The position numbers and the translations under genes are program-made. From Leidyana gryllorum EB-2025a (Eukaryota; Protista; Apicomplexa), in NCBI GenBank assembly GCA_048772705.1, contig JBLWGC010000185.1, positions 1 to 64,000 of the forward strand: a DNA stretch of 64,000 bases, read 5' to 3'. Positions 1-64,000 of the stretch are shown piece after piece (within the stretch, counting starts at the first letter, position 1; each line of letters opens with the position of its first letter). The notes beneath the pieces are model-generated. The model made no database searches. It had not been told where the DNA came from and saw only the letters and a list, made by a program, of their open reading frames with translations.

Positions 1-3000
1 TTGAGGCTCAGAGACCGTCTGTGGCTCTTCGGGTTGTGGACGCTCGACATCAGACTCCTCAGATTGAGGCTCAGAGACAGTCTGTGGCTCTTCGGGTTGA
101 GGACGATCGACATCGGGCTCTTCGGGTTGAGGACGCTCGACATCAGATTCCTCAGATTGAGGCTCAGAGATCAGCAGCGGCTCTTCGGGTTGAGGACGCT
201 CGACATCAGACTCCTCAGATTGAGGCTCAGAGACCGTCTGTGGCTCTTCGGGTTGTGGCTGCTCAACATCGGGCTCTTCGGGTTGAGGACGCTCGACATC
301 AGACTCCTCAGATTGAGGCTCAGAGACAGTCTGTGGCTTCTCGCTGTCAACAGGTTGTGGACGCTCGACATCAGACTCCTCAGATTGAGGCTCAGAGACA
401 GTCTGTGGCTCTTCGGGTTGTGGCTGCTCAACATCGGGCTCTTCGGGTTGAGGACGCTCGACATCAGATTCCTCAGATTGAGGCTCAGAGATCAGCTGTG
501 GCTCTTCGGGTTGAGGACGATCGACATCAGACTCCTCACATTGAGGCTCAGAGACAGTCTGTGGCTCTTCGGGTTGTGGACGCTCGACATCAGACTCCTC
601 AGATTGAGGCTCAGAGACAGTCTGTGGCTTCTCGCTGTCAACAGGTTGTGGACGCTCGACATCAGACTCCTCAGATTGAGGCTCAGAGATCAGCAGCGGC
701 TCTTCGGGTTGAGGACGCTCGACATCAGACTCCTCAGATTGAGGCTCAGAGACAGTCTGTGGCTCTTCGGGTTGTGGCTGCTCAACATCGGGCTCTTCGG
801 GTTGAGGACGCTCGACATCAGACTCCTCAGATTGAGGCTCAGAGACAGTCTGTGGCTTCTCGCTGTCAACAGGTTGTGGACGCTCGACATCAGATTCCTC
901 AGATTGAGGCTCAGAGACAGTCTGTGGCTCTTCGGGTTGTGGACGCTCGACATCAGATTCCTCAGATTGAGGCTCAGAGATCAGCTGTGGCTCTTCGGGT
1001 TGAGGACGATCGACATCGGGCTCTTCGGGTTGAGGACGCTCGACATCAGACTCCTCAGATTGAGGCTCAGAGACAGTCTGTGGCTCTTCGGGTTGAGGAC
1101 GCTCGACATCAGACTCCTCAGATTGAGGCTCAGAGACAGTCTGTGGCTTCTCGCTATCAACAGGTTGTGGCTGCTCGACATCAGATTCCTCAGATTGAGG
1201 CTCAGAGACAGTCTGTGGCTCTTCGGGTTGTGGCTGCTCACTATCGGGCACTTCGGGTTGAGGACGCTCGACATCAGACTCCTCAGATTGAGGCTCAGAG
1301 ACAGTCTGCGGCTTCTCGCTGTCAACAGGTTGTGGACGCTCGACATCAGACTCCTCAGATTGAGGCTCAGAGACAGTCTGTGGCTCTTCGGGTTGTGGAC
1401 GCTCGACATCAGACTCCTCAGATTGAGGCTCAGAGACAGTCTGTGGCTTCTCGCTATCAACAGGTTGTGGACGCTCGACATCAGACTCCTCAGATTGAGG
1501 CTCAGAGACAGTCTGTGGCTTCTCGCTGTCAACAGGTTGTGGCTGCTCGACATCAGACTCCTCAGATTGAGGCTCAGAGACAGTCTGTGGCTCTTCGGGT
1601 TGAGGACGCTCGACATCAGACTCCTCAGATTGAGGCTCAGAGACAGTCTGTGGCTCTTCGGGTTGTGGACGCTCGACATCAGACTCCTCAGATTGAGGCT
1701 CAGAGACAGTCTGTGGCTCTTCGGGTTGTGGACGCTCGACATCAGACTCCTCAGATTGAGGCTCAGAGACAGTCTGTGGCTTCTCGCTGTCAACAGGTTG
1801 TGGACGCTCGACATCAGACTCCTCAGATTGAGGCTCAGAGACAGTCTGTGGCTTCTCGCTGTCAACAGGTTGTGGCTGCTCGACATCAGACTCCTCAGAT
1901 TGAGGCTCAGAGACAGTCTGTGGCTTCTCGCTGTCAACAGGTTGTGGACGCTCGACATCAGATTCCTCAGATTGAGGCTCAGAGACAGTCTGTGGCTCTT
2001 CGGGTTGAGGACGCTCGACATCAGATTCCTCAGATTGAGGCTCAGAGACCGTCTGTGGCTTCTCGCTGTCAACAGGTTGTGGACGCTCGACATCAGACTC
2101 CTCAGATTGAGGCTGAGAGACAGTCTGTGGCTCTTCGGGTTGTGGACGCTCGACATCAGACTCCTCAGATTGAGGCTCAGAGACAGTCTGTGGCTTCTCG
2201 CTGTCAACAGGTTGTGGACGCTCGACATCAGATTCCTCAGATTGAGGCTCAGAGACAGTCTGTGGCTCTTCGGGTTGTGGACGCTCGACATCAGATTCCT
2301 CAGATTGAGGCTCAGAGACAGTCTGTGGCTCTTCGGGTTGAGGACGCTCGACATCAGACTCCTCAGATTGAGGCTCAGAGACAGTCTGTGGCTCTTCGGG
2401 TTGTGGACGCTCGACATCAGACTCCTCAGATTGAGGCTCAGAGACAGTCTGTGGCTTCTCGCTGTCAACAGCTTGTGGGTGCTCGACATCAGATTCCTCA
2501 GATTGAGGCTCAGAGACCGTCTGTGGCTTCTCGCTGTCAACAGGTTGTGGACGCTCGACATCAGACTCCTCAGATTGAGGCTCAGAGACAGTCTGTGGCT
2601 TCTCGCTGTCAACAGGTTGTGGACGCTCGACATCAGATTCCTCAGATTGAGGCTCAGAGACAGTCTGTGGCTTCTCGCTGTCAACAGGTTGTGGACGCTC
2701 GACATCAGACTCCTCAGATTGAGGCTCAGAGACAGTCTGTGGCTTCTCGCTGTCAACAGGTTGTGGACGCTCGACATCAGACTCCTCAGATTGAGGCTCA
2801 GAGACAGTCTGTGGCTCTTCGGGTTGTGGACGCTCGACATCAGACTCCTCAGATTGAGGCTCAGAGACAGTCTGTGGCTTCTCGCTGTCGACGGGTTGTG
2901 GGTGCTCGACATCAGACTCCTCAGATTGAGGCTCAGAGACAGTCTGTGGCTCTTCGGGTTGAGGACGCTCGACATCAGATTCCTCAGATTGAGGCTCAGA

Positions 3001-6000
3001 GACAGTCTGTGGCTCTTCGGGTTGTGGCTGCTCGACATCAGACTCCTCAGATTGAGGCTCAGAGACAGTCTGTGGCTCTTCGGGTTGAGGACGCTCGACA
3101 TCAGACTCCTCAGATTGAGGCTCAGAGACAGTCTGTGGCTCTTCGGGTTGTGGACGCTCGACATCAGACTCCTCAGATTGAGGCTCAGAGACAGTCTGTG
3201 GCTTCTCGCTGTCAACAGGTTGTGGCTGCTCGACATCAGACTCCTCAGATTGAGGCTCAGAGACAGTCTGTGGCTTCTCGCTATCAACAGGTTGTGGACG
3301 CTCGACATCAGACTCCTCAGATTGAGGCTCAGAGACAGTCTGTGGCTTCTCGCTATCAACAGGTTGTGGCTGCTCGACATCAGATTCCTCAGATTGAGGC
3401 TCAGAGACAGTCTGTGGCTCTTCGGGTTGTTGCTCGACATCAGACTCCTCAGATTGAGGCTCAGAGACATCTGTGGCTCTTCGGATTGAGGACGCTCGAC
3501 ATCAGACTCCTCAGATTGAGGCTCAGAGACAGTCTGTGGCTTCTCGCTGTCAACAGGTTGTGGCTGCTCGACATCAGATTCCTCAGATTGAGGCTCAGAG
3601 ACAGTCTGTGGCTCTTCGGGTTGTGGCTGCTCAACATCAGACTCCTCAGATTGAGGCTCAGAGACAGTCTGTGGCTTCTCGCTGTCAACAGGTTGAGGAC
3701 GCTCGACATCAGACTCCTCAGATTGAGGCTCAGAGACAGTCTGTGGCTTCTCGCTGTCAACAGGTTGTGGCTGCTCGACATCAGATTCCTCAGATTGAGG
3801 CTCAGAGACAGTCTGTGGCTCTTCGGGTTGTGGCTGCTCGACATCAGACTCCTCAGATTGAGGCTCAGAGACAGTCTGTGGCTCTTCGGGTTGAGGACGC
3901 TCGACATCAGACTCCTCAGATTGAGGCTCAGAGACAGTCTGTGGCTTCTCGCTGTCAACAGGTTGTGGACGCTCGACATCAGACTCCTCAGATTGAGGCT
4001 CAGAGACAGTCTGTGGCTTCTCGCTGTCAACAGGTTGTGGCTGCTCGACATCAGACTCCTCAGATTGAGGCTCAGAGACAGTCTGTGGCTTCTCGCTGTC
4101 AACAGGTTGTGGCTGCTCGACATCAGACTCCTCAGATTGAGGCTCAGAGACAGTCTGTGGCTCTTCGGGTTGAGGACGCTCGACATCAGATTCCTCAGAT
4201 TGAGGCTCAGAGACAGTCTGTGGCTCTTCGGGTTGTGGCTGCTCAACATCGGGCTCTTCGGGTTGAGGACGCTCGACATCAGACTCCTCAGATCGAGGCT
4301 CAGAGACAGTCTGTGGCTTCTCGCTATCAACAGGTTGTGGACGCTCGACATCAGACTCCTCAGATTGAGGCTCAGAGACAGTCTGTGGCTCTTCGGGTTG
4401 AGGACGCTCGACATCAGACTCCTCAGATTGAGGCTCAGAGACAGTCTGTGGCTTCTCGCTGTCAACAGGTTGTGGACGCTCGACATCAGATTCCTCAGAT
4501 TGAGGCTCAGAGACAGTCTGTGGCTCTTCGGGTTGTGGACGCTCGACATCAGATTCCTCAGATTGAGGCTCAGAGACAGTCTGTGGCTCTTCGGGTTGTG
4601 GACGCTCGACATCAGACTCCTCAGATTGAGGCTCAGAGACAGTCTGTGGCTTCTCGCTGTCAACAGGTTGTGGCTGCTCGACATCAGACTCCTCAGATTG
4701 AGGCTCAGAGACAGTCTGTGGCTTCTCGCTGTCGACGGGTTGTGGGTGCTCGACATCAGACTCCTCAGATTGAGGCTCAGAGATCAGCTGTGGCTCTTCG
4801 GGTTGTGGACGCTCGACATCAGACTCCTCAGATTGAGGCTCAGAGACAGTCTGTGGCTTCTCGCTGTCAACAGGTTGTGGCTGCTCGACATCAGACTCCT
4901 CAGATTGAGGCTCAGAGACAGTCTGTGGCTTCTCGCTATCAACAGGTTGTGGACGCTCGACATCAGACTCCTCAGATTGAGGCTCAGAGATCAGCTGTGG
5001 CTCTTCGGGTTTGGGACGCTCGACATCAGACTCCTCAGATTGAGGCTCAGAGACAGTCTGTGGCTTCTCGCTGTCAACAGGTTGTGGACGCTCGACATCA
5101 GACTCCTCAGATTGAGGCTCAGAGACAGTCTGTGGCTCTTCGGGTTGTGGACGCTCGACATCAGACTCCTCAGATTGAGGCTCAGAGATCAGCTGTGGCT
5201 CTTCGGGTTGTGGACGCTCGACATCAGACTCCTCAGATTGAGGCTCAGAGATCAGCTGTGGCTCTTCGGGTTTGGGACGCTCGACATCAGATTCCTCAGA
5301 TTGAGGCTCAGAGATCAGCTGTGGCTCTTCGGGTTGAGGACGCTCGACATCAGACTCCTCAGATTGAGGCTCAGAGACAGTCTGTGGCTTCTCGCTGTCA
5401 ACAGGTTGTGGACGCTCGACATCAGACTCCTCAGATTGAGGCTCAGAGACAGTCTGTGGCTCTTCGGGTTGTGGACGCTCGACATCAGACTCCTCAGATT
5501 GAGGCTCAGAGATCAGCTGTGGCTCTTCGGGTTGTGGACGCTCGACATCAGACTCCTCAGATTGAGGCTCAGAGACAGTCTGTGGCTTCTCGCTGTCAAC
5601 AGGTTGTGGACGCTCGACATCAGACTCCTCAGATTGAGGCTCAGAGATCAGCTGTGGCTCTTCGGGTTGTGGACGCTCGACATCAGACTCCTCAGATTGA
5701 GGCTCAGAGACAGTCTGTGGCTCTTCGGGTTGTGGACGCTCGACATCAGACTCCTCAGATTGAGGCTCAGAGACAGTCTGTGGCTTCTCGCTGTCAACAG
5801 GTTGTGGACGCTCGACATCAGACTCCTCAGATTGAGGCTCAGAGACAGTCTGTGGCTCTTCGGGTTGAGGACGCTCGACATCAGATTCCTCAGATTGAGG
5901 CTCAGAGACAGTCTGTGGCTCTTCGGGTTGTGGACGCTCGACATCAGACTCCTCAGATTGAGGCTCAGAGACAGTCTGTGGCTTCTCGCTTTCAACAGGT

Positions 6001-9000
6001 TGTGGCTGCTCGACATCAGATTCCTCAGATTGAGGCTCAGAGACAGTCTGTGGCTTCTCGCTGTCAACAGGTTGTGGACGCTCGACATCAGACTCCTCAG
6101 ATTGAGGCTCAGAGACAGTCTGTGGCTTCTCGCTGTCAACAGGTTGTGGCTGCTCGACATCAGACTCCTCAGATTGAGGCTCAGAGACAGTCTGTGGCTT
6201 CTCGCTGTCAACAGGTTGTGGACGCTCGACATCAGACTCCTCAGATTGAGGCTCAGAGACAGTCTGTGGCTTCTCGCTGTCAACAGGTTGTGGACGCTCG
6301 ACATCAGACTCCTCAGATTGAGGCTCAGAGACAGTCTGTGGCTTCTCGCTGTCAACAGGTTGTGGACGCTCGACATCAGACTCCTCAGATTGAGGCTCAG
6401 AGACAGTCTGTGGCTCTTCGGGTTGAGGACGCTCGACATCAGACTCCTCAGATTGAGGCTCAGAGACAGTCTGTGGCTCTTCGGGTTGAGGACGCTCGAC
6501 ATCAGATTCCTCAGATTGAGGCTCAGAGACAGTCTGTGGCTCTTCGGGTTGTGGACGCTCGACATCAGACTCCTCAGATTGAGGCTCAGAGACAGTCTGT
6601 GGCTTCTCGCTGTCAACAGGTTGTGGCTGCTCGACATCAGACTCCTCAGATTGAGGCTCAGAGATCAGCTGTGGCTCTTCGGGTTTGGGACGCTCGACAT
6701 CAGACTCCTCAGATTGAGGCTCAGAGACAGTCTGTGGCTTCTCGCTGTCAACAGGTTGTGGACGCTCGACATCAGACTCCTCAGATTGAGGCTCAGAGAT
6801 CAGCTGTGGCTCTTCGGGTTGTGGACGCTCGACATCAGACTCCTCAGATTGAGGCTCAGAGACAGTCTGTGGCTTCTCGCTGTCAACAGGTTGTGGACGC
6901 TCGACATCAGACTCCTCAGATTGAGGCTCAGAGACAGTCTGTGGCTCTTCGGGTTGTGGACGCTCGACATCAGACTCCTCAGATTGAGGCTCAGAGACAG
7001 TCTGTGGCTTCTCGCTGTCAACAGGTTGTGGACGCTCGACATCAGACTCCTCAGATTGAGGCTCAGAGACAGTCTGTGGCTTCTCGCTATCAACAGGTTG
7101 TGGCTGCTCGACATCAGATTCCTCAGATTGAGGCTCAGAGACAGTCTGTGGCTCTTCGGGTTGTGGACGCTCGACATCAGACTCCTCAGATTGAGGCTCA
7201 GAGACAGTCTGTGGCTTCTCGCTTTCAACAGGTTGTGGCTGCTCGACATCAGATTCCTCAGATTGAGGCTCAGAGACAGTCTGTGGCTTCTCGCTGTCAA
7301 CGGGTTGTGGACGCTCGACATCAGACTCCTCAGATTGAGGCTCAGAGACAGTCTGTGGCTTCTCGCTGTCAACAGGTTGTGGACGCTCGACATCAGACTC
7401 CTCAGATTGAGGCTCAGAGACAGTCTGTGGCTTCTCGCTGTCAACAGGTTGTGGACGCTCGACATCAGATTCCTCAGATTGAGGCTCAGAGACAGTCTGT
7501 GGCTCTTCGGGTTGAGGACGCTCGACATCAGACTCCTCAGATTGAGGCTCAGAGACAGTCTGTGGCTTCTCGCTGTCAACAGGTTGTGGACGCTCGACAT
7601 CAGACTCCTCAGATTGAGGCTCAGAGACAGTCTGTGGCTCTTCGGGTTGAGGACGCTCGACATCAGACTCCTCAGATTGAGGCTCAGAGACAGTCTGTGG
7701 CTTCTCGCTGTCAACAGGTTGTGGACGCTCGACATCAGATTCCTCAGATTGAGGCTCAGAGACAGTCTGTGGCTCTTCGGGTTGAGGACGCTCGACATCA
7801 GACTCCTCAGATTGAGGCTCAGAGACAGTCTGTGGCTTCTCGCTGTCAACAGGTTGTGGACGCTCGACATCAGACTCCTCAGATTGAGGCTCAGAGACCG
7901 TCTGTGGCTTCTCGCTGTCAACAGGTTGTGGACGCTCGACATCAGACTCCTCAGATTGAGGCTCAGAGACAGTCTGTGGCTTCTCGCTGTCAACAGGTTG
8001 TGGACGCTCGACATCAGATTCCTCAGATTGAGGCTCAGAGACAGTCTGTGGCTTCTCGCTGTCAACAGGTTGTGGCTGCTCGACATCAGATTCCTCAGAT
8101 TGAGGCTCAGAGACAGTCTGTGGCTCTTCGGGTTGTGGACGCTCGACATCAGACTCCTCAGATTGAGGCTCAGAGACAGTCTGTGGCTTCTCGCTGTCAA
8201 CAGGTTGTGGACGCTCGACATCAGACTCCTCAGATTGAGGCTGAGAGACAGTCTGTGGCTCTTCGGGTTGTGGACGCTCGACATCAGACTCCTCAGATTG
8301 AGGCTCAGAGACAGTCTGTGGCTCTTCGGGTTGTGGACGCTCGACATCAGACTCCTCAGATTGAGGCTCAGAGACAGTCTGTGGCTCTTCGGGTTGAGGA
8401 CGCTCGACATCAGACTCCTCAGATTGAGGCTCAGAGACAGTCTGTGGCTTCTCGCTGTCAACAGGTTGTGGACGCTCGACATCAGACTCCTCAGATTGAG
8501 GCTCAGAGACAGTCTGTGGCTTCTCGCTGTCAACAGGTTGTGGCTGCTCGACATCAGACTCCTCAGATTGAGGCTCAGAGACAGTCTGTGGCTTCTCGCT
8601 GTCAACAGGTTGTGGCTGCTCGACATCAGACTCCTCAGATTGAGGCTCAGAGACAGTCTGTGGCTCTTCGGGTTGTGGACGCTCGACATCAGACTCCTCA
8701 GATTGAGGCTCAGAGACAGTCTGTGGCTTCTCGCTGTCAACAGGTTGTGGACGCTCGACATCAGACTCCTCAGATTGAGGCTCAGAGACAGTCTGTGGCT
8801 TCTCGCTGCCAACAGGTTGTGGCTGCTCGACATCAGACTCCTCAGATTGAGGCTCAGAGACAGTCTGTGGCTCTTCGGGTTGAGGACGCTCGACATCAGA
8901 CTCCTCAGATTGAGGCTCAGAGACAGTCTGTGGCTTCTCGCTGTCAACAGGTTGTGGACGCTCGACATCAGACTCCTCAGATTGAGGCTCAGAGACAGTC

Positions 9001-11033
9001 TGTGGCTTCTCGCTGTCAACAGGTTGTGGACGCTCGACATCAGACTCCTCAGATTGAGGCTCAGAGACAGTCTGTGGCTCTTCGGGTTGAGGACGCTCGA
9101 CATCAGACTCCTCAGATTGAGGCTCAGAGACAGTCTGTGGCTTCTCGCTGTCAACAGGTTGTGGACGCTCGACATCAGACTCCTCAGATTGAGGCTCAGA
9201 GACAGTCTGTGGCTCTTCGGGTTGTGGCTGCTCAACATCGGGCTCTTCGGGTTGAGGACGCTCGACATCAGACTCCTCAGATTGAGGCTCAGAGACAGTC
9301 TGTGGCTTCTCGCTATCAACAGGTTGTGGCTGCTCGACATCAGACTCCTCAGATTGAGGCTCAGAGACAGTCTGTGGCTTCTCGCTGTCAACAGGTTGTG
9401 GACGCTCGACATCAGATTCCTCAGATTGAGGCTCAGAGACAGTCTGTGGCTCTTCGGGTTGTGGCTGCTCGACATCAGACTCCTCAGATTGAGGCTCACA
9501 GACAGTCTGTGGCTTCTCGCTGTCAACAGGTTGTGGACGCTCGACATCAGATTCCTCAGATTGAGGCTCAGAGACAGTCTGTGGCTCTTCGGGTTGAGGA
9601 CGCTCGACATCAGACTCCTCAGATTGAGGCTCAGAGACAGTCTGTGGCTCTTCGGGTTGTGGACGCTCGACATCAGACTCCTCAGATTGAGGCTCAGAGA
9701 CAGTCTGTGGCTCTTCGGGTTGTGGACGCTCGACATCAGACTCCTCAGATTGAGGCTCAGAGACAGTCTGTGGCTTCTCGCTGTCAACAGGTTGTGGCTG
9801 CTCGACATCAGATTCCTCAGATTGAGGCTCAGAGACAGTCTGTGGCTCTTCGGGTTGAGGACGCTCGACATCAGACTCCTCAGATTGAGGCTCAGAGACA
9901 GTCTGTGGCTCTTCGGGTTGTGGCTGCTCGACATCAGACTCCTCAGATTGAGGCTCAGAGACAGTCTGTGGCTTCTCGCTGTCAACAGGTTGTGGACGCT
10001 CGACATCAGATTCCTCAGATTGAGGCTCAGAGACAGTCTGTGGCTCTTCGGGTTGTGGACGCTCGACATCAGATTCCTCAGATTGAGGCTCAGAGACAGT
10101 CTGTGGCTCTTCGGGTTGTGGACGCTCGACATCAGACTCCTCAGATTGAGGCTCAGAGACAGTCTGTGGCTCTTCGGGTTGTGGCTGCTCGACATCAGAC
10201 TCCTCAGATTGAGGCTCAGAGACAGTCTGTGGCTTCTCGCTGTCAACAGGTTGTGGCTGCTCGACATCAGATTCCTCAGATTGAGGCTCAGAGACAGTCT
10301 GTGGCTCTTCGGGTTGAGGACGCTCGACATCAGACTCCTCAGATTGAGGCTCAGAGACAGTCTGTGGCTCTTCGGGTTGTGGACGCTCGACATCAGACTC
10401 CTCAGATTGAGGCTCAGAGACAGTCTGTGGCTTCTCTTCGGGTTGTGGACGCTCGACATCAGACTCCTCAGATTGAGGCTCAGAGACAGTCTGTGGCTTC
10501 TCGCTGTCAACAGGTTGTGGCTGCTCGACATCAGACTCCTCAGATTGAGGCTCAGAGACAGTCTGTGGCTCTTCGGGTTGAGGACGCTCGACATCAGACT
10601 CCTCAGATTGAGGCTCAGAGACAGTCTGTGGCTTCTCGCTGTCAACAGGTTGTGGCTGCTCGACATCAGATTCCTCAGATTGAGGCTCAGAGACAGTCTG
10701 TGGCTCTTCGGGTTGAGGACGCTCGACATCAGACTCCTCAGATTGAGGCTCAGAGACAGTCTGTGGCTCCTCGGGTTGTCGCTGCTCAACATCAGACTCC
10801 TCAGACTGAGGCTCGGAGATAGTCTGTGGCTTCTCGCTGTCAACAGGTTGTGGCTGCTCGACATCAGACTCCTCAGATTGAGGCTCAGAGACGGTCTGTG
10901 GCTTCTCGCTTTGAACAGGTTGTGGCTGCTCGACATCAGACTCCTCAGATTGAGGCTCGGAGACAGTTTGTGGCTTCTCGCTGTCAACAGGTTGTGGGTG
11001 CTCAACATCAGACACCTCAGATTTAGGCTGCGA
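1..11033 (-). repeat. Coding minisatellite array of roughly 160-170 units: 63-bp (EEPQTVSEPQSEESDVERPQP) and 72-bp (VDSEKPQTVSEPQSEESDVERPQP) units, with occasional 30-bp units (EEPDVEQPQP)
   Basis: Directly visible: the core ctcgacatcagactcctcagattgaggctcagagacagtctgtggct recurs throughout. Units degenerate towards the 11,033 edge, and the array runs off the window start. Confidence 0.98.
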
Positions 11034-14000
11034 GATTACTCGCTCTATTGCGATAGGCTCTGAGGGAGCTTTCTCTGAGGAGGGGATCGAGATTGAGTAA
11101 TGCACATGACTTCCAATGGACCTCGGTTGTCTTCCATCCGATTGGTTTTCGTGTCCTTCAGAGCCAGGGACAGACTGTCCTGAGCGGTCTGAGATCCAAT
11201 CAGCTTTTTGACACGGCTTGATGGCAGAACTTTGTTCGGAGAGGGATGAGTTGAGCGAACTTGAGCCCACTGAGTGTGCTGCTTCGCGCGGCAATACGCA
11301 AGCGGTCCTCCAAGCTGCCTCCTGAGAAGCGCTTGAAACATTTTCATTTGAAGTACTTCCATCCTCGCCTGGATGTTGCGAATCAGGCGACAGATCCTTC
11401 TCCTCGATGGATTGGCTTCCTTGTTGTTTGCTGTCCGACGGTGACTCGTGCTTATCTAATTGTGGAAGAACGGACGAGATGTTCGTTTCCATATTGGGTG
11501 GATGTCTCGGAGGTGTTGGTGACTGGTTGGGTTCGTGAAGGATACTGGTCGACCGAGCACGAGGGTCCGCATCTTCTGTTGAAGAGTACACCGCGTCATA
11601 GATCGGCGGGGTACCAGGGAGGCCTGGAAGGGAGTCAACACCAAGAGGAGGCTTGTCGTGAGGTTTATATGTGGGTAGATTTTCCAGTGACGAGTTCATG
11701 CGGCTGCATCGTCGGTGAGGCATATGCCAAGAGCAATCATCTTCTGGCAGAGACGAACGGTCGAAGTCGCTGGGAGTCCATCGTGCACCTGAGCTCGAGG
11801 TAAGGGTGATATCAGTACGGAAATTGGTGGGTGTTGGGGGTGCTATGGGCGCTATTCTGGGCGGCGTCTCATCGGAGGGCCCTCCAAGGGCCCTTGACAC
11901 CCCGCTCCTGGAGGAGGTGGACCTTTGCTCGCAGACGACGACGGACGGTGTTTTAGTAGGTGGGACCTTGTTAACCTCAGAGCACCTGCTTGGCACTTGC
12001 TCAGAAGGCTCTGGCAAGAATTCAGGTCCCTCCAGACCATAGTCCTCAGGCATGCACTCGTCAGATGGAAGGTCGCCACGGGAGGGTGTGTCACAAACTT
12101 CTGCGACATCAGAGAGACCCGAAGGAGTGAATCTCGGCACAGAAGTGGGTAAGGCTGTGGGTCCATGAGGCTCGGAGGGGCCTCCGAGCGGACGGTCAAT
12201 GTCGGAGACACTGAGTCTGGGAGACATTGCTTCCTCACCAACGGGGGGACGCGGTTCAGCATCGGTTATGGGACTGCGGCCAGTCGAGGCAAGCGGGGAG
12301 TTGTAGCCTCCCTCCGATTCACTCGATTCCGTCAGTAACGTGTCTTCCACTTCACTGGATTGTTGGGGCTCCGATTGGGGCTCCTGTGTACCACTAGCAG
12401 CATCGGGAGGGGGTACATATGAGTTCGCGTGATTTGACCAGTCTTCCGTGGGGACAGGGGAACCGTCAAGATCGGTGACCAAAGTTGCAGCTTCTTCTTC
12501 TTCATCAGAGGGTTGCTCTCGAAGCGGTTGCGAGGGGGTACCATCATTGGTCGCAACTGGAAGATCGGCTTCATACATGTCTTCACTGATTGTATCTTCT
12601 TCGACCTCGGTTTGACTCGGGCGCTGCAGGGGGTCGACTTCAATCAACATTGGTTCCTCGTCCGTTATCCAAGTTTCCTCATCCTGCTGACTCGTCAAGA
12701 GATCACTTGAGGAAGAGTGGCGTAAGGCGGGTGTCTTTCCACCGGATTCGTACCGGCCTCTTGGTGTCTCTTCCTGCAGACCGGAGGGGAAGGTATTTGA
12801 CTCTGGGGACGATCCAGAAAGCGGCTGTTCAGGAATTTCTCGAACTTCTCTCACAGGAAGTTGATCACTGGACGGGTTACCACGGGGTCTCGGACCGACG
12901 CTGGGACCGAATGAAGATTCGTCATCACCAATGTGACTTCCAGCACTAAAGTCTGGAAGGTTTTCATTCATCTCATTGTAATCCCCCTCAGAAGCCATTC
13001 GGACGGAGGGAGGTTGTTCACGCTCCTGGCCGTACCCATATGGACTCTCCAAACTTGGTTCCGACGGTGTGATTAAGTCACGGGAGGAATCGATGCTGTT
13101 CACGCCTTCGACACTGTTGCATTTTCTCGGTTCCCCGCTATGCTCTGGCGGAGTAGGGAGACGCTGCAGGTTTTCGGCACGACCAGGAAGATACTCTCCG
13201 CCTCCGCCTGGTTTCCCTTCGGAGGGGGCACTCAATGGAGTATCGGCAGTGGGCACTCGAGGAGAGTTAGCGTTGTCGTCGAGACCTTCCGAAGACCACT
13301 GAGACATATCCATATCCCTCAATTCTGGCTCGGTATCAGTATTCTCTGGATGGCGTGGGAGGCTTGGCTCTTCGGTGTAGTCCGATTCTCTCATAGATCT
13401 GTCGCCCGAGGATGCGGATTCTTCAATTGAAAGTTCACGAGTGGGATCCTCTGGTCGCGGCAGGTCGGGGGACGAGATGCTCGCCGATTGGCAATCGGAG
13501 ACGTCGGAGAAAGGATGAGAAATCTGACTGCGTGAAGCATCCGCGGCTTCTGCACTCGGAGTAGACGGCCTTGCGTCTTCATCTTGGGGGGCGATTGCGG
13601 ACAAGGTGGAATGCGACAACAAATCGCTTGACACGGCAGTCACCCCGCTCGCCTGCCGAGTGGGTGGTTCCAAATCCGGGGAGATACCCGAGTCTTGATT
13701 GACTGGTCCGTTGACATCGTATGTGGCGGGTAGTTCGCTGATAGCAAAGTTGGGATTACTGATGGTGGACGAGCTGCTGTCTCCTTCCGATTCGCTCTCC
13801 ATAACATCCGGCAGTCGAGGACCGTGTGTTTGAGGGGGTGGTCGACGATGAGATGTTGGGATTGGGGTCGGTTTGCGATAGAATGCATAAGTTTGAACAT
13901 TCGGACGTTGACGCAAAGGACCGCTCCCACTCTCATCCGAGCTTCCTGAATCGGCTTCCAGCTGCGGCACTCGTCTCCTCGGCAGTAAAGACTCATGAAT

Positions 14001-17000
14001 GTTCATGGGGGCAACACCCTTCGAGGCAGCGACCTCCGATCTTTGGGTCGGCAGAGTGGCCAGTGATCCGGGAGTGTCGCAGGTGAGAGGCGGGGCGTCT
14101 TCAGAGCTGTCATATTGAGAGAGTATCTCCGGACGATATGTCTGTTCATACGATCTGGAGTGATCGTCATCCGCCTCCTGGGTGTGGGAGAATGGCCCTT
14201 CAGTGATGGCACTTTCTTTCCAGGGTATGGAGGGCTGCGAATGGGAATGGCAAAGGAGCAGAGCGTTGCTGTAAAACTCACCACGCCAGATGATGTCGGA
14301 TAGGACCATCCGTCTGCAAAGTCAATAATGGAAGTCATGCCGGAGGGTTCTCGTCCCTGCTGTGACTGGGCTGCCACCGGGCGGACACCGCTGGAGGGGG
14401 GAGGCACAATCTTCGGTATATAGAGAGATGATGTGAAGTTTGGAGCACTGAATTCGGAGCGGCCAGGGGAGGGTTCCGGGTCCCACATCTCGGAGCCAGA
14501 ACCCTTATCTGGCTCAAGCACCTCCCCTGGGAAGTTACTGCCGGGAGTTTCCAACAGGTTGAGAGTGTCATCCGAGGGTACATAGTCGATGATCACAGAG
14601 CATTCTTTCTCTTCGGGAGCTCTAAAGTCGTCAATAGACTCTTCGGGTGAGCGGCTGTACAGATCATCAGCGCTGGGTCTCTCTGGCCGATTGGGGGAGG
14701 TGAAGTCCGTGCTATCGACAAAGTTCTCTGATCCGGTCTCATTCTCAGTAAGTTCGATCTCCGAATCTATAGGAGCTCGCTACAGAGAAATTGAAGTGTT
14801 CCATAGCTACGGCGGTTGCTTACTGGAGACACGGCCGATGGAGTCTCAGACGGACTGGATTCACTGGGCCACGTTATTCCGTCTCTTGGCTACACCGCGA
14901 CGTGATGACTCTAAGATGGCATACACTCACTCACCTTAGCGCCTCGCGCCATCACCACCTCCCCGTGAGAGGACGGTGGAATGGTGAACTCGCACCTGAC
15001 AGTTTCGACTCGAGAGGGCATTGGTACGTCGAAGGTGGAAGCCAAAGAGTGTGCTTCAGATCGTGGGGGTTCGCTGGATGGGTCTTGAGGGGGGGTCACA
15101 AATATGTCTTGAGCTTTCCGGGAGTCCAGCAGTGGGTGGAGCCAACCGCTGTAAGCATCGCGAGGTCGGTGCGGCCTTTCCGAACCGGCTTGCGAACCGG
15201 GAGTCAACACACCACTTTGGTCCAGGAGGCCGGAGACATCGCTGGGGAAGGGACTATCGTTCCCCCAGGGCGTGATGTGATCAGTCCCGCTCCGAGTTAA
15301 GCGCGTAGGCACGCTGGGCCGAGTGTGGAACGCGTACCCACTGGTTGCATCACTGTCCGTCGTGTGGGCAGTGGGGGCTATGGTGACCGGAATCATTGTC
15401 CTCTGCGACCGTGGCGGCGATGTCGGCCTTGTGCTCCGCTCACTGATGTGAGAACCGGAAGGCGCGTGCGCGGAACCCCTATCGGCGGGGGAGGGTGGTT
15501 GGTCGCGATACTCGCTCGAATGATGTCCCTCTCTCGTCGGCTCCAAAGCCGGGCTCGAGGTATTCGAGTCGGCTTCAGGAATTGACGATCGAAATGAACT
15601 GAGTGGGGACTCGTTTTGAGAACATCGGCCACGCGGTGTGAGGCGCTCCTCACTTTCGCGGGGACTATTGGGATTCAAGAGCGGCAGCTGTACTGATGGG
15701 ATGCCCACATCGAGCGGTTCCTCTCCACTGCCGGAATCTTTGGGAGACATCGGACCACTGCCTTCCACATCGCGAGGGGTGGGCGGATAACTCGTTCTGC
15801 TGGCCATAGAACCCTCGCGGGGGCTCTGCAGCGAAGTTCTGCGAGAAGCAAAGTCATCATCCGGTGGTAAGGACTGGGGTGTGCGAGCTTCTCGCAAACT
15901 TGGTCGGTGAGAGGACGGTGGCGTGCTATGAGGCAGCGAAGTCTTGCGACTCACCACTCCCACCGAGCGAGAGGTCCGGATAGATCGTGTCGCAGAATGG
16001 CTCCAGCCCATTGACGCCCTATCACGATGTGACTTGGTGTCTGAAGAGCCACCCCCCCCTGAAGACGAGATGCTCGACTCCGGCGTTATCAGAACGCCTT
16101 CTCGTAGGTTTTTGCTTTCGTCATTCTTTGGGGCGCTCGACGAGACACTTCGCACTTCGGACTGGCCACCAACGAGCTGATGCTCAGGTTTGGGACACGG
16201 CTCCGGTGTCACAAGCATTACAGAGTCGGCAGAAGAAGATCCCTGGAGAGATTCTTTCTCCGACTGCGTGGGCTCAGAGGCAGAACGGAGCTCAGATGCT
16301 GGTTCTTCACTTGTTGCCTCTGGGATCATCTCCAGCTCCGTCGCTGCAACGAGCGACGATCTTCCTTCAGCACTTCCCATGGCTCCCCAAGGCACGTCTC
16401 CGGTGCTACTGGGCCGCACATCACCCGCTGGCACACACGGCTGGGGACGCGGCTCGTTACTCGGTGATCCAGGATCGCTGACACTTCCTCCCGACAGTGT
16501 GGGATCTTCGTCGCCGATGGAACCTTCCATATCTTCGGGAGCAGTGTCAACATCGATTCCCACATCGGGAGTGAAACCCTCCGCTGTCGGCGAAGGCTGA
16601 TCCAATGTTCCCGTGGTACGTAGCGTACTCATATCGTGTGTTGAGGACGCCTCAGCGTCGGTGTGGACCCCAGGATGGTGTTGCGTCGAATCTTCTTCGG
16701 TCATAGAGTATGTGAGGGGAATCTGGGAGTCTCGCTCCGACAGCGGGGTGTACCCGACGAAAACTCCTCGATGGAAACCTGTGAAGCTAAGCGCTGGAGT
16801 TTCACCCATCGAAGAAGCTGTGTTGTGTGTCTCTCCACGCTCAGAAGGGGATAGGGTGGTCTCCTCTATAACCTGGGCGCCTATAACTATATTGTGCGAC
16901 ATAATTGGTCTGACGACTCCTGATTTCCACTCACCTTCTTGCGACGTTGGACTGCCGAGGGAGATACTGAAGTCCGTGACGTCATCTGATGCCACGCAGA

Positions 17001-20000
17001 TGCCGTCATTGTGTGATCGGTCGGAGACACTGGGAGCCGGCGACTCTCCACCTTCCTGCTGTGCCGGATCGGATCGAGGCTTTATCACATCTGCTGTCTC
17101 TGGATCTGAAGATCTCGGCGGTGGGAGATCGACAATGATCTCTGTCGTCCCTATCTCGGCATTTGATCCTTCACCGGGAACGGAAACAGCCTCATTCACC
17201 ATTGGTTGGGGCTCCGCGCCACGACTCGTTCCGGGAGATGAGCGAGACTCGTTTGACCTGGAAAAGGAGCCGTCCGTCAATGGCAACTGCTCGGTGACTT
17301 TGCTGTATGTCGAGTGGTCAACAGGTCTTTGACTCGCCCCCGAAGACTCCTCCTCCTCCTCAGGCGTATGAAAGGAAGCGATCTCAGGAACAGGACTGGA
17401 TTCTTCAGAATGTGTTTGTGCCCTCGCCACACTGGGGACCACCACTTCATCATCTTCTGGGCGCTCGGCCACATCAGGCGTAGCGAACTCCTCTCTTTCA
17501 TTGCTATCTGCCTCACTTCCGGGAGCCGTTGGAACCGGTGAAGGGCATTCGCTCTTATCGGGAAGTTCCGAAACACTGACTATGTCCTCGGACGGTCCCA
17601 CGTACTCGAAAGTGTCCGATGGCGGGGTTGGGCACTCGATGTCCTCGATCTGGTGGTGTCCCGGATATGTGCTGGCGTCTCGAGCCGCAACAGGAGTCTC
17701 CTCCTCATCACTGCCTCCGTAAAAGGAGATTGGAAGAGAGTCGATACCCACAGGGGGGAGTGAGCTGCTGTCCTCTCCGTCTGTTGGCTCTTCAGTGTCC
17801 TCAAAGACGTCTTCAGTGATTCGATGGGTACCGGTTCGACTGTGCACTTCTGCTTCGATATCGTCAGACGTGATGACGTCTGAAAGGATGGCGTCCATCA
17901 CATAGGACGGTATCTCTTCGTCGGCAGTGCGCGCTTCGTAATAAGTTTCTTGAGAATTCCGTGGGTTCATCTCCATAGAGTCCTCCGGTGGACTGGTGCT
18001 GCCGTGTTCGTAGTCGTCTGGTCCATACTCTTGAGAGCTGGGCGCTTCATCGGTTGGATTGCTGTTGCTGACAGGAACCGGTTGTACAGACGAGGAGACG
18101 GCAGATCGCGGTAGAGGGATAGGTGTACGATCTTCATCGACACTGCCCGTGCCCGAACTGAAGCCGAATTCCGACAGTCGCTTCTTTGGTAGAGAGACTG
18201 GGAGAGGTTCTGATAGTCCACTCGGTCTCGCCAGTGTTATTGTCGGAGGACGTGGAGGCCCGGCAACAGCGTTGGAGTCTACGAGACGGGAAGCTGGTGC
18301 CGTTTTGGGGGGCTGCGGTCCCTTGATCCAGCCCTTGACTTTGGCGAGGTCAAGATTCAGGAAGGGAATAGCGAATTTTGGTTTACTGGGACGCGCGCTT
18401 TGAGAGGTGTCTTGTAATCGTGCAGGGGGGGTGATATTGAAACCAACTTCAGACCTCGAGTTCAAGTCACTGCTCATCCCTTCGACTGCACTGATAGGAG
18501 TGACAAAATTGTTGTCTTGCGGTGACGGAGTATCCAAAGACTCTGCTTTGTACTCGGTTTGTCCATCGACAACGGTAGGGGGCGATTCTGGCAACCAAAC
18601 CGAACCAATTGGGGACTCAGACGTTGGCAAAGTACCAGTGTCGACAGTCTGAGGTCTGGCAGGGGGGTCACCTGTGTTGACTGAGCCCAGTTTGAGATAA
18701 TGGTAGCTGTCTATCGGTACACTTCGAGCTGTACTACGACTTCGAGGTCGGTACACAGAAATCGCGGGACCCAAACCGGGGAGATTGAGGGATCGGTCCA
18801 TCAGAGTGGGCGTGAGGAAACTGAGTCGCTCATTGGAGATCGATACTGGAGATCGTGGACGAGGCGCGATTGAAATAGGCTGGTTGTGTCGCATATGCGG
18901 CGCAGCGCTTTGAGGGCGGCGACTTTGTGGATGAGGTATACGCGTCCAATTGGGAAGAGTTAGCGGATTCTGACGAGGCAACGAACTGGAACCGAGTCGA
19001 CCACCTCGCACGGGTCGCGTCGGTGTTCGATTGGCATTGAGATCGATCACGGCCGGACGAAGTGCCCAAGCGGGGAATTGTAGGTTGGAACGGCCGTAGT
19101 CTTGGCCGATTCTGCCTGCGGTCAAATCGGCATCACCAGCAGGAAAGTCAAGATGCCTTCGATTCGTTGATGCCCTCTGCTGTGAGGGAACGTCTCTGGT
19201 GAGATCAGTCTTGCCGAGGTCCAGAGTTGTACCTCGAGTTTGCTCGTACAATCGTTTGGGGTCTTGCGGAAATCGAGAGACTGAAGGGAATTCCAGCTTC
19301 GACCGCGTAACGTGCTCTCGTCGCTGGGTGCTTTTCAGGGCCACGCTACTCGGCATGGCCAAATCGATATTGGAGTTGCGATATTGCTGTGTCAAATTAT
19401 GCGGAGTGGATCGGAGGGTTTCGACAGAATTCAAGTCCAAAGTGGTACGTTCAACCTGGTGTATTTGAAGATGACTTGCCGGAGGACTCAACAAGAATTG
19501 GGTCTGCAGATCCAGAACAGTCCGCCTTTGTTGATCGCTCCGGTGGGCGCGGACGACGAGTGTCGGTTTGGGCCGTATTGGGTGCAAGTCCAGGACACGT
19601 CCGGCGGGGGCTACCATCGGTGCCAGACCTCCAGAATCACTGGACTGGATAGGTAAGAGACGGGGGTTTCTGACGAGAGGGGGCACAGATATCAATTTCA
19701 TATCTCTCACTCTCACCGGAAGAACTGTAAAAGACGGGTGGTACCCTCTCCTCGAGTCAGGGCTTCTTGATCAAACAAGCGATACATCAGATTCCACGCA
19801 GTAATGAGCGCTTGATGCACTTCTTCAGGGGTACCAACTGGTGATTTATCGAGTGGAGTACTGTCAGACGCCGATTCTGGGGCGGCAGCTTTAGTGACAC
19901 CGTCGTGAATCACAGACAGCTCTCTCAAGAGGTCCAAAGGAACGGGGATCACCCCTGCTGGCCTTGGAGGACACACATGGGATGACACATCTCTCCGCAC

Positions 20001-21446
20001 GGCTTCAATCAGAATGTACTGTCCTGAGGAATTCGAAGAAGGACGCAACCGAAATTGATAGCCAGTGTCAATGATGGGAGGACTTGTTGCAGATGCTCCA
20101 AACTTGGTGGGCGGAGGTCGACAAATGATCGTCCAACCCATACGAGGCCCCATGCCCTCGACTCCAGCATCATTCTTGGGGGCGAACGGTGTATCCAATG
20201 CATTGGACTCGGCTGCTGATACCAGCGCTTCAATGTAGCTTTGCAGGTCAGCTCCCGTAACTGCAAATAAAGAGGTTGTTAGGCAGTATATCGACGGTAG
20301 ATCGAGTTATACACACTCGAGCGAGAGAGAGACAGAGAGAGAGAGATAGATAGAGGCACACACTCACACTCACAATCACACTCACACTCACGCTCACACA
20401 CACACACACAGGTTTACATAGACACAATGATCTACAGGATCCTTTGAGACTCGCCGGGCCACACTCTCTCCATTCATTGAGCGCAATGGGAGCTTACTGG
20501 GTTCTGTCAAGCTCGAATTTATGTTTGGTAATGGGATGAGATCCCGGTCTGAGGAGCACAAAGTGGGATCCTCCAGATGATTGAGACATTGGAAGAGAAC
20601 ATCTGCTCCGTCTTTGAGCGTCTCTCCGGAGCAGGGAACAGTGTGGAAAGAAGCGGTGTGGTAATTGACGATTACGGCTGCGCCATAATCTCCGAGTGGC
20701 GGCCACCAAAAGCAATGTGTATGCACTCGACCAGTCTCAACACGACTTAGCCATTTACGCATCAACGCCGCAAAGTGCATTTTAGGGACCAACGAGGACC
20801 CAAAGGCTTTCTCAACAGTGGGAGATATATGGAGGTCCGGCGGCAATTCACAACCTGCAAGTACTGCTGCAAGTTTGACGGATTTGTGAACCGCCAGCTG
20901 AGTCTCCCAGGGGTGACTGTGAGCAGTCTCGAGCTTCCAGACTGCTGTGCCGGTGGCGTCAACAACTGCAATGACAGTGTTGACGCTGAACATACCGCGC
21001 CGCAGGCGGTATTGGCACACACGGAGGGTTCGAGACTCTCCATGGGCCACGATGACTCTCAAAGGTTGCGCTTGTGCAGTTACTGAACCTCGGGGGCTGC
21101 AAGCTGGTGATGATGGAGGGGTGGTCAAAGAGTCGGCAGCTACGGCTGCATGTTGCGGTTCGGGATGACGAAAAAGTCGAGGTGGGCTGGGTGGAAGCAG
21201 TTCGTGATCGCGGCTGTGTGTATCGGGCGTGCCCCTGCTTAATTGACGCCCGCGTCCTGAAGAGACTTTTGGTGGTTGCATAGCCTCGATGAGACGCAAG
21301 GATTGTTGATAGTCGATGAGCTGACATTGGGCTGCGAACCATAGATCGACCCAGCGCTCCGATTCAGAAAGATCGATGACAGCCCTCTGTGGACTGAGCG
21401 GAGCCGCCCCTTCGTCTACAGAGGCACAGCTCTGGAAGTCTTCCAT
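1..21446 (-). CDS. Giant (>7,000 aa, 3'-truncated by the window) low-complexity S/P/E-rich protein with a C-terminal tandem-repeat array; multi-exon
   Basis: Five ORF-track entries join in phase through GT-AG introns at 20497-20261, 19744-19704, 14934-14890, 14823-14780 and 14281-14235 (exons of 949, 516, 4769, 66, 498 and >14,000 nt). ATG at 21446 (MEDFQSCAS...). The last three junctions are convincing; the first two are less certain. One apparent 1-nt frameshift at ~3469. Confidence 0.7.
20322..20410. repeat. Compound (AG)n/(AC)n microsatellite inside predicted intron 1 of the giant gene
   Basis: gagagagacagagagagagagatagatagaggcacacactcacac...cacacacaca. Confidence 0.9.
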
Positions 21447-21521
21447 GTAATGTTTCCTTCTGCTGTCCTTCTGTGTAATACGCACGAGTGAGTAAAACAA
21501 TCTTTTTTGTTGCTATGGACC

Positions 21522-22028
21522 ATGTCATCCTTCGACAGTACTGAAGAGGAGGCGGTTCGTAAGCGTGCGGACTCTATCTACGCACAAGAGGCAAATTTGA
21601 GAGCCACCGCCGTGACAACGACCGCTACGCTTTCACTATTCGGGCTAACATCGCCGGAGGGCGACATGTTGACTATCACGCTCCCAGCGTTGAAGCGTCA
21701 GCGACCCGTCCGAGCGATGGCGCCGGCCGCCAACCGCTCCCGATCCTTATCGCCCCTCAAAAGAGGTATTCGGGGCGCCCCGCTATCGGCCAGGCGGCCA
21801 GTGGTGTATCTCCAGACGGAACCGTCACAATCTGCCGCCTATTATCCTCAAAACGCTGCTGGCGCCAATACTGCTGCCTCCGGGGCGGCGGGAAACACTC
21901 ACCAAACACGTGGACGCGAAATGTACTTCCCGTGCCCCCCGGAAGATCGGAGACGTAGTGCAGCGATGTCTCCTGCTGTACGTACACTGCTGCACATGAA
22001 GAGCGACACTGTACTGGGCCGTCATTAG
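21522..22028 (+). CDS. Hypothetical protein (~168 aa)
   Basis: ATG at 21522 after a T-tract; single ORF, head-to-head with the giant gene; no recognised domain. Confidence 0.55.
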   Translation: MSSFDSTEEEAVRKRADSIYAQEANLRATAVTTTATLSLFGLTSPEGDMLTITLPALKRQRPVRAMAPAANRSRSLSPLKRGIRGAPLSARRPVVYLQTEPSQSAAYYPQNAAGANTAASGAAGNTHQTRGREMYFPCPPEDRRRSAAMSPAVRTLLHMKSDTVLGRH

Positions 22029-23626
22029 ACGATCAGAACTTCCAGTGGAGCCTTTGTGACCTCTGTGTATTGAAACGCACCCCCCACTGCCATGGCGTAG
22101 GCCAAGATACGCCCTTTGCGTCCGTCCGTCGTCATGCCTTCGACTCTCAAGTCGTAAGTAATGCGATCATGTGAACCTATGTATCGGGGCTCACGTCTGG
22201 CCTGCTGCCAATTCCCGATCCGCCCAACAGGCCGCACTTCCTCTGGCTCCAACCACTCTGCAACAGAAAAGTTGCCACGCTGTTTCGCCCAAGCGACTGC
22301 GCTTGCAACGCCTCTGTTCGTCAGATATGGATCCCGCCACAACAAGCCTCCCGCCAGTCTGAGTACCTCCTCCCAACCCTTTCTTCCTGCCGCTATTGTA
22401 TGTGTTTCTATCTCTGCTGCATCAAAAATCTCACCTCCCGCCGACATCACTGTTTCACCATCTCTGCTGCCGACTCTCCACTCTCTTCTTCCTGCCCCGC
22501 GATTGCATTTGTGGCTCAATACAATTCTGTCGGCCCTATCCGCAACGAGTTCGAGAACACGTGACTCCACCACTCCGTCGTCCAAACAGTACCTATCCAA
22601 CGCCAAAAATGTGCCCAAATCGATCGATTCTGCTCACGGAACAATTACTGCCTGTACTCGCGCATTCAACCCGAACGCCACGCACCGACAGAGATGTCTC
22701 AGGGCAAACTTTGTCTCATCGTCCTCGGCATTACACCCGAATACACGCAGCCCATGTCTTCCCATAACTCGGTTCAGACCCGAAGATACAGGCATCATCG
22801 CGGCCGCATTCACCACAAGAATTGACGATGAATTCCTATGTGATACCCCCGCCTCCTCCTCACCGACCCTTACAAACTTCTCTTCATCAGTCGTCGTTGT
22901 TCCCCATAACTCGCTGATACCTCTGCGTTTTGAGTCAGTCAGTCGCAGTGTGTTCTGGTCACAACACTCTCACCGTTCAACAACCTTCTCCGCTGCCAAT
23001 CGCTCGGTATTCAGACCACTCCTTAACCTTTCGCGAGGAGCAAACACCATTTCCTCGTCAAACTCCATCAGCTCAACATCCAACGCCTTCTGGATGTAAT
23101 CGAATATCTCATCTACCTCTTTCATAGAACAACTATCCCCACCACCCCTCAGGGTCACCACCAACATCCTTATCGCCAACAGAGCCTGGATGTCCACATC
23201 ACATTTCTCCGCGGCTTCTCCCGCACACTCTTTTGTCCGCTCATCTCTCAGACACTTTGTCACAGCCTCGATCTCGTCTGTATTCTCGGTGTTCGATAAA
23301 CCTACTATCACGCTCGACTTTCGACGCCGCTCAAATATTAGCTCCTGAACGAAATCCTTATTATCAAGGCTTGTCGGACTCTTATTCCCTCCTGCCGTGC
23401 CCTCCTCCTGCAGCTTTTCGTTCGATGGTCCATCTCCGTCATCTACTTGGTAACTAAGTCCCACTTGAATCGGATCATGGCCTTCATTATAAACTTGAAC
23501 TACCCCATAACCGACACCTGTCGTCTTGTCTACCTCCACCACCACTTTTCCACCATGAATCTGTAGACTAACGCAACCTGCGTCCAACAGCGTCAACCCA
23601 ACAAGTACAACGCTGCTCAACTTCAT
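22025..23626 (-). CDS. Hypothetical, probably secreted, multi-exon protein (internal exon structure unresolved)
   Basis: Signal-peptide-like N-terminus MKLSSVVLVGLTLLDAGCVS; ORFs 22970-23632 and 22025-22618; clear GTGAGA...CGCAG intron at ~22973-22923; the middle junctions are ambiguous. Confidence 0.45.
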
Positions 23627-23707
23627 CCCCACACATGCACAAAGTAGTCCAGATTACAGTGACGCCCCCCAACCTATCAACCAGCCCATCACATTGGACA
23701 CCCCAAA

Positions 23708-24186
23708 TGTCCATACCTGCTGTCCCCAGCTCGATAAACCTTAGAAAATCCCCATGCTTATGTGATACCTGTTTCGACCCCCAATTACATATTGTCAATG
23801 CCAAAGATTACGCACTGATCAGCTATCGATCTGTGGGATGACGCAGCATTCAACTCTTGGCCGCTCTCAACACGACTAAAGTAGTTGCACCACACCTTAT
23901 GTGTTTGCGCATATTCGTGTCCCAAAAGTTCCGGTGCATGTGTGTGCACCTGGTGCCCACGAACGTGAGGATGCCAAGGATTATCAAGAGCAGAAGACCT
24001 TGAATTGATGACGTGAATTTCACAAGCTGCACGGAGCCGAGCCTTCTCAATGGTCAAGTGAGTTAGATGTGATAGATTCAATTCAATTGGTGCATCTTGC
24101 AGACGGTGATTGAAGGCCGGCCCAGCTACGTTCAAGACCTTCACGTGGTGTCTTGCTTCTTTTGGGTGTATGTCCTTTGCGCATAG
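23708..24186 (+). CDS. Possible small multi-exon hypothetical protein
   Basis: Strong GTGAGT...TTGCAG intron at 24058-24102. A phase-consistent chain of further GT-AG introns can be drawn, but no family is recognised. Confidence 0.2.
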
Positions 24187-24320
24187 GCCCGTAGGAGTAG
24201 GAGGAGCCCTGAGGTTGTTGGAGGGGCCAAAACTGCGTAGGAGGGATCCTGTAGGAGTAGGCTGGGAAATTTCTGAAGGAACTAAGTGGTAGCTAGTATG
24301 GGTGTACATTGGCTAGCTTG

Positions 24321-24764
24321 ATGGAAGGTCGGAAGAGAAAACGGGAAGAGGGCGATCCTTTGGACAGGCCCTATTTCCCTCTACCGCGTTTGGAGCCCTC
24401 TTCTGCCCCTAGAGTTGACCAGAGTAGGAAGCGACCTGGTCCTATACTGGGCGTGCAGGATAAGTCTGTATGGAAGCGGCCGAAGGTTGAGGCAGAAGCC
24501 GCACCACCAGCGTGTACAACATTGGCGGTGTATCAATCGCCGGAAGCGTTTCAAGAGCAGGTAGTCTTTGCTTCTAATCCCGAAGCGGTCGCCTTGAAAG
24601 ACAGGATGCATCGACTAGGTCGTGAGTACCAGCGATCGAGTACGCAAGGTCAAGCATTTCGATCGCCGCAATCCTTCGAGATCCAACTGCCTCTGTACAG
24701 TGGTGGGGTCATAGACCTCCGGGAAACTGAGTCAGAGGACGAGGAGGACATGTTCGATATGTGA
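24321..24764 (+). CDS. Hypothetical nuclear protein (basic NLS-like RKRKR, acidic C-terminus)
   Basis: ORF from ATG 24321: MEGRKRKREEG...SEDEEDMFDM. Confidence 0.6.
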   Translation: MEGRKRKREEGDPLDRPYFPLPRLEPSSAPRVDQSRKRPGPILGVQDKSVWKRPKVEAEAAPPACTTLAVYQSPEAFQEQVVFASNPEAVALKDRMHRLGREYQRSSTQGQAFRSPQSFEIQLPLYSGGVIDLRETESEDEEDMFDM

Positions 24765-24793
24765 AAAAGCTTTTACTCTTTTGGATAAGCCCA

Positions 24794-25777
24794 ATGTCAA
24801 ACGACCGCTCACTTGTTGCGAAACTTAAGTGCTTCAAGCTTGCGGCAGGAGCTGTAGCTGCGTTAGCTGTGGGCTTTTACGTCTATAAGCAGTATTACGC
24901 CAAACAAGCGGAACCTACTACGAATGAAAAGGCAGTAGCCTCCCAGACTGAGGAGCCTGCTAAGCCGAAAACAATCAATCTCGCCCAGGTAACGCGTTCC
25001 AGTGGTAACAGGAGTGTAATCGGGTAGCAGGCTGACCGAGAGGATGTGATCCAGCTGCTACGTGAGGTTTCTGATGTTCAAAAAGAGCTTGCTCGGTTGA
25101 TGGAGAAAGTGATGGGGGAAGTGGTGGAGAAGGACCTAAAGTAAGTCGCAATTGATGTAAAGGTGAGATTGACTGGTGGCTGCAGCATTGTGGAGACGTA
25201 CAAGCTGTTGCGAGCCAGCGAACCTGCTGATCCCTTGGATGCTCACGGGCTGACGATAGCCGGTTTTGATAGCTTGCTGGAGCGTTTTGCAGCAGACAAG
25301 GGTAAGATCGGCGGGTGTTTGATTATTATTGTTGTTCTCTCATCGTCAGAGGTTCACCAAATGATTATTGAAGTTATCCAGGGGCCTTCGCCTTTGACTC
25401 AGCCCAGCGGTCGTCCTTCGCAGGATTTGACTCCGGATATGTTGGTGCAGATCAATGCTGCCATGAGGGACAAGTTGCGGGAGACTGCTGAGGAGTTGAT
25501 AGCTCGTCAGTCTGAGTTTGAGGGCCCTTATGAGACACGAACGGCGAGTTTGACGGCTCAGTCTATGGTGGGCGCGTTTGTGCAGAAGCAGTTTGGTGTG
25601 ACTCCGGAAGAGGTGGAGCGGTCGATGAGCATTTACACCTACCAGTTGTCGTCTCGGGAAGACTTTGCGGCGATCAATGAGGACATTCAGGCGATAATGA
25701 CCAAGTTACAGAACACATCGGTTGCTGCGCCTGCTGTGGCGGCTTCATCGTCTCCGGAGGTTGGCACAAAAGCGTAG
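24794..25777 (+). CDS. Hypothetical helical protein with an N-terminal single transmembrane anchor; 4 exons
   Basis: TM segment LAAGAVAALAVGFYVY followed by KQYY. GT-AG introns at ~24989-25030, ~25141-25185 and ~25282-25329 join the ORFs in phase. Confidence 0.65.
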
Positions 25778-25885
25778 AGACGGGTGTTTTTATAACAATC
25801 TGACTGCTTCTTTTGACGGGGCGACAATTGTAGACAGAGAGAGGCGGTGATTAAGATTGATTGAGATCAGATGAAAAAAAGACGA

Positions 25886-25922
25886 GCTTTGCTTTGCTTT
25901 GCTTTGCTTTGTCTTTGCTTTG
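25886..25922. repeat. (GCTTT)n pentanucleotide microsatellite
   Basis: gctttgctttgctttgctttgctttgtctttgctttg. Confidence 0.85.
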
Positions 25923-26314
25923 ACTCCGTTTCGCATTAACGAGATCGTTTTCTACACCCTCGACTTGAGAGTGAGGCTGTCAGCGAGCCAATGAGCCAAC
26001 AGTCAGTCCATTAGTTTATAGTCGTCGTAGAATAGCCTCCGCCAGTAATGACAGTGAGTCACATATTTTCAAACAGAAGCGCGCACACAGGTATACAATC
26101 ACACACGGGCGCGCGCCCGCGCCCATCCCCACTCCATGGGGGTAAGACTCCTCTCGACAACGACTTCCACACGCACTGTAGACGCCCCAGACGAGTCTCA
26201 AGCAGACCGAATTGTGCACAAAGGAGGGTAATTCTTTGCATTCAATCTTGTATGCGTCTGTGTGTGTGTAGTGTCACCAACAAGGCGGGCTGGGTCGGTG
26301 TATGTTCGCTCTCT

Positions 26315-26752
26315 CTAAGTGCGAGTGAATATGTCAATCTGAATTGTGGAGACCAATCGGCTGACAACTTTTGGGTCATAGCCCTGCATCAGTCATTACA
26401 CATTCAGATCAGCTACTAAAGGCCTTACCTGCTCGGTTTCACTCCCCGTTGGCGACTCGTTTCCAGTCGTTTCCAACAAGTCTAAGGACTCTGTGGTCCC
26501 AATATCGATCCTGTAGTTCTCAATCAAATGCGGCCACCGAGCCACAGTGTCCTGGAATAGCATCAGCGCGCCCTTGATGGTGCTCCCGGCTCCGAACAGC
26601 CGAACAGCCGGCCCCGTGTCTCCCACTTCGCGGCGAAAATGGACAAGTAATTTCTCCACTCGCTTGGTATATACAATTAGAGGATGATGGCGCGTGACGT
26701 AAATATCGCGGCAGCCCGCCGGCTCGTGCGGCAGTGGGAGGCGGTCAGTCAT
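26315..26752 (-). CDS. Alba-fold RNase P/MRP subunit, Rpp20/Pop7-like; 2 exons
   Basis: DIYVTRHHPLIVYTKRVEKLL ... VRLFGAGSTIKGAL ... IDIGT. The 45-nt intron at 26428-26384 adds the C-terminal strand SRLVSTIQIDI, typical of Rpp20/Alba. Confidence 0.7.
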
Positions 26753-26778
26753 TGAAGATGGGTTTTTGACTTTTTTTG
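26753..26778. promoter_or_regulatory. 26-bp spacer between divergent start codons (Rpp20 and ADSL); putative bidirectional, T-rich initiation region
   Basis: The two ATGs are at 26752 (-) and 26779 (+); the spacer contains T5 and T7 runs. Confidence 0.4.
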
Positions 26779-28569
<1,791 letters not shown>

Positions 28570-28669
28570 GTAGTGTTAGCGTGAGCGCGATAGGTAGAGA
28601 GGAGGCGAAATTCAGTGTGATATCATAAAAAGGCACGGGATTCTATCAATTCACACAGTGTAACGACCA

Positions 28670-31600
28670 ATGGCCTATTCGGCCAATGAGTTACTCTATC
28701 CTGACGCGGCTGCGCAGGTGCGGAGGTCCTTAGTGACCCCGTACGCTTTGGATGAGGCGGACCCGGCTGCGGAAGCGGCTCTGAGAGCGCGCGGAATCAA
28801 CCCCGATCCAGACTCTATTCTCGAGTCGCGTTCCACGACTACTGACATAAATGGCGTTGAGACAGAGTAAGGCGGTGAAGAGAGGTGACAAAGGGAATTA
28901 CGGCTTCGCAGAGTGTCACACGTAGAGGGTCAGCGTCAATTTCGTACCCGGCTGAACAAGTCGAAGAGGAATCGGATCAAACATGGGGCGAGTTTCACAA
29001 TGAGATACTCTTTGGAGAATGTGGAGGTTGCGATCACCATGTGGGATATCCGTCGCACGTTGGCTCAACGGGCGTGTATCAAATCAATCAGTCGGCGTGG
29101 AGGAACTCAGAGTAAAGACGAGGTGGAGGTGGAACTGTTCTCTGAGAGCTGTATGAAACTGTTTGAGAGCGGTGACCGTTTGCCCATGAAGCATTTGGAG
29201 AACGACGCCACATTGGTCATTGCCCATATCTACGAACAAACATACGGCGTTTCTTCTTCAATCTGTGTGTTTGGCCAACGGTTCATGTGGGGAGACTTGG
29301 TGAGGCCCATTAATCGTTCTGAGTCTGTTGAATTGACTATGCGCGCAGCTGACTTCGTTCAAACACTTGGTGATGGGTCCACAGATCGATGCCAATTGTC
29401 GGGAAGTCCCGATGGTGGCGAAGATTGAGACAGAGGAGGATCTCAACGACGCTTTAATGCCAATCGACTGGTTTGGTCCCCTCGGACACAGAGGGAAAGC
29501 TCGCGACAAAGTGATTGTCATCTTTGACTTGGTGGGTGCGGTCCTTCGATTTTGATATTCACTTCTCCATACCGCGGCGCAGAACTATCATCGGATTGAA
29601 GTCCTTCTGAACATTATGCACGAAAGGCTCGAGGACCCGGGACCAGCGAAGCCCCGTCAGTGGGACACCCAGTGAGTGTTTCGCGCCCTCTCTCCCCCCC
29701 ACTGTGTCTGTCTGTCTGTCTCTTCAGGCCCGTACGTTTGACATTGCGAGCCCATCAGACGTGGGGTAACCGAATTCACCTGGTGAAGCGAGTGGATGCG
29801 AATCTGAACGCTGTTCATGACAGTCTGTATTTGTGGATAGATTATAAATATCCGCCAGCGGTCTGGAGAGCCCCATATCGTGATGAACAGCCCCTGGAAT
29901 ACAACTTGAAAGATTACGAGTGGTTGGAGACGAGTGTTCATCACGATTTTGAGGAGGGATTCAACCGGGAGGGTGAGATCACTCGCCGACCCGAGCGTCT
30001 CGCAGAGTGGAGTCTTGAGGCCAAGATGAAAGGGGTGACAGAGTATTGGGGAATGCTCATCCACACCACCACCGTGATGGCTCGCGACTCGGGCGGGAGG
30101 AAACAGGATATGAGTTTGGAACTCAGGCGAAGTTTGGGAAACGGCGGGTACACTGCACGGGACTCCCGCGTTCGCGGAGGCGATAACTTTAAGTACTTTC
30201 TGGAAGTCAAAGGACACTCATATCAAGTTCGACAACAGGGAATCGAAGATTACTTCAAACGGGTTCAGGCCAAGCGACATTATTTGGTATGGGGTCTGAT
30301 GGCAATGGCGGTGCAGAATGGGTACATTCCCAAGCGATGGATATCACAGTATCTCCAAAACTATCACAGCGACAAGAAGAGCGCTGCGAAGGAGAAGCGC
30401 GAGTACTTACTATACGTCGTTTCAGAGTCGGCTGAAACTACACTCGTCGGAGACGGGCTTTGCTATACGGCTTTGAATGCAATGCTTCGCAAGTGTAATA
30501 AGGACGGATCAAAGAAACGCTCTCTCTTCGTTTTCAATGACTGTTTGAAGCAAAATCGGGGAACCAATCCCACTCTGCCAATGGCGATGGACTTTCAATG
30601 TAATTTGTTCCACGCGTACATTACTCCGACCAAAATCCTTCTCGAGGGACCTTTCAATGAAATCAGCAATCGAGTCCTCCGGAAACACGCCAAACACGTG
30701 ACCCAATTCATGCGAGGCACCTTCTGCAGTAAGTTGTCGATCGTTCACCAAACATTGTACACTGTCAATCTTCAATCTCAGCGTCTGATCGTCAAGTCAT
30801 CTTTTTCAATGAGCCCACTGACGAGCTGAAAGCTGAGAAGATCAAACTTACATTCGCTTCGGGTTTCTATATCGCCAACAAGAAGTTTGACTTTCTGTGC
30901 TACGGCAATTCTCAGTTGAGATCCAAGTCTTTCTGGCTGTTCCACGTCTCAAAAGACTTCCCAGACCTCAATCCACGCACCATTATGGGTGACCTCGGCG
31001 ACTTCCAGAGCCTCCCCCAACCCGGCAAACGGGCTGCCAGAATGGGACAATGTTTCTCCTCCACTCGCCCAGCCATCACATTGGAAGCGGATGAGAAAAT
31101 GGTTCACAATGATATCACTGACCCCATGGGAGCCCCGGCTGAATACAGTGAGAAAATGGACGCTGGTAAGCAATAAAACAGAATCGATCAAATGCTAACG
31201 ACTCTTTCCTCTCCTCAGACTTTGAGTTCACCGATGGCGTTGGTGTCTGTTCACTGGCATTGATGAAAAGTGTCGCTGCAAGTCTCCGTCTAGACTTTAT
31301 CCCCTCTGCTGTACAGGTAGGTTCCATCTAACACACACGCGCGCACACACAGAGACACGCCATGTTGACACAGATCCGTTTCCAAGGGTGTAAGGGGATG
31401 CTGGCGATTGATTTGGAGAAGTTTGGACCAAAGTCGCGGCTGCAGGTGATCTTCAGGAAATCTCAACAGAAGTTCAGATCTAATGAGTCGACTTTGGAGA
31501 TTCTCAAATACTGCAAGTTCACTCCTCTTTGTTTGAATCATCAGATTTTGACCATGCTGGACACCTTGGGATGTCCTGAGGACCCCTTTATGACTTTGGT

Positions 31601-34600
31601 ACAACAAGAGTTGGCCAACTTGGGACGTCTTTTTGATAGTCGAGTCGCCGCCCTGAGGTTCCTGGAGTACTGTGGGACACTGAGCTCTACACTGGGCCTG
31701 GTCATACAACTCCTCCGATTCGGATTTCTACCCCGCCGAGACAATTTTCTGAGGAATACACTGGAACACCTTCGGACGTGGTACTGCCGAAACCGAATGC
31801 TCTCATTCCACATCCCCGTTCCCGAGGGAGCCATATTGTTTGGAGTGTTCGACGAGACGCAGACTCTGTACTACGATGACGGAGACGGGATACCAGAAGT
31901 TTACATAAAGATCAATGGGTCCAGCCGTCACCTTATCCGTCAGAAACAACATGGGCCCCGCAGACGCCACGACGCGTCCCTGTTGTCGTTTCAGAATGCC
32001 TTCATGTTGATAGACGACGACGCCGCGTTCATCAACGAGGGGCCGGGACCGACCCATCGATTCGGATCTGATCCGACAAAGTCGGCAGCCATCCGGGAAG
32101 ATGAGTTGGAGGACGCCAACATTGCCAACAGAGAAGATTTGACTGAATCCACTGACCATTTGGTCTTGGAAGGAGAGGTCATTAAGGGTTATGTATTGCT
32201 GACAAAGTGTCCGGTCACACATCCTGGAGACATTCTCGTGGCCAAAGCAGTCGACAATCCTCACTTGGGACATATGGTCAATGTTCTCGTGTTTCCCGGT
32301 CCCCGGCCAAAGATGGAAGCTCGTCGACCAGATTACGTTGATGAATTGAATCCGCGTCATCCGGGGCATAGTGTGGATGGGTTCTGGACTGGCCGGCGTC
32401 CGATCCCCAATATGATGTCTGGCAGTGACTTGGACGGCGATGAGTACCATATTATCTGGCAGAAAGACATCGTTGAGCCTATCCTCAAAGCGCATCTGGC
32501 CACTCAGTATTGTCGCAATCCCCCAGCGCGTTTCTTCCTCCCACATTACAAGAATCCTCTCGACACCAGCGAAGGACTCAACACCAAAACCACCAAGGAT
32601 TTCTACCATGCGTACCAACGAAACGCAAATCTCGGCCTCATAGCCAACGCACAACTCTCTCAAGCCCACCAAAAGGACAATTATATCACCTTAGAGTGGA
32701 GCAAAGACAATCCGCCCCACCCGCCACCGGTGGCTCATAAAGGGGCCTCGCAAGAATGTCTCGAACTCTCCGAACTGCACTCGGCCGCGGTCGATTTCGG
32801 GAAGACGCAGAAACCAGCCCTCTTGGATCCGAGGCTACGGCCTTCCCGCAACCCCCACTTTATGGATCCCCTCAGACTCGTGAGTCGCGTTTCGATCAAC
32901 GCACTTCACATCCGTCCTGCAGAAAAGTATGCGAACGTTCGAATCCGACTCAATGTTGGGACGGCTGTTCAATACAATTGAGGGCAAACTGGACGACTTT
33001 GTCGGTGGTTACGACTCGCCAGGTGAGAGAGACAGAAAGGTGTGGCCCCAGAATTTCAATCAATAACGACGTCGTCGCTGCTGCAGATGGGATGGCCTCG
33101 CAATTCGGAAACAAAGAGGTGTTGGTCAATTTCATCGGCTATTATCAGCGCCATAGAGGCGAGTCTCCGGGTATTTTCGATCCCGTCAACAGTCCGTCCG
33201 CTCGATTCGAGGCGTGTGAGGCCTTGAGCGAGCCCCTCTTCATGTACGACGGCGAAACTCTGTACCATTTCCCTTTGTCTCGCGAGCCAGAAGCCCAGCT
33301 CAAGTCCGGAATGACCAGCGCTGTCGACAATTGGCAGCCAATGGCGAAACAGAGGCCCAAGGAACTCGCTTTCCGCCAACTGCGTTTGGTCTACCGTCTC
33401 GAATTCGTTGAGCACAGCGATCCGGCTCTCACAGCCCAAGACATCGCTGTCTTCTGGGAGAGTCTATTTTGCTATGGACAGAGTCAAGCCGACGAACAGG
33501 GCAGATACAGCGAAGTCAGATCTTCTCAGCCGTGTAAATTCAGAAAGATGGCCGCGGTACACACCGAGAGCCGATCAAATCTGGTAGAGGTGAGTGAGAC
33601 GAATGAATATCTCTCCCAGCACATCGCAATCAGAGCGGCTCACGGTGGTTCAAACCTCGGGAGGACTCCAGTGGTCGACGAAGGACAGTGTTGTTCCTCG
33701 CCATTTGTCCAATAGTCGGCATGGGCCGCAATGGCAGAATTGCCGCCACCCTCCGATTCCGTCTTGTAGGAACAGCAGAAGACTCCACCACAATACAGTT
33801 GGGACACTCCAAGTATATTGACGTCAACGATGAGTTGGAACGCACAGCGGTGTGGACACCGACTGAAACTGGTGGCGCACCGCTCTCTAAAGATTGGATT
33901 GTGAATACCGACAGGGGAGATAAAGCGGCAGACAAAGATGACGCACCCAGCCCCATACAGAGAACCGAGGAGGCCAGTTTGTTCACTCTGATGCATGACA
34001 TCGCCTGGAATCTGCATAAAGCCGGTGTCGACAAGTACCGAAAGAATGAGAAGCGATATCAGAGTCTCATGGATGAAACCAGAAGATTACCAACTTGGTT
34101 CTCGGAGCGGGTAGTTGGTGCAATGTTGCTGCGCCCGTTCTTGAAATATGTGGTCACTCAGATCCAAGACCGACTGATTGCCAAAATGCCAGAACAGGAA
34201 CAACTCCTAAGAGAGCTGTTCGCCTACGATCCAACCGACGGAGTGCCCAAAGACAACCCCAACCACGGCATTCCCGAGGAGGAATTGGCACTGCGTCAAC
34301 ATCGGCGATTGCTTTTCGAACGAGACATCCTGAAACTGCTTGTGAAGCACGGAGGCTTCTTGGAATACTTTGCGGTAAGATTTCCGGCCGTGTCTCTCTG
34401 CGTGTGTGTGTGTGTGTGTGTGTGTGCGGTGGAGTTGAGCTGTGTGTGTGCGATGGAGTAGAGCTGTGTCTGTCGATGTGGCTCTGGCTCTGCCTGTGCC
34501 AGTGCCAGTGCGTGTGCTCCCCGACCCACTGTTCTTTACTTCTAACTTTATTACGATAGTTCTTGGCGCCTGCGCCACTCAATCAACCCGACAAGAAGCG

Positions 34601-36479
34601 TTTCTTCTTGTATGCGGGGACTCCACCTACTTTCACGGAGTTTGACAACAGTGACATGATGGGGTTTCTGCGAGGGCGACGATTTATCGCGTGCGCCTTG
34701 ACAGGAACTTGGCGCACGTTGTCGGATTTGTTTCTGCCGGTGCCCCGGTGCAGGTTGTTTCCTAAAGCAATTTACACAGCACTGAAGGCGGCTGCAGCTA
34801 CAGATCGAGACCCGATGGACGTCTTTGAGGCGTTGTACAATGTACCGGAGCACCCCCCTTGGTGTCTGCCGTATGATCAAGAGTGGCTTGAATTGCCTGA
34901 CGACTTTTCTTTCCAAACGAAACTCCGGCTGCATCCCGAGCTGGCCAAAAGGGCGGATCTGAAATGGTATCTGTGGCTGCCCACCAATATGGCATTCCAG
35001 ATGTGCGACGAGAAGCGGTATACGAGTGAGACTCACCGAAAATTGGAAGGCTTTGACTCCAAGCTGCCGGAGCTTCCAGTGGAACAATTCCACTACGCGC
35101 TTCGGCACCAGGAGTTTGCTGTGGTGAGTTTTAAAGCGGGGTGGCGGCTTTTAGGCTCAATGTTTTGCAGTTCAACCCGAATAAAGTGCACCAATTGGGT
35201 CAATACATGTGGAAGACTCGGGGTCACTTCTTGCCGGATCCCGATATGCACGATTACAATCAGCAATTCGGGGGTTACGACGCAAAGCGATGTGAGAAGG
35301 CTCTCAGGATCCGGACAGGGACTGGGTTCCAACGAGATCTACTTCACAAAGATTTGGGTAAATACCTCGCATCTGCCATCAAGTTGGGCCGGGAGTTTGT
35401 GGACGAAGCCCGCAATCTCCTGAATGCGTTGGGGATGGACGTCAATCACGACGAGGCTGTTCTGGTGACTGCTTGTATCATCAAAACGGCTGACACGAAG
35501 AGGGACGAGAGAGAAGAGCGAGTTCAGTATGGAGTGGAGAAGTTACAGGCACACATGCGCGCCAGGGCTTTTCGATCCGGGAGGGACGATGAGGAGAATC
35601 AGATGGATCGGCAAGAAGCATTGGCCCGGGCGTCGGCGGCGTATGTTGTAGCGACTCTCCATCTCTTCGACTGCAGCCGGACGCCCTTCTTGGCGTACCG
35701 GATTGTTCCAAAGCGGCAGGAGAGCAAAGAGTGGATTCAGTCCCAAGGGAAGCAATTGCAAGCAGCCCGGGCACGATGGTTCCAAAAGAGGTCAAACACT
35801 CCCAGCTGCTTCACCTTCCCGTACTTTGTGTATCACGCACAATTGAGCGAGCTGAAAGCAATGTGAGTTTAATGGCTGTTGAGTGACTTTCATTTTCTCT
35901 TTACGTTCGCGCAGGAGCTTACGGTGGCAAGCGACTGCATCGGAGGAATGCTTGATCAAGTCTGCTCTGTATCAGCGGATTGATCGCGCTTCGTTTGCCG
36001 AGTTGAGAGAGTTGGCTATGAAAGATTCGACTCCGGTCAGCGGGCCGGGAATGGACGATGTGCCGGGGAAACCCCTGAAAGAGAATAGGGTGGACGATAT
36101 CGATCCGGTGGCTAGTCTGTTCAAAGTCACTGAACGCAACGCTGCTTCGTGGCGTTTGAGTCTGCAGGCGGAGATCGACGAAATTGATCGCAAATCGCGT
36201 GTGGCGGCCCGCCACGGACTGGACGATGAGGAGGAGGAAGACCAAGATACATTACGGCACATAGCCGCGGTCAGCGGGAGCACGCACGGACGGCCACTCG
36301 ATTCGTTTATGTTTGGTGGAGGTGGAGGGGGTGACAAGCTTTGGGACACGGAGAAGAAGGTTGCGATGATACAACAGAGGATCACTGTGAGCACCGAGGA
36401 GACACTGAGTTACTATCCGACGGACTTTGACGAGTTGGAGTTGGAGGTGTTGGGAGATGCGGAGCCTTTGAACGTCTAA
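28670..36479 (+). CDS. Cellular (RNAi-type) RNA-dependent RNA polymerase, RDR-alpha-like, ~2,300 aa, at least 12 introns
   Basis: Motifs appear in canonical order: ISNRVLR, FDFLCYGNSQLRSKSFW, AARMGQCFSST, FTDGVG, PSAVQIRFQGCKG, KCPVTHPGDI, catalytic MSGSDLDGDEY (32427-32441), NLGLIAN, LHSAAVDFGK, then the head domain ARASAAY...FTFPYFVY. The intron at 35863-35914 joins the 35883-36479 ORF as the last exon. Confidence 0.92.
34402..34516. repeat. (GT)n-rich microsatellite in an expanded RdRP intron (34375-34560)
   Basis: gtgtgtgtgtgtgtgtgtgtgtgtg... plus gccagt repeats. Confidence 0.9.
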
Positions 36480-36494
36480 TTTTTTTCGGAGGCA

Positions 36495-39439
36495 ATGGGG
36501 AAGAAGGGCAAGACCGGAAAGGCCCGTAAGGACCATTTCTACACGCTTGCGAAGCAGCAGGGGTTTCGTGCCCGTTCTGCATTCAAATTGACACAATTGG
36601 CTTCCAAGTTCAATCTCTTTGATGGAGTTTCTGGTGTTATCGACTTATGTGCGGCTCCAGGTGGCTGGATGCAGGTGGCCCGCAAGGCGCTGCCGATGCA
36701 GGGACATGTCTTTGGTGTCGATTTGGTGCCCATTGCGCCTCTGAGAGGGTGCACGAGTATCGTGGCGGATATAACTACCCAGCGTTGCGAGAAGCTTCTC
36801 GATACCGAAATCAAAAAGCATTGCGAAGGCGGAAAAGTGGAACTCGTTCTTCACGATGGTGCCCCGAATGTTGGTGCCTCTTGGGACAAAGATGCTTACG
36901 TTCAGAACGAGTTGGTGCTCAAGTCGCTACAACTGGCTGTCAAATATCTCACTCAAGGAGGAAAGTTTGTCACAAAGGTCTTCCGTTCAGCTGACTATAC
37001 CAAACTTCTTTATGTCTTCAATCAGCTGTTCAAAAAGGTCCAAGCCACCAAACCCCAGTCCTCACGTAACGTCTCGGCCGAAATCTTCGTTGTTTGTGAA
37101 GGATACAAGTCTCCCGATAAAATCGATAAGGCCCTCTTTGACTTGGACAAAGTCTTCGAGGCCGTCGAGGAAGAGGATGTGCGCAGCAAAGGTGTCATCG
37201 CTGCCGAAGCTGTCATTCCCGTCCCGGAAAAGGCTCAGCTCAAAGCCGAAGGCGGTCTGAAGGCGGCAATGAAACTCAACAAGAAGAAAAGCCGTGGAGG
37301 TTACGATATTGGAGACGATTTCCGTAAATGTTCTGCCAAACAATTCTTCGAGTCCGGATCTCCGGCTGAAATTCTCGTCGTCTATCACAAAATCACTTTC
37401 GACGACGACTGTGACTACTGTCAGTTCGTCAAATCCCACCCCTCGACCACCGAAGAGATCGTTGAGGCCTGTGATGACCTCAAACTCGTTGGCAAACCCA
37501 CTTATCAAAAGCTTCTGAAATGGCGTAGGAGAATTCTGGAGGAACGCCTCAAAGCCAAAGAGGCCGAAGCCAAACAATCGGCCGCTGCCGTGGACGTTGT
37601 CGCGGTTGAGAAGTCTCAGGAAGAGTTGGAAGCCGAGGCAGACGAGGAACTCGAGCGCTTATTACAGAGTGATGCAAAGATGAAACTCAAAGCCCTCCGC
37701 AAAATGAGAGCCAAACAACGCAAGTTGGAACTCAAAGCAAAGATCGCTTCCGCTGTCTTTGTTCCCGAAAGCACTGAACCGGATCTCTTCAGCGATCCGG
37801 TCAAGTCTGCGGCCATTCTGGAAAACGAGAATCGCACTGTCGATATCTCGGAAGGCTGGGAAGACGACGCCGTCTTCGATGACGTCGGCGGGGCCGGAGC
37901 TATCAGTTACGGCAACGAGTCGTCAGATGAGTCAGAGGACGAAGACGCCGATGAGGACATTGATTATGTGAAGAAGCTCGAGAAGGAAATGGAGGAGTAC
38001 CACGCCGCTCTCAAACGACAATCCATTCTCAAAGGCCTCAAGGGAGCCAAAGAGAAGAAGCTGAAAGAGACTCGCAGACAGCAGAAACTCAAAGAATGGG
38101 CTGCCGAGATGACGGAAACTGTCGATGACATTGAAGCTCGCAACTACGAACGTCTCGCACAACAACAGCGAGCCGAAGAAGAAGAAGAGGAGTCTGATGA
38201 TGACGACATTGATGAGGTCGAAATCAATCACGAGATGGGTGAACTGAACGCCGACTCTGAAGCTGAAACTGAGGCAGAGGCGGAGAGCGAAGCAGAGGCA
38301 GAGGAAGAGGAGAGAGCGGCTGAGAGCGATGCTGCCGCACCGGTTGACAAAGAAGAGGATCTTCGCAAGAAGATGGCCAAAAAAGTCTTCTTCAGTGATC
38401 AGGTTTTCGCTGGATTGACCGATGACTTGCCTTCCGGAGCTGTTCTTTCGGGGACAGCGAAGAACCGCAAACGCAAAGCTCCCACCGGCGAGCGATCAAC
38501 GGCCTCTTCGGACGACAGTGACAACTCTGATGACGACGAGGACAGCATCAAAGAAATGTCCGATTCAGAATTGCCCAAAATCCCTCTCTGTGACTCCAAA
38601 CGCCGGAAGCTCAGACGTAAACAAGAGAACGAGAGAAAAGCCAAAAAGGAGGAACGCGAGGCACAGAAGGAGAAGAAACTCCTCAGTACCCTCGGTGGCA
38701 CCGTCGATGACGAGCTTGCGGCCAAAGCCAGTGGGATGAAGTCCAGTACACCCATTGTCGAAGTCCCCATTGAGAAACCAGAGCACAAAGAGGACATTGT
38801 AGAAGTTCAGGCCATCGGTACTCTATTGACCAAACGAAAGTCTCGAATGGACCTGATGGATGGGTTATATAACCGATGGGCCTTCGAAGATGACAACAAC
38901 CTCCCGGAGTGGTTCACTGAAGACGACAGCCGAGCCCGCATTCCCGACTTACCAGTCACCAAGGAGTTCATGGATGAGTACAGACGCAAACTCAGAGAGA
39001 TCGCCGAGAGGCCCATCAGAAAGGTAAACTATCCCATACTCTTCAATCACTCATTTCACTCCCAATACAGGTCGCCGAGGCCAAAGCTCGCAAGAAAGTC
39101 CGCATGGAACGCAGAATGGAAGCAATGAAGGCCCAGGCGATGCAAATCGCTGACTCCACAGAACTTGGAGAGAAGAGCAAAGCACAGGCGCTCGAGAAAC
39201 TCATGCGCAAAACGCGGAGAGGTAAGGGCAGCGCTACAACAACCCTCTCTCCATCACTCACTTCTGCAGGCGACAAGCGCAAAGACAAAACCTACACAGT
39301 CTCGAAAGCGAGTGGTGGTACCACCAACTTTGGCCCGCGTAGCAAGAAGGCTGGCGGCAATGCTAAAATGGTTGACAAACGTCTCAAGAAGGACAAGAGA
39401 GCCATGAAAGCTGTTCGCAAGCGCAACAAAAAACGCTGA
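36495..39439 (+). CDS. SPB1: 25S/28S rRNA 2'-O-methyltransferase Spb1/FTSJ3; 3 exons
   Basis: GFRARSAFKL, DLCAAPGGW, VLHDGAPNVG, FVTKVFRS, SRNVSAEIF, C-terminal RPIRK|VAEAKARK and VDKRLKKDKR; introns at 39024-39070 and 39222-39269. Confidence 0.95.
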
Positions 39440-39602
39440 AATCTCTCGCAGGAGGAGGCCACACAAAGAAAAAAAGATCCGCAGCCATTGTGTTCAATAT
39501 ACTCTATGCCCTCTACCAAAGACAATTATTGTCGATAACTAATCATTAATTGATCTGTTCCTAAAGCAACGAAGATGTCAAAGGAACCACAAAAAATTCC
39601 AT

Positions 39603-41000
39603 TTACTGCTTCTGCAACTGAGTCATCTTCTCGGGAATAACCCACTCGTCGAATTGCTCCGCGGTCATCACTCCCAGAGCCAAGGCGGACTCCTTTAGCG
39701 TCAAACCCTTATGATGGGCATTCAACGCAATTTCAGCGGCCTTGTCGTAACCGCAGAAGGGTACCATAGCCGTCACCAGCATAAGCGACTTGTCAACGAA
39801 AGCGCCAATCGCCTCACGGTTAGGCTCGGTTCCTTCCAAACACTTAGTAGTGAAGTTCTTCATACCGATCGACATCAATCGGATAGAACGAAGAATGTTC
39901 GAAGCCACAACCGGCAGATAAACATTCAATTGGAGATGGCCATAAGTGTTAGATACCACCACAGTCTGGTTGCTCCCAATAACTTGAGTGCACACCATCG
40001 CCAATGATTCACATTGGGTCGGGTTCACCTTGCCAGGCATGATCGAACTGCCAGGCTCGTTAGAGGGCAAAATCAGTTCCCCCAATCCCGAGCGGGGACC
40101 AGACGCTAACAGACGAATGTCGTTAGCCATCTTCAACAAAGCAGTTGCCAAAGTGGTCAAAGCACCAGAGATGCCGACCATCGGAGTGATCGAAGACAAT
40201 GACAAAAACTTGTTGGGGGCCGCCTTGAACTCTACACCAGTAATTCGTGACACCTCCTTGGCAACTTGTTCATCGAAACCAACGAAAGATGCCAAACCAG
40301 TACCGACAGCAGTCCCGCCCAGAGCCAAAGTCCTGACAAATGGCTCGTGAGCTTCGATGAGCTTCTGACACATCTCCAAGGCAGCAACATATGCGCTGAA
40401 CTCCTGACCCAGAGTCATAGGGACGGCGTCCATCATATGAGTACGGCCAATCTTGACGATGTTCGAGTATTCGGCCACCTTTCGGCTGAGACAGTCCAGC
40501 AAGACCTTCATGGCCGGTTTCAGTTGGCGCTCAATAGCCATACCCACGGCAATGTGCATCGCCGAAGGGAAGACGTCGTTGGATGATTGACCCTTGTTCA
40601 CGTGGTCATTTGGATGAACGGGGGCCTTCTTGCCGAGCTGCCCTCCAAGAGCAACACTGGCCTTGTTTGCCACCACTTCGTTCATGTTCATGTTGCTTTG
40701 AGTACCGGAACCGGTTTGGAAGATAACCAACGGGAAGCTGTCTCGGTTGTTGCCCTCGCGGATCTCTTTGGCAGCGGTGATGATGGCATCAGCGATCTCG
40801 TTAGTGATACGGCCCGAGGCTTTGTTCACCGTGGCTGCGGCCTCCTTAACGGTAGCGAGAGCCTCAATGATTTCCTCAGGCTGACGCTCACTGCAACCGA
40901 AGGGGAAGTTCTCAATGGAACGTTGAGTCTGAGCGGACCACAACGCGTCCACAGGGACTTCCACCTTGCCAAGAGCGTCGGAGTCAAGACGAGTGGACAT
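39603..41000 (-). CDS. fumC: Class II fumarate hydratase (FumC-type)
   Basis: WSAQTQRS, FQTGSGTQSNMNMNEV, HPNDHVNKGQSSND, KIGRTHMMDA, signature GSSIMPGKVNPTQCE; the catalytic body is intronless. Confidence 0.95.
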   Translation of the reverse strand: MSTRLDSDALGKVEVPVDALWSAQTQRSIENFPFGCSERQPEEIIEALATVKEAAATVNKASGRITNEIADAIITAAKEIREGNNRDSFPLVIFQTGSGTQSNMNMNEVVANKASVALGGQLGKKAPVHPNDHVNKGQSSNDVFPSAMHIAVGMAIERQLKPAMKVLLDCLSRKVAEYSNIVKIGRTHMMDAVPMTLGQEFSAYVAALEMCQKLIEAHEPFVRTLALGGTAVGTGLASFVGFDEQVAKEVSRITGVEFKAAPNKFLSLSSITPMVGISGALTTLATALLKMANDIRLLASGPRSGLGELILPSNEPGSSIMPGKVNPTQCESLAMVCTQVIGSNQTVVVSNTYGHLQLNVYLPVVASNILRSIRLMSIGMKNFTTKCLEGTEPNREAIGAFVDKSLMLVTAMVPFCGYDKAAEIALNAHHKGLTLKESALALGVMTAEQFDEWVIPEKMTQLQKQ

Positions 41001-41090
41001 TGTCTTCGTACGGAAAAAAATACTTGAGGCTGTGTTAGAGGTGATGTGAATTTAAACTTTTTGATCTAGCTGAAAGTTGCTTCGCACACA

Positions 41091-42018
41091 TTAGAAGAAA
41101 GCTGCCTCTGGTGTGTGACCATATTCTACTCTCCTTTTGTACGATGAAGACCCTGGTTGTGGCCTCTTTGTGCTGGGTAAAGGCGGAAGAGGGGGTGGTC
41201 GCATACTGGAAGCGATTATCGGGGAGGTGTAGGCTGGTGCGCCGAAGTCGGTCGTTTCTAAGTACCCACTCTGCTGGAACTGAGTCGGTCGACTGAACTC
41301 ATGAGATGCTCTGATAGATGATGGTGTCGGTGATACGACAGCTCCCGACCGCACCAGACGAGGTGTTCGGCTAGGTGTATCGCGCCCATAGGCGGAGAGA
41401 TATTGTTGTTGAACGTGACCAAGCATTTTCTCCTGGGCTTGAGCCTGAACACAGCACCAAGCGTCAGTCACGTACATTCACACACTTCAGACAAACCTGA
41501 TAAGAACGTGAAAGCTCTTGATGATCTCCAACAATGAGGGGCAGCGTCGTCCAGTCAATAAGTCGGTCAATGGCAGGCCGAGCCGCCCGAAGGGAAGGAT
41601 CATCTAGGTGGTCTAAACTGATTATCTTGCCAGCCACGTGACAAATGGGGCAAGTAGCGGCAACCTGACCATATCAACCACTGTTGTATAAACCTCTCTC
41701 CCTTTTTGACAACTCACAAGACCAGTTGACATCCTCTGGGGCTCTACTACCCTGGATTTGTAGCACTGCATGAATCATTGAGAATAACACCGACACTGTT
41801 AGCTTAGGCTCACCCGAGCACAGAGAAAGCAGCCGCAACTACCGAATGTCGCGGCGTGAGAAGTACACAGAAAGCACCTGAGTTCGGAGTGAATGGGAGC
41901 AGCTAGCTACATACCGGAAGTCAGCAAGAGGGATTTCAATTGGTACAACCACTGATCTTCGAGTGGTTTTTTGTAGCGAAGGTGGAGCTTCGACGGCCGC
42001 GTCGAAGAGCCTCGACAT
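41091..42018 (-). CDS. RING-finger protein with RNF212/Zip3/HEI10-like architecture; 5 exons
   Basis: Spliced translation gives CFLC-x9-CGC-FL-CARC-x19-CPIC, then a short helical/coiled segment and an S/P-rich tail (41091-41446 exon). Four GT-AG introns are phase-consistent. Confidence 0.6.
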
Positions 42019-42086
42019 CCTACGGTGGATTGGAGTTTGCATCACAACGTCTCGGCCGGAGGCACACGTGTGTGCTGTACTGATTG

Positions 42087-45000
42087 ATGAGGCGTAACTC
42101 CACAACTTCTGGTATGTGTGTGCTCTCAAGCTGGTGGCTGGCACTTTTACAGAGTCCAACCCGTACAGTGGAAGACAGTCTGATCCGTCGTCCTCTGAGG
42201 ACGATGGGTTCCATCGGAGGGTTCGGGTAAACGAACCGCAGACTGAGAGACAATATGGGGAGACTGGCCATCGAGTGGGTATCACAACCGCATGAATGTT
42301 ACACAGACTAGTCAGGACTATCATGAGCTGGAGTCACAGTTTCTGACATTACAAGAGCGATACAAGCAGCTGGCAACGACGCACCAGAAGGACGTTGGCC
42401 AACGGTAAGACGCATGCATGGTGTACTAAAGACACTTGGCTCGATTCAGTGACGCAGAGATACGTCGTATGAGAGAAATGTTGGATTCAGACGCAGCGGC
42501 CGGGTAGGTGATGTTCCGTTGGATGCGATGGCTCTTTCAGAACGGCAGATGCAGGAGCCCAGCGTAAAATGTGAGCAGCTGTGCGATCTTTATTGACAAT
42601 AATCGCAGTCGTGAATTGACTGACGAAGTGCAGAAACTCTTGACGTAAGTTTAACGTGTGTATGGGGTATCTTTTCGTTGGTGTTACAGGGAGAATGCTT
42701 CTTTGCGGTCTGAGATATCTCAGCTCAAGTTCCAATTGGCGAGCAAAAGCGGTGATTTGGGCAACTTATCATCGGTTGGACGGACCCGTGGGCCTGATGA
42801 CTTCGAAAGTATTCGGGACTTGACGGTGGCCAAAGCGGAGCTGAGAGCCAAAGATCAAGTGAGTTTTGTTGGATTGAGAGCGTTTCCCATATTGAACAAC
42901 GATTGATTAGGAATTAGCACAGCTGCGAGACCGACTGAGTGCGGCTCAGGACGAACTTGATCGATTACGGCAGGGAATTGCTCAACACAATGAGGCCGTG
43001 ATGGCGGCAGGAGTCACGGAGGAGGACAAGAAGAAGAAAAAGAAGGGGTGGTGGGGGTCGTCCTCTAAGAAGTCAAAGACCAGTGCACCTCCACAACCCT
43101 CGCCTACACTTATTGTGACTGACGAGTTCGATATGTTTCCCCAGCCCGGTGGATCTGTGCGACCTGCCAGTACATTTGGCGGATCAGTGGTCTCTGGTGG
43201 CGGGGGAGGCGATCTGCGCCCGAGTCCTGGGACTCTGGCAGCTCCTGGAGTGCAGTCGTCTGCTCAGTTGCAGCAATTGAATACTCGATGGAACGAGCAG
43301 AAGCGGGAATTGAATGAACGGATACTCGAATTGGAGCGTGCGAAAGCGCGAGGTGACGCCGAGAGAGAGTTGTTGGAGAAGGAGCGTCGAGCATTGACAG
43401 AGAAGTGTGCCAAGCAGGAGTCAGTCATCGACAGTCTTCAGGCGCAGGCCAAAGTGAGTATCTCTGTTTCGGGGAGATTCAATACACGATCGCTTTGTAT
43501 ACAGGTTTACAGTGACCCCGATCGGATCCCGTCGACCAAAGCACTGATGCTTCCGTTACCTCCGGGAGCCGACGAGGCTGAACGATGGAGAACGGTGGTG
43601 CAGATTCAGGAGGCCGCACTGCGTAAGACGGCGATCCAAAAGGAGGAGCTCGAGCGACAATTGAAATCTCTGACGTTTATCCACGGACAGCCCTCGAAAG
43701 GCGTCTCACCGGACGCGGCGAGGATCAGTTCTCTCCAAAAGTGAGTGTTTCATCACGTTGGGCGTTCAACTAATGCCACTTTTCTCTCTCATCAGCGATT
43801 TGAACACACAAAATCGGCTGTTGAGTGAGGCTCGACGCCAAATTAGTGAATTAGAGATCAAACTGAGGGAAGCCGGAGTGCGAGAAGCGTATCTAATGGA
43901 TGAGATTCAGAAAGCGAAAGGCGCTCTACACGATCTCGACTCCTGTCTACGGGACAAAGTACAGCGTCAGGACAAACAGCACTCTGCTTTCGTCGCGATG
44001 CTGGGAGCAGCGCTTGCTGATAATGAGACCCTCAATGAGAATGCGAGCGCGATGCAACACAAATATCAACAAGACATCAGCACTATGCATGGCGAGGTAC
44101 GGGCTTTACGCCAGGGTCGTGTTGGCAGAATGGAAGGGAAGCCACCGGGCACAGCTGTATTCCCCTCACCGCCATCAGTGGACATGCTGGTGTTCCGTCA
44201 CGGTATTAAGGAAGTGGCGCACCCACCCGAACCTCCCCCACCTCCACCGCCCCCTATTTACATAGAACGCCCCTCGGAGCCTTCAGAGTCAACTGAAGTG
44301 TCTGAGAGCGAAACTGAAAGCTCTTCGTCTTCTTCGTCATCCTCTCCGAGGACTGCCTATGCTGAGCCCCCACCTCATCAGAGTAACGCCCTGGACGCCA
44401 GATATTATTACGAGTGGACGGGCGCTGGCTACGCTCTGCGGGAAGGGCCCCGGGTCGAGAATCCCCAGCGAGCCATGGAGGCCGGACCCTTCCCAACAGA
44501 TCCCACAGCTCCTCAGCGGGCGGCGCCGGCTATCGATGCCGAGCAACAAGTTCGGCTGCAAGCGGACGCCATTGCCGCACTCAGAGCCTGGAATGCTGCG
44601 CCCCCTCCTCGGACTCAGCAGCACCACGGCGGCGGGCCGGGTGGAAGAGGTCACCGTAGTGTCAGTCCACCGGCACGAAGAGTCCACGAGGAGTCGATAG
44701 GCCGCCGACAGACCACAGACGGCCGGAGAGAGTCCTTCAAGGGGGCGACTCCGCCATCTGATATTTACAATGCCCCAGCCCACTCGGCCTTGAAGCCCAC
44801 ACGGGCTCCACCGCCGGCTACTTTTGTGGCCCCGCCCGGAGCATCGGTGCCGCCGCTCGTTCAAAAGAGTCCCGTTCCACCCGTGGGGGCGACTCCTGTG
44901 AGGGTATCGTCAACTTCTAATACTACGACCCCGACAACAACGCCTCCAGCGGTGGCCGCGACAAAGACTCCGGAGCCGGCCAAGAAGCCTCACGAGGTCA

Positions 45001-45909
45001 GCACCAAAGGAGGACACCACGAAGGCTATTGGAAAACCGAGGGTGGCAAAGCACCACAGGAAACTGGTGGGGATAGGGGGGTGACCCCCAACACCACGGT
45101 GCCGCCTACACGTCCAGTAGAGTCTGCAGCTCCCAAGACTGCTTCGCGACCGCCCCCAGGCGACATGTCAATTATACCGCCGCCCATCGCGCCTGAGCCC
45201 CGATCTTTTGGTTCTATAACGGTGACAACGCCGAGCCCTAATGAAGAGTCAAAGCACGTTGCCACTTTGCACCAACCGCCGGGTGGTGGTGTGACAATGA
45301 GTTCGTCTGGGACACGCACTTTGCGGAACGCATACCCAACACCATTGCAGCCGCCCAGTGTGGCGATGAGTGACGTATTGTCGAGTGCTGAGCAACGGAG
45401 GGTGAAGAATCAGCAGTTACAGCAGGTGCTGAGTGACGATTCACTGGACATGAAGCTTCAGCACGCCGCTAAGGAGCGGGCTGCGGAGTTTGACAAACTG
45501 TTTGGCGGTCGCGGAGGCAAACCAGCTGGGGCTGGTTCTGATGAAAGCGAGAGTTTCTTTGGAGGGCCCAGTCGATCGTCAGCCCCGAAGGGCGCTACGG
45601 ACGACATGGACGCGTTATTCGGGAAACGAGAGCCGCGGTTGGACGCATCGTCGGACTCTGAGTCGCTGACTCATCATATCCCCGAACTTCCCAAGTCGAG
45701 ATTGAATGACTCTGACAATCAGCGGCAACGGCGACGGTTAGGGAGCACCAGTAAGTGGCACACAGAATCTCACTCGATGAATTGATTGTGTGTTTGTAGG
45801 TACTGAGGGTGGAGGCCGGCGTGTGATTGGTGACGACGAGAGTTGGGGTCCGTCAAAAGGGAATAGGTTGGAGACGTACAAGCGGAGATTGTCTTTGGAC
45901 AAGTTATGA
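42087..45909 (+). CDS. Large coiled-coil protein with a proline-rich disordered C-terminal half; ~11 exons
   Basis: ATG at 42087; small exons splice in phase into ORFs 42658, 42998 and 43758; heptad-rich segments; last intron at 45751-45799; stop TGA at 45907-45909. Confidence 0.7.
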
Positions 45910-45912
45910 CAT

Positions 45913-47506
45913 TTATCTAGTACGGCTCTGCAGGGTGTGCACGAGTGCGTGTGTACGGAAAATGAGGTCTCTGGTCTTGTCCAATATCTGCGCGTGGCAG
46001 TTTGACACGTGCGACGCCATTTCCACAATGTTTTTCTCCGAGTCAATCTTGGCATCTGAATGCCGAGAAATGTGTGCGTGAACCCACAACTTGATATATT
46101 GTAACTTACCCAACTTTGCATCCCGGATGAGGTTCACAATCCACTTTTCGGCTTTGTCCGCGGGCATGTGGAGTTTGTCAGAGAGCATACTGTGTGGGAA
46201 AGGAGTGATAGAAGGGGGGTGGTGGAAGAGTGACTCACTTTATGTTGATAGAACGATGGATGCGGCAGTAGTTGTCGAACACCAGGAGACGGGCCTGTTC
46301 CTCGATCTCATCGGCCAGATCAACGAGGAAGAAGTCTTTGCGGCAGAGATCGGCGATGACTGGGAGCTCAACTTGGCTTTGGTCAAAGTTGCAATCGATG
46401 AAGGAGGATGTAACGAGACGCGTGATGGCATCTTGGTAGCGGTGGGCCCCATTGGAGACGGCCTGGGCGGCGATACGGGCCTGATCCTCGCGTTTGCGGT
46501 TGAGAATGGCGACTACGGCGTAGTAACGGAGCAGATGGGGGCAGACGACGGCGATGCACTGCTGCGCTTTCTCACTCAGGAACCAATCCATAATTTCTGA
46601 CCACACCGTGTTGCGCGGGACGGCTTGACGGCCGGAGGCAGCCAGCGTGCCGAAGAAGAAGCGGAAAATGACCCAGAGAGCCCAGTGAAGGAGCCAAGCG
46701 GTCTGGAGCAGATTGCGTTTCTCGCCAGCCAGACGGGTCTGGTTACCGTTGGGGCCGGTATTGGAAGAGCGTTGGTCGTCGTAGAGCTCATCCAACTGGA
46801 GGATGTATTGGGGAACGGTGCTAAAGTCGATGCCGGACTCGTTGACGTCGGGTCTGAGTTCCATACAGGCGGCCAATATGACACCCCACAGGAACTCCTC
46901 GCGGGCGTTTTCGTCCTGGGCGGCTTCGGTGACAACGTCACAGATGCATTCGAGACAGAAACGGGAGCGGAAGAAGAGAGCTCTGTAGTCTCCGGCCCGG
47001 TAGTATGCGCGGATGTAAGGGACCATTTCGCCCACAGTCTGGGCGCTGAAGGGCTCGTAGGCGAGGAGCGCCTGATCGACCTGAGCGCGTTCTTCACTGG
47101 TGCACTGTTCTCTGGCGGCTCTCAGTTCTTCGGCCTTTCGCTGCCATTGGGCGTTGAGCTCGGCGGCGCTTCTGCGGTCACTGCGTCCCTCAGCAGTGTT
47201 CATCAACTCTTTTTTGTGTTCCAAGAGGCACTGGAAGAAAGAGGTGTGCTTTCTCTCGAGAGTGGAATAGAGCTGCTGCTGCACCGCTTCGTATGCAGAA
47301 GCGTCTCGGCTTCGTGGGACATCGAGTTCGTCGAACGCCCAGCCCAACTTGAGAGAATCACGGAGTTGCTGTAAGGGTTCGTCAATGTCATCGGGAGCAT
47401 AGACTCCTTGTTTCTTGCACCATGTCAGAATGGCTAATGCCTGATGTGGGTCCACAAACTTGAGGACCGCTGAGGTCACATCCACCGCCTCGCTCCCGGA
47501 GGCCAT
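45913..47506 (-). CDS. EIF3E: Translation initiation factor eIF3 subunit E (PCI domain); 3 exons
   Basis: WLLHWALWVIF, CPHLLRYY, DFFL...EQARLLVFDNYCRIH, AEKWIVNLIRDAKL|DAKID. Confidence 0.92.
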
Positions 47507-47585
47507 CGACGCAAAACTATTTTGGGCAAAAAACCGCCAACTGCGAGCACCCCTTTGAGTACCTCACAATCGCAGCCCCAAAATA

Positions 47586-47631
47586 CAGAGAGAAAGCGAG
47601 AGTGAGAGAGTGACAAGAGAGAGAGAGAGAG
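47586..47631. repeat. (AG)n-rich tract in the divergent eIF3e / W-rich gene intergenic region
   Basis: cagagagaaagcgagagtgagagagtgacaagagagagagagagag. Confidence 0.7.
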
Positions 47632-47683
47632 TGTTACAACAACTGTAGACCGACCGCGCGCGTAGTTTGTCGAAATATATATA

Positions 47684-50493
47684 ATGCAACGCACTGCTGT
47701 TCCTGGCGGCTATGAGCAGACAGCCACACAGGCCATTACTCCAGAACCCCTCGAACGACTCAAACTCATTCAAGATGACACATCCAAAGTACCCGATGGA
47801 GTTCCGCTCGACTTGCGAGCCGAACCCCTCATATCCGCCCCTCCCCCTACATTGAGACTCAAAGGCAATTACCCCCCGCCCACTCCGGCAGCCGACGGAC
47901 CGAAATCAGCCGCCGCTGACGAACACACTTTGACTGTGACCACACCCGAGGAGGATCCCAGTACCCCCAGCACCTCGATGGGGACTCCCACTGTTTTGGT
48001 TCTCCGCGGCGGCAGCGGTCCGAGCAAAGAGGACGAAGAGGAAGTGGTCCAAGACGATTACATTGAGCGCCGCGGTCAAAGTGGAGGACGCCGTTGGGGA
48101 GAGAAACAGTCGAGAGACGGCCGCTGGTCTGAGAAATGGATGACTCAATCGGTGTCAGCCACTGAGGAAATTGGAAAGTCGAGCGGAACAGAGGACCGTC
48201 GCACGTGGGATCAGCAATGGAGACGTACGGGTGATATCGTTCGAGTTACCAAAGTCGTTCAAGAACACACGCCTCCCGCTGCAGGAGGCGTATTGGAACA
48301 GAAATGGTACGAACGGACACTCGTCGACGAGAAGAAGGGAACCATTGAAGAACTAAAGTACGGCACAGATCACACCGGAGCACAGGAACGCCGATGGCAA
48401 CTCAAATCGACCTATTCTATATCCCCACACCGTGACAAAGGTGAGAGCGAAGCAGACAACTTCCCCCCCTTTGGGTTCCAACTCCCCCGCCCTCCCCAAA
48501 TGCTGCGTTTCTCGTTGCAGAGCTGACAGAGTCGACGTTCGAGGAGACAATGGGATCGCGAGTGAGTACTCGGTATATTCGTGTGCTGGAGACGGGAGAA
48601 CGTCGGGGGCTGAATACGTTTGAGGATCGGGACGGCGGCCGGGAGCGATGGAGAGACGAATGGAGCGAAGCGGTTACGGGTGAGAAGAAAGGACGCAAGA
48701 CGGGACTGAATAGCCGCGGAGAAGAGTGGTCTGAGGAGTGGTCCGAGTTTGGGGAAGAGCGCAGTATGAGACGGTGGAAGAAGTCGGCGTGTGGAAAGTA
48801 CAGTTGGGGATTTAACGAAGAAACTCTGCGCGCGGGCGACGGTGTCCTCGAAGAGTCCAAAGAGAGGTGGGAGCGTCAGTACCATCCGGAAGCCGACGGA
48901 GTGTGGGTCGAGGAAGAGTTGGCCGACAAATGGTGGACACGGCCCGAGTCGAGTTGGGGAGAGAAAGCCAAAAGTGTCACCCGCTACAGAGTTGCGGGCG
49001 ACAACCCCACGTCGCAGGAAGATCGAACGCTCGTCCGAACCACAGAGATCAGAGAGAAATGGTACGACAATCATCACGAAAAGAAAGTCGACGTCTGGAG
49101 CACGACAAACGACTATAACGAGGACGGCAAACTCCGAACGGTAAGATGCAGCGGCAGCACAGGACTCACAATGTATTCCACTTCTGACAGAGCAAAGAGG
49201 GCCGAATTGATGGAGAGTCTTATGAAACCGGTATCAAATGGGGAGAACGGTGGGGAGAAGAGATCAGCGAGGATTGCCAACCGATCGTACGCCACGACGA
49301 CAAATGGTGGCTGGAAAGCAGCGGTAACGGCTGGGGAGAGAAGACCTATAAAGACCTCCGGGCGTCTCGACGATACGAAGAAAAGTGGTATCGAAACCAA
49401 AACGGCGAGTCGCAGGTCGACCGCTGGACCACTGAGGCCGACGGAAGTCAGTCGGGATCAAAGGAGGGCTCCCGCTGGGACCCTCAGGAAGAACTCACCG
49501 TCACCTGGAAAGAGCAGTGGGGACAACGCCAAGGCGAAGAACGATGGATCGAGAAGTCCTGGCACACAGCCCGCGGCGGCATCGTAAGTTGGCGAGTCTG
49601 AGTGTCCCTGTGTCTGTGTGTCCCTGTGTCTGTGTGTCTGTGTGTCCCTGTGTCTGTGTGTCTGTGTGTCCCTGTGTCTGTGTGTCCCTGTTTCTCAACC
49701 CCCCACCCCCCCTGGTGAATCTAAGTGTCTCTCTGTGCCTTTTGTAGGAGACGAGCGCGTGGGGCGAGAAGGAGGGTACGCGAGGGCGAACAAAGTGGTT
49801 TGAGAAGTGGCGGAAGGATGAGAGTGAGGAGAGTCAGGAGAAGTTTAACGACGACGGTTTTGGGAATTATGTGGTTGAGAAGAGTGGCTGCAAGAAGCGC
49901 GATGGCGCTGTGGTGGATTGGTTTGTGAACCGATCTGGTGAGTCTTTGGGTAAAGGAGAAAAGTGGGCGTTCAATGAGGGCGCCGACGCGGAGTCGAACG
50001 AGTGGTTGGAGAAGTGGAACGAGACCCGAGAGCATAAGAGTGCTGAGAAACGGGCCCGAAACCGGCGAGGCGATGTCTGGGAAGAAGTTTGGGCCGAAGA
50101 CTTTGCGAGCGACGGGGCCAAGTGTCGCACTTGGGCCGCCAAGACGGGTTCGAATGCTCAGGGAGAGAGTTGGTTCGAGGAGTGGTACGAAACAGACAAT
50201 GAGAAACGCACCAAGAAGAGAGGCAAACGTGGAGACGAGGAATGGTTCGAGGAGTGGGGCGAAGAAGAATTCGATGACGGCCAAGGTGACTTTGCTGAGT
50301 CTCTTTGAGATGTGGTCATTGCATTGTAGGCGGGTTGAAGTGGACATCCAAATGGGCATCCGACGCTCGAGGTCGATGGGGTCAGAGCTGGGGGGATAGA
50401 TGGAACAAGGACGGCGGACACAGATGGGGTGAAGTGTGGGATGAAAAGGGCGTCAAAAAGTGGGCCCACGATACACAAGGTGGCCCTCCTTGA
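47684..50493 (+). CDS. Tryptophan-rich repeat protein, ESV1/LESV-like (823 aa, 5 exons)
   Basis: Exons 47684-48440, 48521-49140, 49191-49583, 49748-50285 and 50330-50493 sum to 2472 nt in frame. Repeated W-x-E-x-W and K-W motifs cover about 690 aa. The C-terminus resembles the ESV1/LESV W-rich domain. Confidence 0.75.
49601..49691. repeat. 24-bp GT-rich minisatellite (~3.5 copies) inside intron 3 of the W-rich gene
   Basis: gtgtccctgtgtctgtgtgtctgt repeated. Confidence 0.9.
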
Positions 50494-50554
50494 AACAGAC
50501 GCGTCTCTTTGTGGCCAAAGAAAATAATTTGTGTCGGTATATAGGAGATTGAGT

Positions 50555-51493
50555 ATGTCCACCCGGATAGGGTATATCGACGCACTCCAAACCGAACGCT
50601 CAGGGTTTGAGTACGATAACACTAAGGCTAGCCACCTACATGCCAAACTCGGTCTCGACGTCAAGTCAAGAGCAGTAAAAACCGGCACCACCATCTGCGG
50701 TACGGCCCCCCTTCCCAATATATACACTCCCAACAGGTGTCAAATGCAAAGAAGGAATCGTCCTCGCCGCTGATACCCGCTCCACTATGGGCACCGTCGT
50801 CTGCGATAAAAGATGCCAGAAACTACACCATCTCACCGATAACATTTGGTGTGCCGGCGCCGGCGTTGCCGCTGACCTTATGCACGTCACGGCACAACTC
50901 AGTACCGATATGCGACTCTTCCAACTCAACACCAAGCGCTTACCACGAGTACAAACCTGTGTTGCCAGACTCACGCAACAACTCTTTAAATATCAAGGTT
51001 ATGTCTCTGTAGCTCTCATCCTCGGAGGAGTCGATGCCACAGGTAATTCCAAATCAAACTACCACCCACACCTCAACCAACAGGCCCCAACCTCCACTAT
51101 GTCAGCCCCCATGGATTCACCCATGCACTCCCATATATGGCCATGGGATCCGGCGGCTACTTTGCCTCCACTATTCTAGAGGCCGGGTATAGAGATGATC
51201 TCACCCTTCAAGAAGCCACAGAACTCGCCGCCGATGCCATACAAGCTGGTGTCATGAACGATATGGGCTCCGGTACCAATGTCGATGTCGTACGCATCAG
51301 ATGCGATGCTGCCACCTCTCCCGAGATGATCAGACCGTACAGGGAACCAATCAAACATCAGATTATCCCAATGACCCCTCAGGTCTTCAAGATGGGTACC
51401 ACCACCGTCATCTCAGAGACTCGGACCCCAGTCGCACCCGCCAAAACCAAGTACAAACTCGAAAACTCCCCAGAAGATATGGTGGATGCTTAG
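50555..51493 (+). CDS. PSMB7: 20S proteasome subunit beta-2 (Pup1/PSMB7); 3 exons
   Basis: Propeptide followed by KTG/TTICG, GIVLAADTRST, WCAGAGVAAD, LFKYQGY, MGSG, NDMGSGTNVD. Confidence 0.93.
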
Positions 51494-51630
51494 TCCTCGT
51501 TACTAAAGTGACCAACTACTCTCTTTTGTGCGCTCATCCAAAGTACAGACAGATCATTAGTTTCAAATCACATCGAATTATACTAAAAAATATACCTCTC
51601 CTTCATTATGGGGCCACCTAATTCCTCCAC

Positions 51631-52149
51631 TTAAAATCCGCCATAGCCGGGAAGACGAAGGAAAACGGCACGGTTCTTGTCCAAATCGTACTCTGGGCTG
51701 CAGGTCTCCTCAGCCATCTCCCTAGTGTACACAGAACAGAAACGATCGTCGATAAAGTTCAGAGCTTCAGCCATGAAGCAAGTGTCACAGAACCAGTGCT
51801 CATGGGGCTCACACCAGACCTGAGATATACGCTTCACAGCGTTACGCAGGTGGTTGAGCATGTTCTTGCGCACTGGCCAGTTCTGTTGGGCAAATCGGCG
51901 AGCTTCTAACTCGGCTTGACGGCCCAACAGACTGATCCTGCTGAAAGCCTCATCAAGATGGCCTCTCTGGTCGTTGGAAAGGGTGTCAGCAACACGCTGG
52001 CACTTGGGATTCTTCAAGACAGTGTCCACAAAGGTCATGTCCTGGACGACCAAAGCAGGAACATAAACTGGAACTCCTTCCTCATTCACAGCCTCCTCGG
52101 CATGTGCGAGTGAAATAGCAGCAAGCAGCGCTACAGAGAGGATCTTCAT
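51631..52149 (-). CDS. Small secreted Cys-containing hypothetical protein (paralogue A)
   Basis: Signal peptide MKILSVALLAAISLAHA; intronless ORF. Confidence 0.7.
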   Translation of the reverse strand: MKILSVALLAAISLAHAEEAVNEEGVPVYVPALVVQDMTFVDTVLKNPKCQRVADTLSNDQRGHLDEAFSRISLLGRQAELEARRFAQQNWPVRKNMLNHLRNAVKRISQVWCEPHEHWFCDTCFMAEALNFIDDRFCSVYTREMAEETCSPEYDLDKNRAVFLRLPGYGGF

Positions 52150-52235
52150 TAGTAGTATAGAACAAGTTGCAATAGAGTCCAATATTGTCAGTATGTTTTG
52201 AAGAAGACTTGGGGAAAACCTCTCTGAGGAAAAGC

Positions 52236-52919
52236 TCAGAGATCCACGTCGTCTGTCAAAACCCCCAAATTGACAGCTTTGAGGGGCGGCAAATCAAACT
52301 TGCGTGCCAATGAGTCAGAATTCGCGGATTTCCGCTCGGGTTCAGGATTTCCGTGGGTTGGTGACTCAATTCTTTGTCGATTAACAGGGATACGAGCAGT
52401 AGTGTCACTAACAGTATCAAAAGGGGATCTGAACTTGAAAGACGGTTTTTGATATTTCTGTTCCGGTAGAGGTTCAGCAGGACACCGAGAAACCCTCCAC
52501 TCGCGATCCATAACTTCAGCACAGACTTTCTTGCGCATGTAAATGTCAGAAATATCGACGAGCTCCTCGCATAGTCGAGGATCAATATGCAGATCTTGGC
52601 AAGCAGTATTGATGTCGATCGAAGCAACTTCCAGCAAACCATATAGAATGCGATCCCAGTCATTGCTGCTGGGCATGTTCATAAGCTTGAGCTGTTGTGT
52701 TCCGAGATTAGCCAATGAATCTGTCTGAGCAAACACCTCAGCAACCTTGTGTGCCGCAAAGCAACTCAAAGATCGCGTGAGGTCGGATGAAATCATACGC
52801 GCCAAATGTTGAAGATCTTGCGGGAGGTCCACAAACGCGAATGCGCCGAAGATTTGTCCAATGTCAGCTGCCACGAGCGGAGTGGCAGCCAGAAATGCCA
52901 TCCATAGTACACTGATCAT
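52236..52919 (-). CDS. Secreted Cys-containing hypothetical protein (paralogue B)
   Basis: Signal peptide MISVLWMAFLAATPLVAA; intronless ORF. Confidence 0.7.
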   Translation of the reverse strand: MISVLWMAFLAATPLVAADIGQIFGAFAFVDLPQDLQHLARMISSDLTRSLSCFAAHKVAEVFAQTDSLANLGTQQLKLMNMPSSNDWDRILYGLLEVASIDINTACQDLHIDPRLCEELVDISDIYMRKKVCAEVMDREWRVSRCPAEPLPEQKYQKPSFKFRSPFDTVSDTTARIPVNRQRIESPTHGNPEPERKSANSDSLARKFDLPPLKAVNLGVLTDDVDL

Positions 52920-53013
52920 ACCACCAACGTGTGTGCCGGAGACACGCACGTGGAACACACACCGATTACAACAATCTACCTCGTACCTTCGTTCCCTAGC
53001 GTCTGCAGTGCAG

Positions 53014-54650
53014 CTAGATTCCTAGACATGGCAGCACTAAACGTAGCAGCTTTGGGTGATCCGGTTTCGGTTTGTCGTTGGTCCCCCAAGAGCACCTTGG
53101 ATACGCCAACTGCCGGAGGACTACCGCTGGTCATCCAATTGGTGTCGTTTTCGTTTCCGGCATAATCGCCGCTGCGGCCGGAATGTCCTCGGTGTAGTAT
53201 ACTATGGACAGGAGCGGGATTCTTAAATGGTTGAATGATTATCAGTCAAACAGAAGCGGATTTCACTCACTATGGTGGGGAAGAAAGGTTGATCAAATCC
53301 TAGGGGAAATTGCCAATTCCAATTGTAGAGACAGCAACAAGGAACGTACCAAAGTGGCGAGGGTCTTCCAAGACGGCTTCTTGAGCTTCTCTCGCTGCAT
53401 TGATCTTTGCTTCCTGAACACGTCGTACACTTGGTGGTTCCAATGTGTAGCCAAGTGCTAGTAGGCAATGAGGCGGGCGAGTAGGTAATCCTCACCTTGT
53501 TTTTCTGCGAGTGTTATGCCTCCTGGCTGCTGTGTGACAGAAGTTTGTTTGGCAGGAGGAGGAGCACTAAAGACGTCGAACGGGGAGGTGCTTGCGCCGG
53601 ACCGCAAACCCTCCAGCGGATTACTTTGAGGCGGTGCTGATGCCGGCTGGTTACTCGGCATTGGCGTAGTAGATTGCGGAGAGGCTGAATTGAACTTGGT
53701 ATAGTCAACATTAGGAGAAGGGGTGCTCCAGAAGTCATCCAGCAATATATCCTTCTGGCCCGAGCTTGTGGGGCGACTGTCATTCTTGTTGCGACTCGAA
53801 CTGTTTTGATCTTCGACCACTACAGTGAGTGGTTGACTTGACACTTGTGTCCAGGAGGAGGGTGGGTCAGGGAAATCGTCCAGGAGATTGTTAGTGGTTT
53901 GCGCCGGTCTGCATCACGAGGTGGAAGAGTGACTCTGGTGTGTCCGTGCTCACGGTTTTGTTGATGTCGTGGTGCGTTTTGATGATTTTTGCCGACTGCT
54001 CCGCGGCTTTGGCGGTTCCGGATTAGTGTCCGTAGATGTGACTACTGGCACTGTCTTGGGTGCTTTTGGCCTCTTGTCGGCGGGAATGGCTGACCGTGGA
54101 TCCCCGCCTGTAGTGTTGAGGACAGCCAGTTGTCCGGAAAGGGTTGGTGGGCTCACCTGACGAGTACTTCTCGGCGGGCGACAGCACAGATCCCGGAGGG
54201 GCCCACTGTTTGGCCCCGTACTTGGCCTCTATAAAGTAGCCCATTGCTCTGGGAGAAGATGACCAGACTTGGAGGTGCTTTCGCGACTCACGAGTCGTGC
54301 GGCGACGGCTTTGGCCGTTTGTAGTCTTCGGGGAGGGCATATTCATAATAAGCGTTAGCGACTTCGTTGCCCACGGCTCCCATAAGCTAAGATTGGTGTC
54401 GAAAGGAGAGCTTCAGACGACTTTCTGTCCTTACATCGACATACTCTTGGGCCCATTCATCCAGGGCGACCGATTTGACTTTACTTATATGGGTGCCCAA
54501 GTCTCGATGGATGCCCGAGCAGTCAATGCATATAAAGACTCCGAGGTTTATACTCGCCCATCTCGGCGCACTGGCCTTGCAGTCTGCACAGACACTATTG
54601 CCTGGCTTCTTGAGAATGCTCTGCAAAGTCGGCCCAGCCGAGCCCCTCAT
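53014..54650 (-). CDS. ArfGAP (SMAP/Age2-type) with a disordered C-terminus; multi-exon, 3' end uncertain
   Basis: CADC-x16-CIDC zinc finger, WASINLGVFIC, HRDLGTHISKVKS, GNEVAN, FIEAKY; downstream exons join through GT-AG introns. Confidence 0.85.
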
Positions 54651-54851
54651 CGCTCGCTCTACACGACGAAAAAAGTGCCCTCCAATTTCCCGTGCCTACT
54701 CCGCCAGGTCCCGATCTGACGACTGTCTAAGTTGACACAATTATCGCCCGATATCATGTTTGTGTGAGTGCTGTTCCAGCTGAATTGGGGGTTTTGTAAC
54801 TCTTTTTTATCCACTCCATAGTGCAGAAGAAGAGGAACCCTCAACAATAAA

Positions 54852-55370
54852 TCATACATTTTGAAGGTACGCAGGATGGGGGAATGGATTCAGTTCGTCT
54901 TTGCGACCCCCTCTCTGCGCAGGGCCAGAATATTTATGCCCAGTCTGTGCTCCCTGTCTCTCTCGCGCCTGTCTCTCCCGAGTGGCTGTCGCGCGGGCTG
55001 CCAATTCTGATGCCCTGCCACACAAATATCCATTCATGTCATCATCCACTCGCACTCACCGGCTCCTATTCGCCGTTTGATCCACCCGACTGATATCGCT
55101 CAACTTGTGAGGCATCGTGGCTGTTCGAGTACCGCTAACGCGAGGGAGCCCACTGCTCCTCCCCCCACTGTGGAGATGGGGTGAGGCTCGCAAAGAGGGC
55201 ACACTCCGCTTTCCGGTCGCACGAAGAGCTCCTGGCTGAAGTCCTGCACTACGATACGCCGCTTCGCTAATTCTTCCGTGTATCTCTTCTCCTGGCAACA
55301 TAGCTTCGCCTTGCAGCGCCTGCCCAGCAGCCAGGGCGGCTGCGACGAAAAGACACGTTATCCACTTCAT
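54852..55370 (-). CDS. Hypothetical secreted protein (3' exon structure uncertain)
   Basis: Signal peptide MKWITCLFVAAALAAGQA; GTGAGT donor at 55059. Confidence 0.45.
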
Positions 55371-55421
55371 AGCACTTTCGATCACTAGCGATGACACACT
55401 AGATTCACATGCACTCGTGCT

Positions 55422-56745
55422 CTAGTCTCCGGCTGCCTGTGTGACCTGGGGAGGGGTAGTCCCCGATGACGGAGCCTCTGTAGCACCAGAAACACTTCCT
55501 TGGCTCGTGTCTTGAGGCTGACCGCTGGCCGCCGGGTCAATTCGCGCTCGTCGAGGCTCCGCGCCCTCCAACGGGTCCGGTGCGACTCGTTTCCTTCTAA
55601 ACTCGCCCTTATCCAGCGCCTTGCGCCACTTCTCGTATCGTTTCAGTATCGGCAACGCTTTCTGCCACCGCTGTTCATCAAAGTTATTGTACTCCTCCAT
55701 CGCTCTCGACACTTTGGCCTCCAGCAACTGAGCCTTCTTTGCAAATTTCATCGCCATCTGCTCGTCTGCAGCGATTTCCCGGGGGGCCAAGCGAGGGAAG
55801 TACTCCTGACTCAGAAAGTCGACCAAATTCGGCGACTTGTACTCTGTGTGCATTATGTAGAGGAAGATCCCAACAGCCAACTCGCTGGGCGGGTGCAGAA
55901 AGTGAAGATTGGTCGTCCACAGCATTAGGGCTATTCTTTCTGACCGATCCTGCAAGGCAACACCCACAACCACATACATTCTCTCGGGCGGAATGTCGTG
56001 ATACATTGGTTGGGTGGCTAAGAAACCCGGAGGCAGACTCTGATCTTTTATCCTCGCTCGCCAGCCGTACCACACATTCATCATTTGACTAATGGGCGCC
56101 TGGATGTGCAGCACGGCGAGGTCAAAGTCGATGACTCCAAGCACAACACCTTCGAGCCGAACCACTTGATCCATGTCAACTTTGTCCTTGGCCTCCAGAA
56201 ACATCGACTTCATTGTAATGTGTTCCGATAGCCCCTCCCCCTTTATGCCAGCCATAATGCACGCCAGCCACACCGGCACCGGATTATATCGAGCCAGACT
56301 CTCCTGAAGTGCGTGTCGTACATCTCCGAGGCACACACACACACACACACTCGTCAAAGCGCAGCTCACCTTGATACAGAAACGCGAAAAGTAACACAGG
56401 GCGGTGTCTACGATCCGATAATCAAGACGTTTGTCTTCACAGCATAACTTGATACCACTTCGCACAATCCACGCACGCCATATCTCTTGAGTCTCTGGCT
56501 GCACATCGCACATGTTCGCAGGATCTGCTGCGGGCTCTTACCGTCATGGGACAGGATGGGACAGCTCCCATACTGATGCCATTTTCACTATGTTCCTTCT
56601 TTTTCTCGGCGATGAGAGCCTGAATTGACTCTGCAAGATTGGCCTGAACCTTCTTCCTCCAGTCATCCTCGCTTTCGAAGATCCAGTTTCTCAAATGTGT
56701 TGAACCAAGTGGCCAAGGGAGGGGAGGCTTGGCTGCTGAAGTCAT
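55422..56745 (-). CDS. CCNH: Cyclin H (CAK/TFIIH cyclin); 3 exons
   Basis: N-terminal STHLRNWIF; cyclin box TALCYFSRF...YNP...LACI...KGE...LEGVVLGVIDFDLAVLH; introns near 56542-56495 and 56369-56304. Confidence 0.8.
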
Positions 56746-57836
56746 TCTCTGGAGAGTTTTTTTTTGTTGCCTAGCTGCCTCATATCGCGCATCAGGTCTC
56801 TGGTAGCAGCAAGTGCTGCAAGTATAGCTTCTTGGCCTTCACTTTCATTGGCGGTTTCCCAATTGGCCATCACGCGAGTTAGCAGTTCCAGCTGCCGCAG
56901 TAGCGCGGGGTTAATCGAGTCCGCGAAGTGGACTTCGCCGTCGGCTGCAGGCTCTGATGTCGCCATCTGAGCATCCGCTGATGTCTCTTGCTGGCTGGTG
57001 TCTCTGCGGAGTCGGTCGACGTACTGGGCCCCCGCGGCCGCAATCTCTCGCGCTGCTCGGATGCGGGCCGCGTGCACAATGTCCAGCAGCGCTTGCCACT
57101 CCACCAGCCGACGAGAAGTGACTTTGTCTTCGAAAGTGACAGGAGTGGTGGAAATGTTAGTAGTCGGTCGAGGGTTATAAATAGTGTTTAATACCATACT
57201 GAACGCAGTATCACTGCTGAACTCTACCTTGAGCTCCTCTCCGATCTTGTTGTACGCCTTCAATGTCTCCAAGACCTTCCCAGACCTATGTGATGACAAC
57301 CCGTTCCACACCTCAAGTAACAGATTTCCCGTAGGACTTTCGAATTCATCGATGCGCCTCCGCCGCACAAAGTCGCTGCCGTAGCGGGCAAGATTGAGTT
57401 TACGCTCTTCTTCCTTTAGAAACGTCTCCACACCAGCAGACGACGACGATGCCGCCGACCCCTGCTGACTACTGTCTTTGGACGCTGACTTGTGCTGCGT
57501 CGAAAAGACAAACGATGGGATCACCAATCGCACCGACAGATCGGGATGAGCGGCAAACACAGGGTCTGCGACTCGGCTCGGAACGTCATCCAAATGCCAG
57601 AACCCAAGGCAGCTATAATCGGGGGTTAAAGTGGCCAACGCGGTGGCCATGCGCTCCTCTAACTCAGCTTCACCAGTCTTGAATGCGTCCAGTGGGTACG
57701 CTAAAGTCGAAGTGACCGTCAATGAGTCATCGCTTCGGGTTCCAAACAGTAATCCACTCGGACTCCATTCGTATGACTCCTTGGTTGCAGCTGTCTGAAG
57801 AAGAGCTGATCCGTGTACTTTTATCAAGGAGAACAT
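56742..57836 (-). CDS. Catalytically inactive MPN-domain protein, eIF3 subunit H-like
   Basis: IKVHGSALL...GLLFG...LTVTSTLAYP...LEERMATALATLTPDYSCLGFWH parallels the eIF3h MPN; no JAMM HxH motif. Confidence 0.5.
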   Translation of the reverse strand: MFSLIKVHGSALLQTAATKESYEWSPSGLLFGTRSDDSLTVTSTLAYPLDAFKTGEAELEERMATALATLTPDYSCLGFWHLDDVPSRVADPVFAAHPDLSVRLVIPSFVFSTQHKSASKDSSQQGSAASSSSAGVETFLKEEERKLNLARYGSDFVRRRRIDEFESPTGNLLLEVWNGLSSHRSGKVLETLKAYNKIGEELKVEFSSDTAFSMVLNTIYNPRPTTNISTTPVTFEDKVTSRRLVEWQALLDIVHAARIRAAREIAAAGAQYVDRLRRDTSQQETSADAQMATSEPAADGEVHFADSINPALLRQLELLTRVMANWETANESEGQEAILAALAATRDLMRDMRQLGNKKKLSRE

Positions 57837-57861
57837 AAAAGGAAAAAACACTATGTATGAT

Positions 57862-59079
57862 TCAATCCATCATATCGCCGTCCTCCATCATGTCATCATC
57901 TCCTTCATCCATGTTATTATTCTCCTCATTGTCTGCCCCACTGTCGAACAACGCCTCCAGTTTGCTCGTTTTGAAGTAGATTCCAGCTCCATGCAGCGCC
58001 GTCTGCAAAACCTTGAAGTCGGCAATCGACATGTTTATTGCTCGCCGCTTCTCGTAACCGGTATCGCATATCACTTTATGCACATATTGACGGAAACAAG
58101 TCAATCTAGTGCTGTTCGGAGGGTCCTCTGCCTCATTCACTGGAAATGGCACACCTTTGAGCCCTTCATATATTTCCAACAGCTGATTTAACGTATTCTT
58201 CATCTTAAAAGCTGCCCCGACCGTCTTGTTCTTGCGAGAGAAGAGGATCCGCAGCATTCCATCCCATTGTGCATAGTCCGGCTGAGAACACACGTGTGTG
58301 CTGCCACTAAAAACGGCAAGACTTACTATCTGATGCTCTTTGGTGGGGCATAATTTCACAACTATCGAGTCGACCTTTGGTGGAGGGTTGAAAGACGCCG
58401 CAGAGACGTGGCAAACACGTGTCACTTTGCAGAATACTTGAGTATTGACTCCCAGTCGACAATACAGTTTATCGCCTGGCTGAGCCACCAACCGTTCTCC
58501 GAATTCCTTTTGGAACATGAGCACTGCGCATTTGAAAGGGTGCGGGTGAGTCACGAGACGGAAGATGAAAGGTGAGGAGATCTGGTAGGGCAAGTTGGCA
58601 GTGCACACGTTGAACTGCCCAAAGTCGGTTTTCAAAGCATCCCCCTCTTTTATCTCAAAGTTGGTATATCCCTGAGCCAAGCATCTCTTCTTGACTTCAG
58701 CAACCATACGGGTATCGATTTCGAGTGCCACGACCCTCCGGGCGCGGGCGCAGAGTTGGACAGTTAGATTACCGGTACCAGGTCCAATTTCCAGCACTAC
58801 ATCGCTTCTTTGGATTTCTGCAGCATCGAGAATCTTGGTGACTATCCCAGGGTTCTTCAATAAATGCTGGCCCAGTTTCTTGTTCATCTTGAATCCGAGT
58901 TTTGCTTTGCTCACACCAGCATTTCGTCCTTCTTGATTGCCATGCTTCCCTTTGGCTGGTGACGAGCTGCCTTTCCCTCGATTCTTAGAGCTGACCTTCT
59001 CAGCAACCGCCTTGAGCTGGCCAGCGCCGGGGAATAATTGGCCTTCGTTGGCTTTGAACAACTTGCGGCCCTTGGCCAT
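57862..59079 (-). CDS. DIM1: 18S rRNA dimethyladenosine transferase Dim1; 2 exons
   Basis: GQHLLKNP, VLEIGPGTGNLT, ANLPYQISSP, MFQKEF, FNPPPKVDS; in-frame 45-nt intron at ~58327-58283; likely ATG at 59079. Confidence 0.95.
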   Translation of the reverse strand: MAKGRKLFKANEGQLFPGAGQLKAVAEKVSSKNRGKGSSSPAKGKHGNQEGRNAGVSKAKLGFKMNKKLGQHLLKNPGIVTKILDAAEIQRSDVVLEIGPGTGNLTVQLCARARRVVALEIDTRMVAEVKKRCLAQGYTNFEIKEGDALKTDFGQFNVCTANLPYQISSPFIFRLVTHPHPFKCAVLMFQKEFGERLVAQPGDKLYCRLGVNTQVFCKVTRVCHVSAASFNPPPKVDSIVVKLCPTKEHQIVSLAVFSGSTHVCSQPDYAQWDGMLRILFSRKNKTVGAAFKMKNTLNQLLEIYEGLKGVPFPVNEAEDPPNSTRLTCFRQYVHKVICDTGYEKRRAINMSIADFKVLQTALHGAGIYFKTSKLEALFDSGADNEENNNMDEGDDDMMEDGDMMD

Positions 59080-59148
59080 CTGCAAAAAAAATGGGCTCTC
59101 TCTCAGCCACCACCAGTCTGGGGAAAAAAATCGATCTGGGCCCACAAT

Positions 59149-60561
59149 ATGGGCAATGCCTTCCTGTTCCCCAAAACGCCCGCCACCGTAAGCAGGGTAT
59201 TTGCACGCGTGTGCGTGTGTGCGTGTGTACCAGCTCTCTGGCATCTGTGGGTAATTGCTGAATGGTAGTATCAACTAGACGATGTTGCTGGGCTGTTCTG
59301 GGTACCGGACAATCTGGCTGACGCCCAGCCGCCGATGAGCGATTTGCGGTACTTTTACAAAGAGAGGACTGCGGACGCCACATGGATACCTTGTCAATAT
59401 TTCGGGGCGCTGAGCGACTTGGGTCGTCGCACTGTGCTTCTGTATTTCCATGGTGAGTGATCGATGTTTCTTTGTCTCTGGATGGCCTTTCGGTTTGGTT
59501 TCTAAAGGGAATTCGTGTGATCTGGGCGACATGATGGACGAGATGAAATGCATCCGTGACTTTTCCAGTCGGCACGTGGTTCACTTTGAGTATCCTGGGT
59601 AGGTGGGCTGTTGTATGAGAGTTTGATTTCCATCTGATTTAGCTATGGCGTGTGCAACGCGGATGGGCTCTCAGCCAGTGCTGCCAAGATTGATCAATGG
59701 GCTCGAGCTGTAGCTACCTTTCTCCTAGCTCTGGGTGTTCCGGCACGTAGTATAGTGCCATTTGGCCGATCTATCGGCACAGGTCCGGCCACAAAGTTGG
59801 CGCATTGGCTCCTCCGTACACAAGGAGAGGTTGGTGGGTGCATTTTGCAGAGCCCATATACGTCTATTCACGACTTGGTGAGAGGTAAGAAGAAGAAGGT
59901 TCCCTCCCCCCCCCCGTCCCAACTGGCACACTCGAATCGTTGCTGTTGGTGCAGACTACGCGTGGACTCCGGCGACTTGGATATTCAACAACGACTGGGA
60001 CACAAAACGTGAGCTGGAAGAGATGGCCCAGTGTGGGGGCAAAGTGCCGTTGTTGGTGGTGCACGGGGAGATAGACGAAGTAATCCCGGTAAAGCACGGG
60101 CGTGAGTTGGTAGTCACGTATCCCGTATCGGACGCAATGAAAGAAGGTGTGTTCCCACGAGGATCCCAACACAACTCGTACTATGTGGTGGAGGATCTGG
60201 TGAACCCCATTGACCGGTTTCTACGTAACAAAGGAGGCGAATTGTAAGTGGCTGTGTGGGAGAGTGAGATTGACGAATTCGTTGTCCCAGACAAAGGGAG
60301 CCCATAACCGTTGAGATTCCGACTTTCGCTACGACTTTGCCGAGCAGTCTCCGCATCCACCGCCAGAGGTCCACCGGAGCGCTCGCAAATGTGGCACCCA
60401 CTGACAGTGCCCCTAATCATCGCGAAGAGGAGGGAATAGTCTCGGGAGTCCCGGTGCAAAGACAAAATTACGGCATATTGAACTACATCTGGTGCTGTGC
60501 CTCGCCCCAGCCAGCCAGCCCTGAAGAGATAACGCATACGATGAGTAGCGGGCGCAGATAG
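59149..60561 (+). CDS. Alpha/beta hydrolase, ABHD17/ABHD13-like (candidate depalmitoylase); multi-exon
   Basis: MGNAFLFP (myristoylation-like start), LYFHG|NSCDLG, FEYPG|YG, nucleophile GRSIGTG, VHGEIDEVIP, HN. Confidence 0.85.
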
Positions 60562-60577
60562 CTTTATCAAATTTTCG

Positions 60578-62917
60578 ATGGGGTGGAGTCGGAAGAAGCG
60601 TCCTGGCAATCGCCCCACAAAGGAGTGGGTTAGGGGACAGCCGATTGTAGAAGAGAACCCCCGATATGAGAGATACTACAGGGTTAGTGAGAGAGAGAGG
60701 TATCCATCAACCAATCGATCCCCTTTAGGACCAGGGCGTCTGCCAAACCGATGAGGAACTCCAGACAATGATGACGAGCTTCAGGACCGCCCTCCCCGGT
60801 AAGCGAGAGAGACAGAGACAGAGAGATGACGCCGTTTCTCAACTTTACCCGCAGTTTCCTTCCGCATCTCGGCCGCTACGGACCTAAAAAAGGCGGTTAT
60901 TGAGGAAGTTCTCGGCCAAAAAGCGGTTCTCGAGAATGGCCAACAAGACGCTCCCAAACGTCTCCAATGGTACCCCGAAGGCCTCGCGTTCCAGTGGGAG
61001 GCCATTGCGAGGAAAACAATGAGACGGAACCCCGCCCTCGCCGAGATCAAAAAGTATCTCGTCACAGAGAACGAGATGGGAGCTGTCACACGCCAAGAAG
61101 CCGTCTCGATGATACCCCCTTTGTGTTTGGACGTCCGTTCCAACAACGCTGTCCTCGATATGTGTGCAGCCCCGGGGTCAAAAACCTCTCAGATCATCGA
61201 TCTGAGTGTGATGGATACCCCGGGAACGGACTCTCTCAATCTCCAGTTCCCGGCCGAAGCTGCTGTGGTTGCCAATGATGTCAATATCGCCCGTGCGCGA
61301 ATGCTCCGACATCAGCTCCAGCGTCAGGGACACCCCGGCAGCGCAGTGACAAACTGCGATGCCTCAAACTTCCCCAAAGCACTGTCTGACTCAGCCCTCT
61401 TTGACCGCGTCCTGGCCGATGTCCTCTGTTCCGGCGACGGCACTCTGCGCAAGAACATCGATGTCTGGCCAAAGTGGACCCCACGAGGCGGCCTCCAGCT
61501 GCATCCGCGACAGCTGCAGATTCTGCTGAGAGGATTGGACCTTCTCGCCCCGCAGGGCCGCCTGGTCTATTCCACCTGCTCCCTCAACCCGATCGAAGAC
61601 GAAGCTGTGGTCGCAGCCGCTCTGGAAGCCGGCAAAGGACGCTTCCGACTACTCCCCATTCCAGAGATGGAGAACCTCAAGTACAGCCCGGGGCTCGACT
61701 CCTGGTTCGTTCCTCACGTCAAAGCCTACGAGAAGGATACCGCCGATAAAGAGACTGAAACCAGAATCGACTCAATCGAACATTTCCAACAAATGGTCGC
61801 CAAAGGAGTCTACAAAGATAATCTCGTCGACAAGACAATGTTCCCTTCCTATGCCTCTGAGGACGTTCGCAAACAACTACACCTCTGTGGCCGATTCTTA
61901 CCCCATCAGAACAACTCGGGCGGCTTCTTCTTGGCCATCTTTGAGAACACCGCCATGGAGCCCAGCGTCAAAAAGAATCGCTTCGCTGTTCAGCAAAACG
62001 AGAACGAGCGCAATAGTCTCAATGATATCACTCAAACCGGCGACGAGTTCTTCCGACCCAAAGTCGTCTCTCTCGACGATCCCGATGTCTCCACGATGGT
62101 CAACTTTTATGGCCTCTCCAAGGATTGCAAACTCGCCCCTGTCGAGTCCCCGAGACTCATCAAAGACTCCCAACCCAGGACGCCCAGATACACCTACACA
62201 TTCGTCGATCCGCGCGGAGAAGAACGCTTGGATTTGGTCCACGGATACCGCCGATTCCCTCTCCTCCGCAAAGAGGACATGGAAACTAAGCTGTATTTGA
62301 CTACACCTCGACTTATAGATATGGCCATGGCCATGAGAGCGCCTGTCCGCGCCCTGCAGTACGGTGTCAAGGCTTTCGACCGCTTGGACGATCGCTTCGC
62401 ACAGGCTTCTGGCTCGCCCTTCAGACCAATGATGGAAGCGGCCCCATGGCTGATACCTTTCATGAGACGCAGAGTCTTGTTCGCCACTTACAAGGCTGTT
62501 GAAGAAATGTTGGAGGCCGAGTGGAACTCACACAAATTGCTCGAGCTCGAAGCCGATGGGGCAGTTGCCAATGTCGATTCCATCCGTCAGCAGCGATCTG
62601 ATGGGGAGGGGGCTTGGCTTGAGCCAGGTGGAGCGTACTTGATTGCGTGTAACGAGTTTGAGGCCTTGGCAGCTTCCAACTCCTCAGAGCCTCCGCGGCA
62701 ACTTGGATGCCTTCGAATCCCATGCTTGCTGAGTCTGGCCGGCAATATGCAAGCATTGGTTAAGAAACAGGTCAAGGACGCCATTCTGCTTCATCTCGGT
62801 GGCGGAAGTCCAATCACCTTCCGAGGCGAGAACGAAGGGGAAACATCAGAGATACAGACTCAAGACGACGCAAGTCTTGCACCTCCCACCGAGGGAACCT
62901 TAGACAATGATGATTAG
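60578..62917 (+). CDS. NSUN2: tRNA m5C methyltransferase NSUN2/Trm4; 3 exons
   Basis: TRQEAVSMIPP, DMCAAPGSKT, FDRVLADVLCSGDGTLRKN, YSTCSLNPIEDEAV, FLPHQNNSGGFF; two 5' introns extend the ORF to the ATG at 60578. Confidence 0.93.
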
Positions 62918-62986
62918 ACCCTGCAGTTAGACATACTGAATCACAGAACTGATCTACCCCAAAAAGAACAATTCTCATCGTCAGCG

Positions 62987-64000
62987 ATGAGTAGCGGTCA
63001 ATTGAAGGTGGGCACTGTCCTCGCCAGTACCCTATCAGGTGGCATTGGATGGCGTGGAAAGCTCCCTTGGCGTATATCTGAGGTGAATGGTGTCTACCAC
63101 ACACGTGTGGCAACCAGGTGTTTGTGTAGGACCTCAAGCACTTTGAGCATATAACTACAGCAAAGGGCTGTCGTCGTAATGTGAAAGGCGTCAATGGTGT
63201 ACTGATGGGAAGGAAGACGTGGGAAAGCTTGCCAAAGAAGCCTCTGCCCGGTCGACGAAATGTAGTTGTGTCAAACAGTCTGGAGCCTTCTGTGGACGAC
63301 AAATATAAGGTTGTCAAGTCTATTGAGGAGGGACTGAGTGTTCTGGAACAGGAAGGAATCAAGACTGTGTATATTACTGGTGAGGCTGACGTGACATTAT
63401 CTAGTGTTTGGTGATTCTGCTCTCTTATGCGCAGGTGGCGGGGCTCTGTACGATGTGGCACACTCGGAGGGGTTGGCTGACAGGGTGTACTGGACGCGTG
63501 TATGTGGTTCTAAGATTAAGACGGATGCCAAGATTGACGTGGAGCACCTGCTGGCGAATTACCACGTGATTGCGATCAGCAAGACGCTGGGTGTGAAGGA
63601 CAAGTTGTCATACGACTTTTGTGTGTTGAAGAAGAGCAGCGAGGCTGACAAGAAACAGACCCTTGAAATGTCGTGGACTCCGCTGGAGGATCCATCTCGT
63701 AGCACATCGATGCCGATTATCCATCCACGACAACCTGGAGGGTTACCTCTGTTGCGTCGGTATAAGCATGATGAGTTTCAGTACCTGACGATTATGGAGG
63801 AGATCCTGGACAAGGGACTGTCAATGGACGATCGGACGGGTGTTGGGACAGTGGCCAAGTTTGGAACGATGATGCGATACGATTTGTCTCAGAGCTTTCC
63901 AATGTTGACGACGAAGCGTGTTTACTGGAAGGGTGTGTTGGTTGAGCTGCTTTGGTTTCTGCAGGGTCGGACGGACGCTAAGTATCTGGCGGAGCGGGAC
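62987..64000 (+). CDS. DHFR-TS: Bifunctional dihydrofolate reductase-thymidylate synthase (3'-truncated)
   Basis: GIGWRGKLPWRISE|DLKHF, MGRKTWESLP, PLPGRRNVVVS, ITG|GG, then TS motifs HDEFQYL, DDRTGVGT, FPMLTTKRVYWKG, ELLWF. Confidence 0.96.

Follow-up and report, generated by a model that had tools for sequence, protein, structure and literature searches.

Results

A five-exon gene encodes a Trp-rich protein of 823 residues

The stretch of DNA analyzed here, hereafter called the window, corresponds to positions 1 to 64,000 of the forward strand of contig JBLWGC010000185.1 from the apicomplexan Leidyana gryllorum EB-2025a. It contains on the + strand an ESV/LESV gene (47684-50493), flanked by housekeeping genes and composed of five exons and four introns, the latter all GT..AG. 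The exons total 2472 nt, that is, 823 aa and a stop, with zero internal stops. The features of this gene are as follows.

47684-48440 (+): exon 1, aa 1-252; acidic Pro-rich N terminus, predicted Trp-rich sheet starting at ~aa 125
47843-47860 (+): P-P-T-L-R-L motif (aa 54-59), corresponding to P-[IV]-L-[RK]-L of other homologues
47987-48004 (+): weaker second copy of this type of motif
48441-48520 (+): intron 1, 80 nt, GT..AG
48521-49140 (+): exon 2, aa 253-459; predicted sheet extension
49141-49190 (+): intron 2, 50 nt, GT..AG; the frame shifts across it
49191-49583 (+): exon 3, aa 460-590; predicted sheet extension, conserved in myzozoans
49584-49747 (+): intron 3, 164 nt, GT..AG
49748-50285 (+): exon 4, aa 591-769; ESV/LESV core, modeled as 13 antiparallel strands
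50286-50329 (+): intron 4, 44 nt, GT..AG
50330-50493 (+): exon 5, aa 770-823 and stop; predicted final strands of the core

This splice structure is deduced from homology. A profile of 18 homologues, from which the window's own sequence was left out, was searched against the genome and matched all five exons in order, over model positions 53-782 of 784 (53-216, 194-405, 378-542, 543-727, and 727-782 for exons 1 to 5, respectively). The locus is the sole one matched in the 15.5-Mb genome, and the gene is single copy. When exons were compared one by one using BLAST, each aligned where expected within the full-length homologues, exon 2 matching the Toxoplasma orthologue with an E value of 7e-15 and exon 5 being 56-62% identical to its orthologous counterparts. 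The spliced Trp-rich protein proposed in the first-pass annotation, which was made from the sequence alone, therefore stands, its exon order being backed by a profile to which it did not contribute. Intron 1 may instead end 9 nt further on, at an alternative in-frame acceptor (48529), in which case the protein would be 3 aa shorter. Within intron 3, a tandem repeat with a unit of 16 nt (6.2 copies) occupies positions 49596-49695. Sequence and fold analyses of the window protein were all performed exon by exon.

Immediately downstream, a proteasome beta gene is found ~65 nt past the ESV/LESV stop. The same gene comes next to an orthologue (105-3448) in Logan contig SRR10829746, where it starts 30 nt after the stop and where both genes are uninterrupted; this contig represents either a genome with few introns or a transcript reading through both genes. 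On the other side, a gene on the - strand (46235-47506, with more exons to ~45900) is transcribed away from the ESV gene, the two starts being separated by 177 nt that contain an (AG)23 tract. A Pfam search of this upstream gene returned no match; we take it to resemble eIF3e.

The window gene belongs to the ESV1/LESV family by sequence

When exon 4 was searched with phmmer against 1.84 billion representative proteins, 26 matches were found at E ≤ 1e-3, 16 of which at E ≤ 1e-10 (identities of ~35-46%), the best reaching ~1e-26. The named matches within Apicomplexa are from Toxoplasma, Hammondia, Eimeria, Cyclospora, several Cryptosporidium species, Cardiosporidium, Rhytidocystis, and the gregarines Ancora, Selenidium, and Porospora. 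Chromerids are represented by Chromera and Vitrella, an MMETSP transcript also matches, as does, with an E value of 8e-4, Cyanophora, a glaucophyte. Two entries of the hit list, P0020 and P0022, appear to be repetitive proteins without kinship to the others, and we left them out of the homologue set. The orthologues include Toxoplasma TGME49_206640 (“putative at hook motif protein”), Cryptosporidium cgd7_2820, Chromera Cvel_11216, and Vitrella CEM15615. The “AT hook” name of TGME49_206640 has no Pfam support, and our guess is that it stems from a G-R-P tripeptide at the conserved C terminus of this protein.

All the Pfam 38 records that were readable for orthologues list PF28232 (LESV) and no other domain. 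As for the exons themselves, a Pfam scan returned no family at E ≤ 1 because the PF28232 model was missing from the Pfam copy used, and a PDB sequence search gave no match. There is thus no enzyme or known CBM domain on the exons as judged by Pfam and PDB sequences, and only PF28232 on the orthologues, which indicates a non-catalytic protein. The match survives control for composition, as exon 4 scored 156 bits on the homologue-only profile, while its shuffles scored ≤-2.9 and its reversed sequence 16. Exons 2, 3, and 5 likewise scored above their own shuffles. Against Cyanophora alone, exon 4 scored 49.7 bits (shuffles ≤23.5), with exons 3, 4, and 5 above their shuffles and exons 1 and 2 not clearly so.

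Plant ESV1 and LESV were not among the exon-4 phmmer results at E ≤ 1e-3, and the link to plants is therefore made via the Pfam labels of the orthologues, the structural match described below, and a comparison by eye. In this comparison, the end of the protein had been lined up in the first-pass annotation with a quoted plant ESV1 segment. That segment is real, standing in Data S1a of PMC10219597, and 19 of 45 columns are identical by eye in the window protein, with all six Trp aligned. A language-model feature search, which we treat only as a lead owing to its low recognition score, ranked LESV clusters in the top three positions for exon 4 (best 0.91, 197 shared features) and placed an LESV cluster first, weakly (0.77), for exon 2. 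On this indirect evidence, we place the window gene in the ESV1/LESV family (PF28232), as had been proposed. We place it in neither the plant ESV1 nor the plant LESV subfamily. A tree based on exon 4 has an unresolved backbone.

A gene of this family is also annotated as a fly gene, LOC129617018 of Condylostylus longicornis (GCA_029603195.2), whose product is 48% identical to exon 4. The 26-kb contig that carries it, JAQSLO010000363.1, is probably from an apicomplexan contaminant or parasite in the assembly.

Aromatic residues show a spacing that would fit two stripes on a β-sheet

The window protein starts with an acidic region of 137 residues containing 14% Pro, and its 54 Trp are all found between residues 138 and 814, with Glu accounting for 15-18% of exons 2-4. 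As previously proposed, there is no evident signal peptide, nor is there an evident membrane segment in any exon as judged by hydropathy, the best 12-residue value in the first 45 aa being 0.09 and no 19-residue window exceeding 0.32 in any exon. Pairs of aromatics at i,i+4 are overrepresented (20 observed vs. 9.3 expected, with none of 1000 shuffles having as many), and 15 of the 20 have D/E at their center, while spacings of 2, 6, and 7 are rarer than expected. In a β-strand, residues i and i+4 are on the same side, ~14 Å apart, with i+2 in between. Such pairs with a central acid would thus, on a strand, generate the arrangement described for ESV1 and LESV, which is two aromatic stripes 14 Å apart with acids between them (PMC10219597).

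This pattern is uneven along the protein. While the Trp-rich region of ~690 aa announced in the first-pass annotation is real, its regular W-x-E-x-W repeats are not uniform, since the strict motif occurs only 10 times, 5 of which are in exon 4. When counted in six orthologues from myzozoans, i,i+4 pairs number 11-16 in the final third of the Trp-rich region and 3-8 in each of the other two; aromatic pairs are approximately half as dense in the sheet extension as in the C-terminal third. The core profile matches this N-terminal extension weakly (9-21 bits), which suggests that the extension may have grown by an old internal duplication.

Upstream of the Trp-rich region, the P-P-T-L-R-L motif has counterparts in many relatives. 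P-[IV]-L-[RK]-L is found in the N terminus of 12 of 22 other myzozoan homologues (with a shuffle frequency of 0-0.05 for each) and is absent from the five Cryptosporidium proteins and from Cyanophora. We found no description in the literature of this recurrent myzozoan P-[IV]-L-R-L motif, which is seemingly new, and we would guess that it is a docking site for a partner enzyme.

The predicted sheet is approximately threefold longer than in plants

Exon 4 was modeled as 13 consecutive antiparallel strands with high confidence (pLDDT 96.5, pTM 0.84), in line with the single antiparallel sheet that had been anticipated. In the ESM Atlas, the best named match to this model is a chlorophyte LESV cluster, with a TM score of 0.83 and an rmsd of 1.9 Å over 162 residues. 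Since an unnamed cluster reached 0.81 and unrelated β-meanders 0.60-0.75, the fold alone is weak evidence of kinship. Searches of the PDB with the fold returned generic β-meanders only, the best being ApoB100 (TM 0.25), with porins at Z ≤ 11.5 and rmsd of 5-10 Å. The unnamed ESM Atlas cluster with a TM score of 0.81 (515 aa, 60 members) also resembles exon 4 in its language-model features (0.78), and it possibly corresponds to further unlabeled ESV-like proteins.

For the full-length fold, a database orthologue from the gregarine Ancora (789 aa) stood in for the window protein. Its model (mean pLDDT 83, pTM 0.52) consists of disordered residues 1-75 followed by 49 strands over residues 77-781, with no helix of ≥4 residues. 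By comparison, the sheet in plant ESV1 and LESV has 16 strands and measures ~70 Å (PMC10219597), and the roughly threefold longer sheet of the first-pass annotation is thus in agreement with the orthologue model. If extended, a 49-strand sheet would measure 21-24 nm, its curvature being left unfixed by a pTM of 0.52. The Trp-rich region spans about 530-870 aa in full-length alveolate members, and the long sheet is the usual myzozoan form rather than a peculiarity of this genome. In plants, helices or loops cover one face of the sheet (10.1101/2023.06.09.544376), whereas the alveolate model has no helices, and both faces may therefore be free. We found no description in the literature of such a predicted 49-strand sheet devoid of the plant capping helices, which is seemingly new.

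Set against known members of the family, the window gene differs from the alveolate ones (TGME49_206640, cgd7_2820, Cvel_11216, CEM15615) only as a further species, since its five exons align with them in order and it shares with them a long Trp-rich region, single copy, and the same genomic pathway context. With Arabidopsis ESV1 (At1g42430) and LESV (At3g55760), it is predicted to share a Trp/acid-rich single-layer antiparallel sheet and the register of the core. However, the plant sheet has 16 strands and not ~49 as in the Ancora model, and there are two genes in plants and one in the window genome. Plant proteins also have a plastid transit peptide, which the window protein lacks, its N terminus being acidic. 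The Pro-rich part is N-terminal in the window protein, whereas it forms a tail in plant ESV1. The window protein stops 33 aa past the matched ESV1 segment. In soybean ESV1, the segment is followed by ~118 aa comprising a conserved helix, ahead of which the window protein ends, and then a tail rich in Pro. The conserved N-terminal α-helices of plant LESV have no counterpart in the Ancora model. As for Cyanophora paradoxa tig00000863_g5010, a glaucophyte protein with PF28232 from a lineage with cytosolic starch, its core is homologous (37.5% identity to exon 4 over 136 aa) and its C terminus is in register with those of the alveolate proteins. Its Trp-rich region (~360 aa) is intermediate between those of plants and myzozoans, and P-[IV]-L-R-L is missing.

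The gene co-occurs with amylopectin metabolism

As expected for a candidate amylopectin-related gene, the same genome encodes an α-glucan water dikinase (GWD) on contig C104 (PF23166, PF22973, PF01326), a GT5 glucan (starch) synthase on C35, a GlgB-type branching enzyme (BE1) on C230, a CBM48-GH13-GT4 protein (BE2/GT4 fusion) on C180, and phosphorylase. BE1 and the BE2/GT4 fusion are described in the literature as myzozoan hallmarks of starch synthesis. Phosphorylase matched at two places with an equal score of 977.7 bits (C159:229352-231544 and C102:23497-25683), and the two may stem from a recent duplication or be haplotypes that were assembled separately. At C12:38009-39457, there is another nucleotide-binding domain of the dikinase type (PF01326), with no GWD N-terminal match in the frames tested, and could belong to a PWD-like enzyme or PPDK.

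The named carriers are all from lineages that store starch or amylopectin. The absence of Plasmodium and piroplasm proteins from the exon-4 phmmer results is weak evidence since the same search also missed the plant members; loss of storage polysaccharide has been reported for Plasmodium, which fits the missing match in this genus. According to an October 2026 preprint (10.64898/2026.09.25.754361), which gives the phylogeny and distribution of ESV/LESV, the family is present in Apicomplexa, chromerids, dinoflagellates, and ciliates (its Figs. 2F and S6) and tracks GWD and amylopectin in ciliates. The same source reports that red algae make starch without ESV/LESV, and the protein thus need not be essential. 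The words “tryptophan,” “AlphaFold,” and “gregarin” do not occur in its main text, where neither structure nor the length of the sheet is discussed. The claim of a family member outside the green lineage therefore holds for this genome, but its novelty does not, since the preprint had reported such members and Pfam 38 labels them PF28232.

In the literature, we found no binding, localization, or mutant data for any alveolate member, and no mention of TGME49_206640, cgd7_2820, or Cvel_11216 in main texts. TGME49_206640 has been detected as a protein and phosphoprotein, appearing in proteomic tables only (PMC9729606 supplements). Its 0.28-fold level in a pp2a-c mutant is not specific, as 1146 proteins fell >1.5-fold (PMC9729606).

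Discussion

We estimate at roughly 0.78 the probability that this gene encodes a cytosolic, non-catalytic amylopectin-granule organizer of the ESV/LESV family, single copy and of the long myzozoan type. Amylopectin binding, location on granules, and a role in seeding or stabilizing them are properties that we infer by transfer from plant ESV1 and LESV, whose function is described in PMC10219597 and 10.1101/2023.06.09.544376. In the mechanism that we propose, a disordered N terminus would be followed by one continuous single-layer antiparallel sheet of ~49 strands, in which i,i+4 aromatics on the same face, ~14 Å apart, would line up across strands to form two stripes, with one double helix of amylopectin bound along each. 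In cytosolic amylopectin granules, the protein would seed the semi-crystalline state or stabilize it, and would limit access of GWD and hydrolases. The C-terminal third would be the strong binding surface. The extension would probably serve as a spacer or as an additional, weaker surface for glucan, while a partner enzyme may dock at the N-terminal motif.

That the likeness to ESV1 merely reflects composition bias, in a convergent Trp/Glu-rich β-hairpin repeat (MORN-like or a Plasmodium-type Trp-rich antigen) or an AT-hook DNA-binding protein, seems to us extremely improbable. The blank Pfam scan of the exons, which might have spoken for it, is explained by a Pfam copy without PF28232, and while some orthologues are listed in databases as “at hook motif protein” or “Tryptophan-rich antigen” and MORN-type axonemal proteins appear at Z ~8 in the fold search, no MORN, AT-hook, or Trp-antigen family is found on any exon or on the Toxoplasma protein. 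Furthermore, shuffled and reversed controls fail, and the register with plant ESV1 is specific. A true homologue could instead have lost its amylopectin role and been repurposed as a structural or protein-binding scaffold, for example in the oocyst or cyst wall or with another polysaccharide. Two thirds of the sheet having about half the i,i+4 aromatic-pair density would be consistent with this, as would the fact that long single-layer sheets elsewhere are belts and scaffolds, such as ApoB100, the best PDB match. However, the aromatic core is the most strongly conserved part, the named carriers are all from starch- or amylopectin-storing lineages, and there is no signal peptide for export to a wall, which leads us to regard repurposing as very unlikely.

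Closer to our own reading, the protein could bind granules and act solely in degradation, by shielding their surface or by providing GWD, a laforin-type phosphatase, or CDPK2-regulated enzymes with a platform, being ESV1-like rather than LESV-like and playing no part in seeding crystallinity. Several observations point in this direction: the LESV N-terminal helices are missing from the Ancora model, the conserved N-terminal motif suggests a partner, and plant ESV1 is a stabilizer, with ESV1 and LESV both affecting dikinases and phosphatases according to PMC10219597 and 10.64898/2026.09.25.754361. In the latter, granule aggregation in Chromera is reported to need phosphorylase and an indirect debranching enzyme. 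Nevertheless, the shared sheet is the element credited with aligning helices in plant ESV1 and LESV alike, and a role restricted to degradation, which we consider unlikely, overlaps with the organizer that we favor, since this allows for stabilizing. A bolder version of this organizer, which we put forward as speculative and rather unlikely, is a molecular ruler or spine, with the ~49-strand sheet registering successive amylopectin lamellae to produce protein-templated crystalline granules. The lamellar repeat of amylopectin is ~9 nm. A sheet of 21-24 nm, if extended, would cross two or more such repeats, its helix-free faces would both bind amylopectin helices, and recruitment or regulation would occur via the N-terminal P-[IV]-L-R-L motif.

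In Toxoplasma, Eimeria, Cryptosporidium, and gregarines, resting and transmission stages draw on amylopectin granules as fuel. Past work on how this cytosolic glucan turns semi-crystalline has dealt with enzymes and their regulators. The surprise is lessened by the presence of the family in Apicomplexa already being on record, in Pfam and in the above preprint (10.64898/2026.09.25.754361), and the finding is less surprising than it appeared in the first-pass annotation. Still, the gene is a named, testable candidate for granule crystallization, and TGME49_206640, cgd7_2820, and Cvel_11216, labeled as AT-hook or hypothetical proteins, are single-copy non-catalytic candidates in tractable species. 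With its predicted threefold longer sheet, the myzozoan protein would also provide a test of the model for plants, according to which the sheet, at 7 nm, would be about as long as a single crystalline lamella.
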